Positions 1 through 64,000 of a stretch of 64,000 nucleotides of DNA are shown piece after piece. Made by a program: the position numbers and the translations under genes. This stretch comes from Alphaproteobacteria bacterium (GTDB lineage Bacteria > Pseudomonadota > Alphaproteobacteria > JAUXUR01). Location: NCBI GenBank assembly GCA_030680745.1, contig JAUXUR010000007.1:3159-67158 (forward strand), read 5' to 3'. The notes below the pieces were generated by a model that saw only the letters and a list, made by a program, of their open reading frames with translations, did no database searches and was not told the DNA's origin. Positions within the stretch are counted from its first letter, which is position 1; every line of letters starts with the position of its first letter.

Positions 1-21988: not shown

Positions 21989-22664
21989 AATGCTTCCAAC
22001 CCTTTGTTAAAGATCATTTAAAACTATCGCGTTACATGCTGCATAGATTAGTAAAATGAGTTAAAACCTGCACACCCTACGCTTGTTTTTTTCGCCCGCA
22101 GAATCCATAAATTTTTTAAGAATCCCAACTTTTCCATCGTTGCGCGTTTCCTCCACCTAAAAGGATCGGCTTAAAAAAAATAACAACTACCATCCGTCAT
22201 AAATGGGCACGGATATAAGTGTCAAGAAAAAAGTTACATAAAAGTAGTTATTAGAAAGAAGCTGTCATGTATCCAGCATCTAGGCGTCTTAATGGTTTAA
22301 GCATTCTGTTTATCCTGGAGTCAGGCTATCACATATGATGAGACTTTTGTAGCATTTTCAACTTATTTCACTATATACCCAAATGATTTGGAAATGCCGA
22401 TTTTTAGGCATGAGATTTGAGGTGATTTTTGATGCCGAAAATTTCGACAGATAATTGTTTTACCTTAGAGATTTTTGGTTCAAAAAGCGACCAAAGGTCA
22501 TCGACTAAAAACGGTAGTTTCAGATTATTTGGGTATATAATCTTAGACCTAGAAAAAATCTTTCTTGGCTTTCTCCGCATGAAGATTTCCTTAAAAATTT
22601 AAACCGTGCTGCACTTTAAACTTGAATGCGGTATTACCATCTCAAAAGAAAATGGTTGCTTAAT

Positions 22665-23330
22665 TTAATTCAAATCACCTAGATCCATACTAAAATATTT
22701 TTCATATGATGCAATTTTATATTCAGAAAAATAATTTAAATCTTCATCAAATCCAAGACGCATCAAAATCAAATTAATAATAAATTTATCATCTTGCATA
22801 CCCAATGTAACGATTTTATCGACACATACATTTTTCGCAACATCTCTAACATAACTAAATGTTTTTTTTATACAATTAAGATATTTTTTATACTTATTAT
22901 ACAATCCAAATACTCTTAAATGCCATATCACTTTATTATCGCACGTTACAACCCCTTCAATAAATAAAGATCCAATAATCTTTAATGTTTGAATGTCTTT
23001 TAAAACAATCAAAAAACCTACTTGCGTTTCCATTTTATTTTTTAAAATAGCAAATTGCTCATTTTTCACTTGAGATTGTAATTCATTTAAATTCTTACCC
23101 GAAACTTCTTTTTCAATATCAACAAGTTCTTTTTTATAAAATTCAAGCGTATAATCAATAGCTTCATGATTATTGGAAAGTTCCATTATCCAACTAAGTG
23201 AATCCTCACTTATTTGACACATTTTCTCTAAAAAAGGCTTTATATTCGCTTGAACATTAAAGTTGGACAATAAAATAAAAAAACTCACTAGAATAAAACG
23301 CATTTTTTCCTCCCAATTTATTTTATGCAT
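22665..23330 (-). CDS. Secreted hypothetical protein
   Basis: Signal peptide MRFILVSFFILLSNFNVQA inside the ORF; no domain recognised. Confidence 0.45.
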   Translation of the reverse strand: MHKINWEEKMRFILVSFFILLSNFNVQANIKPFLEKMCQISEDSLSWIMELSNNHEAIDYTLEFYKKELVDIEKEVSGKNLNELQSQVKNEQFAILKNKMETQVGFLIVLKDIQTLKIIGSLFIEGVVTCDNKVIWHLRVFGLYNKYKKYLNCIKKTFSYVRDVAKNVCVDKIVTLGMQDDKFIINLILMRLGFDEDLNYFSEYKIASYEKYFSMDLGDLN

Positions 23331-23373
23331 TCATTCTAGCTGAAAACTATCATTTCAACAATGTAAGCTAAAT

Positions 23374-24585
23374 TCATGAAAATATATTAATCACCTCACA
23401 TACAATAATCGCAATTCCAGCAGTTGCTGCTAAAAACCTCAATCCCATAAAACGTAAAATGGGATAATGATAATCTTTATGCTTCATTTTAGATTTTCGA
23501 AGCAAATACAACGGAAGCAAAATTGCCATAATAACCAATATCAGCCCTGCAAAACTTAGCGCTTTGATAAAAGCTTCTGGTATTAAAAACACAAGAATCA
23601 AAGGTGGTGCAAACGTAGCACAAATAGATCCCAATGTTTGGGCATGAGGATGTTTAATTTTGCTGGAAAGATGCATCAACCAAGAATCTTTTAAGCCTAA
23701 CCCAACACCTATAACGGACGTTAAAATAGCTAAAAGTGAAGTGATTGTTGAAAAAATATGAATTGTTTCAGTCCCAGCTGATTGAGAAAGCGCCAAAATC
23801 ATATCACCTAATTGTGCTTTACCCTGAAGCATCTGTTGGAAATAATCAGCATTTTTTGCGAATAGTACACCTAATACGCAAAAAACCAACAAAATATAGA
23901 CGATAGTTGGAATAAAACTACCCCAGAAAAAAACACGCTTTAACACGATCTTGTCATTGTTGCAATAAGCCGTTAAGGAATGAAAAACGACATGAAAGCC
24001 GAAAGAAGTAAAAACAATGGGTAAAGCAACACGCCAAGATAACAAACTAAGATTAGAGGACGTTGTCGGCAAATTATTGAAATCAATAATGCCTAAAAGT
24101 GCAATAAGCAAAATAATAAAGCTAACGATCAACCCAAAAAACATAATTCTGTTTGTATAATCAACCCATTTTGTTGCAAAAATAAAAAGAAGAACAAGAA
24201 AAGTTGTAAAGGCAATAATAATTGGCGTTAAAGTTACTTCTATATTGAAAAAGCTAAGCAATATTTTTTGAATGACAGAAGCGCCTCCATCAATATAAGC
24301 TGCAAGAAGCGCATATGTTAAGATTTTGAGCGATAAAAATCCTATAGTTTCAGCCACAGGACCTGAAAATTTGCGTCCTAATTGTGAAATTGTAAGACCT
24401 TTTCCTGCATCAAGATTCAGCTCTAGATTTACGAGTGATAGATAATACATCAACCCCCAGGTCGCGAGCATCAGAAGAATTGTGTAGATAATACCAAAAT
24501 TAGCCAATACTAACGGTAATGCAAGCATACCAGCACCAATGGCAGTACCGGCGACGATGAAAATTGAGCCTAGTTGACGTTGCAT
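23374..24585 (-). CDS. Aromatic amino acid permease (HAAAP family, TyrP/Mtr-like), paralog A
   Basis: MQRQLGSIFIVAGTAIGAGMLALPL with ~11 TM helices; paralogous to 24791..26002. Confidence 0.8.
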   Translation of the reverse strand: MQRQLGSIFIVAGTAIGAGMLALPLVLANFGIIYTILLMLATWGLMYYLSLVNLELNLDAGKGLTISQLGRKFSGPVAETIGFLSLKILTYALLAAYIDGGASVIQKILLSFFNIEVTLTPIIIAFTTFLVLLFIFATKWVDYTNRIMFFGLIVSFIILLIALLGIIDFNNLPTTSSNLSLLSWRVALPIVFTSFGFHVVFHSLTAYCNNDKIVLKRVFFWGSFIPTIVYILLVFCVLGVLFAKNADYFQQMLQGKAQLGDMILALSQSAGTETIHIFSTITSLLAILTSVIGVGLGLKDSWLMHLSSKIKHPHAQTLGSICATFAPPLILVFLIPEAFIKALSFAGLILVIMAILLPLYLLRKSKMKHKDYHYPILRFMGLRFLAATAGIAIIVCEVINIFS

Positions 24586-24647
24586 TTAAAAATTCCTTAA
24601 TTTTAAAACTCTGTTAAATCGATAATGAGAATTGTAACTTCCCAGTT

Positions 24648-24800
24648 TGTTTTGAATTAACCACCCAGATTATGTGGCAAAGTCTAGAAAGGACAAGACC
24701 CGGAACGGAATGTACTTCGTCGTACATGAGTACCGCCAGTTTCTTTTTCTGAGTAGTCCTGACGACGAATTTGACCATAGGGTGGGTGGTTTATTGCAAA
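24648..24800. repeat. Inverted-repeat element between the two permease paralogs
   Basis: Termini ttaaccacccagat and catagggtgggtggttt are inverse complements. Confidence 0.6.
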
Positions 24801-26002
24801 AGATTTAATATTTCGCATATAATAACAATAACACCAACACTCAACGCAATGAATTGCAATGATTTATATTGTAGAATCGGGTAATGATAATGTTCATTTT
24901 TTGCTTTTGCTTTGCGTAATAAATACAATGGCAAAAGAACTGCAAGAATAGCCGATATCATGCCTCCAAAACTAAGCGCTTTAATAAAAGCATTTTGGAC
25001 GAATAAAACAACCAATAAAGACGGCACAAAAGTAATAAGCACCGAGGTAAAAGAATGTGTTGCAGGATGTTTTATTTTTTTTATAAGAATAATTTTCCAA
25101 GAATCCTTCAAACCCAATCCAACACCAATAATAGATGTGAAAATTGCAAGTAATGATGTAATGGTTGAAAATAAATGAATCGAAGTTGCATTTGAAATAT
25201 GACTCAATGAAAGAATAACGTCGCCGATAGCGGCCTTCCCCATGAGAATTTGTTGGAAAACAATAGGATCTTCAACATATAAAACACCTAAAACGCAAAT
25301 GGTCCACAATATATAAACAAAAGTAGGAATAAGACTTCCCCACAAAAAGACGCGTTTTAATTGGACTTTATCATTTTTACAATAAGTTGTTAATGAATGG
25401 ATGACCATTTGATACCCAAAAGAGGTAAATACAACTGGTAATGCAATGCGCCATGCATCAAAATTGAGCTCAATTGGTGAAATAGGGAGTTTAACTAAAT
25501 CAATTTTTGTTAAAAGCCCTATAATGAGCAAACAAAAAGATACGATCAAAGCTAAAAATAAAAGTCTATTTACGTAATCAATCCATCTTGTTGTAAATAA
25601 AAACAATAAGATAAGGACTGACGCAAAGAAAATAATAATTAATTGAATATCATATTGAGTGTCAGTAAACGTCAACAACAATTTTTGAATGATGGATGCA
25701 CCACCATCAATGTAAGCAGCTAATAATGAAAATGTCAGAACTTTTAAGCAAATAAGCGCAATGGATTGTGCCACAGGACCTGAAAATCTTTTGCCCAATT
25801 GGATTAAGGTCAGTCCATGCCCCTCTTGCAAGTTTAATTCAACAACGACAAGAGATACATAATACATAATAGACCATATACCAAACATGATTAAGATCGT
25901 GAGGGGTAACCCGAATTGACCAAGAACAAGTGGTAAAGCGAGCATACCAGCACCAATTGCTGTGCCTGCTACAATAAAAATAGAGCCAATTTGACGTTGC
26001 AT
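24791..26002 (-). CDS. Aromatic amino acid permease (HAAAP family), paralog B
   Basis: MQRQIGSIFIVAGTAIGAGMLALPL. Confidence 0.8.
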   Translation of the reverse strand: MQRQIGSIFIVAGTAIGAGMLALPLVLGQFGLPLTILIMFGIWSIMYYVSLVVVELNLQEGHGLTLIQLGKRFSGPVAQSIALICLKVLTFSLLAAYIDGGASIIQKLLLTFTDTQYDIQLIIIFFASVLILLFLFTTRWIDYVNRLLFLALIVSFCLLIIGLLTKIDLVKLPISPIELNFDAWRIALPVVFTSFGYQMVIHSLTTYCKNDKVQLKRVFLWGSLIPTFVYILWTICVLGVLYVEDPIVFQQILMGKAAIGDVILSLSHISNATSIHLFSTITSLLAIFTSIIGVGLGLKDSWKIILIKKIKHPATHSFTSVLITFVPSLLVVLFVQNAFIKALSFGGMISAILAVLLPLYLLRKAKAKNEHYHYPILQYKSLQFIALSVGVIVIICEILNLLQ

Positions 26003-26386
26003 GATAAAATTCCAATATTTTTAAGCTAATGATAAAGAAAGTGATACGTAATTTATTGCTAGATCAATATCGGAATCGATAAATTTTATGAATGGGTATA
26101 AAGAGGGAGAGAAAAGAATGAGAAAAATATACAGATTTTAAATTTAAATCATTATTATGTATTCGGTTGGATTTCATTTTCATGTCCAATAGATATGTTG
26201 ATACGCGTGTTGTCTATGCCTTCAAAAATTTTAAATCGTTTAAAATCATAATAATAGGAAAACATTTTTTTCTCCAGTTGTGAACAGTGACTAAATTTAA
26301 ATTTTCAACCAATTCATCCACTAAGTCAACGATAAAAATCTTTTTCTAATCACTGTTTTGCAAAGAAAACATACACTGCAAATAGA

Positions 26387-26752
<366 letters not shown>

Positions 26753-26805
26753 TTAGGTTAAACTAACATTAAGGTTTCATAAATATAAGTACTAAAGAAA
26801 TAAAA

Positions 26806-28026
26806 ATGATCATCAGAATTATAACAACACTTTTTATTCTTTCTCTTACACCAAATGTTTTTGCATCTCAATTTGCCTCCATTGCCATTGATGCTGAGTC
26901 AGGTAAAATTAAACATGCAATGAATTCAGATAAGGCCCATTCTCCAGCATCGCTTACAAAAATGATGACTATATATCTTCTTTTTGAAGCACTTGAAAAA
27001 GGAAAATATAGTCTATCATCCTTATTATCTGTTTCAAAACATGCTTCTATTCAACCACCTACAAAAATTCATGTTAAGCCCGGTGACAAGATTACTGTTC
27101 AGCATGCAATTGAAGCATTAGCCACAAAATCAGCCAATGATGTGGCTGTTGTTATTGCAGAAGCCTTGGCAGAAAATGAAGGCGCTTTTGCGCAAAAAAT
27201 GACTCAAAAAGCAAAATCCCTCGGCATGACAAATACAAAATTTTACAATGCATCAGGATTACCACATCCATATCAAAAAACAACTGCACGGGATATAGCA
27301 ACACTTGGCCTCGCTTTAATGCATCATTTCCCAAAATATTATACTTTTTTTGCTACAAAGTTTTTTAATTATAAAGGGCGCTCCTACCCTAATCACAATA
27401 AGCTTCTTTTTTCCTATAAAGGATGTACGGGCCTTAAAACTGGCTATACGCGCGCTTCAGGCTTTAATCTTGCGGCTTCAGCTTTTCGTGACAACAAAAA
27501 TGTCATTGCAGTTGTATTAGGCGAAAAATCCCCGGGCGCACGTAATCTGAAAATGACTAGAATTTTAAACGCCTGCTTTAATGAAAACAATAACAATCAA
27601 TCAGCGCCTGCTAAGTTTATGTTAGCGTCTCAAAAATTAGATGAACCTATAAACCAAGACAAATCATCTTCTTGTGTTCAAATGAATCTAAATAAAAAAC
27701 CACAAACCCTTTTAAAACCACAGAATTTAATGAAAGATATAAAAAAACTTACGCCATTAACAATGCAGAAAACGCCACTATCTAATAATATTACACTTCA
27801 AGTCGGCGCATATAAGACACCTCAAGCTGCAAGACGCGCAGGCGAAAAGGCAATAAAAGCTAATAAAGGCATCTTATTTGCTAAAAATGTATTCATTTCG
27901 CCCTATACAGTGAATGGTAAAAAATTATATCGCGCTCAAATTAAAAATGTTCCCCAAAGTAAGTCAGGCAAAATTTGCAAAGGTATTAAAAACCAAAAGC
28001 TTCCTTGCATAGAAGTCGCAATATAA
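26806..28026 (+). CDS. dacA: D-alanyl-D-alanine carboxypeptidase (peptidase S11) with a C-terminal SPOR domain
   Basis: Signal peptide; SxxK motif PASLTKMMT; SGLPH (SxN-like) motif; C-terminal ITLQVGAYKTPQAARRAGEKA SPOR-like segment. The gene symbol is tentative. Confidence 0.85.
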   Translation: MIIRIITTLFILSLTPNVFASQFASIAIDAESGKIKHAMNSDKAHSPASLTKMMTIYLLFEALEKGKYSLSSLLSVSKHASIQPPTKIHVKPGDKITVQHAIEALATKSANDVAVVIAEALAENEGAFAQKMTQKAKSLGMTNTKFYNASGLPHPYQKTTARDIATLGLALMHHFPKYYTFFATKFFNYKGRSYPNHNKLLFSYKGCTGLKTGYTRASGFNLAASAFRDNKNVIAVVLGEKSPGARNLKMTRILNACFNENNNNQSAPAKFMLASQKLDEPINQDKSSSCVQMNLNKKPQTLLKPQNLMKDIKKLTPLTMQKTPLSNNITLQVGAYKTPQAARRAGEKAIKANKGILFAKNVFISPYTVNGKKLYRAQIKNVPQSKSGKICKGIKNQKLPCIEVAI

Positions 28027-28189
28027 TTTTCTGAATCAAAAAAAAATTCAATTCAACTTAAAGAAGGTTGAAAAATTATAATTATAATGATTCAATAAAA
28101 TAATATGTTATTGAACCTTATACGATAAGTTTCCACATAAGAAATATGATTCTTATTCACCCAGCTATAAAATATAGGGACCGATCAAA

Positions 28190-28942
28190 ATGATTAAAAT
28201 TTTTACAACTTTTAACCTTATACCTTTTATAGTCTCTACTTGCTTTGCTATAAATTGCGTGACCCCTGAAAAAGAAAAACTAAAACTATGTTCGACCGCC
28301 GATTGGCCACCTTACGAATTTACCGATCCAGCAACAAAAAAAGTTGTAGGTAGTTCTGTCAATATTATCAAAAAAATAGCTGACAAATTAAATCTTGATT
28401 TAGAAACCTCATCACTTCCTTGGGAAAGATGCCTTCAAATGAATCAACAAGGTGAAATCGATGGCATTTTTTCTGTTTCAAAAACACCTGATCGTGAACA
28501 ATATTTAATTTATCCTCAAAACAACATCCAAAATGTTAGCTATGTTTTTGCAACGATCAGAGGCTCAAACATTGCTTGGGATGAGTCAAAAAATGTCAGT
28601 GCCATTCCACAACCAATAGGTGCACCTCAAGGGTATTCTGTAACAAAAACTTTAAAGGAAATGAAAAATATTAAAGTTGATGATTCAGCTCAAAGTGATG
28701 AGATCAATCTTAATAAATTACTTCTTGGTCGTGTAGGAAGCATTATTCTAGGACCACAAGCACTTGACCTACTTCTAAAAGAAAAGAAAGTTTCTGATAA
28801 AATTCAGCAACTTAATCCCCCTTTCGTTGATTCAAAAAAATATTATATTGCAATAAGTAAAAAATATAAAAATGATGAAAATAAAGCAAATGAACTGGTG
28901 CAAAGGATTGACGCAGCCATAAAAGATGAACCGTGTCCATAA
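28190..28942 (+). CDS. Solute-binding protein family 3-like (amino-acid ABC-type substrate-binding domain), orphan
   Basis: LKLCSTADWPPYEF...WERCLQMNQQGEIDGIF...TPDREQYL pattern; no adjacent permease or ATPase gene. Confidence 0.55.
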   Translation: MIKIFTTFNLIPFIVSTCFAINCVTPEKEKLKLCSTADWPPYEFTDPATKKVVGSSVNIIKKIADKLNLDLETSSLPWERCLQMNQQGEIDGIFSVSKTPDREQYLIYPQNNIQNVSYVFATIRGSNIAWDESKNVSAIPQPIGAPQGYSVTKTLKEMKNIKVDDSAQSDEINLNKLLLGRVGSIILGPQALDLLLKEKKVSDKIQQLNPPFVDSKKYYIAISKKYKNDENKANELVQRIDAAIKDEPCP

Positions 28943-29774
28943 ACTATCAACCAACATGCTAACCTTTATTGGATATGGTTTTCCACTTGCAATGGGTTTT
29001 ATTCTAGGGCTCATTGGCGCTGGTGGGTCTATCCTTACCATCCCAATCCTTGTCTATTTTTTTGATATAAAACCAATTATAGCAACAAGCTACTCACTGA
29101 TAATCGTTGGTATTGCAGCCTTAGTTGGCGCCATTCGTTATTGGCAACATAAACAAGTAAACATTCACGCAGCCATTATATTTGCTATTCCTGCAATGTT
29201 AACGATCTTCATTACACGCACTTACTTAGTGCATTATCTTCCAGATCCATTTTTGACAATTCACAACCTAACAATCTCTAACGATTTATTTATTATGCTT
29301 CTTTTTGCAAGTTTGATGATTCTTGCTTCCATTTTTATGCTCAAACCACATAAAATAGTATTAATTTCTGCTACAAAAACAACGCATTATAAAAAAATAA
29401 TTAGATTCATTAATTTAATTATTTGTAGTTCAGGCATAGGATTTTTAAGTGGTCTTATCGGTACTGGTGGAGGTTTCCTGATTATTCCTACACTTATTGG
29501 TATATTTAAACTAAACGTCAAAGAAGCAATTGGCACATCACTTACTATTATTGCGTTTAATTCACTTATTGGGTTCAGTGGAGACCTAATCGTAGGAATT
29601 GACCTAAATTGGACATTGATCGCAGTCTTTTTATCATTTACGCTTTTAGGTATCTGGATTGGCACTTCAATGGGCAAAGGCATAAAAGCTGAAAATCTCA
29701 AAAAATCATTCGGATATTTTACGTTAGTAATCGCAATTTATGTTATCACAAAAGAATTGTACACATTATTATAG
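28926..29774 (+). CDS. TauE/SafE (TSUP) family sulfite/anion exporter
   Basis: Duplicated GAGGSILTIPILVYFF and GTGGGFLIIPTLI motifs; 8 TM. Confidence 0.8.
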   Translation: MNRVHKLSTNMLTFIGYGFPLAMGFILGLIGAGGSILTIPILVYFFDIKPIIATSYSLIIVGIAALVGAIRYWQHKQVNIHAAIIFAIPAMLTIFITRTYLVHYLPDPFLTIHNLTISNDLFIMLLFASLMILASIFMLKPHKIVLISATKTTHYKKIIRFINLIICSSGIGFLSGLIGTGGGFLIIPTLIGIFKLNVKEAIGTSLTIIAFNSLIGFSGDLIVGIDLNWTLIAVFLSFTLLGIWIGTSMGKGIKAENLKKSFGYFTLVIAIYVITKELYTLL

Positions 29775-29875
29775 TCAATAGACTTGAGAAGTTGACAAGG
29801 AACAACGAGCGAAGTGTATCCTTATATACATTAAGGCGTGACTATGTATCCTTCCAATGTCTATCGACTATAGTT
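29770..29875. repeat. MITE-like element (~105 bp); inverted copy at 47582..47695
   Basis: atagtcaatagacttgagaagttgacaaggaacaacgagcgaagtgtatcc...gtctatcgactatag, with terminal inverted repeats. Confidence 0.8.
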
Positions 29876-29895
29876 GTTATGAGCTGGAGGATTTA

Positions 29896-30756
29896 ATGAA
29901 TATTCAAGCCTTTTTTGATAAAAACACATCAACTATTACCTATGTTGTTAGTGATGAAACAACGCATAAATGCGCTATTATTGATCCCGTCTTAGATTAC
30001 GATCCTCTGCTTGGTAAAATCACAACAAATTCTGCAGACATATTAATAGAGTATATAAAATCCAATGCATTATACGTTGAATGGATTCTTGAAACACATA
30101 TCCATGCTGATCATCTAACAGCTGCACATTACTTAAAAGTAAAACTTGGTGGTAAAATTGCGATTGGCGCAAACATTACAGAAATTCTTAAATTTTGGAT
30201 CCCTATTTTTAATACATCCCAAGATACACCTTTAGATGGTTCACAATTCGATTATTTATTTAAGGATAATGAGCATTTTTCAATTGGGTCTTTAGACGTA
30301 AAAATTATGTATACGCCCGGTCATACCCCCGCTTGTATAAGTTATCTTATTAATGATGCTATCTTCGTGGGCGACACGATTTTCATGCCACATATGGGCA
30401 CAGGTCGCACTGATTTTCCTGGAGGCAGTGCTGAAATACTTTATGATTCAATTCAGAAAATACTACAATTACCGCCAGAAACCAGAATTTTTACGTGCCA
30501 CGATTGTCCTGCTGAAGGTACTTCGGCATTGTATGAAAGCACTGTAAAAGAAGAGAAAAAATCAAATATATTGATTAACGACGCCATCACTAAAGAAGAA
30601 TATATTGAAAAACGTCGCAAACGCGACCAAAGCATCACTGTACCACGTTTATTATTACCAGCGATTCAAGTCAATATGCGCGCCGGATATCTAGGTAAAG
30701 CTGAAAGTAATGAAATGCAATATATAAAAATTCCGATTAATAAGATTGGGGTTTGA
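29896..30756 (+). CDS. MBL-fold metallo-hydrolase (glyoxalase II / persulfide dioxygenase-like)
   Basis: THIHADH metal-binding motif; PGHTPACISY; strong GGAGGA RBS before MNIQAFF. Confidence 0.75.
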   Translation: MNIQAFFDKNTSTITYVVSDETTHKCAIIDPVLDYDPLLGKITTNSADILIEYIKSNALYVEWILETHIHADHLTAAHYLKVKLGGKIAIGANITEILKFWIPIFNTSQDTPLDGSQFDYLFKDNEHFSIGSLDVKIMYTPGHTPACISYLINDAIFVGDTIFMPHMGTGRTDFPGGSAEILYDSIQKILQLPPETRIFTCHDCPAEGTSALYESTVKEEKKSNILINDAITKEEYIEKRRKRDQSITVPRLLLPAIQVNMRAGYLGKAESNEMQYIKIPINKIGV

Positions 30757-30921
30757 TAAATATTAATCAACGAGACAAAAATTTAATTTTAAACAAACCT
30801 ACAAATAACAGAAAATCTGATATACCCCTAAAAAATAAAATATAAAATTTATTGATTTAAGTGATTGAATATAATATTATCTCGTTATTATATATATATA
30901 TATTAAATAAGGGTTTTTATT

Positions 30922-33528
30922 GTGTTGAGAAAATTTCTTTTTATTTCAATTGTTTCTTGTCTTTTTTTTAAACCCATTCATGTTTTTGCAGCTGATTATG
31001 ATGAAGATGATACAGAGATAATGATGAATGGTGAAAATCCATTTGCCGATACTAGATTTTGTGGTTTTGAAAAATTCAAAGAATGGTTCAGTCTTAAAGA
31101 TAACCAGCGAAAAAAAATTGACGAAAAAAACGAAAAAAAATTTAAAAATGTTTTAGCATTATATTTGAATTATAAATTTAAAAATGAGCCAACTTTTGAT
31201 GAAGCTTTGAGGCTTTCTGTAGAGGGATCTCAAAATGCATGTCCCAAATCGATGGAGTTATTAGGTACATTAAAAGTAGAACAAGGTGATAATGCGTCTG
31301 AAGAAGAAAAGCAAAAATATTATAACGATGCTTTTTCATGGTATGTTATTTCATTTTGGATGCAAATAATAAAAAAAGTTAAATTAAATCAGATAATAAA
31401 AATACCGACAACAATTGTTTCAAAATTAGAAAACCTTGTTAAAAAGTCATGTTTTTGTAAAAAACGTATTCTTTGTTTTGAATATATAAAAAATTTTGAG
31501 GAAAAAAACCTTGGTAGTGTTTTGTTTTCTTTAGAAAGCATATCTAGCGCGTTCTTTGATACACGTTTTTTCAGTGTTGCTTATTATATAGGGACTTCTT
31601 TTTTGCATGCTTTTCCATGTGATCGTAAATTAACAATATTTACGATTAATTTATTAAACTGGAAGTTGTATTTAAGTGATAAAAGATTAAAAAGTAAAAG
31701 CGAAGAACTTATAAATCTTCTTGCTGCTCTTTTTTATAAAAATAAATTTTTGCATGAAAGTGCATATTGTTGGCGTAATCCTATTGAGCAAAATCATATT
31801 TCTTTATTAGCAAAATTAATTCTAAATGGGTTAAGAAATTCAGATCAGAAGGGAATAAAATTTAAAGAAATTGATAGAAACAAAATAGGATCAAGACTGT
31901 TTTGGAGCGTAAAATCATATAATAACAATGATAATAATAAATTCATGGTAAGTTCTATTCAAAATGGTGATATTAAATTTGATTCAAATGGAAAAAATAT
32001 AACAGAAAAAAATAAATATATTATTTTATCAGATTTGTACAGAGAGTTAAATACGCCAGAGTCATTGCATGAAATAGGTATGTGTATTTTAAAGGATAAG
32101 CTTTTATATTTAAACAATAAACTCATTCTGCCTGATGAAAAATATGAAAGCGCTGCAAATTTCTTTAGAAAATCATTATCTCACTCAATGTCTTCATGTA
32201 TCCTTGGGTTGCTAATTCAAAATGGTTTAGTTAAAAAAGATTTAAATGGTTTAGAGTTTTTAGAAGAACAACGATATGAAATAGCAGCAGATTTGTTTAG
32301 GCAATCAACATCAATACCTCAGTCTTTGTTTAGTCTTGGTCATTTGATTGAAAGGGGTGAAATTAAGAAGGATTTATATAACCAGGACATATCTGATGGA
32401 CAGCAATATGTAATTGCCGCAGATTTATTTAGGCAGTCAAGATCAGAGTCTATGTCCTTATTTTATCTTGGGTACTTAATTGAAGATGGCAAAGTTGATC
32501 AAGATTTAGATAACAATAATATTCCAGAAGGGAAACGAAATGAAATTGCTGCAAGTTTATATAGAAAATCAAAAACAAGCTCTGCATTAAACAGGTTAGC
32601 ATGTTTAATTTTTTGTAAGAAAACATCTGAAGATTTAGATGGAAATCTAATTATTTCGGATTCTCAACGTAATGAAATTGCACTTAAATTATTTTTGGAT
32701 TCAGATTCCGGTGATGCTTATTACAATCTTGCTATTGTTAAGCTTCTTTCACCATCAGGCGAATCACTTGAGGTTAAGAAAGAGGCTTTAACATTTTTAA
32801 TGAAAGCGGCGTTGGAGGGTATTGAAAATGCAGCTTCTTATTATGAAATTTTAAAAAATGAAATAGAAGAAGAACAAAATACTTTTGGTATATCTGATCA
32901 ATCCGTGTCGGAAATAAAAAAAGAAGATTCTATTTTAGATAATATGAGTGAAAATGAACGTCTACAAAATGAAGAAATAAACTTAGCTAATAATGATAGT
33001 GTTGATGATACTTATGAAGTTAATAGTGATTGTGATATTGTTAAATCATCTAATGTTATAGAGAACGCTGACGTAAAAGAAAAAATTGCTTTATCAACAG
33101 ATGAATCGTCTGAAGAATTAAGTATATTGAAACGAAAGGAACTTAAAGCGCTTAAAAAGAAGCAGCGTGAACAAAAGAAAAAAGATCTAGGTAATAAGTT
33201 TAAAAAACTTCTCCGCGGGAAGCTTTCAGAGCAAGAAAAAACTTCTTTTATCTCAAAACAAAAAATGAATATTGGTAACAAAGATATAAAAGTTACGTTC
33301 GATAAAAATGCGCAAAAGGAATGGATAGCTCTTGATGTTTTTAAACGAGATAAAGTATCCGAGCTCATCGCAGATATTAAAATAGGTGGAAAACGTGGAA
33401 AGCCTGAACAATTGGTAAATTCTGATGCATTTTCTAGACGGATTACAGGTAAACATAGGCTTATTTATCAAATAGAAAACAATGATAATATTAAAATTCT
33501 ATCTTGCCAAGGACATTATGACGATTAA
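30922..33528 (+). CDS. Secreted Sel1/TPR-like repeat protein with a C-terminal YoeB/Txe-family RNase toxin domain
   Basis: Signal peptide MLRKFLFISIVSCLFFKPIHVFA. Five or more ~36-aa repeats (EIAADLFRQS...LGHLIERGEIKKDLYN). K/R-rich linker. The last ~85 aa (KVTFDKNAQKEWIALDVFKRD...GGKRGKPEQL...FSRRITGKHRLIYQIENNDNIKILSCQGHYDD) align with E. coli YoeB, including Glu46, Arg65 and His83-Tyr84. Confidence 0.8.
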   Translation: MLRKFLFISIVSCLFFKPIHVFAADYDEDDTEIMMNGENPFADTRFCGFEKFKEWFSLKDNQRKKIDEKNEKKFKNVLALYLNYKFKNEPTFDEALRLSVEGSQNACPKSMELLGTLKVEQGDNASEEEKQKYYNDAFSWYVISFWMQIIKKVKLNQIIKIPTTIVSKLENLVKKSCFCKKRILCFEYIKNFEEKNLGSVLFSLESISSAFFDTRFFSVAYYIGTSFLHAFPCDRKLTIFTINLLNWKLYLSDKRLKSKSEELINLLAALFYKNKFLHESAYCWRNPIEQNHISLLAKLILNGLRNSDQKGIKFKEIDRNKIGSRLFWSVKSYNNNDNNKFMVSSIQNGDIKFDSNGKNITEKNKYIILSDLYRELNTPESLHEIGMCILKDKLLYLNNKLILPDEKYESAANFFRKSLSHSMSSCILGLLIQNGLVKKDLNGLEFLEEQRYEIAADLFRQSTSIPQSLFSLGHLIERGEIKKDLYNQDISDGQQYVIAADLFRQSRSESMSLFYLGYLIEDGKVDQDLDNNNIPEGKRNEIAASLYRKSKTSSALNRLACLIFCKKTSEDLDGNLIISDSQRNEIALKLFLDSDSGDAYYNLAIVKLLSPSGESLEVKKEALTFLMKAALEGIENAASYYEILKNEIEEEQNTFGISDQSVSEIKKEDSILDNMSENERLQNEEINLANNDSVDDTYEVNSDCDIVKSSNVIENADVKEKIALSTDESSEELSILKRKELKALKKKQREQKKKDLGNKFKKLLRGKLSEQEKTSFISKQKMNIGNKDIKVTFDKNAQKEWIALDVFKRDKVSELIADIKIGGKRGKPEQLVNSDAFSRRITGKHRLIYQIENNDNIKILSCQGHYDD

Positions 33529-33610
33529 TATTTAAAATAAGATCATTGTTGAATTTTTTATTTTACATTTGTCTTTAAGATTTATTATTCAATTAACTTG
33601 TTTATTATAT

Positions 33611-34072
33611 TTACAAATTATAGATTTTCTCTGCATTTTTGTAGAATATTTTATGTTGTTCTTCTTCTGTAAAAACATTAAGTATTGTTTTAAATTTATC
33701 TACCAATTCATTGAAATTATAAAACAAACTATCAGGTGAAAAATTGCTACCAAACATACAACGATCGTGACCAAAGAATTTAATTGCTGAAACGATATAG
33801 GAAGTTAGAATACTCAATTCAGCTTGTTTTTGTAACCACTGGGTTTCTAATATAGGATTTCCTTGAAAGCCGAAGGCTTCTACATGTACTGATTTAGTAA
33901 TTTTTTGTTGTTGTATAAGTTTGGAGTAATCATTTCCTAGAAAATTTTTTTTCAGCTTATTATAATTACCACCCAAATATTCAAGAGTAGGTAGATTTGT
34001 TGTAAGCCATGGATAGTTGTTTTTTAAATCCCATAAATGCATATGGGTATCGATGATTTCGCCTTTATACAT
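33611..34072 (-). CDS. Amidohydrolase-2 family (TIM-barrel metal hydrolase) protein, unusually short (153 aa)
   Basis: N-terminal IIDTHMHLWD and C-terminal CMFGSNFSPD motifs, but total length is about half that of typical family members. Confidence 0.5.
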   Translation of the reverse strand: MYKGEIIDTHMHLWDLKNNYPWLTTNLPTLEYLGGNYNKLKKNFLGNDYSKLIQQQKITKSVHVEAFGFQGNPILETQWLQKQAELSILTSYIVSAIKFFGHDRCMFGSNFSPDSLFYNFNELVDKFKTILNVFTEEEQHKIFYKNAEKIYNL

Positions 34073-34362
34073 TTTAAAAATTTCCCTTAGTATTTTAACT
34101 TTTTAGAAGTTAAGTTTATAACTCAAAAAAATATATTTATTCAACTTATTGTTTAGATGTAATCGAAATGTATCATTTGTGTCATTATTAACTTAGTGTA
34201 CAAGATATAAAATCGATGTATTGTATAATAACAAAAATGCATATAAATATGAATATGGAAAGAAAATAAGCTATTTGGGTGCAAAATGTTTAATCTTAAG
34301 TTAAACAAGGTGTTCTACCTATAAATCTTCATGCTGAAAATCAATCACAATCGGGGTATCAA

Positions 34363-34920
34363 ATGAGTTTTGATTTTAAAAAACAAACAGATGATATGGA
34401 AACACAAGAAGCAATTTTTGCAATGGGCTGTTTTTGGTGTGGAGCAACTGCTTTTGAGGATCATGATACTCACAAAAAATCGCCTGGCATCATCGATGTA
34501 AAATCAGGATATACAGGCGGCACATCAACAAATCCAACATATGAATCGCATACAGGACATCTTGAGGCAGTTAAGATAGTGTTTGATCCTGCTATAATGC
34601 CTTATGAAAAATTATTGGATATCTTTTGGCATAATATTGACCCTTTTGATGATCATGGACAATTTTGCGACAAAGGATTTCCTTATAAAGCGGCTATTTT
34701 TTTTAAAAATGAAGAACAAGAGGAAAAAGCTAAAAGATCCATAAAAGAAGTTGAAAAAAAATTAGGTAAAAACGTTGTAACGTCAATTATACCTGCGTCC
34801 ATTTTTTATAACGCCGAAGAATATCATCAAGAATATCACCTAAAAAATCCTGTTCGTTATAAATTTTATCGCTGGAATTGTGGGCGGGATAAAAGGTTGA
34901 ATATTATTTGGGGGCCTTAA
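34363..34920 (+). CDS. msrA: Peptide methionine sulfoxide reductase A
   Basis: AIFAMGCFWCGATAFE, GYTGG, PTYE. Confidence 0.9.
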   Translation: MSFDFKKQTDDMETQEAIFAMGCFWCGATAFEDHDTHKKSPGIIDVKSGYTGGTSTNPTYESHTGHLEAVKIVFDPAIMPYEKLLDIFWHNIDPFDDHGQFCDKGFPYKAAIFFKNEEQEEKAKRSIKEVEKKLGKNVVTSIIPASIFYNAEEYHQEYHLKNPVRYKFYRWNCGRDKRLNIIWGP

Positions 34921-34924
34921 TGTA

Positions 34925-35100
34925 GTTCTCAGAAGATAAAAGAAGAAGAGGCGCTACCAAGCGCCCCCCCTTCCGTATAAAAAGAGAAATAAAAAGCGAA
35001 TAACAGAGGTCAGGCGTCAGAAAAATAACGGCGATGGCGAACTTCAGACACATCTTCTAACGCCTGACCTCTGACATTCGCTTGCTCACAATTATTGCAG
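34925..35100. repeat. Palindromic intergenic element
   Basis: gaggtcaggcgtcagaaaa pairs with ctaacgcctgacctctg; GC-rich relative to its surroundings. Confidence 0.55.
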
Positions 35101-35104
35101 CTTC

Positions 35105-35311
35105 TTAACATCCTTTAAAGCATTTAAAAAGCATTGCAATACCATAGACGGCTGCCAATCCTACAACGATATAAACGATTTTGGTAGCAACAGCACCGAT
35201 GCCGAATATATATTCAACTATGTTAAAGTTGAACACACCAACCAAGCCCCAGTTTAGTGCACCAATAATCATAATAATCATGGCCAGCCAATCAAGAAAA
35301 TTGAATTTTCC
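35105..35311 (-). CDS. DUF378 family small membrane protein
   Basis: MGKFNFLDWLAMIIMIIGALNWGLVG; GGAGG RBS before the MGKF start. Confidence 0.7.
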   Translation of the reverse strand, partial: GKFNFLDWLAMIIMIIGALNWGLVGVFNFNIVEYIFGIGAVATKIVYIVVGLAAVYGIAMLFKCFKGC

Positions 35312-35691
35312 CATTTGAACCTCCATAAAAAGAATGTATTTCCTATACAAGATATATCATATTTATTATAAAATTTCAATTTATTATTAAAAATAAGCAT
35401 AGATTTCAATTAAAAAATTTACATTTGGTCAAAATAGAGTTTTAATTTATTGCGGTAAAAAAGATAATAATGTAAAATTACCATCCTTAATTTTATTAAA
35501 AGTGATGGCTTTTTCAGGGTTCATTAATATTTGGAATGATGTCATTCATTATATATTTTTAATATGTTCAAAATCCTGTCTAAAATTAAAAAAATATCCA
35601 TCATAAATGAGATTTATATCCACTTTCTTTCTGGTAAGACTTGCATCAACTAATGATAAAAGTTATAAATAATAAGAAAGAGGGGGCCTCC

Positions 35692-36555
35692 ATGATTTTA
35701 CAATGTCCGGCTTGTAGTACGCAATATAGATTAAAACAAAATAATATCAGCGATGAGGGAAGACGCGTTAAATGCGCGAAGTGCCAGCATTCCTGGATTG
35801 CTTCACAAAATGATCTTATTGATGATTCTCAGCAGCTCGCTCTTGATGAAAAGATTGCCGTTGGCGCAAGAGCCGTTTCAAGATCTGTGCCAAAAGAATC
35901 AATTCCTGAACCTCACGTTTCAAAAAATATTTATGCTGTTCCAAATGATGAAGATAATGCCCCAAATTTAAACACCTCTTCGCCCGAAGTTAAACTTCAA
36001 TTGCATGCTGCTCCTTCGCAATCCCCTCAAGATAGTGATGTTTTTACCAGAAGCAAACCAACTATTGTTCATCCAAGAGAGGCTGTACCACGTTTTGCAG
36101 CTACAAGTGATAAAACTAAAAAACCACTTTGGCCAGTTCTTTTGATTGTTTCTTTGATTTTGATTCTTTTTATTACAAGTTTATTATTAATGCGCAAATC
36201 TATTGTGAAGACCTGGGAGGGGTCAGCGCGTTTTTATGAATTGATAGGCTTGCCTGTACCTAAGATTGGAGAAGGGCTTAAATTTGAAAATCTTAAAACT
36301 TCTTTTGATCGCAATCCCGAAGGTGGAAAATTTATGCTTCTTGAAGGAGAGATAAAAAATACTTCAAATGATGAGAAAGTTATTCCTTCAATTAAAGTCG
36401 TGCCATATAAAAGAGATGATAAGATTTTAACATCTGCTAAAATCAAGGTAAATGCAGAGAAATTAAATCCAGGCGAATCGACTAGCTTTAGAACACAATT
36501 ACCCCCAGATACACGCCTTAATGCACGGGATGAGTTGCGTTTTTATGAAGATTAG
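35692..36555 (+). CDS. MJ0042-type zinc-ribbon / DUF3426 membrane-associated protein
   Basis: MILQCPACSTQYRL...VKCAKCQHSW, then a TM helix and a C-terminal domain. Confidence 0.7.
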   Translation: MILQCPACSTQYRLKQNNISDEGRRVKCAKCQHSWIASQNDLIDDSQQLALDEKIAVGARAVSRSVPKESIPEPHVSKNIYAVPNDEDNAPNLNTSSPEVKLQLHAAPSQSPQDSDVFTRSKPTIVHPREAVPRFAATSDKTKKPLWPVLLIVSLILILFITSLLLMRKSIVKTWEGSARFYELIGLPVPKIGEGLKFENLKTSFDRNPEGGKFMLLEGEIKNTSNDEKVIPSIKVVPYKRDDKILTSAKIKVNAEKLNPGESTSFRTQLPPDTRLNARDELRFYED

Positions 36556-36698
36556 TATTTCTAATCTATCAGGCAAACACTATTTAAGATCCTGAATCCG
36601 TGCTCGTTGCGTAGCTTCAACGAGTTCGGGAAAACAGTGGCGCGAGAATCAAACAGAAAGTATGAAATTAAAAACTATCCCGTAAATCTCAAATTGAT

Positions 36699-38075
36699 TC
36701 ACTTCGACAAATCATGCACATTTTTCTTAAACGCGTCACCGCGTACTTCAAAACTTGGATATTGATCCCAAGACGCGCAAGCTGGCGACAACAATATAGT
36801 TGCATTTGGTAATTGATCTCGTTTTGCTTGTTCGTAAGCAGCTAAAACAGCTTTTTCTAGAATCTCGCAATGTGTATAAGGCACCCTTCCCTTCAATTCT
36901 TCAGCAAATTCAGGTGCTGCCTTACCAATCAAAAAGGCATGCTTAATTTTAGAAAAATATGGAATGGTTGCTGTTAAACCATCTTGTTTAGGAAGCCCAC
37001 CTAAAATCCAATAAATATTATCAAAGCATACGAGTGCCTTGGCAGCAGCCTCACCATTGGTTGCTTTACTATCATTAATAAACTGAATATTGTTCGTCGA
37101 CGCGACATATTCTTGGCGATGAACAAGCCCCGGGAAAGTTCTTAATCCATCAATAATTTGTGCATCAGAAATACCAAGAACATGACACGCAATATAAGCT
37201 GCAGCAGCATTTTGCCAATTATGCTGACCCTTTAAACGTGGTAAATCTTTCAGATCAAGAATTGTTCTTATTTGTTTTGACGTACCATCAAATAAAACGC
37301 CATTTTGAGTATAATAAGCCCCGGGAATTACACGCTCAATAGCGATTTTAATGATTTTTTGTTTATTTTTTTCTTCCAATTCACGGGCGATTGCATTACA
37401 AGAAGGTGAATCTATCCCAATGACAGCAAAATCATCGGACGTTTGATGCTGGAAGATTTTTTTCTTCGTTTGAACATAATTTTCAAAATTACCATGACGG
37501 TCTAAATGGTCAGGTGTGATATTAAGCAAAATAGCAACTTTGAACTTTAATTGAGGATTAATATCTAACTGATATGAAGAAACCTCCAAGACACCAATAC
37601 CATTTTCAGAGATTGAGTCTAATTCTAAAACGGGTGTACCAATATTTCCACCAACCGTCACTTCACGTTGGGCTTGTTTCAAAATATGACCAAGAAGTGA
37701 AGTTGTTGTTGATTTACCATTCGTGCCCGTAATACCTATAAAATTAACATGCTGGTGTGCTTTATAGAAAAGATCTAAATCTCCCGTCAAAGGAATATTT
37801 AATTCTTTCGCAAGCGCAATTACTGCATGTGGTTTGGGATACGTTAATGAAACGCCTGGTGATACAACAAGCATATCCAATGTACTTAACACAATAGCAT
37901 CAAAGGGTTTTATAGTAACACCTTGATTTTCAGCACTTTTACGACCTTCTTGAGCATCATCCCATGCAATGACTTGCGCACCATTTTTTTGTAAGGCAAG
38001 CGCCGTTGCAAGCCCTGATTTACCAAGGCCCAAGACGCCAAATTTTTTACCGCTGAAAAGTGATAGATTAAGCAT
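36699..38075 (-). CDS. murD: UDP-N-acetylmuramoylalanine--D-glutamate ligase
   Basis: GLGKSGLATALAL, GITGTNGKSTTTSL; start MLNLSLF sits 2 nt after the mraY stop. Confidence 0.92.
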   Translation of the reverse strand: MLNLSLFSGKKFGVLGLGKSGLATALALQKNGAQVIAWDDAQEGRKSAENQGVTIKPFDAIVLSTLDMLVVSPGVSLTYPKPHAVIALAKELNIPLTGDLDLFYKAHQHVNFIGITGTNGKSTTTSLLGHILKQAQREVTVGGNIGTPVLELDSISENGIGVLEVSSYQLDINPQLKFKVAILLNITPDHLDRHGNFENYVQTKKKIFQHQTSDDFAVIGIDSPSCNAIARELEEKNKQKIIKIAIERVIPGAYYTQNGVLFDGTSKQIRTILDLKDLPRLKGQHNWQNAAAAYIACHVLGISDAQIIDGLRTFPGLVHRQEYVASTNNIQFINDSKATNGEAAAKALVCFDNIYWILGGLPKQDGLTATIPYFSKIKHAFLIGKAAPEFAEELKGRVPYTHCEILEKAVLAAYEQAKRDQLPNATILLSPACASWDQYPSFEVRGDAFKKNVHDLSK

Positions 38076-38077
38076 GA

Positions 38078-39166
38078 TTACCTTAACTTTAAAGTTGAAA
38101 GACCTATAAGCGCTAATATTGTTGCAATAATCCAAAAGCGAATAACAACAGTAGGTTCAGCCCATCCTTTTTTTTCAAAATGGTGATGGAGCGGCGCCAT
38201 ACGAAAAACACGTTTACCTGTTGTTTTAAAGGATATAACTTGTACGATCACTGATACCGTTTCAACAAGAAAAAGACCACCAATAATCATCAAGACAATT
38301 TCATGCTTCGTAATGACGCTGATTGTACCCAAAGCACCACCTGCCGCAAGAGATCCCGTATCACCCATAAACACCATTGCAGGCGGCGCATTGAACCATA
38401 AAAAACCAAGCCCCGCCCCTATCATAGCGCCACAAAATACAGTGATTTCACCACACCCACTTACATAATGAAGTTGTAAATAATTGGCAAAAACCGCATT
38501 ACCCACAAGATACGAAATAAGCGCAAAACAAGTGCATGCAATCATAATCGGTACAATCGCAAGACCATCCAAACCATCTGTTAAATTAACAGAATTAGAT
38601 GTTCCAACGATAACAAAACAGGCAAAAGGAACAAAAAAATAACCCAAATCAATAAGCATTGATTTAAAAAACGGAATGGTGAGCATCGTTCCAAGGTTTT
38701 CTGTTGAGTTTATAAGTATGAAATAACCTGCAATCGCTGCAATTATAAACTCAATAAATAACTTAATTTTTCCTGAAAATCCCTTTGAGTTTTTTTTTGT
38801 AAGCTTCAGATAATCATCTATAAATCCAATAAATCCAAAAGAAAGGGTCACTAGCATCACAATCCAAATATAAGGATTGGTAAGGTCAGACCACAAAAAA
38901 GTACTTATCAATAAAGCTGTCAAAATAAGAAGGCCGCCCATTGTAGGCGTCCCTTTTTTTGTTAGAAGATGCGTTTCAGGACCATCATCCCGAATAGGTT
39001 GGCCCTCTTTTTGTTTAGTTTTAAGCCAATTAATAATTTTTGGTCCCAAAATAAAGCTTAAAATTAATGCGGTAAGAATGGCACCACCAGTTCTAAACGT
39101 CAAATAACGAAAAAGGTTCAAAGGCCCAAAAGAATCAGCAAGCGGGGTAAGCAGGTTATAAAGCAT
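38078..39166 (-). CDS. mraY: Phospho-N-acetylmuramoyl-pentapeptide transferase
   Basis: 362 aa, 10 TM; motifs DDYLK...[15 protein letters not shown]. Confidence 0.95.
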
Positions 39167-39403
39167 AAATAGACAAGGCCTCTACACAGAAAATCTAGAT
39201 TATTAACTGATATGATAATACGTTGATCAACAGATTCTGAAAAGAGTAAATACCGCATTAATCTAAAAAATATAATTGCTCTGCACATTTAAAATCAATC
39301 TCACATTATCATTTTTTTTGCTCGTGTTAAATCATGTCATTTAATCATTTTTTAACCCTAATAGATTTACGCTGAAATTATAGAATAACTAAGGAGACTA
39401 AAA

Positions 39404-40543
39404 ATGCTCCATATTCGTATCAAGCCGGGTGTAAGATTGTCGGAACAACCTGAAATTGGACATAATAGGTGGCACTCCGATATCCCATTTTTAGCCTCCC
39501 TCATGCCAGGCGATGAAGCTATTATTGAAAGTTTAGATTTTTTAGATGCACAGATTAAAAATGATGATGATGTGAGCGATATTCGAAACATTGATTTAAC
39601 ATTAGCCCATCCTTTAACAGGTCCTTTCGAAATAATAGGGGCAGCACCTGGTGATTTACTTGTCGTTGATATTATAGATATAAATCCTATTACACCTATT
39701 GGTTTTTCAGGCAATTTTTCAAAAGACAATGGTGGCGGATTCTTAGTCGATTATTTTCCAGATCCACATAAGGCAATTTGGGATTTAAAAGGTCTTTTTG
39801 CAACTTCTCGGCATATTCCAGGCATAAAACTTACAGGATTAGTTCATCCTGGATTAATTGGCTGCTTGCCATCATATGAATTACTGACGGAATGGAACAA
39901 ACGTGAAGCTCCACTTGTGGCACAAGGTCTTGCCAAACCACCCTGCCCTGAAACTGCAGTATTGCGTGGGCTAAAAGGAAATAAATTTGATCAAATGGCC
40001 AAAGAAGCCTGTCGAACAATTCCAGCACGTGAACATGGCGGCAATATGGACATTAAAGATATTTCGCGCGGTAGTCGTATCTTTTTCCCCGTCTATCAAA
40101 AGGGCGCAGGACTATCCATGGGCGATCTACATTTTAGTCAAGGCGATGGTGAAATCGCTTTTTGCGGCGCTATTGAAATGGATGGTGCAATGCACATTGG
40201 TGTTGATCTCATCAAAGGCGGCATGGCCAAATATTCGATTAATGCACCTGTTTTTATTCCAAGCAAAATTAAACCGCATTATGAAAATTATATAAGTTTT
40301 CAAGGCATATCTGTCGAAAACGGTGTCAATTACTATATGGATGCAACTGTTGCATATCGCCAAGCTTGTCTTAAAGCTATTGATTATTTAGAACATTTTG
40401 GCTATACGCGCGCGCAAGCCTATCTTATTTTAACAGCAGCACCCATTGAAGGACGTATAGGTGGCATTGTTGATATCCCCAATTGTGTTTGCTCACTTTC
40501 AATACCGACAGGGATATTTGATCAAGACATTCTTCCGAAATAA
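39404..40543 (+). CDS. fmdA: Acetamidase/formamidase family protein
   Basis: 379 aa FmdA_AmdA-type sequence, followed by an fmdB zinc-ribbon gene. Confidence 0.8.
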   Translation: MLHIRIKPGVRLSEQPEIGHNRWHSDIPFLASLMPGDEAIIESLDFLDAQIKNDDDVSDIRNIDLTLAHPLTGPFEIIGAAPGDLLVVDIIDINPITPIGFSGNFSKDNGGGFLVDYFPDPHKAIWDLKGLFATSRHIPGIKLTGLVHPGLIGCLPSYELLTEWNKREAPLVAQGLAKPPCPETAVLRGLKGNKFDQMAKEACRTIPAREHGGNMDIKDISRGSRIFFPVYQKGAGLSMGDLHFSQGDGEIAFCGAIEMDGAMHIGVDLIKGGMAKYSINAPVFIPSKIKPHYENYISFQGISVENGVNYYMDATVAYRQACLKAIDYLEHFGYTRAQAYLILTAAPIEGRIGGIVDIPNCVCSLSIPTGIFDQDILPK

Positions 40544-40574
40544 TTATAGTGTTTCATTATCAAGGGAGTGAAAA

Positions 40575-40844
40575 ATGCCATTTTACGATTATCAATGCAC
40601 CCAATGCGGGATCATAAAAGAAGAATTACGCTCGATAAGTGCGCGCGATGATTTGAAAGATTGTTCAAAATGTCAAAAAAAATCTATGATTCCAATTGTT
40701 TCAGGGCATTCATTAATTCAATCAAAAGAAGCTTATATGCCTAGATCAACTATTGAAAAATTAACTGGTTCTAACGCGAAAGGACCTGGTCTGTCTCAAA
40801 AAAATAAAATTCCTTTTTTATCAAGCTGCAAGCATCGTCATTAA
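40575..40844 (+). CDS. fmdB: FmdB-family zinc-ribbon regulatory protein
   Basis: MPFYDYQCTQCG...CSKCQ. Confidence 0.7.
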   Translation: MPFYDYQCTQCGIIKEELRSISARDDLKDCSKCQKKSMIPIVSGHSLIQSKEAYMPRSTIEKLTGSNAKGPGLSQKNKIPFLSSCKHRH

Positions 40845-40852
40845 ACCTTTTT

Positions 40853-41102
40853 TGTTAGAAATTTGCCCACAAACCTTTGTTTTCCTGAACGCTTTGAAGC
40901 GAAGCAACGAATGCAGATCAGGATCCATAACGAAATACATGCTCGAAGAGCATGGCAAAATTATTAAATAACGTCATGATCTACGATCATGATTCTTAAT
41001 TGAACCCTGAATCCGTCCTCGAAGCTTTGCTTCTCGCTTGTTCAGGAAACGGCTGGATGTTTGGCGGGTTTTACCAAAGTTATTTTTTGTCCCGTAGATT
41101 GA
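40853..41102. repeat. MITE-like repeat (copy 1; the left terminal inverted repeat is missing, and the element abuts the fmdB stop)
   Basis: About 90% identical to 53010-53261. The right terminal inverted repeat ttgtcccgtagatt is present. Confidence 0.85.
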
Positions 41103-41342
41103 TGTCAAATAGACTATGACTTCCGTTTCTGCATTCTTCCATAGCAATAACGTACTAAAGTCTTCGCCTGAAGACGAAGGTTTTAACGCGCCTAGATAAG
41201 AAACAATAAAAAAAGCGACATATGATGACTATATTTGAATAAATTTACTTTAAAACAATAAAAATTGCATTTTTGTTGACAAAATTTTGTTTTACAGTTA
41301 GTTTAAAATAAATATAATATTTTTATTAATTAAGAGACAAAT

Positions 41343-43457
41343 ATGTTAAAAAAAATCGCTATATATGCATTTTTTCTATTTTATGCATCCAGTAGTATAA
41401 ACGCTAATCCTATTTTTCAAAACAAACATTTTGATTTAAATTATTCGCAAAGCCTTGGATATCTAAAGTCATTTCTTGGAAATGATTTTGTAGAAATAAA
41501 ACAAGGATCTGAATCTGAAGACATAAAAAAAAACATACAAAATTTTTATGAAAAAGATTTCACAATGACAGATTACTTAGGAATAAGGAGCAATTCAAAT
41601 CATGAAAATATTACTCCAATTGTTGAAGCGCTTTTAGAAGAACAAAATTCACCAGATAGATATTTTATGTATCATGCTTCAAGTCCAATTGTTGGTTTGC
41701 TTTATGACATTTATTCTGAACTCAGACGACAAATAATGAATATTCAACGAGAAGACCTTATGCTGTGTCGCGGTACAGATGAAGCTTTTTTTGATATTGA
41801 GAATATCGCCGATTTTATTAATGATCAAAAAGTTAAGCAAAACGTAAAATCTTTCACAGACCTCGGTAATTATTCTGCCGATTATGCTGAAAAAGCGTTA
41901 TCCATGAATTTATTCTTGTTTGGAAATCATCATGTTGTATTTGACGATTCAATGGCTTTGTTTATGGAGGCAAGATCTGAGAGGAAGATTTTGCTCTCTA
42001 AATCATTGATAAAATTATTTACTTATTTTGGCATTGATATGTCACAACTATCAGAAATAAAGGATTTAATTTTAAAATTTGAAGCGCTTCCTTTATTAGA
42101 TCGTGGACGCTTGTTCCAATTTAGTTTTGCGCCCGATAATATCGATGAATTTGTTTATCTATCTAAATCATTAGGTGTTGGCGTGACTATAGATGGGTCC
42201 AAAGATTATGATATTAACAAAAATCAAGTGGCGCTTCTTATTAAAGCTATGCGTCATAATCCTGCTCAACTTGAAAAATTTTCAAAAAAAATATGTAAAA
42301 ACGATCATGAATCTTTAATCCAAATAAATAATCCTTTATTCGATTTAAATAAAATTCAAGGTAGGTTTATCTTACATCCAAAGCTTTTTTCAGAAAATAG
42401 CCCCTTGCAAGTTATATCTTATTGGCGCGGCCTCTCTCGTAATGCGCCAGAAGTGCAAGAATATAAAACAAACCTGAAAGTATTGGTGACTGATATCATT
42501 TCATTAATATTAAAATCGAGATTTACACCACCGCGAAAAACAATTCTCACAGAGAACGATGCATTAGACTTATTGTTAAAAAAAAGAAATATTGAATTAG
42601 AAAATGAAAATATTCCTATAAAGACAAATATTTCAGATCATTTATTATCTGCTTATATATGCTCTGGTGATCTAGATAAACTAATTTCCATCCTCAACAA
42701 TGAAAATCAAATTGATATTAATAAATCAATAATAGATATCAATGACTTAGAAGAAGAAACTGAACATTCCCCCTTATATCTTGCAGTCAAATATAATCAC
42801 CCTGAACTTGTTGATTTGCTATTAGCAAAAGGCGCACAAATAAAAGATGAGCCTTCCGCTGACCGCAATTTGCTAGGTTGGGCCAGTATTAACAATTATC
42901 CTCTTATTACGCAAAAATTGCTAAATTCTGGATGCAATCCTAATTCAAAATTTAGATATAGGTGTTTAGAAGAGCCACTTATTGAGCTTATTCAACAATA
43001 CGGGAGAAATGAAATTTTAGAAATTTTTATAAAACACGAAGATATTGCACTTGACAAAAAAAAATCCATAAATTTAATTAAATATATCATGGAAAATAAA
43101 CTAATAGATTTAGTAAAAGTTCTTTTTAAGAATGAAAAATTTTTTACTAATAATATGATGGATGAAGATTTTAAAATTAAAATTCTAAACATTGCTATCA
43201 AAATTGAAAACACAGAAATTCTTAACTTTTTACTAGATATTTTCAAACTTTCTTTTGATTCAGAACCTTCTGTTGAAAAACAACCGATCAATAAAGCAAT
43301 TGATACTCAAAACTTTTCCATTATCACCACATTAATCGAGCATGGAATAGATCTAAGAATAAAACATCCTTTATACGGAACCCCTTTGCAATACGCACGT
43401 AAAACTAAAAATAAACAAATTATTCAACTCATTGAACAACATGTCTCGACTCAATAG
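41343..43457 (+). CDS. Secreted ankyrin-repeat protein (704 aa)
   Basis: Signal peptide MLKKIAIYAFFLFYASSSINA. C-terminal ANK repeats (SPLYLAVKYNHPELVDLLLAKGAQI; GTPLQYARKTKNKQIIQLI). Confidence 0.75.
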   Translation: MLKKIAIYAFFLFYASSSINANPIFQNKHFDLNYSQSLGYLKSFLGNDFVEIKQGSESEDIKKNIQNFYEKDFTMTDYLGIRSNSNHENITPIVEALLEEQNSPDRYFMYHASSPIVGLLYDIYSELRRQIMNIQREDLMLCRGTDEAFFDIENIADFINDQKVKQNVKSFTDLGNYSADYAEKALSMNLFLFGNHHVVFDDSMALFMEARSERKILLSKSLIKLFTYFGIDMSQLSEIKDLILKFEALPLLDRGRLFQFSFAPDNIDEFVYLSKSLGVGVTIDGSKDYDINKNQVALLIKAMRHNPAQLEKFSKKICKNDHESLIQINNPLFDLNKIQGRFILHPKLFSENSPLQVISYWRGLSRNAPEVQEYKTNLKVLVTDIISLILKSRFTPPRKTILTENDALDLLLKKRNIELENENIPIKTNISDHLLSAYICSGDLDKLISILNNENQIDINKSIIDINDLEEETEHSPLYLAVKYNHPELVDLLLAKGAQIKDEPSADRNLLGWASINNYPLITQKLLNSGCNPNSKFRYRCLEEPLIELIQQYGRNEILEIFIKHEDIALDKKKSINLIKYIMENKLIDLVKVLFKNEKFFTNNMMDEDFKIKILNIAIKIENTEILNFLLDIFKLSFDSEPSVEKQPINKAIDTQNFSIITTLIEHGIDLRIKHPLYGTPLQYARKTKNKQIIQLIEQHVSTQ

Positions 43458-43571
43458 AAAAATATAGTCATTCCAATAGACAGCCTCTTAAAAAAACGTA
43501 GGATTTTTGACCCTTATGGCACTACCTTAGACCAAATCGTAATTCATATGGATGTTAATTGGAATGACTAT
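43456..43571. repeat. Small inverted-repeat element with 14-bp perfect termini
   Basis: atagtcattccaat ... attggaatgactat. Confidence 0.6.
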
Positions 43572-43589
43572 ACAAGGCGCGTTAATTCA

Positions 43590-43720
43590 CGGCAGCCGAT
43601 TATTTTGCCGTCTTTAATCTCAAAAATAGCCATTACATCTACTTTTACTTCAGAATCATCGTCTTTTATTACATGACCAGTATGTCTTGTTGTAACTTTA
43701 TTTCCTTCCTAAATTATTTC
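43590..43720 (-). pseudogene. Possible remnant of an NTF2-like/SnoaL-like gene (about 40 aa of C-terminus only)
   Basis: Minus-strand translation reads ...NKVTTRHTGHVIKDDDSEVKVDVMAIFEIKDGKIIGCRE, with no upstream ORF. Confidence 0.25.
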
Positions 43721-44000
43721 GTGAAAAACAATTTTAATGGATTTGCAATTTCTTTTAAGTGTTTTTACATGTTCTAGACCCTGTGTATAATTTAGCGTTT
43801 TCCATCAGTAATTTGTATATAATGTTTGAAAAAATATTTATTACAATGTGGTTAATTGTAATTAAATATCTTTTTATTGAAGTTTTATTTATACTTTACT
43901 TAATATTTAGTTTATTTATAAATTTTATTATATTTTTTGTTTTCATGTTGCTTTTATGATACAGTCTTGATTGTTACTTTTTAAAATTATGTAGGTTGTT

Positions 44001-47000
44001 ATGATTAAAAATATTTCTTTTATCTTTTTATCTTTTTTTATATTTTTTTCTTCTGTTAATTGTTCAGAATGTACTATTGATGATGCTGTTAATGCATCAA
44101 TACCTGATAGGACAAATCCATGGAAACTGAATACTAATCAAGCAATTACTTTTAATGAATATTATATTTCAGGCAAAAACCTTGCTTGTGGTTTTAAAGC
44201 TTTTGGATACGATTCGCGGGAAGAAGCTATTGATGCAATGCTTAACGCCCTTAACGATAACGATACAAAATATGAGCGTCGTAATCGTAAAATGCGCGAA
44301 TATATTAAAAATGATTACGCAGAAAATATTTCTGTAGAAGAATATTTAAATAAAATTAAAAATATAAAGCATGAGCTTTCTTACAATGCAAATAAGTACT
44401 TTTTAGACCAAAACAAAAAAATTCAAAAAATTGATCCTAACTTACCAATTTTATACACCCTTATCGATGCTTTTGCCGTATTAAATAATAAAAACTTATA
44501 TATTTATAGCGCTGCTCCTGGTGAAAAAATCCTTTTTATAAGTCATGCTTTTTCAAATGATTCTTCCAATGTAAATCAAAATTTATCTCTTTTACATAAA
44601 AATCAACATTACAATAGATTAGTTGAAACAGGACATGTGAATACAAATATACGTTCACAAAATGATGAAGATAAACATCTAACAGAATTAAGAAATTCTC
44701 TTCTTGAAGAAGGAAGATTTAGAGAAGAGCAACTCTCATTAAATATAAGTTTTGATAGTTTTTCTTCAGAACCATTGGAAGAAGAAATATTTTTTTCTTT
44801 AGAATCACCAAAATCACCAGAAGAAGAAATAACTTTTGAAGATTTTTCTTCAAGTTTTCTACCTACAACACCTTGTTACGATTTAGAATTCACTGAAGAT
44901 GAGCCACACAATCAAGTATCACAGCCTGCACAAACGGAAATAAGTTTTACTGCTTCTCAAATAAAATATTTTGTTTTTGGCAAAGCAAAATACCTTCCAG
45001 GACTTAATGCTTATGAATCTTTGATTGCTGCATATAAAAATGCGGCAAAACTTTTTGATGATCAAAATGCTCTTTTTTGTCACATTCAAATTTATCTTAA
45101 AAAAAACTTTCTTCACGAAAATAATTCCATTGATTCTATGTTAAAAAAATTAGACACATTAATTAATAAAAAAGGTTCACAAAGTGTAATAAAAAAATAT
45201 AGACATTATGCAAAAATTTATAAAGGTCAAATTTACGTTAAACAAAAAGAACTAAATAAAGCTTGGGAAATATTTGATAATTTAAAAACAAAAAATGAGT
45301 GTTACACAAAAACATATTTTTTAGATATGTCGGAAATGATTCTTCTTTATGAATATACACCTAATGGAATGACACGGGAGAATGCTGTTGCATTGGCTTG
45401 GACATTATTTAATAAAACAATTGGAAACGGAAAGACTCAAAAAAAACAAACATCAAATTCAACACGTCAAAATGATACTTTTCATCCGGATTATTACAAA
45501 AGTAAAGAAGCAAACAAAAGACGTACAAATATTCGTGACAAGGTTCGTAGGCAAGGCAATGTGAATAGAGTTCGACCAAGAAATAGATCCACTCAAGACG
45601 GTTCTGCGTCAAATGTTTCTGCGCCAAATGTTTCCGCGCAGCCATTAGATCAAATTGAAACAATGGAAAATTCTATTGTGGGACGTAAAAGAACAAAAAA
45701 TTCTTCTACAATAAAATCTCAACCGCCTCGAAAAATATTACGTATTATGACGAGTAATACAGACACTAATACGGACACAGAAAGTGATACTGATATAGAT
45801 GTCGATACTAAAATGCAAGACCAAGTTGAAAATCCTGAAAATATTTCTGATTTATATTCATTGCATGATGATTCTTTAAACAGAAATCATAATGATGATT
45901 TTTTAGATACAGTAGATGACATTAACGAAAAAAATAAAAAATTGCGTGATCTAATTTTAAAAGGAAAGTATTTTTCTTTTAAAAAAAAGGCTGACGAAGC
46001 AATAAAGTACTTTTCGATGGTTTTATATTCTAATGATGATGAAAATCAAGAATCCATTTATTATGAACAAGCATATATTGGCTTAGGTAATGTTTATTGT
46101 TATGAAAAACAAGATATAGATACAGCAATTAAAATTTATCTGGAAGGTATTCTTAAATGTCCTTCATCAGATCTCTATTGTTCTTTAGGTGATGCTTATC
46201 ATTATGAAAAAAAAGATACAAATAAAGCAATTGAAATCTATCAAGAAGGGATTAATAGATGCCCCTCAGCAGATCTCTACCGTGGTTTAGGCAATGCTTA
46301 TAGATATGAAAAGCAAGAGGTTCATACAGCAATTGAAATCTATCAAGAGGGGATTGATAAATACCCCTCAGCAGTTCTCTATCGTTCTTTAGGTGATACT
46401 TATAGATATGAAAAGCACGAAGTTCATGCAGCAATTGAAATCTATCAGGAAGGTATTTTTAAATGTCCTTCAGCAGATCTCTATCGTTCTTTAGGTGATG
46501 CTTATTATTATGAAAAAAAAGATACAAATAAAGCAATTAAAATCTATCAAAAAGGAATTGATAAATGCCCCTCAGCAGATCTCTACTGTGGTTTAGGTGA
46601 TGCTTATAGATATGAAAAAAAAGATACAAATACAGCAATTGAAATCTATCAAGAAGGGATTGATAGATGCCCCTCAGCAGATCTCTATCGTTCTTTAGGG
46701 GATTCTTATTATTATGAAGAAAAAGATACAAATAAAGCAATTTCAATGTATCAAAAAGGGATTGATAACTACCCTTCAGCAGATCTTTATCGTGCTTTAG
46801 GTGATGCTTATAGACATGAAAAGAAAAATACAAATAAAGCAATTGCAATCTACCAAGAAGGTATTGAAAAATGTCCCTCAGCAGAACTTTATCGTGCTTT
46901 AGGAGATGCTTATAAATATGAAAAAAAAGACGTTTACAAAGCAATTTCAATTTATCAAAAAGGGATTAAAAAATGTTCTTCATCAGATCTTTATGATGCT

Positions 47001-47201
47001 TTAGGAGATACCTATAGTTTTAATTTCGCTAAACATGAACGAGATATTAATAAAAGTAAAGCATACCAACAAAAAGCGTTAGATGCTTATCAGATGGCTC
47101 TTAGTTTTAACAATCATAAAATTAACGATAAAATTAAAATAAAAATTGATTATATAAAAAAATGGTTTTCTTCTTTTGAAACTAGAAGAAGAATTGAGTA
47201 A
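44001..47201 (+). CDS. Secreted TPR-like tandem-repeat protein (1066 aa)
   Basis: Signal peptide MIKNISFIFLSFFIFFSSVNC. About ten consecutive 40-aa repeats (AIEIYQEGIDKCPSADLYRSLGDAYRYEKKDTNK). Ser/Thr/Asp-rich low-complexity linker. Confidence 0.8.
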   Translation: MIKNISFIFLSFFIFFSSVNCSECTIDDAVNASIPDRTNPWKLNTNQAITFNEYYISGKNLACGFKAFGYDSREEAIDAMLNALNDNDTKYERRNRKMREYIKNDYAENISVEEYLNKIKNIKHELSYNANKYFLDQNKKIQKIDPNLPILYTLIDAFAVLNNKNLYIYSAAPGEKILFISHAFSNDSSNVNQNLSLLHKNQHYNRLVETGHVNTNIRSQNDEDKHLTELRNSLLEEGRFREEQLSLNISFDSFSSEPLEEEIFFSLESPKSPEEEITFEDFSSSFLPTTPCYDLEFTEDEPHNQVSQPAQTEISFTASQIKYFVFGKAKYLPGLNAYESLIAAYKNAAKLFDDQNALFCHIQIYLKKNFLHENNSIDSMLKKLDTLINKKGSQSVIKKYRHYAKIYKGQIYVKQKELNKAWEIFDNLKTKNECYTKTYFLDMSEMILLYEYTPNGMTRENAVALAWTLFNKTIGNGKTQKKQTSNSTRQNDTFHPDYYKSKEANKRRTNIRDKVRRQGNVNRVRPRNRSTQDGSASNVSAPNVSAQPLDQIETMENSIVGRKRTKNSSTIKSQPPRKILRIMTSNTDTNTDTESDTDIDVDTKMQDQVENPENISDLYSLHDDSLNRNHNDDFLDTVDDINEKNKKLRDLILKGKYFSFKKKADEAIKYFSMVLYSNDDENQESIYYEQAYIGLGNVYCYEKQDIDTAIKIYLEGILKCPSSDLYCSLGDAYHYEKKDTNKAIEIYQEGINRCPSADLYRGLGNAYRYEKQEVHTAIEIYQEGIDKYPSAVLYRSLGDTYRYEKHEVHAAIEIYQEGIFKCPSADLYRSLGDAYYYEKKDTNKAIKIYQKGIDKCPSADLYCGLGDAYRYEKKDTNTAIEIYQEGIDRCPSADLYRSLGDSYYYEEKDTNKAISMYQKGIDNYPSADLYRALGDAYRHEKKNTNKAIAIYQEGIEKCPSAELYRALGDAYKYEKKDVYKAISIYQKGIKKCSSSDLYDALGDTYSFNFAKHERDINKSKAYQQKALDAYQMALSFNNHKINDKIKIKIDYIKKWFSSFETRRRIE
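46060..47010 (+). repeat. Tandem ~120-bp coding repeats (about eight near-identical units) inside the TPR-like gene
   Basis: Recurring gcaattgaaatctatcaagaagggattgata...cccctcagcagatctctatcgttctttaggtgatgcttatagatatgaaaa. Confidence 0.85.
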
Positions 47202-47411
47202 ATATAATAAAATGTGTTAGAATTATTGAAATTTTACTGAGTGATATGATCATGTAATTGATAATATTTAATGTATATCATGTATTTTGTTTTTAGAATA
47301 AAAGTAAAATATGTTTATTGGATTGAAAATCTAATCAACCTTCAAAAAAAACCAAAAAATAGCATTTTTATCTTGCATTCTTTTGAAAATAGGGTAGAAA
47401 AGAACTTATAT

Positions 47412-47487
<76 letters not shown>

Positions 47488-47581
47488 CCCCCATAAAATT
47501 TTTATATTAAGATACTTGTTTTGAAGTTTTAATCTTAACATATTGAAATTCGATATTAACAAAATTTTTCATGCGCAAATC

Positions 47582-47695
47582 TATAATCGATAGATATTAG
47601 AAGGATTCATCGTTACGCCTCGCTTATGTATATAAAGATGCACTTCGCTTGTTGTTCCTTGCCTGTTTCTCAAATCTATTGACTATTGCATTAAT
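47582..47695. repeat. MITE-like element, inverted copy of 29770..29875
   Basis: Its reverse complement aligns with the copy between TauE and the MBL gene. Confidence 0.8.
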
Positions 47696-47782
47696 TCTAC
47701 TATTGCTGAACAAGTTGAAGTATGAGATAACAGATTTGAGTATTTTGCCTACTTAGAAAACAGCCAAATCAAAAGGAAAGTA

Positions 47783-49195
47783 ATGATGTCTGATCGGACA
47801 AAAGTTTATGACTTAATCAGTCAATTTGATGTGAAATATGTTGATGTGCGATTTACAGATCCGCGCGGAAAATGGCATCACATGAGCCAGGCCGTAGGAA
47901 CTGTTAATGATGACTTCTTCGAAGATGGTATTATGTTTGATGGTTCATCAATTGCTGGTTGGAAAGAAATTAACGAATCAGATATGTGCTTAATGCCAGA
48001 TCCTGCAACAGCAGTTATGGATCCTTTTTCAGCGCAACCAACACTTATTATTATTGCAGACGTTTATGAACCTGTAACACAACAGCCTTATAACAGAGAT
48101 CCACGTTCGATTGCTAAAAAAGCTGAAGCATTTGTGGCGACTTCTAAAGTAGGCGATAAAGCATATTTTGGTCCAGAAGTTGAATTCTTTGTCTTTGATG
48201 ATGTTCGTTTTTCTGTTGAATCACATAATATATCATTTAAACTTGATTCTTTAGAAAGCCCACATAATACGAATCGTAAATACGAAACGGGCAATTTAGG
48301 GCATAGACCAACTGTTAAAGGCGGTTACTTTCCTGTAGCACCTGTTGATTCAATGCATGACATACGTGCAGAAATGCTCACTGTTTTATCAGATATGGGC
48401 ATTGAAACAGAACGTCACCACCATGAAGTGGCACCCGCTCAAAATGAGCTTGGTATTCGTTTTGATACACTTGTGAATTCAGCTGATAAAATTCAAACAT
48501 ATAAATGCGTTGTTCAAAATGTTGCGTATTCCTATGGAAAATCAGCTACCTTTATGCCAAAACCTGTTATGGGTGATAATGGTTCCGGTATGCATGTGCA
48601 TCAATCCATTTGGAAAGATGGTAAAGCGCTTTTTGCCGGTAATGGTTATGCTGATTTATCTGAAACCGCCTTGTTTTACATTGGCGGGATCATTAAACAT
48701 GCCAAATCATTGAACGCGTTTACAAATCCATCGACCAATAGCTATAAACGCTTGATTCCAGGATTTGAAGCGCCTGTTTTATTGGCGTATTCTTCACGTA
48801 ATCGATCTGCTTCTTGCCGTATTCCTTATGTATCAAATCCAAACGGAAAACGTGTTGAAGTACGCTTCCCAGATCCAACAGCTAATCCTTATTTAGCATT
48901 TGCTGCTATGCTTATGGCGGGTCTTGATGGGATTAAAAATCGTATTCATCCTGGTGAGCCTATGGATAAAAATCTTTATGATTTACCACCTCAAGAGCTT
49001 GCAAAAGTACCAACAGTCTGTGGTTCATTGCGCGAAGCCCTTATTTCTTTGGGTGAAGATTGCGATTACCTTAAACAAGGTAATGTATTCACTGATGATT
49101 TTATTCAAAGCTATATCGAATTGAAATGGAATGAAGTGTATCGTTATGAACATACGCCGCATCCAGTTGAATTTGACATGTATTATAGCGCCTAA
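47783..49195 (+). CDS. glnA: Glutamine synthetase type I
   Basis: 470 aa with GS beta-grasp and catalytic-domain motifs ([20 protein letters not shown]). Confidence 0.95.
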
Positions 49196-49542
49196 TTTAT
49201 AATGAAATGACTTTGGATTGATACATCATCGCTACCGCTCTCATGTAGGAAGAACTACACTTCGAGCCTTGCTTCTTGTCTGAATCTCAAATCATTTCAC
49301 TATTATAGATCGGAAAGGAGGAGGCAACTCCCCCTTTACTTTTTATCCAATTCATTCAAAAATATAAAAAGCTATACCCAAATTGTTTCGAAATTGGGTC
49401 GAGAAGATGAGTGGTGAAGACTGCTGCGTGTACCTCTTTGTACATGAGCATGATGAATCCCGAAATCTGACGACCTCCACAGTTTGAAACAAGAGCGGTA
49501 TACTTCAAAAAAATAAAACGAGGGAAAGAACATCAAGTGGAA

Positions 49543-49737
49543 ATGTCAAACAAACAACAGCTTAAAAAATCCTTGTTAAAAAATTCTGAATATGGCGCAT
49601 CAGCCATTGAATATGCTCTTTTACTTGCATGTCTCGTATTGGTTTTAGTCACCGGTTTATCAAGCTTTGGTGGTAAAATTTCTGATTCTATGAAAGGTGT
49701 TTTTGAAAAAGTTGAAAAGCAATTTTCGAATGAATAA
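49543..49737 (+). CDS. flp: Flp/Fap family type IVb pilin (orphan)
   Basis: GASAIEYALLLACLVLVLVTGL Flp motif; ~64 aa. Confidence 0.65.
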   Translation: MSNKQQLKKSLLKNSEYGASAIEYALLLACLVLVLVTGLSSFGGKISDSMKGVFEKVEKQFSNE

Positions 49738-50016
49738 CAATATATAATGTTTTCGCTTTTAGTTAAGAGTAGGAATGAGGCGTGAAGTGTAGTCTTTTCC
49801 TACATGAGAAACGAATAACGCCCTATTAACAAAAATGGAAAATACTATATAAAAAAGAGGCCGCGAACGGCCCAAGTTTAGGGAGGAAACGCCCAAGAAG
49901 AAAACAACACTGGCCGGGCAGCCAATAAATGTGTTGTAAACATAATATGACATAACCGTTGACCATTTGCAAGTTAAAAATTATATTTTTTGCAAAATTA
50001 TGGATGGATAAAATTT

Positions 50017-51363
50017 ATGACTCAAAAAGCAATTATTAACGCGCGTATTTATCCTGTTGATCTTCACAACAATTTTTACGAATCTGGCACAATTTTGTGG
50101 GAGAATGATCGTATCCTTAATGTTGGATCAAAAAATGATGTTATTTTAAACGAAAACGTTGAAATTATAGATGCCCAAGACCGCTTTGCTGTGTTACCTG
50201 GATTTATTGATGTCCATTCTCATAGTTCTTTATTAAAAGGATTTTCTGAAAATCTACCTTTCTTAGAATGGTTACCTGAATATCAACGTGAACATAAAGT
50301 TTTGACCGAGGAAGATGCGTATTGGGCCTCGATGGTTAGTTACCTTGAGGCTTTAAAAGGCGGCACAACTTGCGTTCTTGATATGTATCGTTTTATGCAT
50401 AAAGCGGCGGATGCTGCAGGTTCCCTTGGAATGCGTGCGCATTTAGCGCCCTATGTTTCAGATTTAGGGCAAGGCTATTTTGAAACAATGGAACAAAATG
50501 AAAAACTTATTAAAACACATCATCAAAGTTACAATAATAGAATTCAAATTTTAGTAGGGCTTGAGCATCTTTTTTATTGTTCTGTTGATGCATATAAAAA
50601 GGCGCGAAGGCTTTCAGACGAATATGGGGTTTATATTCATACACATACAAGCGAATTCAAAGACGAAGTTGAAGCTGTTAAAAACCATTTTGGCAAATTG
50701 CCAGGTTATTTATTGCATGAACGCAATATATTAACGCCCAAAACGATTATTGCTCATTGTGTTTATCTTTCTGATGACGAGATAATTTTGTTTAAAGATA
50801 ATGACGTACGCATTGCGCATTGCCCCACAAGTAATGTGAAATTAGGCGGCGGTTCTATGCAAATTGATCGTCTTAAAGCTGCAAATATAAAATTTGGATT
50901 GGGTACGGACGGTTCTATATCCAATAATAGCCTAAGTATGTGGGAGCTTATGAAATTTGGCTCCCTTTTACAAAAGAATTTAAATCACGATGCGACTGCC
51001 CTTAATGCTGCCGAAACTTTGCGTTTAGCAACTATTGAAGGCGCAAAAGTGCTGGGACAGGACCATGAAATAGGATCGCTGGAAATAGGCAAAAAGGCAG
51101 ATTTCATAACAGTTAATTTATGGCAACCCCATTTAATGCCTCTTATATCGTCAGAAAATCATGATCCAGTTTTATGGAATTTAATTTATGCAGGACGCGC
51201 AAGTGATGTTGAAGATGTTTGGGTTGATGGCAAACAAGTTGTATCTAAAGGAAAAGTCACCTCTTTTGATGAGGATGAGCTTTTGATGCATATCCATCTT
51301 CAAGCGAAGGATTTGTTGAAAAGACGTGAAGGTGTTATTTCATCAAAATTGATCAATATTTAA
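50017..51363 (+). CDS. Amidohydrolase family deaminase/chlorohydrolase (MtaD/TRZ-ATZ-like)
   Basis: PGFIDVHSHS, HTHTSE, CPTSN...GTDG motifs. Confidence 0.75.
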   Translation: MTQKAIINARIYPVDLHNNFYESGTILWENDRILNVGSKNDVILNENVEIIDAQDRFAVLPGFIDVHSHSSLLKGFSENLPFLEWLPEYQREHKVLTEEDAYWASMVSYLEALKGGTTCVLDMYRFMHKAADAAGSLGMRAHLAPYVSDLGQGYFETMEQNEKLIKTHHQSYNNRIQILVGLEHLFYCSVDAYKKARRLSDEYGVYIHTHTSEFKDEVEAVKNHFGKLPGYLLHERNILTPKTIIAHCVYLSDDEIILFKDNDVRIAHCPTSNVKLGGGSMQIDRLKAANIKFGLGTDGSISNNSLSMWELMKFGSLLQKNLNHDATALNAAETLRLATIEGAKVLGQDHEIGSLEIGKKADFITVNLWQPHLMPLISSENHDPVLWNLIYAGRASDVEDVWVDGKQVVSKGKVTSFDEDELLMHIHLQAKDLLKRREGVISSKLINI

Positions 51364-51635
51364 ATAAAATTATTCTTTTATAATAATAAAATTATTCTTT
51401 TATAATAATAAATGTATATTTTAAATTACATACAAATATTTTTTATGTTTAATGTATAAAATTGTTGACTGTATATGCTTTTGATGATAGTTATACATAG
51501 TTAACAAGGTATGTTGTGCTGTTTTTAAAAATTATTAGTTTGTTATATGTTTTTAATTTAATTAAGAGAAATTCTCTAAGTTTTTAAATTACTTAGCATT
51601 TTTTAAAAATGGTATAATTTAATTAAGGATATAAA

Positions 51636-52865
51636 ATGTTGAAAAAACTAATTATAACTGTATTTTTTTGTGTTTCTTTTTTTTATGGAACATCAAAAGT
51701 AATTGCAGCAATACTTACTTCTCCGGAAGTACAATTTGAAAGACTTGTTCAATTAAAAAAAGATAGAGCTCCTGACGCACCCTTCCCAGAACTTTTGCCG
51801 CAATTTATAGAAAACTCTACGGCAATAGCAGAAATTTTAGATGGTGCATACCTAGAAACATTCAATAAAATTTACGATCACGTATTAGCGTTTTTTGGCG
51901 AAAATGGTGAAAATTTAACATTGGCTCATTTTAATATCGTTCATTTATATTATGCGAAGATTGTAACTGAATCACAATTAAACTCTATTATAGATGAAAA
52001 ATTTCTATTCGATAACTTAAAAGAAGCATTAAATTTTATATTAAATAAAGATTATGATAATTATGGAATTTTTTACAATGGAATTGGTTCAGAACATATA
52101 AAGCCTACTATGTATGTTGAGTTTAATTTATATCCTTATACAATTGTTAGTGAATCAGGTTACTTATCTTTGAAAGTTTTGAATGAATCATTAGGGCAAG
52201 ATATGCGTCTGTGTGGTTTTCCTTTGTTCCGTTCTAAATTTGATGGATATTTAAATCAAACATCTATGAGTTGCTTGACACATGACTGGGCGCATGCATC
52301 ACCAGTAGCTAATTTTGTTGATATGTGCAATGAAGATGGAGTTGATAAATATAAAGCGCTTCTTGGACTGATCAATTTAAATCAAGATCAGAAAATACAG
52401 AATCTAGATCATTTTTGTTTGTTTTTTCTTGAGCATGAAAACTATCGTTTTTATAGAGGTGAGTTTAACGATTTAGAAACTGATTGCAATTTTGTTCTTA
52501 ATAATTTATTTGATATCATTTTACCAATACTTCATAATTATTCTGCAACTGAAAATGGTATCTCCGCTATCGAGGTATTTCAAAAATTTGCTCCAAGCAA
52601 AATAGAACCATTTTTTTTGGATATGGGCGATGTAATGACGATTCAAATGACTGGAGCATTGGGGAAGAATTTTAATTTGTTTCAGGTTTTAAATTCTCGT
52701 TTTGGAATAGGATATAATATTCTTTTTGATATTCAATCAATGCTTAAAGATTCTGATATTGATTTCCAAATCTGGAAAGATGATCAATTTAATGCTGAGG
52801 AAATGAGCGCTATCATCACAAAAATATTCAGTGACTTTAAGGAACGATATAAGGATAAGTTTTAG
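51636..52865 (+). CDS. Secreted hypothetical protein (409 aa)
   Basis: Signal peptide MLKKLIITVFFCVSFFYGTSKVIAA; no domain recognised. Confidence 0.5.
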   Translation: MLKKLIITVFFCVSFFYGTSKVIAAILTSPEVQFERLVQLKKDRAPDAPFPELLPQFIENSTAIAEILDGAYLETFNKIYDHVLAFFGENGENLTLAHFNIVHLYYAKIVTESQLNSIIDEKFLFDNLKEALNFILNKDYDNYGIFYNGIGSEHIKPTMYVEFNLYPYTIVSESGYLSLKVLNESLGQDMRLCGFPLFRSKFDGYLNQTSMSCLTHDWAHASPVANFVDMCNEDGVDKYKALLGLINLNQDQKIQNLDHFCLFFLEHENYRFYRGEFNDLETDCNFVLNNLFDIILPILHNYSATENGISAIEVFQKFAPSKIEPFFLDMGDVMTIQMTGALGKNFNLFQVLNSRFGIGYNILFDIQSMLKDSDIDFQIWKDDQFNAEEMSAIITKIFSDFKERYKDKF

Positions 52866-52982
52866 TATATTTTAGTCGAGTCACCCAGGGCATTTCAGCC
52901 CTAGGTACTCACAGAACCCTACGTGAAACTCTCGCTTCATACGGCCCATCACTAACGATACTTTGTATAGTGATGAGTTAAT

Positions 52983-53261
52983 CAATCTACGGGACAATTT
53001 TCATTTTTATGCTAGAAATTTGTCCACACACCATTGTTTTCCTGAACGCCTTGAAGCGAAGCAACGAATGCAGACAGGATACATAACGAAATACATGCTC
53101 GAAGAGCATGGCAAAATATTTAATAACGTCATGAGCTGCGATCATGATTGTTAATTGGACCTTGAATCCGTGCTCGTTGCTTCGCCTCTCGCCTGTTCAG
53201 GGAAACAGCTAGTATTTGCTAGGTTTCTATCCAAAATTAAATTTTTGTCCCGTAGATTGGG
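52983..53261. repeat. MITE-like repeat (copy 2, complete) with 14-bp perfect terminal inverted repeats
   Basis: Terminal inverted repeats aatctacgggacaa (52983) and ttgtcccgtagatt (53248). Internal inverted repeats gttttcctgaacgccttgaagcgaagcaacg and cgtgctcgttgcttcgcctctcgcctgttcagggaaac. Confidence 0.85.
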
Positions 53262-53401
53262 AGCCAATAGACTCCTCACTACCTAAATGAACATAAATAT
53301 AGTCGGCTAACTTTACACAAATGTCTCTACATTTCTTGCATCGGCATGAGAATAAATATCATTTATTATCTAAGCATAACAATTATATGTCAGCATTAAT
53401 T

Positions 53402-54058
53402 TTATTTATCATACAATTTTTTTATAACTTCCATATATTCTTCTATAGAATTTAATCCCATTTTACCTCGTTCTATATTTAATGTCTCTATACTTCCTTC
53501 ATGAGGAAGTAGCTCAAACTTATTATTTTCAATTTTAACTTGCGTTCCATATTTTTGCTTCAGACCAAGACTCGGAAACTTTAGTGCAACACGATCATAG
53601 AGAAAAGCATAATTCTTTTTAACTGTTTCAGCTTTATCAATTAACGTCCCTAATATAAATAAACAACCCGCTTGAAAAAAAGGGTCATGATCTGCATGCT
53701 GCACCAATAACCATGCCTGATCATCTGCATTAGCACCAAATTTAGAAATGCTTACCCATCCATGTACGCTCAAAATTTCTTTCATTTTTAACGTATTAAA
53801 GCGATCCAGATTTATTACTAAATCCCGAAATTCTGAATCGTTACTATATTTTATAAAATATTGCCTAATTTCTTGATCTTTTAAAAACATTTGATTAATA
53901 ATTTTTTTTACAAACTCCACATCATTTAAATCACCGATTGGAAAATTATCATGTTCTTGTTTTATCTGTTCTTTCAAAATATTAATATTATTTGCATGAA
54001 TATCGGTCAACGTATTTAAAACAAAAACGAATATAATTATACTAAAGATTTTTTTCAT
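53402..54058 (-). CDS. Secreted hypothetical protein (218 aa)
   Basis: Signal peptide MKKIFSIIIFVFVLNTLTDIHA. Confidence 0.5.
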   Translation of the reverse strand: MKKIFSIIIFVFVLNTLTDIHANNINILKEQIKQEHDNFPIGDLNDVEFVKKIINQMFLKDQEIRQYFIKYSNDSEFRDLVINLDRFNTLKMKEILSVHGWVSISKFGANADDQAWLLVQHADHDPFFQAGCLFILGTLIDKAETVKKNYAFLYDRVALKFPSLGLKQKYGTQVKIENNKFELLPHEGSIETLNIERGKMGLNSIEEYMEVIKKLYDK

Positions 54059-54491
54059 AATTTCCTGTCTGTTCTATTTTAAATTATATGAATTATGCTT
54101 ATCATGCTTTTTTACAACATTCTAGAAAAATGCTAAATCTACCAATCAAATGCTATTGTTTTATCTCACTCACGGTATGGACTCCTGGTAAGTTTGTTAA
54201 AACTTTTGGCACTCAGATGTCGATTAGATTCAATATAAACTGAATCCGTGTCCATACATCATTGAGAGGGGGTGCAGCCCCATGGCAATCCATACCTGAG
54301 TGTTTGATAAGCTAAAAGTATAGATTGCCACAAACTCCTTTGTGCTAAAGCACTCAGGCATTATCGAGTGACGAACACTTTTGCTTTAGATTAACTTTCA
54401 ACATATGCCTTTTTCAAGTCACTCCACTATATAAGAACTGAACTCAAAAATCAGATGATACATTTGTCCATAATCTGGGCAGTGAAGAATC

Positions 54492-57251
54492 TTATTCAGA
54501 TTCTTCGCGCGCGACATCACTTGGTACATCAACCACAACATCTGCACCAATATCATCGTCATCTGTTTCACGTAATGGGCTGACAGAGACAACTTTTTCG
54601 TCAATATCCACTTTAAACAAAGTAACGCCTTGTGTTGCACGACCTGCAATACGAACCTGATTCACAGGTACACGGATCAATTTACCGGCATCAGTCACAA
54701 GCACAACTTGATCGCCTTGCTCAACAGGGAAAGATGCCACAACTTCACCATTACGAATCGTCAGATCCAAGTTACGAATACCTTGGCCACCACGCCCAGT
54801 CTGTCTGTAATCATAAGCTGAGCTTCGTTTACCAAAGCCACGCTCAGTAATTGTCAAAATAAACTGCTCATGTGATTCAAGCATCGCAAAACGCTCTGGT
54901 GCTAAAGTGACTGGTGTTGCTTCATCACTCGTTTCTTCAACGACAACATCATTATTACCTTCAGCAAGTAATGCACGTCGTTGTTGTGAGGCAAGCTTTA
55001 AGTAAGCATCGCGCTCCATCGAATCAGCTTCAACATTCGTCAGCATCGTAAGCGAAATAACGCTGTCACCTTTAGCAAGTCTAATACCACGAACACCCAC
55101 AGAATTACGGCCTGTAAAGACGCGAACATCATTCACATCAAAACGAATCGCCTTCCCTTTACGTGTCGCAAGTAAGAAATCTTGATTTGCATCACATGTT
55201 TTAACGCCAACCAAACGATCGCCTTCTTCAAGCTTCATGGCGATTTTACCATTGGCTTTAATATTGACAAAATCAGTTAAAAGATTACGTCTAACCGTTC
55301 CTTGGGATGTCGCAAAAACGATATGCAATTTTTCCCATTCGGATTCATCTTGCGGCAATGGAAGAATCGTTGTAATGCTCTCATTTTGATCGAGCGGCAA
55401 CAAATTCACAAAAGCTTTACCTTTTGCCGTCGCTGTTCCCAATGGCAATTTGTAGACTTTAAGCTCATAGACTTTACCAACGGAGGTAAAGAAAAGAACA
55501 GTCGTATGCGTGTTCACAACAAACACCATTTCGACGAAATCTTCATCGCGTGTTGTCATGCCTGCACGGCCTTTACCGCCACGGCGTTGCGCGCGATAGG
55601 TTGTTAAAGGTACGCGTTTCACATAACCTGCATGTGACACGGTCACGACCATATCTTCTGGCTGGATCAAATCTTCTTCAGTTTGCTCGCCCACTGCATC
55701 TTCGATCATTGTCAAACGCGGTGTTGCAAATTGTGCTTTGGCTGATAGCAATTCTTGACGAATCACATCAATTAATTTATCGCGAGATCCTAAAATTTCG
55801 AGATATTTCGTGATATCGAAACCAATATCTTTAAGCTCGCCACCAATTTTATCGCGCTCAAGACCCGTTAAACGTTGCAATCTTAATTCAAGAATACCAC
55901 GTGCCTGGGCTTCAGAAAGCTTATACGTACCATCGACAATAGGATGAAGCGGATCATCGATTAAACGAATGAAAACTTCAACGTCATGAGCAGGCCAAAC
56001 GCGTTCCATTAATTGTTGACGTGCGACACCTGGATCTGGCGCTTTACGAATCAAATCAATGATCTCGTCAATATTAGCAACGGCCACAACAAGACCTACC
56101 AATAAATGTGCGCGGTCTCTGACTTTATTAAGCTCGTAACGCGTCCTGCGTGTAACAACTTCAACCCTGAATTCCAAGAAATTCGCAATGATATCACGCA
56201 ATGATAACATTTCAGGGCGACCATTATTAAGCGCCAAAACGTTCGCACTAAAGCTTTGTTGTAATGGCGTATAACGATATAATTGATTCAACACAATTTC
56301 AGACATCGCGTCGCGTTTGATCTCAACAACCACACGCATACCATCACGATCTGATTCATCGCGAATATCAGAAATACCTTCGATCAATTTATCACGAACG
56401 CATTCAGCAATCCGTTCAACCATACGGGCTTTATTCACTTGGTACGGAATTTCGGTAATGATAATCGCTTCACGATCTTTACGAATAGGTTCAACATGCA
56501 CTTTACCGCGCATCATAATAGAACCACGACCCGTTCTTATCGCATTGCCAATACCTACACGACCAATAATAATACCGCCTGTTGGGAAATCAGGTCCCAA
56601 AACATACGCCATTAAACCGTCATTATCCATGGTCGGGTCGTCAAGAAACGCACAACATGCATCAATGACTTCGCCCAGATTATGCGGCGGAATATTCGTT
56701 GCCATACCGACTGCAATACCTGACGCACCATTCACCAAAAGATTTGGATATTGTGCAGGTAAAACAATAGGTTCAAGAAGAGTATTGTCAAAATTCGGAC
56801 GGAATTCAACGGTATCTTTATCAATATCTTCCAATAAAGGATCGGCAGCTTTTGCCAAACGTGCTTCCGTATAACGCATCGCAGCTGGCGGATCACCATC
56901 AACAGATCCAAAATTCCCTTGACCTTGAATCAAAGGTAAGCGCATCGAAAAATTTTGGGCCATACGAACCATGGATTCGTAAATAGGATCAGTACCATGA
57001 GGGTGATATTGACCAATCACGTCACCGACCACACGGGCAGATTTACGGAAAGGCTTCGAATGATCCCACCCAGCGCGTTTCATAACGTATAGAATACGTC
57101 TATGGACAGGCTTCAGCCCATCGCGCAAATCTGGAAGTGCCCGGCTTACAATTACGCTCATCGCGTAAGCGAGATAAGAGGATTTCATTTCCTCTTCAAT
57201 CGTAACCGGCTTAACGTGTGTCAAATCAGTTGAATCATTCTGTGTTGTCAA
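54492..57251 (-). CDS. gyrA: DNA gyrase subunit A
   Basis: 919 aa; N-terminal [23 protein letters not shown]; active-site Tyr region; C-terminal beta-pinwheel repeats. Confidence 0.97.
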
Positions 57252-57339
57252 TGGAACACCCTTTATATAGTAATAGTTTAATCGTCAAAGTTTAGGTCGT
57301 CGTTTTAAATGCACATTTAGAAATTAATCCCATAGGAAC

Positions 57340-57480
57340 CAAGAAGCTCCGTCGTTGCGATGAGCCCCAACTTAAATGGGGCGAAGAAGCAATCCAGAAA
57401 AAGCGCTTAAAAAGTACTACATGTTAATTTTTAAACTGGATTGCTTCGCTGCTTCGCCGCTCGCAACGACGGCTTTTTTG
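57340..57480. repeat. Palindromic element (same inner unit as 19019-19134)
   Basis: ccgtcgttgcgatgagcccc...ggggcgaagaagcaatcc and ggattgcttcgctgcttcgccgctcgcaacgacgg. Confidence 0.8.
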
Positions 57481-57558
57481 ATTTTTACTAACCTATTTCT
57501 AAGTTCGCATTTTAAATCCTAAATTGCATTCTATAAATTTCAAACTATGGATAAATCC

Positions 57559-58026
57559 TCAGAAAGGAATATCGTCATCCAATGCCATATCTTGTGAAGC
57601 GCGTGGTTTTGAGGCAATTGCAGCACTCGATGATCCACCACCATAAGAAACAGAAGATCCATGATCCATATCGGAACGAGAATCCAATAAGGTCAACTCG
57701 CCTTTAAAACGGCTTAATACAATTTCAGTTGTTAATTTTTCAACGCCTGCTTGATCTGTCCATTTACGGCTTTGGATTTGGCCTTCAACATAAAGTTTTG
57801 AGCCTTTTTTAACATATTTTTCAATAACATCAGCCAAATTTGGATTAAATACAACAACACGATGCCATTCTGTACGATCTTGACGTTCGCCTGTCGCTTT
57901 ATCTTTCCATGATTCGGATGTTGCTAAACTAAAATTAACAATTTTTTGACCATCTTGAGAATGGCGAATTTCTGGATCGCGTCCAACATTACCCACTAAA
58001 ATTACTTTATTAACACTGCCTGCCAT
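57559..58026 (-). CDS. ssb: Single-stranded DNA-binding protein
   Basis: MAGSVNKVILVGNVGRDPEIR...DDDIPF. Confidence 0.95.
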   Translation of the reverse strand: MAGSVNKVILVGNVGRDPEIRHSQDGQKIVNFSLATSESWKDKATGERQDRTEWHRVVVFNPNLADVIEKYVKKGSKLYVEGQIQSRKWTDQAGVEKLTTEIVLSRFKGELTLLDSRSDMDHGSSVSYGGGSSSAAIASKPRASQDMALDDDIPF

Positions 58027-58139
58027 TTAATACCTCATTATGTCTAATTTCACCAAAGTGTAACGAGCATTTACACTAAAATCTAGCCCTATTCTTTTAA
58101 ATTGAGCCAGGCATTCAATCCATCATCGTTGTTTCCCTG

Positions 58140-58335
58140 GACCAATGAGAGCCCAAAGGGCTCGAATGCGGATCCAGGGTCCAGAAACACTCATGATCAT
58201 AGATCATGACATACTGTTAAAAAATAAAGACACGCTCTCTCGAGCATGTATTTTAGTCTGGATCCTGGATCTAGATTCGAAGCTTTGCTTCTCATCTGTC
58301 CAGGAAACCGCCTATAGATTGACCTCGCGAAAGAT
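58140..58335. repeat. Degenerate copy of the MITE-like family
   Basis: ggatcctggatctagattcgaagctttgcttctcatctgtccaggaaaccg is similar to 41000-41060 and 53160-53210. Confidence 0.6.
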
Positions 58336-58345
58336 CAGCTACAAG

Positions 58346-58525
58346 CTAGTCTTTCTTCTGATCTAGCTTTGCTTTATCTACCTCATCCGGTGTTTTATCC
58401 AACTCCGACTTAAAGCTTTTAATGCCGCGCGCTAAATCACCCATGATGCGTGGCAAACGCCCTGCCCCAAAAAGCAACATAACGATCCCGAATATTAATA
58501 CTAATTGCCAAATTCCGATCGACAT
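58346..58525 (-). CDS. tatA: Twin-arginine translocase subunit TatA (59 aa, below the ORF-track length cutoff)
   Basis: Minus-strand translation MSIGIWQLVLIFGIVMLLFGAGRLPRIMGDLARGIKSFKSELDK... matches the TatA/E consensus. Confidence 0.8.
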   Translation of the reverse strand: MSIGIWQLVLIFGIVMLLFGAGRLPRIMGDLARGIKSFKSELDKTPDEVDKAKLDQKKD

Positions 58526-58553
58526 TTTAACTCTCTTTCTTTATCTAGCTCAT

Positions 58554-59228
58554 TCATCCAGCTAAAGGCGCTATCAATTTTGTTATAAAATGAAGCGGTC
58601 CTGCTAAAATTTTCGAAAACAAATTGATCCCGAGCATTGGCGGAATCATAATTAAACCCAACAAAATTAAAAATCCATAAGGCTCAACACGTGCCAAAGG
58701 ACGCGCCAAAGGCATAGGCAAAAGTCCAACCAATATACGACCACCATCCAAAGGGGGTATAGGTAATAGATTAAAAATCGCTAATAAGATATTGATTTGT
58801 ATCGAATTTGCTAGGTTGTGTGCTGCCCATTGCATCGCACTTGCAGGTAAAAAAGTAATCACATGAAATAAAAGCGCTGAAATAACCGCCAATAATATGT
58901 TCATGAGCGGTCCCGCAGCCGCCACAAAAATCATGTCCCGTTTAGGAGATTTCAATTTACGAAAATCAACAGGTACAGGCTTTGCATAGCCAAACACAAA
59001 AGGCGCCTTTAAAAGCAACAACATCCCTGGTAATAAAATTGTGCCAATAGGATCAATGTGTTTAATGGGATTAAGGCTTAAGCGACCTTCTTTTTTAGCT
59101 GTATCATCACCAAACATAAGCGCTACATAACCATGCGCTGCCTCATGAAAGGTAATTGCAATTAAAACAGGAATTGCCCAAATTGAAATATTAAATAAGA
59201 CTTGACCAAATTCCATTACAAAGACCAC
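58554..59228 (-). CDS. Site-2 protease family (peptidase M50-like) membrane metalloprotease
   Basis: HEAAHG zinc-binding motif within a TM helix; polytopic membrane protein. Confidence 0.75.
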   Translation of the reverse strand: MVFVMEFGQVLFNISIWAIPVLIAITFHEAAHGYVALMFGDDTAKKEGRLSLNPIKHIDPIGTILLPGMLLLLKAPFVFGYAKPVPVDFRKLKSPKRDMIFVAAAGPLMNILLAVISALLFHVITFLPASAMQWAAHNLANSIQINILLAIFNLLPIPPLDGGRILVGLLPMPLARPLARVEPYGFLILLGLIMIPPMLGINLFSKILAGPLHFITKLIAPLAG

Positions 59229-59395
59229 ATATTCTAAAGGTTTGAGGCATTCTAACCTGTTGTGTACAAAAAAACAACAAGAAGTATGAATTCTCTACAC
59301 CCATCTTTAAACATATCTATCTATTAATTTTAAATTTGCTTATTGACTTACCCTAAGCTATGATTCGAATACATTCGGTATAACCTTCTATAAGT

Positions 59396-60169
59396 ATGGC
59401 TACCAAAATGCTTAATGATCTCATTCAATTATTCTATCAATCAGAAGATTTTTTCTACAGAGCAATCAGCCGTGAATGTTTAGATTTTGAAGATAAAGCA
59501 AGTTTCTATATAACAGGATTACATTCTGAATATTCAAACCCATTTACATTACGCAAAAACATACCAACATTTAAAAAAATTTTAACCGAATGTACGAATT
59601 TTGCTCAAAACCAAAATATAAACTGGATTGTTACGATTTCACAATATGTTATGGATAAAAATTTAGAATCTACATTAAATCAAATGTCTTTTAAATTGGA
59701 TTCAAAAACAACACCAATGTTTATTGTTTTAAATCACGATGATGATATTTGTCAAAATAATCATTTAATTATAAATATGAATGATAATTTAAATGATTGG
59801 ATAACACCTTTAAGTGAAGCTTTTGAGTCAAACTTTGAACAAACAGGTTTATATAAACAAGTGCGCTATAAGGCATTGAACAATAAAAATAATTTTTATC
59901 ATTTTACGCTTTATGACAATAGTTCACCTATTGCATCATTAACTTTATCAATTAATAATAATATCGCGCGTATAGACAACGTGGGAACACTCCCAGAATA
60001 TCAATCACAAGGATATGCAAGATCGATTATATCTTTTACATTAGATGAAGCAAAACGTTTAGGTGCAACCCATTGTTTCCTTGATGCCTTGCCCGAAGGA
60101 ATACCACTATATCAACAAATAGGTTTTAATCCTTTATTTCAAAATTATATATTTAAAATAAATATATAA
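59396..60169 (+). CDS. GNAT family N-acetyltransferase
   Basis: C-terminal motif A NVGTLPEYQSQGYARSIISFTLDEAKRLGA...LYQQIGF. Confidence 0.55.
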   Translation: MATKMLNDLIQLFYQSEDFFYRAISRECLDFEDKASFYITGLHSEYSNPFTLRKNIPTFKKILTECTNFAQNQNINWIVTISQYVMDKNLESTLNQMSFKLDSKTTPMFIVLNHDDDICQNNHLIINMNDNLNDWITPLSEAFESNFEQTGLYKQVRYKALNNKNNFYHFTLYDNSSPIASLTLSINNNIARIDNVGTLPEYQSQGYARSIISFTLDEAKRLGATHCFLDALPEGIPLYQQIGFNPLFQNYIFKINI

Positions 60170-60492
60170 TGACAAGTTTTTTTGCTTTTTTAGGCGCCTC
60201 CCTTGCAGAAATCGCAGGCTGTTTTTCGTTTTGGGCATGGCTCAAATTAAACAAATCAGTTTGGTGGCTAGCGCCTGGCACTCTTGCTTTATGGGTTTTC
60301 GCCTATTTATTAACTTTTGTAGAATCCGACTATGCAGGCCGTGCTTACGCTGCCTATGGTGCCGTCTATATTTCAGCCTCAATTTTTTGGATGTGGCTTG
60401 TTGAAGGAAATACACCAGATCGCTTTGATATAATTGGTGTTTTGGTATGTTTAATTGGCGCTGGCATCATTATGTTTGCGCCACGCGTTTAA
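60169..60492 (+). CDS. ynfA: YnfA family (UPF0060) small membrane protein
   Basis: LAEIAGCFSFWAWLK...RAYAAYGAVYISASIFWMWLVEG, similar to E. coli YnfA. Confidence 0.85.
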   Translation: MTSFFAFLGASLAEIAGCFSFWAWLKLNKSVWWLAPGTLALWVFAYLLTFVESDYAGRAYAAYGAVYISASIFWMWLVEGNTPDRFDIIGVLVCLIGAGIIMFAPRV

Positions 60493-60722
60493 TAGCAACT
60501 GATAAAACTATAGGCAAATTCGTCGTTAGATCTGCGCATTCCGGACCTTTGTATTTAGTTCTAACTCTTGATCACATGCTCTATTTAAGTGCATGTTTAT
60601 AGCCAACGCATTATAATTTGAATACAGCGTCAATCGTCGCTCACTTAAGGTGTGACTAAGCTTCGCTCCTCTTTCCTTGTCTCAAATTAAATGTGATTGA
60701 CTATAAGACGAATGAAAATCGA

Positions 60723-62987
60723 CTAAAATTTTAATTCGCAAAAAATTATAACATCAGAAGAGGGAGGTTGAGCCATTTCTTTCTCCATTTTTTTAAGCAC
60801 CTTCATCTGGATCAGGATTTTCAATAATCCACCAATTTTGATTTTGGGGTATATCTCGCCCATTGGATCGAATTCAAAATAATCTTCCCATCCTGAACTC
60901 TCTTTTTCATTTTTTGTTTTAAGAATACCTCTTCCGATAAGGTAGACCATAAAATCTTCTATGAAAATAGGTCTTTCTTTTTCAGAGTTTCTAACATATT
61001 CATTAAGGTTTTTACGAATTATTTCATTTTCTTTTGAATTCTCAGAATTTTCATTTCTCTTTTCATATAATAGATCTGTGTATATTTGTCGTTTTTTAAA
61101 ATCCTCATCATCTTCAATATGATTCATAAGGAATTTTATAAGATAATCGGGATTAAATTTCGCATAAAACACTTCTAATGCATTACCGAGGCTTCCTTGA
61201 AAGGGATCACCTTTTCCAATTCCAATTTTCTCTTTGAAATTTTCAAAATAACCCGTTAATCCCAATTCATCTTTAAGTTTTTCAAAATATACGCTTAAAA
61301 TATGAACGTTTTGGAGAGATTTACCCGGCATGATTGCACATTTAAAAAGAAGATTCTTTTCACGTGCCAAAAGACTATATATTTTATCGCTGAGACCATC
61401 ACCTTTTAGTTCTGTTAGCAAGGAAAGCAAGATAGCTTCGACGCCTTCTTTTTGACCTGTGGGGCATTGTAAAAGAGCATAGGTGAGTTGGAACATTAAG
61501 ACATGGCGCGCATCTGAATCAAGATTTGGATCTGCCATACGTGAAATAATATAAGAAAGATTCCGTTGAAGTTCCAGAATAGATTCTTCATACATCTGCC
61601 ATTCACTTTTTTCATTTTCTTCTAAAGGCAATCCCCACATCGTTTTAAGAAATCCATTAAGGCTTGGAAAAATATAAAGTTCAATTTTTTGCTTATTGGT
61701 TAATTCTGGGTAAGAATCTTTGAAATCATTGGAAAGCATTTCATAAGAAATTGATTTGCTTGTATACTTTTTTTCTTCTTCGCTACGATTTTCTGGGTGT
61801 ATGGTTTTAATTCTTTCTTCTTCAACATCCTCTAGAATCAAAAGATCTAGTAGATTCTTCCAATTTTTTATAAATTGATCAGCATCCCAACCCAAATCAG
61901 GCACATCTTGCATGCGATAATCTTTAATTGTTTTTCGATTTATACTTATTTCTGCTGTATCCAACTTTTGGTATAAATCTATTTGTGTAATTGGAACCAT
62001 GTGATACTCCATGGGGAGTACAATTCTATCTCCAAAAATCCGCTGCAACTCTTCTTCACCTAAAGTATTTCCGATTCCTCTATGTTGAAGGGGATTGTTG
62101 TAGAGGTTTATAAATCCAATTGTATTGCGTAAATCGGATAAAGAGGCTGGTAGATGGATCAGTTCATTGTGGTTAAGACTTAGAAAAGTCAATTTTTTTA
62201 AATTCCCAAAAGAGTCGTGCAGATCGTTGAGTTTATTGTCACAAAGATCGAGGTAGTTCAAATTTATCAAATTGCCCAATGATTCGAGTGCATCCTTAAG
62301 TTGGTTTATGGAAAGATTTAGAAATATCAATTTTTCCAATTGATCAAAAGATTTGGGTAGATTTGTCAGTTTATTATTTTGGAAAGAGGCACTTGTCAAA
62401 TTAATGAGTTTGCCAAATAAATCGGGTAAATTTTTAAGTTGATTCTGTTTTAAAATGAGCTCTGTCAAATTACCTAAATCGCAAAAAGATTCAGGAAGAT
62501 CTTCTAGTTCATTATTTTCAAAAGAGAGGAGCTTCAAATTTTGCAATTTGCCAAAAGATTCTGGTAGTTTTGTAAGTTTATTATGACTAAAATTGAGACT
62601 ATTCAAATTTTGTAAATTACAAAAAGATTCAGGTAAATTTGAGATTAGATTATTACAAATAGATAGGTTATTCAGATTAGTCAAATTTCCAAATGAGTTG
62701 GGCAAATTTGTGATGCCGTTTGAAGAAAGTTGGAGGTTCGTCACCCATGTTAAATCACACAATTTTTCCATTGTTTCAGGTGAAATTTGGATGTTAAAAA
62801 TTTTTAATTCACCACTTAAAATTGTGTGATTTAGTGTCTCAAAATTTTGATTTGGATTATCACATTGCAAGTTTTTGATAAATTCATTTATGCGTAACTC
62901 TTTTTCACTCTCAGTTAAATCTGCTGCAAATATGGGCGCCAAGAACACAAAAAATAATATCGAAAAATAAAAAAGAAATGTTTTCAT
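60723..62987 (-). CDS. Secreted leucine-rich-repeat protein (754 aa; ~12 LRRs plus a ~430-aa C-terminal domain of unknown function)
   Basis: Signal peptide MKTFLFYFSILFFVFLAPIFA. 23-aa LRRs (LQNLNSLNFSHNKLTKLPESFGK and similar). Confidence 0.8.
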   Translation of the reverse strand: MKTFLFYFSILFFVFLAPIFAADLTESEKELRINEFIKNLQCDNPNQNFETLNHTILSGELKIFNIQISPETMEKLCDLTWVTNLQLSSNGITNLPNSFGNLTNLNNLSICNNLISNLPESFCNLQNLNSLNFSHNKLTKLPESFGKLQNLKLLSFENNELEDLPESFCDLGNLTELILKQNQLKNLPDLFGKLINLTSASFQNNKLTNLPKSFDQLEKLIFLNLSINQLKDALESLGNLINLNYLDLCDNKLNDLHDSFGNLKKLTFLSLNHNELIHLPASLSDLRNTIGFINLYNNPLQHRGIGNTLGEEELQRIFGDRIVLPMEYHMVPITQIDLYQKLDTAEISINRKTIKDYRMQDVPDLGWDADQFIKNWKNLLDLLILEDVEEERIKTIHPENRSEEEKKYTSKSISYEMLSNDFKDSYPELTNKQKIELYIFPSLNGFLKTMWGLPLEENEKSEWQMYEESILELQRNLSYIISRMADPNLDSDARHVLMFQLTYALLQCPTGQKEGVEAILLSLLTELKGDGLSDKIYSLLAREKNLLFKCAIMPGKSLQNVHILSVYFEKLKDELGLTGYFENFKEKIGIGKGDPFQGSLGNALEVFYAKFNPDYLIKFLMNHIEDDEDFKKRQIYTDLLYEKRNENSENSKENEIIRKNLNEYVRNSEKERPIFIEDFMVYLIGRGILKTKNEKESSGWEDYFEFDPMGEIYPKIKIGGLLKILIQMKVLKKMEKEMAQPPSSDVIIFCELKF

Positions 62988-63180
62988 TTAAAAATCCTTA
63001 AAAAAAACAACTGATATAAAATTTTGATCCATTTTAAAAACTTTGTAAATAGATTTTCGATGCACCCATTCAAACTTATCCCTCGAAGATAAAACGCAAT
63101 TTCATCAAATGATTAAGGTAAAAATAGATATAGTAGCAGTTCAGAAGTAAAGTATATTTTTGTAAGCATAAAGGAAAACA

Positions 63181-64000: not shown

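Follow-up and report, generated by a model that had tools for sequence, protein, structure and literature searches.

The gene and its product

The 64-kb window, by which we mean the whole stretch of DNA analysed here, carries at 30922..33528 (+) an open reading frame with a GTG start, whose 868-aa product was identified by exact look-up, reading the first residue as M, as MDP1723178.1. The parts of the gene are listed in Table 1. The Shine-Dalgarno-like motif has its counterpart in TAAGGA of the 93%-identical relative L007, which starts with TTG at the same position. The (AT)n tract noted upstream in the original prediction is real, namely (AT)7 at 30890-30903, but it is not conserved in L007, which rules it out as a conserved regulatory or phase-variable element, and what had been taken for a downstream amidohydrolase gene is only a 153-aa remnant. 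Scanning this AT-rich DNA for promoters and terminators returned counts at chance level.

Table 1. Features of the gene and of the encoded protein (window coordinates).
Feature	Position	Strand	Basis
Shine-Dalgarno-like AAGGG, 8 nt 5' of the GTG start	30909..30913	+	read from sequence
Residues 1-23, Sec-type signal-peptide-like N-terminus (MLRK, FLFISIVSCLFF, KPIHVFA followed by AD)	30922..30990	+	heuristic
Residues 24-335, family-specific all-helical N-domain	30991..31926	+	AF2 model; conservation in alignments A1, A3, A5
Residues 336-652, about six helix-pair repeats of ~44 aa and a capping helix pair; Sel1-like alpha-solenoid	31927..32877	+	AF2, Foldseek
Residues 653-728, acidic, variable, disordered linker, net charge -14	32878..33105	+	pLDDT 22-46, charge count
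Residues 729-787, conserved K/R-rich helix (LKRKELKALKKKQREQKKKDLGNKFKKLLRG, net charge +13) and short connector	33106..33282	+	family conservation, AF2 C-terminal model
Residues 788-868, complete YoeB/Txe-type RNase domain, ending in HYDD	33283..33525	+	Pfam, PDB, Foldseek
Stop codon TAA	33526..33528	+	sequence

By heuristic assessment, the first residues resemble a Sec signal peptide, as predicted: MLRKFLFISIVSCLFFKPIHVFA, followed by ADY, combines a positive n-region (+2), a hydrophobic core (maximum 10-residue Kyte-Doolittle hydrophobicity 2.73) and a VFA-A site. Of 19 family members, 17 show this pattern under the same heuristic, and alignment A1 shows the segment to be conserved. Describing the protein as secreted was, however, an overstatement, since a Sec signal carries a protein no further than the periplasm. 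The N-domain, with the motifs FCGFEKFKEW, NACPKSMxLLG, NDAFSWYVISF and DRNKIGS, was modelled by AF2 as helices with pLDDT of about 60-85, and no Pfam match was obtained for residues 24-335.

The repeat body is Sel1-like by structure. Pfam Sel1 and TPR models did not match the window protein even at E <= 1, and in the relatives P0017, P0058 and P0097 Pfam Sel1 (PF08238) scored at a sub-threshold level of 20-25 bits vs. the cut-off of 30.7. Nevertheless, the region was modelled with pLDDT of 85-96 as an SLR-type alpha/alpha solenoid, and its best PDB matches in Foldseek were HcpC (1ouv, TMt 0.65), a Sel1 protein (6ork, TMt 0.74) and SEL1L (9og0), so that the predicted Sel1-like repeats hold for the modelled structure but not for the Pfam HMM. 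The repeats follow the consensus RYExAAxLYRKSxxPxxLxxLxxLIxxGxIxKDxxGxxI and differ in number among homologues. The linker behind them is weakly conserved and variable in length (alignment A1), with dN/dS of 1.18 in comparison to L007. The basic helix is kept across the family and appears as a long helix with pLDDT of 82-88 in the C-terminal AF2 model (pTM 0.55); in a larger AF2 model residues 730-790 reached pLDDT of 38-51.

The C-terminal YoeB domain

The last ~81 residues matched Pfam PF06769 (YoeB_toxin): against a gathering score of 27 bits, the whole protein reached 38.8 bits and its last 102 aa reached 43.4 bits (E = 1e-9 to 4e-11). For the NCBIfam equivalog TIGR02116, in which a score of at least 51.8 bits implies the function of characterised toxins, both the full protein (42.3 bits) and the last 102 aa (45.9 bits) stayed below the cut-off. 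Solved YoeBs were matched by sequence, i.e., those of S. aureus (6l8e, E = 8e-7) and E. coli (2a6q, E = 3e-6), and identity was 31-35% to solved YoeBs and 44-49% to Txe/YoeB from Fusobacterium plasmids. In the AF2 model of residues 725-868 the YoeB part showed pLDDT >90 and the strand 1, helix 1, helix 2 and beta-sheet order of the YoeB/RelE-type fold; Foldseek placed this model on 2a6r_C with TMt of 0.86 and rmsd of 1.3 Å over 84 columns, and all top 13 matches were YoeB/RelK-type toxins. Compared with canonical YoeBs, two loops are shortened, one following helix 2 and one joining strands 2 and 3, and the ending GHY[DE]D is shared with a subgroup of free-standing YoeBs.

Alignment places Glu46, Arg65, His83 and Tyr84 of E. 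coli YoeB at E829, R846, H865 and Y866, and none of these four catalytic residues has been lost in the window protein or its close relatives. Domain assignment, structural superposition and catalytic residues thus agree with what the original prediction had claimed. Within the family R846, Y849, H865 and Y866 are invariant (18 of 18 members), the Glu46 equivalent is kept in 14 members and replaced by Lys in the other four, and the Lys44 position varies. RelE works without the Glu/His pair, and the exchange of Glu for Lys need therefore not abolish activity. In comparison to L007, dN/dS of the YoeB module was 0.06, a value resting on five substitutions only, vs. 0.62 for the whole gene, and mean column identity was 77% in the module (alignment A2) vs. 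60% over the full length (A1). As far as these small counts go, the module appears to be the most constrained part of the protein, and ribosome-dependent mRNA cleavage is its predicted activity.

Genomic context

The gaps flanking the open reading frame (165, 82, and 290 bp) are too short for an antitoxin gene. Moreover, phmmer searches of the six-frame segments of the window with approximate sequences of YefM, Phd, Axe, and RelB gave nothing below E = 0.1, and none of the window's 43 small ORFs lying outside long genes gave a Pfam match to a Phd/YefM, RelB, RHH, or HTH antitoxin family, in line with the earlier statement that no antitoxin gene is nearby. The same holds for the loci L001, L005, L006, L007, L009, and L011: together with the window these make seven contexts lacking both an antitoxin and a conserved neighbour. 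Type II toxin-antitoxin systems consist of a small, single-domain cytoplasmic toxin of ~85 aa and an adjacent, co-transcribed antitoxin gene (PF02604 or other); the examined loci carry no such gene, and the 868-aa product is multidomain with a signal-like N-terminus. A fused single-gene system is not indicated either, as the full protein showed no Phd/YefM, RHH, or HTH domain at E <= 1. The features of a polymorphic toxin are present in part, namely an N-terminal secretion determinant (the heuristic Sec-type signal) and a C-terminal toxin (YoeB), but an adjacent cognate immunity gene was seen in none of the seven contexts. When the neighbours of family genes were considered as hidden paralogues or immunity genes, only a tandem duplicate in Odyssella proved to be related, and a 62-aa "gene" in Odyssella turned out to be a fragment of the downstream 291-aa gene. 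Secreted RNases can rely on an unlinked inhibitor, as known for barnase.

The window is chromosomal and rich in genes for eukaryote-like proteins with signal peptides (two Sel1, ankyrin, TPR, LRR, and lipase), and the uncultured source bacterium is probably symbiont-like in lifestyle. The gene itself sits among housekeeping genes outside any defence island, and PADLOC returned no match, by which a reading as defence system was rejected. GyrA of the window is deep alphaproteobacterial, its nearest named taxa being Rhodospirillales-like at ~65% identity. HicA-like C-termini, considered for two 850-aa Sel1 proteins at 1855-7270, were discarded, since no match came from Pfam at E <= 10, from phmmer against PDB, or from phmmer with an approximate sequence of E. 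coli HicA.

Family and distribution

The whole layout of signal peptide, N-domain, ~44-aa repeats, acidic linker, basic helix, and YoeB is shared by at least 16 divergent clusters when sequences are grouped at 50% identity. Carriers include Ca. Odyssella thessalonicensis, Ca. Amoebophilus sp., and several MAGs; the two named ones are obligate amoeba symbionts from two phyla. Outside the conserved catalytic positions the members are only 25-45% identical. Genomes in which this could be checked carry two to four or more copies: GCA_030696155.1 encodes four proteins (three loci and, by accession series, P0012), Odyssella has a tandem pair with 77% identity, and the MAG of the window probably carries three copies, judging from accession proximity. 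The Amoebophilus copy adjoins IS1 and Mob/Toprim genes. A mobile-element reading was rejected, since full-length relatives were found on neither plasmids nor phages, where only the free-standing Txe/YoeB of Fusobacterium plasmids turned up.

All full-length members recovered end in YoeB, the members having been gathered via the YoeB profile; scans with N-domain patterns found only YoeB-ended genes or a fragment at a contig end, and in metagenome contigs the N-domain patterns gave 268 pattern matches, none of which was confirmed. When the YoeB domains were placed in a neighbour-joining tree, one pure clade held 17 of the 18 fusion sequences, but strict monophyly, the pattern that would bear on a single origin of the fusion, received bootstrap support of 0/100. 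NCBI labels the family proteins automatically as "YoeB family toxin", and the full label "type II toxin-antitoxin system YoeB family toxin" is misleading for these proteins of 650-1360 aa.

Discussion

The C-terminal module shares domain, fold and catalytic residues with the YefM-YoeB and Axe-Txe toxins (E. coli YoeB, 2a6q/2a6r). These, however, are cytoplasmic proteins of ~85 aa with an operon partner, whereas here YoeB is the C-terminal module of a protein with a signal peptide and no YefM/Phd/Axe partner. [quoted passage not shown] Those fusions are cytoplasmic and include the DNA-binding domain of an antitoxin, while the window protein has no antitoxin domain and carries a signal peptide and a Sel1 solenoid instead. 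With regard to the body, the best structural match, HcpC from Helicobacter, is an exported Sel1-like alpha-solenoid, from which the window protein differs by ~44-aa repeats with an extra DxxGxxI loop that are missed by Pfam Sel1; HcpC has no enzymatic toxin module. The same is true of LpnE and EnhC from Legionella, which are Sel1-repeat proteins with signal peptides.

Zhang, de Souza, Anantharaman, Iyer and Aravind described repeat proteins with a toxin at their tip from intracellular bacteria, among them Amoebophilus, Waddlia, Legionella, Wolbachia, and Odyssella; these proteins are numerous, typically lack immunity genes and were read as host-directed (Zhang et al., 2012, PMC3482391). YoeB is unmentioned there, and Tox-RelE is tied to RHS, HINT, and Imm54, with one polymorphic-toxin instance in Paenibacillus (PMC3482391); in comparison to those proteins, the present family has its own conserved N-domain and, among the recovered members, a fixed YoeB tail. 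Txp40 from Xenorhabdus nematophila, a 40-kDa insecticidal and thus anti-eukaryote toxin, was compared by sequence and by fold search and matches the YoeB module with part of its chain: residues 313-365 reached E = 0.08 by sequence, and 7xbj chain B reached E = 2.5e-5 in Foldseek (92 columns, 24% identity, rmsd 3.5 Å). The similarity is weak, the N-terminal region is unrelated and Sel1 repeats are absent, yet Txp40 may serve as a structural precedent. Ribocin (RbcN) from Pseudomonas aeruginosa is a functional analogue, being an RNase with a Sec signal that reaches the cytoplasm of C. elegans cells and blocks translation, although no dedicated secretion system or delivery route was identified for it (PMC13189344). 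Its fold is unrelated to RelE1, its target is helix 69 of 25S/28S rRNA as opposed to A-site mRNA, and it is a small single domain (PMC13189344). The searchable literature yielded no description of an exported Sel1-YoeB family. The claim that the family is undescribed can therefore be kept for the YoeB family itself and needs qualification in three respects: its general kind was anticipated by Zhang et al. (PMC3482391), Txp40 has a YoeB-like region, and the automatic NCBI label exists.

We propose that the gene encodes a Sec-exported, host-directed, mRNA-cleaving effector of protist-associated intracellular bacteria, to which we assign a probability of about one half. A weapon against host translation, not a self-addiction module, is the most likely interpretation because the YoeB domain is intact, no antitoxin gene was found in the window or the six other contexts, and the same fusion occurs in amoeba endosymbionts of different phyla. 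The Sec signal peptide would export the protein from the bacterial cytoplasm while it is still unfolded, and the toxin would therefore never fold beside the ribosomes of its producer, making an antitoxin unnecessary. The long Sel1-like alpha-solenoid could act as a binding or delivery scaffold, joined to the YoeB-type domain via the disordered acidic linker and the conserved basic helix. Following this, the whole protein, or a C-terminal fragment freed by cleavage in the linker, would get to the cytoplasm of the eukaryotic host, where the YoeB module would enter vacant ribosomal A sites and cleave mRNA, and host translation would be damped or reshaped. RelE cleaves mRNA on 80S ribosomes (PMC3632111), and a YoeB-GFP fusion kills Arabidopsis (PMC4430920).

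The earlier notion of an exported effector as opposed to an addiction module fits the recurrence in at least 16 clusters, the amoeba symbionts of two phyla, the multiple copies, the seven contexts without conserved neighbours, and the eukaryote-like content of the window; the choice of host over competitor, like passage beyond the inner membrane and RNase activity, is what we infer from this pattern. Several points speak against the proposal: no device for translocation across the outer membrane or the host membrane is linked to the gene, the N-terminal extension of ~790 residues could be too large for the ribosomal A site unless cleavage frees the module or the linker gives it sufficient reach, Lys replaces Glu46 in four family members, and the antitoxin search in this genome covered 64 kb, whereas the inhibitor of a secreted RNase can be unlinked.

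The layout of Sec signal, long repeats and C-terminal toxin is that of polymorphic toxins, and the protein might thus be an interbacterial weapon whose producer is guarded by an immunity protein encoded elsewhere or beyond recognition. The bacterial ribosome is the native target of YoeB, Zhang et al. list Tox-RelE with Sec export, and Odyssella, unusual among endosymbionts, retains a large number of immunity genes and is probably in competition with conspecifics (PMC3482391). Against this, the seven contexts contain neither an adjacent immunity gene nor a conserved neighbour, and Pfam reported no RHS, FilH, HINT, VENN, LXG, or MafBN trafficking or processing module; we regard such a weapon as unlikely, though worth bearing in mind. 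A YoeB-like module that is no longer a nuclease, but an exapted RNA-, ribosome- or protein-binding or structural part of a periplasmic or surface Sel1 scaffold, would permit the absence of an antitoxin and would agree with the score below the equivalog cut-off, the Glu46 to Lys exchange in four members, the variable Lys44 position, and the two shortened loops. Some periplasmic Sel1 proteins, e.g., EnhC from Legionella, do work within the envelope. However, R846, Y849, H865, and Y866 are invariant among otherwise divergent proteins, the window protein and its close relatives retain the four catalytic residues, and purifying selection is strongest on the YoeB module, which makes loss of nuclease function appear quite improbable.

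The conserved helix directly upstream of the YoeB domain could also hold the toxin inactive in cis in a self-acting single-gene toxin-antitoxin or defence module with phage or stress as trigger, or the toxin could be sequestered outside the cytoplasm. Yet that helix is without confident packing on the domain, antitoxin-type domains and PADLOC matches are lacking, the gene lies among housekeeping genes instead of in a defence island, and a conserved signal peptide with a 600-residue Sel1 solenoid is unexpected in a cytoplasmic toxin of this type; the chances of this explanation are accordingly low. Lower still are those of a symbiont-to-host addiction, in which exported, stable YoeB would act on host ribosomes and the living symbiont would supply a labile, separately encoded inhibitor. 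Nothing specific was found in favour of the inhibitor half of this scheme. A similar host addiction has been hypothesised for the Paracaedibacter-like symbiont of Bodo saltans (PMC8163844). If it were true here, a protist losing its symbiont would die by mRNA cleavage, in a trans-kingdom version of plasmid-style post-segregational killing. The least credible option is a barnase-like scavenging RNase, extracellular or periplasmic and with no specific target cell, which would agree with the heuristic signal peptide and with ribosome-free RNA cleavage by YoeB in vitro (PMC11980606). The large conserved repeat scaffold, the basic helix and the several paralogues per genome are hard to explain in this manner, and intracellular symbionts would have little need for such an enzyme. 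Besides, the ribosome-independent activity of YoeB is weak.

YoeB/RelE toxins are regarded as strictly intracellular, antitoxin-guarded regulators of their own cell, and it is in just this respect that a 2026 survey of the BECR fold set the RelE-like group apart from exported colicin-like RNases. If the host-directed reading is true, the present family would change this view: a toxin from a toxin-antitoxin system would clearly have been turned into a trans-kingdom effector, in that a catalytically intact YoeB would have shed its antitoxin, acquired a signal peptide and a Sel1 scaffold, been copied within genomes, and passed between unrelated amoeba symbionts, and ribosome-dependent mRNA cleavage would join the possible means by which symbionts control their protist hosts.

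Identity and architecture of the protein

The assignment of the C-terminus to the YoeB toxins was borne out by profile searches, in which Pfam YoeB_toxin (PF06769, gathering score 27) matched the whole protein with 38.8 bits and its last 102 residues with 43.4 bits. The NCBIfam equivalog model TIGR02116 scored 42–46 bits, under its cut-off of 51.8 bits; the C-terminus is a YoeB-family domain, though not the curated equivalog. Among PDB sequences, phmmer found YoeB of S. aureus (E = 8e-7) and E. coli (E = 3e-6), and free-standing Txe/YoeB toxins of Fusobacterium plasmids showed 44–49% identity to the module (tblastn). In an AlphaFold2 model of residues 725–868, computed with an input alignment of 43 sequences, the YoeB domain had a pLDDT >90. 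Its superposition on E. coli YoeB (2a6r_C) gave a target-normalised TM of 0.86 and an rmsd of 1.3 Å over 84 columns, and all of the top 13 PDB fold matches to the modelled C-terminus were YoeB/RelK-type toxins; the fold search with the YoeB module also found a YoeB-like region in Txp40. The four catalytic residues are in place as predicted: in the alignment with 2a6q, E829, R846, H865 and Y866 correspond to Glu46, Arg65, His83 and Tyr84 of E. coli YoeB (numbering of the 84-residue chain).

At the other end, residues 1–23 are tripartite in the manner of a Sec signal peptide, predicted by pattern to end VFA/AD. The full-length model had a mean pLDDT of 68.8, and its parts are listed in the table. 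Of the Sel1-like repeats proposed originally, the structural side held, as the best PDB matches of the model are Sel1-like-repeat proteins (HcpC, 1ouv, TMt 0.65; Oxalobacter Sel1 protein, 6ork, TMt 0.74; SEL1L), whereas Pfam Sel1 and TPR gave no match on the protein even at E ≤ 1; "Sel1-like" thus refers to structure and not to membership by HMM. Sub-threshold Pfam Sel1 matches were detected in three relatives.

Features of the window protein and of the window
Feature	Position	Strand	Remarks
All-helical N-domain	residues ~60–335		moderate model confidence
Helix-pair array, period ~44 residues	residues ~336–652		pLDDT 85–96, very confident
Acidic disordered linker	residues 653–728		net charge -14
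Conserved K/R-rich helix	residues ~729–765		net charge +13 over residues 729–787; YoeB domain next
Gene of the YoeB-tailed protein	30922–33528	+	868 aa, GTG start
(AT)7 tract	30890–30903		between promoter-like region and ribosome-binding site
Amidohydrolase remnant	33611–34072	-	153 aa
Tandem ~850-aa paralogues, 63% identical	1855–4413 and 4718–7270	-	signal-peptide-like N-termini; Pfam Sel1 56–57 bits
Six large proteins with signal-peptide-like N-termini	7448–9430, 16127–17956, 60723–62987	-	all six, both strands: class-3 lipase, ankyrin-repeat, TPR, LRR; two without Pfam match
	41343–43457, 44001–47201, 51636–52865	+	
Group II catalytic intron domain	52875–52949	-	Rfam 47.6 bits (gathering score 40); directly after ORF 51636–52865
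suhB/mmgR alphaproteobacterial sRNA	49844–49909	-	Rfam 45.4 bits (gathering score 41)

The gene and its surroundings

The open reading frame is present as first claimed, and a Shine-Dalgarno-like AAGGG lies 8 nt 5' of its start. The 93%-identical relative at locus L007 keeps such a motif and has a TTG start at the same position, which supports the GTG start and the translated N-terminus. The (AT)n tract noted upstream is real; as a candidate conserved signal it was rejected, since it is missing from L007, and it represents a strain-specific simple repeat. The convergent downstream gene is related to Amidohydro_2 as described, but only a remnant is left, which aligns with no more than the final 70 positions of the family after an N-terminal HxH-like start and is probably a decayed gene. 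The equivalent slot of L007 (3674–5347) holds an MsrB gene and a 307-aa signal-peptide protein ending in …NNSDCGHYV…, which might be a CE-clan/Ulp1-like cysteine-protease motif.

In agreement with the original prediction, no antitoxin was found in the 64-kb window by gap lengths, six-frame phmmer or Pfam analysis of small ORFs. The intergenic gaps flanking the gene (165, 82 and 290 bp) are too short to leave room for an antitoxin gene. Queried with YefM, Phd, Axe and RelB, all 886 six-frame segments gave nothing under E = 0.1, and the window's 43 small ORFs outside long genes yielded SSB, TatA, Flp pilin and similar Pfam families and no antitoxin family. Within the full protein, Pfam recognized no Phd/YefM, RHH or HTH domain. 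Across seven genomic contexts of family genes (the window, L001, L005, L006, L007, L009 and L011), neither an adjoining antitoxin-type Pfam family nor a common neighbour was present.

The window is chromosomal (UvrA, GyrA, MurD, MsrA, P-II; ~30% G+C); GyrA places the organism no finer than as a deep alphaproteobacterium, and the suhB/mmgR match is consistent with alphaproteobacterial origin. It is crowded with eukaryote-like proteins bearing signal peptides (two Sel1, ankyrin, TPR, LRR, class-3 lipase), and its large signal-peptide proteins amount to an effector-rich gene set of the sort usual in endosymbionts of protists or animals. Both tandem paralogues share a conserved C-terminal segment of ~70 aa (…IKWSQFEKLICGLMKKGDFLKPAGGSKINIKLG…IPEHRKAASLCPGRIKDARELL). 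Its by-eye resemblance to HicA found no support in Pfam, PDB or phmmer searches; the C-terminus may still hold a module that escapes recognition, which would make the paralogues a further effector.

A family of YoeB-tailed proteins

Searches with the whole protein returned five full-length or partial homologues of 41–91% identity, with PF06769 in all complete ones. With a profile built from the last 103 residues, 651 matches were obtained among 1.84 billion representative proteins, where proteins of 500–1359 aa that match through their C-terminus (P0009–P0014, P0016, P0017, P0023, P0054, P0058, P0071, P0097, P0121 and P0126) outrank the canonical 85–90-aa YoeBs, whose scores begin at ~62 bits. 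These long proteins have a common order of parts: signal peptide, N-domain (motifs FGFxxLKxW, NGCPxSMxWLG and AFSWYxLSF), ~44-aa repeats, capping helices, an acidic or Ser-rich linker, a K/R-rich stretch and, last, a YoeB domain that usually has GHYDD at its end. The conservation of this fusion architecture rules out an assembly or annotation artefact as its source. Signal-peptide-like N-termini occur in 17 of 19 members. All 18 members compared have R846, Y849, H865 and Y866; at the Glu46 position, 14 retain Glu and 4 have Lys. Neighbour-joining analysis of the YoeB domain placed 17 of the 18 fusion sequences together; since bootstrap for strict monophyly is nil, a single origin of the fusion is suggested rather than shown.

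Comparison with the L007 gene gave a dN/dS of 0.62 for the whole gene; the value was 1.18 for the acidic linker and 0.06 for the YoeB module, the latter resting on small counts (4 synonymous changes and 1 non-synonymous). Despite these counts, mean column identity agrees with the pattern (77% in the alignment of the YoeB module, 60% over the full length), and within this rapidly evolving protein the toxin module is, as judged from these alignments, under the tightest constraint.

The named sources are Candidatus Odyssella thessalonicensis (WP_010302372.1) and Candidatus Amoebophilus sp. (MHB9147667.1), amoeba endosymbionts of different phyla (lifestyle: PMC3482391); the remaining ones are Alphaproteobacteria or Pseudomonadota MAGs, including that of the window protein (MDP1723178.1). 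Going by accession proximity only, P0002 (MDP1723333.1) and P0013 (MDP1724146.1) probably belong to the genome of the window protein. GCA_030696155.1 has three family loci plus, by accession series, P0012. In Odyssella, two tandem copies (L005; AEWF01000006.1, 6001–12403) encode proteins of 927 and 933 aa that share 77% identity. They are separated by a 62-aa ORF, a piece of the 291-aa signal-peptide gene which follows the second copy, so the duplicated unit took in the downstream gene. Just past this region lies another Sel1 protein. In Amoebophilus (L009; JBTSIJ010000033.1, 5001–14080), the family protein is 1359 aa long, with an extra N-terminal region and a lipoprotein-like signal (lipobox-like LLQSC); its gene follows a Sel1/LRR protein and adjoins an IS1 transposase and a large Mob_Pre/Toprim protein. 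These neighbours fit horizontal transfer and hint that the gene is carried on a mobile element.

Interpretation and comparison with known systems

The YoeB-family domain is common to the window protein and type II toxin–antitoxin toxins; however, its size, its additional domains and the lack of an antitoxin set it apart, so that operationally it is not a type II toxin. Nor does it belong with the YefM-YoeB and RHH-YoeB fusions described by Gerdes (2025), whose survey left aside multidomain proteins without identifiable antitoxin (PMC11980606). The claim that the family is undescribed needs qualification: the general kind, exported toxin-tipped repeat proteins of intracellular bacteria, without immunity genes and presumed host-directed, had been outlined by Zhang et al. 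(2012), but YoeB goes unmentioned there, and their Tox-RelE is a domain associated with RHS/HINT/Imm54 that has one polymorphic-toxin instance (PMC3482391). Full-text searches that paired YoeB with Sel1, with amoeba/endosymbiont or with polymorphic toxin yielded no description of the family. RelE-like proteins are still presented as predominantly intracellular in a 2026 survey of the BECR fold. Predicted eCIS cargo does contain a few YoeB-annotated toxins.

The prediction of an exported effector instead of an addiction module is plausible and strengthened by the comparative data, though unproven; we assign a probability of about 0.5 to a Sec-exported, host-directed, mRNA-cleaving effector. An interbacterial toxin is unlikely, and its immunity would have to be unlinked from the family genes, next to which no common neighbour was seen in the seven contexts. 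Slightly less likely still is an exapted, non-catalytic module, to be weighed with the Glu46 replacements on one side and the invariant residues and low dN/dS of the module on the other. That the protein is a self-acting or defence toxin controlled in cis seems improbable, the signal peptide and the lack of an internal antitoxin domain being the relevant observations, and a scavenging RNase appears the most improbable of these readings.

As for the host-directed effector, Sec export would make an antitoxin unnecessary, the solenoid may act as a binding or delivery scaffold, and the YoeB module, possibly freed at the disordered linker, would arrive at host ribosomes and cut A-site mRNA. By analogy, the feasibility of such a mechanism is supported by the findings that RelE cuts mRNA on 80S ribosomes whose A site is vacant (PMC3632111), that YoeB-GFP kills Arabidopsis (PMC4430920) and that ribocin, a signal-peptide RNase for which a dedicated secretion system was not identified, gets into the host cytoplasm (PMC13189344). 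Taken together, the analysis establishes a conserved, multi-copy family of signal-peptide Sel1-like proteins with an intact YoeB-fold tail and without antitoxin, centred on protist symbionts, and the Odyssella–Acanthamoeba system makes its putative effector role experimentally tractable.
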